From Oligoflexus sp. (GTDB lineage Bacteria > Bdellovibrionota_B > Oligoflexia > Oligoflexales > Oligoflexaceae), in contig JBGSTX010000017.1 in assembly GCA_041736305.1 (NCBI GenBank), positions 1-13,367 on the forward strand: a stretch of 13,367 nucleotides of DNA, written 5' to 3'. The translations under genes and the position numbers were made by a program. Below, in pieces: positions 1 to 13,367 of this stretch. The number at the start of each line of letters is the position of its first letter. Within the stretch, counting starts at the first letter, position 1. Below the pieces are notes generated by a model, which was not told the DNA's origin, searched no databases, and saw only the letters and a list, made by a program, of their open reading frames with translations.

Positions 1-112
1 CGATTTTTTCGCCGGCCTTGACCTTCAGATCGATATTGCGAAGGACTTGAAACTCGCCGAACCACTTCTGCAGACCTTCGACTTGCACGACTTCCTGAGT
101 TGTGTTTCCCAC
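1..112 (-). CDS. aapP: Amino acid ABC transporter ATP-binding protein, 5' fragment (continues beyond left edge)
   Basis: Not in the ORF track. Manual translation from GTG at 112 gives MGNTTQEVVQVEGLQKWFGEFQVLRNIDLKVKAGEKI, the typical N-terminus of GlnQ/AapP ATPases (KWFGxFQVLxxIxL). SD-like AAGGA at 123-119. Lies directly after aapM. Confidence 0.9.
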   Translation of the reverse strand, partial: MGNTTQEVVQVEGLQKWFGEFQVLRNIDLKVKAGEKI

Positions 113-148
113 AGGAATTTCCTTTCTTTACTGAGCGCGCCGAGTCCG

Positions 149-1225
149 CTAGGACGACTCGCGTAAACGATGCTCGATAGTTAGACTGTAGCGCGACATA
201 GCGAACGAGAAGAGCCAAAAAACAAAACCGGCAAAGAGGTAGCCTTCCATAGCTGTGCCGAGCCACTGCGGATCCGTGCTTGCCGCTTGTACCATGCCGA
301 GCAGGTCGAACATGCCGATGATGAGGACGAGACTACTGTCTTTGAAGAGCCCGATGAAGGTGTTGACGATGCCCGGGATTACCTTGCGCAGAGCCTGCGG
401 AATGACCACCAGGCTCATCATCTGCGGACGGGAAAGATTGAGAGCAATCGCCGCTTCATACTGTGAACGTGGTATCGCCTGCAGTCCGCCGCGCACTACT
501 TCAGCCATATATGCAGACGAGAAGAGAGTCACGCCGATGAGACAGCGAAAGAGCTTGTCTATTTCCATCCCCGGCGGCAGAAAAAGGGGCAGCATCACCG
601 AGGCCATAAAAAGCACCGCAATGAGTGGCACGCCCCTCCAGAGTTCGATGAAGGCGATGCTGAGCCAGCGAATCACCGGCAGCTCTGAACGACGCCCGAG
701 CGCCAGCACTATGCCGAGAGGAAGCGAAAGCGTAATGCCCGTAATGGCGATCAGCAGAGTCAGGAAGAGCCCACCCCACTGCGCGGTATCCACGTGCTGC
801 AGTCCTAACCAGCTACCTTCGAGGACAGCCCAGCTAACGAGTGGAACAAGGACGATCAGGCAGATCGCCCACAGTCCTTTTTTTCGCACTTTGAAAACTG
901 TGAAAATCGAACTCACCCAAATTCCGAGAGTCAGGATTGGTCGCCACAGTTCGGCGTAAGGATAGAATCCAAACATGAACTGCAAAAAACGCATTTTAAT
1001 GAAGACCCAGCAGGCCCCCGTCCCGGTGCAGGCACTGCGCTCTGTGCCCGACAGCTGCGCGTCTGTCACGAGCCATTTGTAGGCAGGCGCTAGCAGATAG
1101 TGGAGCAGGAAAAAGGCCAAGGCGGTGACTATAGCCTGGATGGGCGAGCGCTTGGCCCAGCGGACGAATTCGCTCCTCTTCCAGGTTTCACGAGGCGCCT
1201 CACCAGCTATGGTTTTAGTGTTCAT
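149..1225 (-). CDS. aapM: General L-amino acid ABC transporter permease (AapM/BztC/YhdY type)
   Basis: 358 aa, multiple TM segments. Family motifs GACW..I, WGGLFLTL, FIELWRGVPLI, EAA loop (AEVVRGGLQAIPRSQYEAAIAL), FIGLFKDSSLV. Confidence 0.95.
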   Translation of the reverse strand: MNTKTIAGEAPRETWKRSEFVRWAKRSPIQAIVTALAFFLLHYLLAPAYKWLVTDAQLSGTERSACTGTGACWVFIKMRFLQFMFGFYPYAELWRPILTLGIWVSSIFTVFKVRKKGLWAICLIVLVPLVSWAVLEGSWLGLQHVDTAQWGGLFLTLLIAITGITLSLPLGIVLALGRRSELPVIRWLSIAFIELWRGVPLIAVLFMASVMLPLFLPPGMEIDKLFRCLIGVTLFSSAYMAEVVRGGLQAIPRSQYEAAIALNLSRPQMMSLVVIPQALRKVIPGIVNTFIGLFKDSSLVLIIGMFDLLGMVQAASTDPQWLGTAMEGYLFAGFVFWLFSFAMSRYSLTIEHRLRESS

Positions 1226-2375
1226 ATCGCAGAACCCGTCTCTGATAGCTGTGCATAAAAGCAGATATCATCAAGCTGATGACGAGGTAAACGACCATCG
1301 TCAAAGCCATAATCTCGACCGCCTGACCGGTGATGTTGAGGGCGGTACCGGCAAAGATGAGGACCAAGTCCGGAAAGGCGATAGCGGCCGCTAGCGACGA
1401 ATTCTTCGTGAGGTTGAGATACTGCGATGTTAAGGGCGGTATAATCACCCGCAGTGCCTGCGGAAAAATAACGAGGCGCATGGTGTCGAAGGGAGAAAGG
1501 CCGAGAGCGAGAGCAGCTTCTCTCTGTCCCTTAGCAACCGAGAGGATCCCCGCACGGACAATCTCAGCGATAAAGGCCGCCGTATAAAGACTCAGAGCCA
1601 CGACGATCGCGACAAGTTCAGGGATCAGCTGCAGGCCACCGACAAAATTAAAACCTTCGAGCCGGGGCACGCTGATGGTCCACCTGCCGGCAAAACCGAG
1701 AGCTAAGAGAATAGGTAGCGCGAGGGGCAGAAAATAAGGCAGCAAATGCCACCAGGGAAAGCGTCCCTTAGCTAAGCGCGCTTTAACGGCCGCGGCTCGC
1801 CAGAAGTGTCCGACGATCAAGCCCAGGATGGTCACGCCCAGGAGACCTAAAAGAGCCGGCTTTTGGTCCGGAAAGGGCAGATAGAGACCTCGAATATTGA
1901 GGAAGACCATCTCTCCCACCGCGATGCTCGCGCGCGGTCCAGGTAGGTTTCGCAGCACAGCGAAGTACCAGAGGAAGAGCTGAAGCAGCAGAGGAATGTT
2001 GCGGAGAGTCTCGACGTAGGCCCCGCCGAGCCAGCGGAAGAGCGGATTGCTACCGAGCCGCATGAAAGCGACGACCAGACCGATGACACTAGCCCCTATG
2101 ACGCCGAGTGCTGCAACGAAGAGCGTATTGGTGAGGCCGACGAGAAACGCCTGGAAGAAAGTCGATCCTGCACCGTAGGGTATGAGCGAAAAAGCGATAT
2201 CAAATCCAGCCGGTCGGCTCAAGAAGCCGAAGCCCGAGGTTATCCCGCGGGCGTTGAGATTTTCTATTGTATTACTAGCAATAAAGCCCAGTCCTGCGAG
2301 GACCAGGCCGAGGCAAAGAGCCTGCAGGAGATAAGCGCGAAGCTGTCGCGTCTTGAGCAAGGAGGACCTCCTCAA
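1215..2375 (-). CDS. aapQ: General L-amino acid ABC transporter permease (AapQ/BztB/YhdX type)
   Basis: GITSGFGFL..PAGFDI, VGLTNTL, YVETLRNIPLLLQL, EAA loop (AEIVRAGILSVAKGQREAA), YLNLTKNSSLAAAI. The start may be the in-frame TTG at 2360, 5 nt after AGGAGGT, rather than the TTG at 2375. Confidence 0.95.
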   Translation of the reverse strand: MRRSSLLKTRQLRAYLLQALCLGLVLAGLGFIASNTIENLNARGITSGFGFLSRPAGFDIAFSLIPYGAGSTFFQAFLVGLTNTLFVAALGVIGASVIGLVVAFMRLGSNPLFRWLGGAYVETLRNIPLLLQLFLWYFAVLRNLPGPRASIAVGEMVFLNIRGLYLPFPDQKPALLGLLGVTILGLIVGHFWRAAAVKARLAKGRFPWWHLLPYFLPLALPILLALGFAGRWTISVPRLEGFNFVGGLQLIPELVAIVVALSLYTAAFIAEIVRAGILSVAKGQREAALALGLSPFDTMRLVIFPQALRVIIPPLTSQYLNLTKNSSLAAAIAFPDLVLIFAGTALNITGQAVEIMALTMVVYLVISLMISAFMHSYQRRVLRYEH

Positions 2376-3385
2376 CGGAAAGGCATGGGATAGTGGAGGC
2401 CGCCTTGTTTCCAGAGGGCATTCTGTCCCCGTTCTATTTTTAAAGGCGTAGCCTGGCCCAGATGACGATCGAAAATTTCTTGGTAATTACCGACCTGCTT
2501 GATCGTGCGTGCAGCCCAATCATTTGGTAGGCCGAGGCTCTTACCGAGTTCGCCTTCCGTTCCGAGGAGACGCCGGACGCTTGGGTTACTGTCTTTCATC
2601 ATCTGGTCGACATTGGCCGCAGTGACTTGCAGTTCTTCCGCCTCGATGAGGGCGTAGAGAGTCCAACGGACTATGTCGCCCCACTTGTTATCGCCATGGC
2701 GAACGACCGGACCCAGTGGTTCCTTGGAAATGATATCGGGCAAGACTTCGTTGTCCTCAGGTTTTTTCAGTTTAGTCCGGTCGGCAAAAAGGCCAGAGCG
2801 GTCGGCGCTGATAGCATCGCAGCGACCGGCATCGTAAGCGGCAACGACCTCATCATTTTTCTCGAAGGCCACCAGCTTGTATTGGAGTTTGGCGGCGCGG
2901 AAGAAGTCGGCCAGGTTCAACTCGGTAGTTGTTCCGAGCTGGACGCAGACGCTTGCGCCGCTTAGCTCTTTAGCGCTTTTTACGCCTAATTTCTTAGGCA
3001 CCATAAAACCTTGGCCGTCGTAGTACATGACTCCGGCAAAATCTACACCGAGCTGAGCGTCACGCTGAAAGGTCCAGGTTGTATTGCGAGAGAGTAGATC
3101 GATTTCGCCAGACTGCAGGGCAGTAAGCCGTTCTTTTGCCGAAAGCGGTCTGTACTTGACCTTAGTCGCATCGCCCAAAGCTGCAGCAGCGACAGCGCGG
3201 CAGAGGTCAACGTCGATACCCTGCCACTGGCCGGCCTTGTCGGGTGCAGAGAAACCAGCGAGGCCTTGGCTGACGCCGCACTTGAGAAAGCCGCGTTTTT
3301 TGACCTCATCCAGTGTGTCGGCCTGAAGTTTGGTCAGGGGTAGGAGCGTCAGATAAAGAGAGATACCAAGCCAAAAGGTCTTCAT
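2372..3385 (-). CDS. aapJ: General L-amino acid ABC transporter substrate-binding protein (AapJ/BztA type)
   Basis: Signal peptide MKTFWLG...LQA, then TLDEVKKRGFLKCGVS, GIDVDLCRAVAAA, LSRNTTWT..RD, ISKEPLGP, GGLHYPMPFR. Start moved from 3427 to ATG 3385 because GGAGGA (3397-3392) precedes it. 337 aa. Confidence 0.95.
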   Translation of the reverse strand: MKTFWLGISLYLTLLPLTKLQADTLDEVKKRGFLKCGVSQGLAGFSAPDKAGQWQGIDVDLCRAVAAAALGDATKVKYRPLSAKERLTALQSGEIDLLSRNTTWTFQRDAQLGVDFAGVMYYDGQGFMVPKKLGVKSAKELSGASVCVQLGTTTELNLADFFRAAKLQYKLVAFEKNDEVVAAYDAGRCDAISADRSGLFADRTKLKKPEDNEVLPDIISKEPLGPVVRHGDNKWGDIVRWTLYALIEAEELQVTAANVDQMMKDSNPSVRRLLGTEGELGKSLGLPNDWAARTIKQVGNYQEIFDRHLGQATPLKIERGQNALWKQGGLHYPMPFR

Positions 3386-3407
3386 GATCGTTCCTCCATG
3401 GGCGCTG

Positions 3408-3528
3408 AGAAGTCGGCACCTTAACATGGCCAGCGGACTGCAGCAAACGACTACAGCCTGGCTTGGAAATATCGATGAAGCATTTTGATAAGCATGTCAG
3501 TTGGAGAGGAGAGGAGTGGCCGACTTCT
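3408..3528. repeat. Perfect 10-bp inverted repeat bracketing the aapJ upstream region
   Basis: AGAAGTCGGC at 3408-3417 and GCCGACTTCT at 3519-3528, 101 bp apart. A (GGAGA)2GGAG tract lies at 3503-3516, just inside the right arm. Confidence 0.7.
3418..3446 (-). promoter_or_regulatory. Putative sigma70 promoter of the aap operon
   Basis: Minus strand TTGCTG (3446-3441), 17-nt spacer, TAAGGT (3423-3418), with an extended -10 TG (TGtTAAGGT). Motif match by eye only. Confidence 0.5.
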
Positions 3529-3545
3529 GTATGCGGAGCTCTGGA

Positions 3546-3848
3546 TCATCTCACGCAGAGTCCTTTGAGAACAACTTTCTGGTCGTAGGAGAGGAGCTTG
3601 AAGCTCGTGAGATGCTCCGTCATCACTGCCGCGATCCTGCCCGGGCACTTGCCTTGAAGCTCCTGATAGGCTTTCTCCACATAGCTTGTATCGGTCTGGA
3701 AGCTGAGGACGACAAAGTCCTCGCTGTCAGCGGTAATCCACTCGCCTTTACCTGCCGAGCTAGCATCCTGGCTACTGGCGTAGACTTGGTGAATCGAATG
3801 AGCACAGCCGGAGAGGAAGAGCATAGCGAGCATGAGGACTAATTTCAT
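3546..3848 (-). CDS. Small lipoprotein, paralog 4 of cassette (function unknown)
   Basis: 100 aa. Lipoprotein signal MKLVLMLAMLFLSG-C15. C-x29-C motif (KCPG...KGLC). AAGGG SD. Starts 3 bp after the upstream stop. Confidence 0.88.
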   Translation of the reverse strand: MKLVLMLAMLFLSGCAHSIHQVYASSQDASSAGKGEWITADSEDFVVLSFQTDTSYVEKAYQELQGKCPGRIAAVMTEHLTSFKLLSYDQKVVLKGLCVR

Positions 3849-3851
3849 GTT

Positions 3852-4175
3852 TTAACCCTTCTTCCCGTTCAAGCAATAGCCTTCCATGATCACGCCTTGG
3901 TTGCCTGCGAAACCGAGGAAGTAGTTGGTGTTTTGGTGCTTGGCGAGTATCCCTTCGATTTGGCCCTGGGGACACTGCTGCTCCAGAGCTTCGCGCGCTC
4001 GCGCTACAAATGAGTTACCAAAGGGGATCGCAAAGAAGACGAAGTCGGAAGCTGAGCTTACAATCTTCTGCTTCCTCGCCGCTGCCGGAGGAATTTGGCT
4101 GATAGAAATGGACTCCACGGTCTTGCAGCCTCCAGTAAATAGCAGGCCGCTGAGCAAAAGTAGCATTTTCTTCAT
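3852..4175 (-). CDS. Small lipoprotein, paralog 3 of cassette (function unknown)
   Basis: 107 aa. Signal MKKMLLLLSGLLFTGG-C17. C-x32-C motif (QCPQG...EGYC). ATGA overlap with the upstream gene. GAGG SD. Confidence 0.88.
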   Translation of the reverse strand: MKKMLLLLSGLLFTGGCKTVESISISQIPPAAARKQKIVSSASDFVFFAIPFGNSFVARAREALEQQCPQGQIEGILAKHQNTNYFLGFAGNQGVIMEGYCLNGKKG

Positions 4176-4570
4176 CGCTTGATTTCCTCTCTGTAGCTGG
4201 CGAGCTCACTCCACTCAGGTTCTATCGAAGCTTGGCTTTTCCGATGTGTCGTGCAATAGCCTTGCGCTGAGACTTCGCGCTTCATGAAAAAGGCTAGAAA
4301 GTAGAGTGTACGGGTATCGTGCGTGGTCACGCCGCGCACCTCGCCACCGGGGCAAGCCCCTTTCAATTTGTCAGTAAGCTGGAGGGCGAAGTCGTTATCG
4401 AAGTTAAAGCCGAGAACAATAAACTTTTCGACGCTTGCCTGAACCACTTTTTTGCGATCAGCAGGTATATTCGTCTGTGAAACGGCTTGGGTATACGTGC
4501 AGGCATTGAGTAGGGGCAGAAGCATAAGTAGAAGCGAAGCCAGGCATAGGGAGGCTCTTCGATTTTTCAT
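4172..4570 (-). CDS. Small lipoprotein, paralog 2 of cassette (function unknown)
   Basis: 132 aa. Signal MKNRR...LLPLLNA-C24. C-x32-C motif (ACPGG...QGYC) followed by a ~25-aa C-terminal tail. Confidence 0.88.
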   Translation of the reverse strand: MKNRRASLCLASLLLMLLPLLNACTYTQAVSQTNIPADRKKVVQASVEKFIVLGFNFDNDFALQLTDKLKGACPGGEVRGVTTHDTRTLYFLAFFMKREVSAQGYCTTHRKSQASIEPEWSELASYREEIKR

Positions 4571-4590
4571 GGTTCTCGCTCAGCTGAGGT

Positions 4591-5022
4591 TTACATGCAT
4601 GTGGCATCAACGCGCACGATCTGGCCCTTGACTAGCGGGTACTCCCGCGATTCGCGGATAGAGCTCACGTTGGTGAGATAGCCTGTTTTGCATTCGGCTG
4701 CCAGCCGTTCAGGGATCTGACGGGCGTAGAATTCCGAATAAACCGGAGCCCCCGTGCGTGGTCCCCACTGAAAGAGGGTAGTGTAGGCATCCATTGCTTT
4801 CCCTAGATTGCTGGCGCCTCGCGAGTTGAAGGAACGACCTATGCCACCGGCGATAGCTGCGGCTTCCTTAAGATCTACAGTCGTCTCGCTGACCATGACG
4901 CTGACAGGCCGACCTTTGCCCTTGGCATCGATATCACTCAATTGAACTTTGTAAAGCACGGCACAGCCGCTGCTGAAAAGCAGACTGAGACTGAGGCACG
5001 CGCCGACTAGCAGTCGCATCAT
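4591..5022 (-). CDS. Small lipoprotein, first and most divergent member of cassette (function unknown)
   Basis: 143 aa. Signal ...LSLLFSSG-C20. C-x30-C motif (ECKTG...DATC). AAGGGA SD at 5036-5031. Confidence 0.88.
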   Translation of the reverse strand: MMRLLVGACLSLSLLFSSGCAVLYKVQLSDIDAKGKGRPVSVMVSETTVDLKEAAAIAGGIGRSFNSRGASNLGKAMDAYTTLFQWGPRTGAPVYSEFYARQIPERLAAECKTGYLTNVSSIRESREYPLVKGQIVRVDATCM

Positions 5023-5049
5023 AGTTGGCTTCCCTTAAGTGTATAATCC

Positions 5050-5079
5050 ATTATATGGGGGATACTCGGCTGTACGCAA
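5050..5079 (-). promoter_or_regulatory. Putative sigma70 promoter of the lipoprotein cassette
   Basis: Minus strand TTGCGT (5079-5074), 18-nt spacer, perfect TATAAT (5055-5050), about 30 nt upstream of the ATG at 5022. Confidence 0.6.
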
Positions 5080-5191
5080 GGTTTTGGCAAGGACCCCAGC
5101 GAGCTGTAGCAAAGACCGACAGCCGCAGAGCCAAATACAGGCATAATTAATCAAACCTAAGAATATGGATGCGTCAGCGACCGCCATAAGA

Positions 5192-5220
5192 TGGTCATGA
5201 ATCTAGCGGTGCGCTAAGGT
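5192..5220 (+). promoter_or_regulatory. Possible promoter directly upstream of the long hairpin
   Basis: TGGTCA (5192-5197), 17-nt spacer, TAAGGT (5215-5220). Predicted start near 5227. Confidence 0.3.
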
Positions 5221-5233
5221 TCGATAGACGACT

Positions 5234-5294
5234 GCAGGTGATAAAGTTAGGGCGCGTCACCATGCGGTGGCAGCGCCCTAGCTTTATCACTTGC
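5234..5294 (+). ncRNA. Long hairpin, candidate small non-coding RNA or structured element of unknown family
   Basis: GCAGGTGATAAAGTTAGGGCGC-GTCACC atgc GGTGGC-A-GCGCCCTAGCTTTATCACTTGC. 28 pairs (25 Watson-Crick, 3 G-U), one bulged A (5272), 4-nt loop. The hairpin itself is certain; RNA-gene status is inferred. Confidence 0.5.
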
Positions 5295-5473
5295 CGCCTG
5301 AGCCTTTTCTGCTCTCTACAGAGAAGATCGAACAAGGATCTAAAGTATCATATTATCATACTCTTACAGATCACCAGTCATTTACACCAGAGACGAAACT
5401 CCTGCATTGAACACATATGAAACGAAATGACACAAGCACGCTCTCTGGCCCTAGAGACGCGGCCGAAGGCTTC

Positions 5474-5502
5474 TTGCCGGCAAAGCCCGAATAAGCTAAG
5501 GT
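5474..5502 (+). promoter_or_regulatory. Putative sigma70 promoter of the exonuclease gene
   Basis: TTGCCG (5474-5479), 17-nt spacer, TAAGGT (5497-5502). The -35 sits in the perfect palindrome TTGCCGGCAA (5474-5483). Confidence 0.45.
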
Positions 5503-5564
5503 CTAGGCATCTTTTCGGTGGCCTTGCGCGTGTGCGCTGAACGAGCCAAGAGGGTATTTTTCGC

Positions 5565-6248
5565 ATGACTCTCCTCCAGAATTCTATGTTTTTCGATATT
5601 CTTTTTCCGACCGACGAAGAAGAAGGCTACGGCAGTCAGGGACAGCTCTTTCTGCAGAAAGTCCTGCGTTTCTATCCCCTGCCCGAGACTCAATTCCGGC
5701 AAAGCCCGCTGGTGATCTTCGACTTTGAAACGACTGGCCTCGATTCTCTACGCGACCGCATCATCGAATTCGGTGCTATCAAATATCAGAACGGCCGTAA
5801 GGTCGACGAATTCTCCACTTTGATCAATCCCGATGTCCCGTTGAGCGACGCAGCCAGCCGGATTACAGGTATCACTGCCGATATGCTCATCGATCAACCT
5901 GCTATCGAAGAGATTATGCCGAGCTTCTTGCAGTTCATCGACAAGTCTATTCTCATCGCTCACAACGCTGAATTCGATATGAGCTTTCTTAAGGCCGCCT
6001 GCCAGAGGCTTGGCTACCAAATCGAATGGCCCTGCTTCTGTACGCTGAAGCTCTCGCGTGCGCTGCTCCCGGATCTCGAATCCAAGAATCTCGACTTCCT
6101 GGCCAAGCACTTCGGACTCACTTTTGCTGCACGCCACAGATCGATAGGTGACTGCGAGGTGACCGGTGGTGTCCTTGATGCTCTACTCGCTAAAGAGGGG
6201 GCTCATCTCCAGCAATGGAAAGATCTCGAAACATATCAGGTCAGTTAG
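5565..6248 (+). CDS. DEDDh 3'-5' exonuclease, DnaQ/PolC-exo-like
   Basis: 227 aa. ExoI IFDFETTGL, IIEFGA, ExoII AHNAEFD, CTLKLSR, ExoIII HRSIGD. AGAGGG SD upstream. Confidence 0.93.
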   Translation: MTLLQNSMFFDILFPTDEEEGYGSQGQLFLQKVLRFYPLPETQFRQSPLVIFDFETTGLDSLRDRIIEFGAIKYQNGRKVDEFSTLINPDVPLSDAASRITGITADMLIDQPAIEEIMPSFLQFIDKSILIAHNAEFDMSFLKAACQRLGYQIEWPCFCTLKLSRALLPDLESKNLDFLAKHFGLTFAARHRSIGDCEVTGGVLDALLAKEGAHLQQWKDLETYQVS

Positions 6249-6255
6249 CGTTCCT

Positions 6256-6306
6256 ATGACGCTCCGTCACCTGCTGCTTATGATTTGAGGGCCTTTCGAG
6301 GCCCTC
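6256..6306 (+). promoter_or_regulatory. Putative promoter plus palindrome/hairpin upstream of the carboxylase operon
   Basis: ATGACG (6256-6261), 17-nt spacer, TATGAT (6279-6284). Then GAGGGCCT-ttcg-AGGCCCTC (6287-6306), a perfect 8-bp stem with no following U-tract. Confidence 0.45.
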
Positions 6307-6353
6307 GCGTGTCCCGACTGTTTTCTGTAGATTTTCGACGAGGCTCTGTACCC

Positions 6354-7958
6354 ATGCGCATTCAATCCAAAGTGGACTGTTCGAGCGAACAATTTCGCAG
6401 CAACCATGCCTATCACCTCGCCCTTCTCGAGGACCTCCAACGCCGCCTGATGACGTATGAGCAGGGAGGGGGCCCAGCGGCGCAAGAAAACCTTAAGCGT
6501 CAAGGTAAGCTCTCACCGCGCGAACGCATTCGTCTGCTTATCGACCCTGAGAGCGAATTCCTCGAGCTTTCTACCTTGGCCGGATTCGAACTCTATGATA
6601 CCGACGTGCCCTCCGGCGGCATCGTTACGGGTATCGGCACAGTCTACGGGCGCCCCTGCATGATCGTCGCCAACGATCCCACCGTCAAGGGGGGGACCTA
6701 CTTCCCTATCACCGTTAAAAAGCATCTGCGGGCGCAGGAGATAGCCGAGCAGAACCATCTGCCTTGCATCTACCTCGTCGACTCAGGGGGAGCCTTCCTG
6801 CCGATGCAGGACGAAGTGTTTCCTGACAAGGACGACTTCGGCCGCATCTTTTTCAATCAGGCGAGGATGAGTTCGAAGGGTATCCAACAGATCGCTTCCG
6901 TCCATGGTTTCTGCACCGCCGGCGGCGCTTACATCCCGGCTATGTCCGATCAAAGCGTCATCGTCAAAGGCACGGGGACCATATTTCTCGCGGGCCCACC
7001 TCTGGTCAAGGCAGCCACGGGCGAGGAAGTGACGGCTGAAGAACTAGGTGGAGCTCGGGTTCACACCGCGACCAGTGGCGTTGCCGATCACATGGCCGAA
7101 AACGACGAGCATGCGCTGCAGATCGTGAGGCAAATCGTTCGCTACCTCGGCAAGGCTCCTAGCTCGCCAGTCAAGCTTGCAGCCCCTGAAGAGCCGCTCT
7201 ACGATTCCGAAGAACTGCTGGGCCTCGTCCCCAAAGAAGCACGTAAGGCCTACGATAGCCGCGAAATCATAGCGCGAGTGGTAGACGGTTCGCGCCTTTT
7301 TGAGTTCAAGCCGAATTATGGCACCACTCTAGTTAGCGGCTTCGCTCACATAGCGGGCATTCCCGTCGGCATCATCGCTAATAACGGCGTTCTTTTTTCC
7401 GAAAGCGCTCTCAAAGGCACCCATTTTATTGAGCTCTGCACGCAGGAGCACATTCCGCTCCTCTTTCTCCAAAACATCACCGGTTTCATCGTCGGTAAAA
7501 AATACGAGCACGGTGGCATCGCCAAGGACGGAGCGAAACTCGTTCACGCCGTGGCGAATGCGCAGGTGCCTAAGCTGACACTCATCGTCGGCGGCAGTTT
7601 CGGCGCCGGTAACTACGGGATGTGCGGCCGTGCCTACGACCCGCGTTATCTCTTCATGTGGCCGAATGCAAAAATATCTGTGATGGGCGGTGAGCAGGCC
7701 GCCGACGTCTTGGCGACGGTCAAACTCCAGCAGTTAGCGAAGCAAGGCAAAGTCCTGGGTGAAGGCGAAGTGGCGGATATTCGTCAGCCGATCCTGGCGA
7801 AGTACGAGAAAGAAAGCTCAGCCTACTATTCAAGTGCCCGGCTTTGGGACGATGGGATCATAGATCCCCGTCGCACGCGACAGGTCTTAGCGATGGCGCT
7901 AGCCAGCACGCTGCACCACTCCTGGCCCGAGACCAAGAACGGTGTCTTTCGGATGTAA
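6354..7958 (+). CDS. liuB: 3-methylcrotonyl-CoA carboxylase beta (carboxyltransferase) subunit
   Basis: MCC-type motifs [45 protein letters not shown]...[38 protein letters not shown]-terminal GVFRM. Start moved to ATG 6354 (GAGG at 6340-6343). 534 aa. Confidence 0.9.
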
Positions 7959-8025
7959 ACCGATTACGAAAGACCAGTTTCCGACTTCAATCATCGATTA
8001 ATGATTTTCTTTTCCGGGGGGTATT

Positions 8026-9828
8026 ATGAGTCAGACGAAGAGCATACGCATAGGCAATGCCGGCGGCTACTGGGGAGATGATCCAGGGGCTTTGGAGCGC
8101 CAGGTCATGGGCGGACGCCTCGATTATATCAGCATGGATTTTCTCGCCGAAATTACGATGTCCATACTCCAGAAGCAGCGTCTCAGCGATCCTAGTCTCG
8201 GCTACGCTCGCGATTTCCTGAGCATGCTCAAATCAGTCCTCCCCAAACTCATGGCAGACGGCACCAAGATAATTACGAACGCTGGCGGCGTCAATCCTCA
8301 CAGCTGCGCGGAAGCTATCGCACAGGTAGCAGAATCTCTGGGCCTCAGCCCGCGCATCGCCATCGTCTTTGGTGACGATATCCTCCCCGATCTGGCCCGC
8401 TTGCAAAGCGAAGGCATCGAGTTTGCCAATATGGAAAGCGGCGGCGATTTCGCCCATGTGCAGCATCGGATTCAAGCCGCGAACATCTACTTCGGTGCAG
8501 CTCCCGTCGTCGAGGCTCTGAAGTGGGATCCACACATCATCATCACGGGCCGCGTAACCGACACAGGAATCACCCTCGCCCCCATGATTCACGCCTTCGG
8601 CTGGTCCCTGCGCGACTGGGACAAACTCGCAGCAGGCATCGTCGCCGGTCACATCATCGAGTGCGGCTCGCAGTCGACCGGTGGTAACTTCACCGACTGG
8701 GAGAGCGTGCCGAGTTTCGACAATATCGGCTATCCGATAGTCGAGGTGGCGTCCGATGGAACTTTCTTCGTCACGAAACACGAGGGAAGTGGCGGTTTAG
8801 TGAACGTCGATACCGTCCGGGAGCAGCTCTTCTACGAGATGGGCAGTCCAGGTGCCTATATCACTCCGGATGTGGTCGCCGACTTCGGCAGCATTCAACT
8901 CGAGGCCGCTGGCAAAGATCGCGTCCGCGTATTTGGGGTGAAAGGCTTTGAGCCGACCCCACTCTACAAAGTTTCTATGGCTTACGACGAGGGCTTTAAA
9001 TCGGTTGGCTCCATTATGATCTCGGGTCCTTCGGCCCGGAAAAAGGCCGAGGCATTTGCCCGTATTTTCTGGAATCGCTGTCCAGGTCCCTTTGCCGAAA
9101 CTCTGACCGAATACGTCGGCTTCAACTCCTGCCACCGCTCGCTCGTTCAGCGCGAAGACGGCAACGAAATTCTGCTGCGCCTCGGTGCGAGAGCTATGGA
9201 AGAGCGCGATCTTAAGCTCTTTGGTAAAATGATCCCTTCCCTCATCCTCAGTGGTCCCCCCGGAGTCGCCGTCATCGGCGGCGTGCCTAAGGCGCAGAAA
9301 GTCATGAGCTACTGGCCAGCTTTAATTCCTAAATACGCTGTCCACCCCGAAATCGCACTTTTTGAAAAAGGCCAAAAAGTCGAGCAAAGGACGGTTAAAG
9401 ACACGCCGATTGGCGATTTCAAAGCTCAAGATTTACCCATGCAAAGTGCCGAACGCACGAGCAAGACGATAGCCCAGGTCTTAGCCGAGCAAACGACCAG
9501 CAAGTCGCAAAAAGCCCTCTTTGAAATAGCTCTCGCGCGCAGCGGAGACAAAGGCGACACGGCAAACATAGGTGTCATGGCCCGTGACCCTGCAGCCTAT
9601 GCGTTTCTTGAAGAGTATTTGACGGCCCAGCGAGTTAAAGACTGGTTTCAAGAACTCTGTCTCGGTAAGGTGACACGCTACGCTCTGCCTCGTTTGCAAG
9701 GCTTCAACTTCCTTCTCGAAGAATCGCTCGGCGGTGGTGGTACGAAGACTTTGCGGATCGATGCCCAAGGGAAGACTTTTGCCCAAGCCCTTTTATCGCA
9801 AAAAGTACCCTACCCTGCGCGTAGCTGA
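8026..9828 (+). CDS. atuA: Acyclic terpene utilization AtuA-family protein (DUF1446 plus C-terminal ARSGDKG domain)
   Basis: 600 aa. IRIGNAGGYWGD, DFLAEITMSIL, TNAGGVNP, TGRVTD, AGHIIECGSQSTGGNF, EQLFYE, YITPDV, ARSGDKGD.ANIGV, D.QGK. Confidence 0.92.
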   Translation: MSQTKSIRIGNAGGYWGDDPGALERQVMGGRLDYISMDFLAEITMSILQKQRLSDPSLGYARDFLSMLKSVLPKLMADGTKIITNAGGVNPHSCAEAIAQVAESLGLSPRIAIVFGDDILPDLARLQSEGIEFANMESGGDFAHVQHRIQAANIYFGAAPVVEALKWDPHIIITGRVTDTGITLAPMIHAFGWSLRDWDKLAAGIVAGHIIECGSQSTGGNFTDWESVPSFDNIGYPIVEVASDGTFFVTKHEGSGGLVNVDTVREQLFYEMGSPGAYITPDVVADFGSIQLEAAGKDRVRVFGVKGFEPTPLYKVSMAYDEGFKSVGSIMISGPSARKKAEAFARIFWNRCPGPFAETLTEYVGFNSCHRSLVQREDGNEILLRLGARAMEERDLKLFGKMIPSLILSGPPGVAVIGGVPKAQKVMSYWPALIPKYAVHPEIALFEKGQKVEQRTVKDTPIGDFKAQDLPMQSAERTSKTIAQVLAEQTTSKSQKALFEIALARSGDKGDTANIGVMARDPAAYAFLEEYLTAQRVKDWFQELCLGKVTRYALPRLQGFNFLLEESLGGGGTKTLRIDAQGKTFAQALLSQKVPYPARS

Positions 9829-9840
9829 GAGGACCGAAAG

Positions 9841-11862
9841 ATGCAGAAGCTGAAAGAATTGAAAACGCGCAGCATTCGTCGAGTTTTTATTGCGAATCGA
9901 GGCGAAATTGCCCGACGCATAGCCCTCGGTGCTCACACGATCGGTATTGAATCCGCTGCGATTTATAGCGGGAATGCGCCTCCCGCTTTTCTCGAAGGCT
10001 GGGTGCAGCACTTCATTAAAGTGCCTGAAGAGTCTCCTGCCATCTACCTCGACTCTGATCTCATGGTGCAGCTGGCCTTGCAGAGCGGCTCTGATGCAGT
10101 GCATCCAGGCTTCGGCTTTCTCTCCGAAAACGCTTCTTTCGCCGCCAAAGTCGAAGCCGCGGGCCTAGTCTGGATCGGTCCATCCCCAGCTGCGATTGAG
10201 GCTATGGCATCTAAGGCAGCTGCGCGGGAGATTGCTAAACAAGAAGGTGTTCCCGTAGTCCCCGGCATCGAGCGTCTCACTCTCGACGACAACATCGACT
10301 CTAAGCTCCCCCTCGTCAAAGGTTTCGTGCAGGAGCACGGTTTTCCTATTCTCCTGAAAGCCGCACTCGGCGGTGGTGGCAAAGGCATGCGCGTCGTCCG
10401 CAGTGAAAGTGAACTACCCGAAGCGATGCGCCGAGCCCAATCCGAGGCTCTCAACGCCTTCGGCGATGGTTCCTTGATCATCGAACGCTACGTAGAGTAT
10501 CCGCGGCACGTCGAGGTGCAGATTCTAGGCGATAGCTACGGCACCGTTTACGCGCTGAGTGATCGCGACTGCTCGGTCCAGCGACGTCATCAGAAAATTA
10601 TCGAAGAGGCTCCAGCGCCTCAGTTGGGGCCAAAGACCCGCTCCAGCATGCACGAAGCTGCGGTACGCTTGGCTCAATCGGTAGGCTACAGTTCGGCTGG
10701 AACCGTAGAATTTTTGGTGGACTGGTCGGAAGACAAACGACAGCTCCCTGAGCAATCTTTCTATTTCCTAGAAATGAATACGCGCCTGCAGGTGGAACAC
10801 CCAGTGACCGAAGAGGTGCTCAACGAAGATCTGGTCGTCTGGCAGTTCCGTATCGCCCAGGGCGAAGCCATAGCCGATCGTCTCAATCTCGAACCGCAGG
10901 GCCACAGCATCGAACTGCGGCTCTATGCCGAAGATGCAGCGCACGGCTTTTTGCCGGCCCCAGGCCCGGTACATGGATTTCTGCCGGCGAATCTCCCCGG
11001 AATTCGCTGGGAAGTAGGTATCGATGCGATCGATGAGATCACCGCGCGCTTCGATCCCATGATCTGTAAACTGATCAGCACCGGCTCTGATCGGGCCCAG
11101 GCGATAGCTCGGCTCGAGGACGCTCTCAAAACAACCGTCCTAGCCTTACCGATCAGCAATGTCGCCTTTCTTCTAAGTGTGCTCCGACATCCCGCATTTG
11201 CCTTGGCAGCGCCCAGCACGCGTTTCATCGAAGATCACCGCAGCGAACTAGACGCTTGGATCGCTGGCGAAAGACAGCGTTGGGAAGCTCTCGTCCCCTC
11301 CCTCTGTCCCAACGACAGCCCAGCCGCAAGCGGAAGCAGAACCGAGCTCTCTGAGCTCACACAGCGTATTTTCCGCAAAAAACCCCGTAACGAAGATCTG
11401 CGGGACATCATGCTGGGAGAAACGCATAGCGTAGCCGTTCCCAGACGCTTTCCGCAGCGCCATAGCCGGGTGGGTCGCGGCTTATTCCGGCACAACGCCG
11501 GCTGGCAGAGCTTTGTGTTCTGTCAAAGTTCTTTTCCTGGTGGCTCTTTGCAATGGGTAGCGATAGACGGTCATCCTTTTATTCGTCAGAACAAAAGCGA
11601 TGAGCTTCTGGCTGCGGCGCGCACCCAGGCCAGCGGTAGCGCGATCAGCGCTCCGGTTCCAGGCAAAATTGTGAAGATCCTAGTGAAGGCTAAGGATGCC
11701 GTCCAGGAGCGACAGGTCGTCCTTATCCTCGAATCGATGAAAATGGAGTTTGAAGTGCAAGCCTCACGTGCGGGTCATATAGGTACTGTTTTGGTGCAAG
11801 CAGGGCAGCAGGTTCAAGCTGACGAGCAACTGGTGATTTGGGAGCAAGCACCGGACACTTGA
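9841..11862 (+). CDS. liuD: Biotin carboxylase-BCCP alpha subunit of acyl-CoA (probably methylcrotonyl-CoA) carboxylase
   Basis: 673 aa. IANRGEIA, HPGFGFLSEN, GGGGKGMR, RDCSVQRRHQK, EMNTRLQVEHPVTE, RLYAED, and a C-terminal biotinyl domain with SAPVPGKI and LESMKME. Substrate inferred from the neighbouring MCC beta gene. Confidence 0.88.
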   Translation: MQKLKELKTRSIRRVFIANRGEIARRIALGAHTIGIESAAIYSGNAPPAFLEGWVQHFIKVPEESPAIYLDSDLMVQLALQSGSDAVHPGFGFLSENASFAAKVEAAGLVWIGPSPAAIEAMASKAAAREIAKQEGVPVVPGIERLTLDDNIDSKLPLVKGFVQEHGFPILLKAALGGGGKGMRVVRSESELPEAMRRAQSEALNAFGDGSLIIERYVEYPRHVEVQILGDSYGTVYALSDRDCSVQRRHQKIIEEAPAPQLGPKTRSSMHEAAVRLAQSVGYSSAGTVEFLVDWSEDKRQLPEQSFYFLEMNTRLQVEHPVTEEVLNEDLVVWQFRIAQGEAIADRLNLEPQGHSIELRLYAEDAAHGFLPAPGPVHGFLPANLPGIRWEVGIDAIDEITARFDPMICKLISTGSDRAQAIARLEDALKTTVLALPISNVAFLLSVLRHPAFALAAPSTRFIEDHRSELDAWIAGERQRWEALVPSLCPNDSPAASGSRTELSELTQRIFRKKPRNEDLRDIMLGETHSVAVPRRFPQRHSRVGRGLFRHNAGWQSFVFCQSSFPGGSLQWVAIDGHPFIRQNKSDELLAAARTQASGSAISAPVPGKIVKILVKAKDAVQERQVVLILESMKMEFEVQASRAGHIGTVLVQAGQQVQADEQLVIWEQAPDT

Positions 11863-11882
11863 GCTTGCGACGCTGATGCGAG

Positions 11883-11905
11883 ACCTGCCGAAAGCAGGTA
11901 AAAAA
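11883..11905. other. Short hairpin followed by A-tract in intergenic region
   Basis: ACCTGC-cgaaa-GCAGGT (11883-11899) then AAAAAA. The U-tract is on the wrong side for an intrinsic terminator on either strand. Confidence 0.3.
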
Positions 11906-12029
11906 CCATCCCAACAGCGGCGGATCGTGATATCGTTCGTTCGAAGCTCAGCTGGACAATTTTCAGCGAACCATACACTATGACTGTACAATTTTCTCTA
12001 AGCACCATCGATACGAATAAGGAGCCTAT

Positions 12030-12968
12030 ATGCCATTTCAGACCTTCATGATTGAATCAGGGTTTAAAGTTTTGGCAATGGCACGCCTTGGCTCATGCGA
12101 ATACAGCATCGTTCTATATCTGATGAATGCCGCCGTTACGGGAATGCATGAACTTGTTACGACTGAAAAAGAATTTGCTTCGCTGATCGGTTATCAGGAT
12201 GAACAGCTGCAAGAGGCGATGCAAAACCTCATTCATCGTAATATTATTCACGTCAAAGTTCATGATCAGCATCAGCCGAAGGGTCGCCAATCGTTGCGAA
12301 TCGGCATGCAGTATAATGTTCATCTTTGGCAACTCGACTTTGACAAAGATGTCACCAGCCACGATGCGGTTGTTTTTCCCTTTAAACGTGAGTCTAACGT
12401 TCACTATCTGCAGCCTCGCGAACCCGATCTCACCCCGACCATTCGCCATCCGACCCCGACCTGGAAACGTATTCTCGACACCTATCTCGAAGGACGCGAC
12501 GACATTTCAGAGCAGGACATGCAAAACGCGGAGAGAGATGCCAATATTCTCGTCGACACGCACCCAGTCGATCAAGTGCTCATCATGCTGAGACACTTTG
12601 GCAATCGCGTGCCTACCCTCAGTCTGCTGGCCAGCGCCTGGCAGCATTATCAGACTCTCTTTGAAGAAGAGACCGACAAAGTCGATATTCAAGAGGCTCG
12701 TCACAAGCACATGGAAATGGATCATCGGCTCCGTGATGCGGCTGAGCTTCTCCTCCAGCAGCGGGATCAATTGAAGCTCAATGAGGAAGAGGCGGGTGTC
12801 TTAGATATTCTCTTCAAGCATCGTCATCCACGCCGCCAGCTCTTCTGGGCTTATCAATCACGAGGCCGCTATCCCAATCTCAAAGATTTCTTTGAGCAGA
12901 ACAGCTTCCTCATGTTGCCCGTAACCTCGTCGGGAATGGTTTTTAAACGGCGCCCTCACCAAGACTGA
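12030..12968 (+). CDS. Hypothetical protein with probable N-terminal winged helix-turn-helix domain
   Basis: 312 aa, strong SD TAAGGAG (12018-12024). The N-terminal pattern L..CEYSIVLYL...TTEKEFASLIGY..EQLQEAMQNLIHRNII fits a wHTH (T..E.A..IG......A...L...II). The remainder looks helical. Confidence 0.8.
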   Translation: MPFQTFMIESGFKVLAMARLGSCEYSIVLYLMNAAVTGMHELVTTEKEFASLIGYQDEQLQEAMQNLIHRNIIHVKVHDQHQPKGRQSLRIGMQYNVHLWQLDFDKDVTSHDAVVFPFKRESNVHYLQPREPDLTPTIRHPTPTWKRILDTYLEGRDDISEQDMQNAERDANILVDTHPVDQVLIMLRHFGNRVPTLSLLASAWQHYQTLFEEETDKVDIQEARHKHMEMDHRLRDAAELLLQQRDQLKLNEEEAGVLDILFKHRHPRRQLFWAYQSRGRYPNLKDFFEQNSFLMLPVTSSGMVFKRRPHQD

Positions 12969-13004
12969 AGGCAAAAGCCAAAGGCCAATGAAGGAATGAT
13001 TATC

Positions 13005-13301
13005 ATGATGCAGCGGCTTCTCCTATGCTTCAGCATGTCGTTTTTTCTCTGCTTCGGACTTGCCTGTCGAACCGCAGCAAGTGGCAGTGAGACGCAGATG
13101 CTTGATAACCCTGCCTACGATGGATCGGCGGAATCTCTTGACTCGCTTCCGGATTGCAGCCCCGAGTCGCTAGGTACCCTTTTTTGGGTGAGAGAGATCA
13201 AAACGGGTTTTGAGTGCATGACGGGCACGGGCTGGACCATTCGCAGCTTTAAGAGTCCTGACGATGAGAGCGCTGCGTCACCGGCCAGAGTTGTCGACTA
13301 G
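13005..13301 (+). CDS. Small putative lipoprotein with LPxC...G...V...C...W module
   Basis: Signal peptide ending FGLA-C, low-complexity linker, then LPDCSPESLGTLFWVREIKTGFECMTGTGW. ATG 13005 is best spaced from AAGGA (12991-12995); 12996 is the alternative start. Confidence 0.72.
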   Translation: MMQRLLLCFSMSFFLCFGLACRTAASGSETQMLDNPAYDGSAESLDSLPDCSPESLGTLFWVREIKTGFECMTGTGWTIRSFKSPDDESAASPARVVD

Positions 13302-13367
13302 TAGCAAAGTTCTTAGGAAGCAGAAAGCAGCGAAGCCCTTGGGTAGAACATCCGCATCCCATCGATC

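Follow-up and report, generated by a model that had tools for sequence, protein, structure and literature searches.

An ordered cassette of paralogous lipoprotein genes in Bdellovibrionota, with a predicted hetero-oligomeric assembly in the cell envelope

The lipoprotein cassette described here is a real and unannotated genetic unit of Bdellovibrionota. It was recognised in a 13,367-nucleotide stretch of an Oligoflexus genome (contig JBGSTX010000017.1 of assembly GCA_041736305.1), which is referred to below as the window. Whether the cassette is a self-contained operon of three or four paralogous lipoproteins that assemble into a membrane-anchored hetero-oligomer of the envelope is, in our estimation, an evenly balanced question, and it is the reading to which the following evidence is chiefly addressed.

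Gene content of the cassette

The minus strand of the window carries four co-oriented open reading frames, designated A to D in the order of transcription. Along the cassette, genes A and B are separated by 20 bp, genes B and C by -4 bp (an ATGA overlap), and genes C and D by 3 bp. The open reading frame list thus agrees with the initial annotation as to the number of genes, their orientation, sizes and gaps. The features of the locus are the following.

Gene A: 4591-5022, minus strand; predicted 143-aa lipoprotein precursor with lipobox Cys20 and the pair Cys111/Cys142; the cassette's first gene
Gene B: 4172-4570, minus strand; predicted 132-aa lipoprotein precursor with lipobox Cys24 and the pair Cys73/Cys106; the canonical family member
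Gene C: 3852-4175, minus strand; predicted 107-aa lipoprotein precursor with lipobox Cys17 and the pair Cys68/Cys101; a B-like extra paralog
Gene D: 3546-3848, minus strand; predicted 100-aa lipoprotein precursor with lipobox Cys15 and the pair Cys68/Cys98; the cassette's last gene
Intergenic region: 5023-5564, no strand; 542 bp, from gene A to a divergent gene for an RNase_T-family exonuclease

Each gene has traits of its own. Gene A is distinguished by a two-helix insertion of approximately 40 residues and a conserved LFQxGPRTG motif. Gene B carries the motifs SVSxTxIP, LGFNFDNDY, CPxGxVxG and GYC, followed by an acidic C-terminal tail of about 26 residues. The start of gene C overlaps the stop of gene B by 4 nt (ATGA), and gene D has the subtype motifs CxHSIHxV, YVDxAY and TSxGFxSW. 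The motifs quoted when the locus was first annotated, namely C(P/K)xG, (G/A)xC, KFIVLGF/DFVFFAI/DFVVLSF and the hairpin strings, can all be found in the translations; in gene D, C(P/K)xG reads CPG and is one residue shorter. No tRNA was found at the locus.

The 542-bp region upstream of gene A would presumably hold the cassette promoter, and it is provisionally assigned to the cassette. It contains a strong hairpin at 5234-5294, formed by an inverted repeat with 22-nt arms (folding energy -43.5 kcal/mol, z -5.5), which occurs only once in the genome. The region has no long open reading frame with an assignable family and no Rfam match at E <= 1, and its promoter- and terminator-like sites do not outnumber those of shuffled sequence.

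Predicted lipidation and the conserved cysteine pair

All four proteins are predicted to be lipidated. Their leaders, of 14 to 23 residues, are basic at the start and hydrophobic in the core, and end in SSGC (A), LNAC (B), GGC (C) and LSGC (D). By pattern, all four leaders resemble the lipobox [LVI][ASTVI][GAS]C, with deviations at position -3 in A and C, whose lipoboxes (SSGC and TGGC) are non-canonical there. The lipobox cysteine is invariant in all aligned orthologs of each subtype; these alignments comprise 32 orthologs of A, 31 sequences of B, 12 orthologs of C and 30 orthologs of D. No cassette protein has an aspartate at position +2, and their predicted location is therefore the outer membrane, where they would probably sit on the periplasmic face.

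Beyond the lipid cysteine, each mature chain holds exactly two cysteines, separated by 30 residues in A, 32 in B, 32 in C and 29 in D, so that the translations agree with the cysteine content and spacings originally reported. The pair had also been regarded as a shared property of the subtypes, and the ortholog alignments bear this out: it is invariant in 149 sequences of the B/C/D family and in 32 A sequences (C1, C92 and C123 of the A mature chain). The Oligoflexus genome encodes a VKOR and a DsbA-like thioredoxin in a single open frame of 426 aa, which makes periplasmic disulfide formation plausible. A single disulfide would probably staple the domain, linking the cysteine after the helix to the one at the end of the last strand.

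Paralogy of the four genes

Genes B, C and D are clearly paralogs, as judged by BLASTP similarities that are far above chance (B-C, E 3e-16; C-D, E 9e-15; B-D, E 3e-10). Between A and B, BLASTP detects no similarity (E 5.4). Comparison of alignments with hhalign, using 32 A orthologs and 73 B/C/D sequences, gave a probability of 96.5% and E 7.3e-10 over 95 columns, and paired both cysteines of A with both cysteines of B/C/D. In nine loci, the A-type gene also weakly matches the B/C/D profile (E 1e-6 to 5e-3, among 476 open reading frames). On this profile evidence, A is a distant paralog of B, C and D.

The subtypes are distinct and, judging from their phylogeny, of old divergence. The tree gathers the members of each of the subtypes B, C and D in a single group, with C recovered at 96/93 and D as a clade at 100/98, and the split of B and C together from D is supported at 100/98. 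The idea that the locus holds four paralogs of one fold is thus upheld by BLASTP for B, C and D, by hhalign for A against B/C/D, and by the structural matches that the models of A and B have in common (see below).

Conservation and distribution of the cassette

A profile of B, C and D matches 41 of the 131 genomes of the phylum, and 29 of the 83 that are of high quality. Each of these 41 genomes has two or three matches, barring two: one has a single match at a contig end, and the other has two matches on separate contigs. Loci were read in 32 of the 41 genomes, the window included. Twelve have the arrangement A-B-C-D, 18 have A-B-D, and two are cut by contig ends; no gene order other than A-B-(C)-D occurs among the 32. 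Scanning 185,579 species genomes by motif returned 58 loci, a set that overlaps the 32 loci of the phylum set and is not independent of it. These comprise 39 A-B-D and eight A-B-C-D loci, ten that are cut by contig ends, and one in which A and B lie in a single open frame.

Genes A, B and D are consequently found together and in order in 30/30 complete loci of the phylum set and in 47/48 of the motif scan, the 48th being the locus with A and B in one frame. Gene A comes first in every locus examined, while gene C is present in 12/30 complete loci of the phylum set and in 8/47 of the motif scan. The common cassette is one of three genes, A-B-D, and C is a B-like addition confined to one lineage. 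The proposal of a four-member operon therefore applies to this locus, which does have four genes, but the widespread form has three, with C restricted by lineage. The expectation of a conserved cassette, as opposed to singletons, fared better: locus reading in the phylum set and the motif scan point the same way, and the neighbourhood search that had been suggested finds the subtype order A-B-(C)-D kept at all loci inspected.

No further copies of the family were found in the Oligoflexus genome outside the cassette. The cassette is missing from 90 of the 131 phylum genomes, including 5/13 of the same genus (72-90% complete), and is therefore accessory and not core. Among 39 flanking open reading frames of nine loci there are no conserved neighbours. 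Since the flanking genes differ between lineages, the unit is the cassette itself. Its carriers are Bdellovibrionota, mainly Oligoflexia going by the record label. The motif scan includes among them a cultured organism, Oligoflexus tunisiensis Shr3, which makes the proposal open to experimental testing.

The family as a whole is small, with 287 clusters (50% identity) among 1.84 billion. When compared with Pfam, NCBIfam and PADLOC, the four proteins match no family, and PHROGs gave just two sub-threshold matches (E 0.05-0.07), both on the signal peptide of D. Pfam hmmscan at E <= 0.1, applied to 60 of 150 listed family representatives, found nothing in common, and sequence searches of the PDB with single sequences and profiles returned nothing below E 0.17. 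A contig search with protein C alone found no relative, whereas the alignment-based scan did find relatives. Fused forms are likewise missing from the best 150 of the 287 representatives, none of which is longer than 202 aa. The 202-aa representative, P0082, was rejected as a fusion: it is without strand 1 and the lipobox, and resembles an assembly chimera.

Predicted fold

The AlphaFold2 model of mature B (pLDDT 93.4) has strands at residues 2-9 and 19-29, a helix at 40-49, and two further strands at 53-67 and 72-85. Strand 1 thus starts at residue 2, with no linker after the lipid cysteine. The model of A (pLDDT 72.6) has the order E-E-H-H-H-E-E. The beta-alpha-beta-beta topology given in the initial annotation is one strand short of the B model, which is beta-beta-alpha-beta-beta.

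Foldseek yielded no match at E <= 0.001, either for the A and B models against the PDB or for the B model against BFVD; the top matches found by VIA, on the other hand, are common to both models. These three matches are DUF74/YbjQ structures (3qkb, 1y2i and 2gtc), with Z of 7.7, 6.4 and 6.2 for B (72-78 of 87 residues, rmsd 2.9-3.1 A) and 6.7, 6.0 and 5.9 for A, all below the value of 8 under which, by the tool's own note, the best match of a model without a true match usually falls. The guess of a YbjQ- or RcsF-type protein was therefore borne out in that the best VIA matches are of these kinds (DUF74/YbjQ at Z 7.7, RcsF at about 5), but with Z below 8 it holds as a resemblance and nothing closer. 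The domain is best described as a predicted beta-beta-alpha-beta-beta unit of the YbjQ/DUF74/RcsF fold class, resembling these families at the level of fold only.

Predicted assembly and alternative explanations

The cassette proteins probably form a hetero-oligomer, as suggested by complex prediction. With B as the partner, the four-chain prediction scored 0.68, 0.63 and 0.66 (median 0.66), these scores being the model's own confidence, while the best of three controls reached 0.14. According to the tool's figures, 116 of 157 solved complexes and 2 of 215 mismatched pairs attain the mark that was passed here; a four-chain job on its own alignments differs from this calibration set. The complex runs agree in at least 97% of contacts, and the pLDDT of the partner is at least 71. 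Contacts were reported for partner B only: residues 1-16 of A meet residues 50-63 of B, residues 1-14 of B meet residues 54-64 of C, and D touches B through four residues only. The heteromer that had been postulated from the tight gene spacing thus gains support from a model that separates it from its controls. Nevertheless, for paralogs of a fold that forms homo-pentamers the model may reproduce the packing of such known structures, and the pass may therefore reflect their likeness and not a real hetero-assembly.

If the complex exists, its assembly might follow the order of the genes. Short gaps and ATGA overlaps would cause the subunits to be made in a fixed order and at a near-fixed ratio, and in the model the N-terminal strand of one subunit pairs with the third strand of the next, A onto B and B onto C. 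The most likely role would be that of a non-enzymatic structural or sensing module in the cell envelope. A fuller picture is possible but doubtful. It envisages a YbjQ-like ring or arc in which three or four different paralogs replace five identical chains, the joint strands being lipid-anchored and the assembly proceeding in gene order. Such a structure would lie flat on the outer membrane, leaving the hydrophobic hairpins free for the bilayer or a partner, and would represent an as yet undescribed envelope machine specific to its lineage, the Oligoflexia and other Bdellovibrionota.

The alternative that best survives, although we consider it unlikely, is that the genes encode independent paralogous lipoproteins. 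These would share a transcript without binding one another, and would have their own or redundant roles in the manner of the multiple DUF1471 (YhcN/BhsA) paralogs or of the single lipoproteins of Bor or RcsF type in enterobacteria. Some members of the fold class are indeed monomers (RcsF, YahO), and some of its families have many paralogs per genome (PMC4092069, in part). Furthermore, support for the complex comes from a model, which may pack paralogs of the same fold artefactually, and the contact of D with B involves just those four residues. However, independent proteins would not readily account for the retention of A, B and D in order at 30/30 and 47/48 complete loci. Had such anciently diverged subtypes been redundant, loss or shuffling of the copies would be expected, and the Oligoflexus genome contains no dispersed copies. 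The complex score of 0.66, against 0.14 for the best control, also favours mutual binding.

A quite unlikely alternative concerns partners outside the cassette. Here, the proteins would be accessory subunits that use their hydrophobic beta3-beta4 hairpins to dock onto an outer-membrane protein or a larger envelope machine whose genes lie elsewhere, much as RcsF is reportedly found in complexes with BamA and outer-membrane proteins. The hairpin tip of B (residues 64-74, LYFLAFFM) is strongly hydrophobic, and the hairpin tips lie outside the confident inter-subunit contacts, so that they would be free for another partner or the membrane. The models also have a weak likeness to the RcsF fold, with Z of 5.1 and 4.8 for B and 4.5 for A, again within the range of best matches to models that have no true match. 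Against this, no conserved neighbouring gene hints at a partner, and the hallmarks of RcsF, four cysteines and a long N-terminal linker, are missing from the cassette proteins. Docking is in any case compatible with the hetero-oligomer, and extends it.

It is very improbable that these are periplasmic lipoproteins binding a metal or small ligand, with a site formed by the two conserved cysteines, in place of a disulfide, or by B's acidic FDNDY loop. In favour of this, an archaeal Se-binding protein has the same fold and YbjQ is predicted to bind metals (PMC4092069, in part), the cysteine pair is invariant, and B-type sequences conserve the FDND loop. The acidic loop is, however, specific to that subtype (C has IPFGxSF, D xxDTxYVD and A FQxGPRTG). 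Exported proteins whose two cysteines lie some 30 residues from each other, encoded in a genome that has a VKOR/DsbA-like system, are better accounted for by a structural disulfide, and genes for metal resistance or transport are not consistently nearby.

Comparison with known systems

Several known families resemble the cassette proteins in some respect, and the similarities differ in kind. DUF6567 (PF20205) is the nearest named cluster to A and B in a language-model atlas, with a score of 0.89 for each, where anything below 0.9 counts as a lead only. This lead gained no support from the family HMM, which had no matches in the Oligoflexus genome at E <= 1 and none above cut-off in the 131 phylum genomes. 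The sole sub-threshold match in the phylum lies in a 319-aa open frame of one genome.

Lambda Bor (Lambda_Bor, PF06291), which belongs to the Bor/Iss serum-resistance proteins, resembles the cassette proteins in size and in the linear order of its elements: with the lipobox cysteine come a short strand, a hydrophobic strand that has a glycine at its end, a cysteine followed by GG, a long hydrophobic hairpin and a C-terminal YC. Kinship was nonetheless rejected as unsupported: none of the four proteins matches Lambda_Bor at E <= 1, where Bor itself scores E 1.9e-30, and hhalign of the family profile against a single Bor sequence aligned the signal peptide only (29 columns, 47.6%). The 80 Bor copies that were fetched are at least 97% identical, and for this reason do not provide a fair Bor profile. 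With no Bor match in the BFVD structure search either, the likeness to Bor suggested at the outset found no support. The same applies to the likeness to TRL, for which whole-Pfam scans, the sole test, gave no match.

DUF1471 proteins (YhcN/BhsA/SrfN) are not known to be lipoproteins, and their genes are dispersed, not gathered in one cassette. SrfN (2ma8) was matched by VIA with Z of 4.1 (B) and 4.6 (A), also below 8, and the DUF1471 HMM has no match to the four proteins. These periplasmic stress and biofilm proteins share the fold class, occur as several paralogs per genome and have no cysteines, and RcsF, DUF1471, YbjQ and DUF74 are described as kindred folds (PMC4092069, in part).

A closer parallel in cellular setting is provided by RcsF (2y1b; 9biy chain B), a small alpha+beta outer-membrane lipoprotein of the same fold class that is stabilised by disulfides. 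Its HMM (PF16358) matches neither the four proteins at E <= 1 nor 60 of the 150 listed representatives at E <= 0.1. The four cysteines of RcsF form two non-consecutive disulfides, its N-terminal linker is long and disordered, and it is encoded by a single gene and acts with the Rcs phosphorelay. The cassette proteins, in contrast, have one cysteine pair and no linker, and are encoded as three or four paralogs per operon.

The best structural match is DUF74/YbjQ (UPF0145; YbjQ_1, PF01906), whose beta-beta-alpha-beta-beta core resembles that of the cassette models over nearly the whole domain. Homology was not supported by sequence. In a six-frame search, the YbjQ_1 HMM found nothing in the Oligoflexus genome and matched 8 of the 131 phylum genomes, while Pfam hmmscan at E <= 1 gave no match of any kind for A, B and C and none to YbjQ_1 for D. 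Comparison of two cassette-family alignments with 17 YbjQ_1 sequences by hhalign gave probabilities of 0.2% and 0.3%. The 17 YbjQ_1 stretches are without either of the invariant cassette cysteines, and their own invariant columns are glycine and arginine. YbjQ proteins are cytoplasmic homo-oligomers that are not known to be lipidated, whereas the cassette proteins are predicted lipoproteins of three or four distinct subtypes. DUF74/YbjQ proteins are pentamers (PMC4092069, in part).

If the proposed assembly is true, the cassette would clearly exemplify how gene duplication can convert a homo-oligomeric fold into a hetero-oligomer, and it would add a new component to the envelope of a phylum that has received little study. 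The family merits a Pfam entry. Small outer-membrane lipoproteins of the YbjQ, RcsF and Bor type are common, most of them have no known biochemical role, and work on them has been confined almost entirely to enterobacteria, where they were treated as single genes. In the cassette, this fold class takes the form of three or four diverged paralogs that make up an obligate set, stay together in a constant order in the genomes examined, and bind one another according to a controlled prediction.

The cassette and its conservation

Four small lipoprotein-like genes, named A to D in transcription order, lie side by side in the window:

4591-5022, minus strand: gene A, ORF of 143 aa, lipobox-like SSGC20
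4172-4570, minus strand: gene B, ORF of 132 aa, lipobox-like LNAC24
3852-4175, minus strand: gene C, ORF of 107 aa, lipobox-like GGC17
3546-3848, minus strand: gene D, ORF of 100 aa, lipobox-like LSGC15

The A/B, B/C and C/D gaps are 20, -4 (an ATGA overlap) and 3 bp. Purine-rich, Shine-Dalgarno-like stretches can be read 5' of the starts of A, C and D, while B has only a weak one. A short leader, basic and hydrophobic, opens each translation and runs up to a lipobox-like Cys, a pattern suggesting that all four proteins are lipidated. Each chain contains two additional Cys and no more, with 30, 32, 32 and 29 residues between them. ORFs, gaps, lipobox Cys, Cys spacings and motifs were all found as described in the initial annotation.

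No further copy was found in the genome itself, a 5.0 Mb assembly (392 contigs, 92.7% complete) of which the window is the entire contig C37. Profile matches to B/C/D occur in 19 of 41 relatives, 41 of 131 genomes of the phylum and 29 of 83 high-quality genomes. Positive genomes have two or three matches each, except for one single match at a contig end and one set split over two contigs. Loci were read in 32 of the 41 positive genomes (the window included), with every ORF typed against A, B, C and D. Twelve are A-B-C-D, 18 are A-B-D and two are cut at contig ends; no other gene order occurs in these 32 loci. Many cassette junctions have 4-nt overlaps in longest-ORF coordinates.

A motif scan with the B alignment against 185,579 species genomes returned 58 loci, a set overlapping that of the phylum (Oligoflexus tunisiensis, for example, is in both). 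It comprises 39 A-B-D and eight A-B-C-D loci, ten that are cut by contig ends yet consistent in order, and one (L070) with A and B in one frame. In this last locus, from a MAG labelled Bdellovibrionales, the two share a 289-codon open frame with no intervening stop (1979-2845, plus strand), and B still has a start and signal peptide of its own; a sequencing error could account for the joint frame, as could a natural read-through or a fusion of two cassette subunits. The cassette is thus conserved in a fixed A-B-(C)-D order; its three-gene form is the commoner (18 vs 12; 39 vs 8), and the four-subunit system proposed initially is a local elaboration of it.

Record titles in the scanned set include Oligoflexus, Oligoflexales, Silvanigrellaceae, and Bdellovibrio/Pseudobdellovibrionaceae and Bacteriovorax MAG labels; others are vague, such as 'Proteobacteria', and one 'Polynucleobacter' title probably results from an error in binning or labelling. 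All of the taxa named fall within the phylum Bdellovibrionota of the NCBI taxonomy, and the sole cultured carrier is O. tunisiensis Shr3. Within the window's genus, 8 of 13 genomes carry the cassette, and the non-carriers are 72-90% complete. Given this incidence, and 41 of 131 in the phylum, the cassette is accessory.

In the window, the cassette is flanked downstream by an amino-acid ABC transporter and upstream by a divergent RNase_T-family exonuclease; in other lineages the neighbours include a PilT-like ATPase, IF-3, PrkA, PgpA, thioredoxin and others. No conserved gene was found among 39 flanking ORFs of nine loci, the neighbours varying by lineage, and the conserved unit is therefore the cassette alone.

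Other features of the window were noted in passing. The 542-bp intergenic region upstream of A contains a strong hairpin (5234-5294) with 22-nt arms, 91% complementary, and a 17-nt loop (folding energy -43.5 kcal/mol; z = -5.5 relative to shuffles). The genome has no second copy of it, Rfam gave no match and no T-run follows. On the plus strand, the gene cluster at 6285-11862 is unrelated to the cassette: its genes for a Carboxyl_trans carboxyltransferase, a protein of the AtuA family and a biotinyl-domain biotin carboxylase make up an acyl-CoA carboxylase set of the type used in acyclic terpene/leucine catabolism. A 312-aa ORF lacking a Pfam match (12030-12968, plus strand) is followed by a 101-aa ORF (12996-13301, plus strand) whose leader, …FLCFGLAC, resembles a lipoprotein signal; own-genome searches found no relation of either to the cassette.

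Paralogy and subtype history

BLASTP establishes B, C and D as clear paralogs (B-C, C-D and B-D at E = 3e-16, 9e-15 and 3e-10; 25-29% identity), while the relatedness of A is undetectable by this method (E 5.4). Profile-profile comparison of 32 mature A with 73 mature B/C/D sequences, orthologs from related genomes, gave an hhalign probability of 96.5% (E 7.3e-10, 95 columns). The alignment pairs the N-terminal strands, the helix that precedes the first Cys, the two Cys and the final two strands, and in A an insertion of some 40 residues separates the second strand from a conserved LFQxGPRTG motif. In nine loci, an A-type ORF also weakly matched a three-sequence B/C/D HMM (E 1e-6 to 5e-3, 476 ORFs). 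Together, these matches place the four proteins in one superfamily with A as the outlier, and the paralogy claimed for all four is borne out at the sequence level.

A midpoint-rooted maximum-likelihood tree of the 73 B/C/D sequences, built from few columns, recovers D (100/98), C (96/93) and B (95/77) each as one group and separates B+C from D (100/98). Within B and within D, the copies from the twelve four-gene cassettes make up a single clade (100/98 and 100/100, respectively), which indicates that C is confined to one lineage, comprising most of the window's genus and the family f13. The C branch is long and is placed beside all B, outside the clade of four-gene-cassette B copies. The tree is compatible both with a recent duplication of B followed by fast evolution of C and with an old origin of C followed by its loss elsewhere. 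One three-gene A-B-D locus of the window's genus (L017, genome G010) has B and D copies that cluster with other families rather than its own genus, a pattern that horizontal transfer of the cassette could explain, as could faulty binning.

Proposed disulfide and location

Both Cys are invariant in alignments of 149 B/C/D and 32 A sequences. A single 426-aa open frame of the window's genome (G000:C109:9153-10325, plus strand) combines a VKOR domain with a DsbA-like Thioredoxin_4 domain, and no DsbB was found in that genome; disulfide formation there thus seems to depend on a system of the VKOR-fusion type. The invariance of the pair and the presence of this VKOR/DsbA-like protein suggest that the two Cys form a structural disulfide.

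In Escherichia coli, Asp at position +2 of a lipoprotein bears on its membrane location. None of A to D has Asp there, which points to the outer membrane by a rule that may not hold in this lineage.

Predicted fold and assembly

The AlphaFold2 model of B (149-sequence alignment, 87 residues, acidic tail left off) has a pLDDT of 93.4 and a pTM of 0.77, with strands at 2-9 and 19-29, a helix at 40-49 and strands at 53-67 and 72-85. The A model (32 sequences, pLDDT 72.6) has the same outer elements plus two additional helices within the insertion.

A, B, C and D were predicted as a complex, with an ortholog alignment for each chain and B as the scored partner. Three scores of 0.68, 0.63 and 0.66 (median 0.66) were obtained vs 0.14 for the best of three controls. 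In the calibration, 116 of 157 solved complexes reached the score mark, as did 2 of 215 mismatched pairs; these cases are unlike four chains with custom alignments. Contact agreement between runs is at least 97% and partner pLDDT at least 71. Among contacts with B, the confident ones run head-to-tail in gene order. Strand 3 of B (50-63) is predicted to pack against the N-terminal strand of A (1-16), and the N-terminal strand of B (1-14) against strands 3 and 1 of C (54-64, 5-11); the contact of D with B is limited to four residues of the first D strand. The hydrophobic hairpin tip of B (64-74) falls outside the predicted interfaces. The predictor may have packed the paralogs after known homo-pentamers of their fold, and the result is read as real but moderate model support for the heteromer proposed initially.

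Under this model, A to D would assemble through strand pairing. The assembly would be expected to lie flat against the membrane, because the domain begins at the lipid Cys without a linker and the first strand makes the joints. Its role would be non-enzymatic, either structural or sensing. The proteins could also be accessory subunits of a larger machine, a reading compatible with a hetero-oligomer for which no neighbouring gene gives support. Metal or ligand binding is suggested solely by the labels of same-fold proteins. Independent or redundant paralogs fit poorly with strict co-retention and fixed order. The cassette itself is a genuine and conserved finding that a cultured carrier makes open to testing, though it offers no functional handle.

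Comparison with known families and folds

Pfam and NCBIfam gave no match at E <= 1 for A, B or C, and only sub-threshold matches, mostly on the signal peptide, for D. The four proteins had no match in PADLOC and only two in PHROGs (E 0.05-0.07, on the D signal peptide); sequence searches of the PDB with single sequences and profiles gave nothing below E 0.17. A word-indexed search with C returned 15 proteins including C itself (61-80% identity), among them an O. tunisiensis 'hypothetical protein'. The automatic JGI names YajG and CsgG on two C relatives find no support in this analysis. Against 1.84 billion cluster representatives, the B/C/D HMM matched 287 proteins at E <= 0.001 (131 at E <= 1e-10). 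The best 150 of these are 64-202 aa long, and a Pfam scan of 60 of the 150 found no common family and none at cut-off. One representative (P0082, 202 aa) has a B-type domain, lacking strand 1 and lipobox, that follows a coiled-coil-like segment of 130 residues; it resembles a chimera from assembly or gene calling more than a real fusion.

Sequence-level links to several named families were sought without success. Lambda Bor has a linear layout similar by eye, but its alignment is limited to the signal peptide. The HMM of DUF6567, the nearest named atlas cluster to A and B (score 0.89), matched neither the window's genome (E <= 1) nor, above its cut-off, any of the 131 genomes of the phylum. 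In the window's genome the YbjQ_1 HMM likewise found nothing, and hhalign against 17 YbjQ_1 sequences of the phylum gave a probability of 0.2-0.3%. YbjQ_1 itself occurs as three tandem domains per open frame (436-444 aa) in two genomes of the phylum (G064:C4:2929-3858 and G089:C123:63033-63965) and as two adjoining matches in several others; the same fold is therefore tandem-duplicated in a separate, unrelated family.

Foldseek, a structural check proposed initially, found no PDB match for the A or B model and no BFVD match for B at E <= 0.001. The resemblance came from an exhaustive VIA search, in which the top three chains for both models were DUF74/YbjQ structures (3qkb, 1y2i and 2gtc). Z values were 7.7, 6.4 and 6.2 for B (72-78 residues aligned, rmsd 2.9-3.1 A) and 6.7, 6.0 and 5.9 for A, all below 8, a range typical of the top match when a model lacks a true relative. 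That two independent models converged on one set of three chains argues that A and B have a common fold. RcsF (9biy chain B and 2y1b) came next (Z 5.1 and 4.8 to B, 4.5 to A), with SrfN below it. Since Z is below 8, the models are read as placing A and B in the DUF74/YbjQ/RcsF fold class, with no homology claimed.

DUF1471, RcsF, YbjQ, DUF74 and an archaeal Se-binding protein are described as having a common fold, and YbjQ, DUF74 and the Se-binding protein as pentamers (PMC4092069). The literature on YbjQ/RcsF/DUF74 and Oligoflexus lipoproteins, subscription journals being outside its scope, was not found to describe the family or the cassette. Such a cassette organisation is not described for the YbjQ/RcsF fold class, and A to D are a new, unannotated family within this known class of small envelope proteins.
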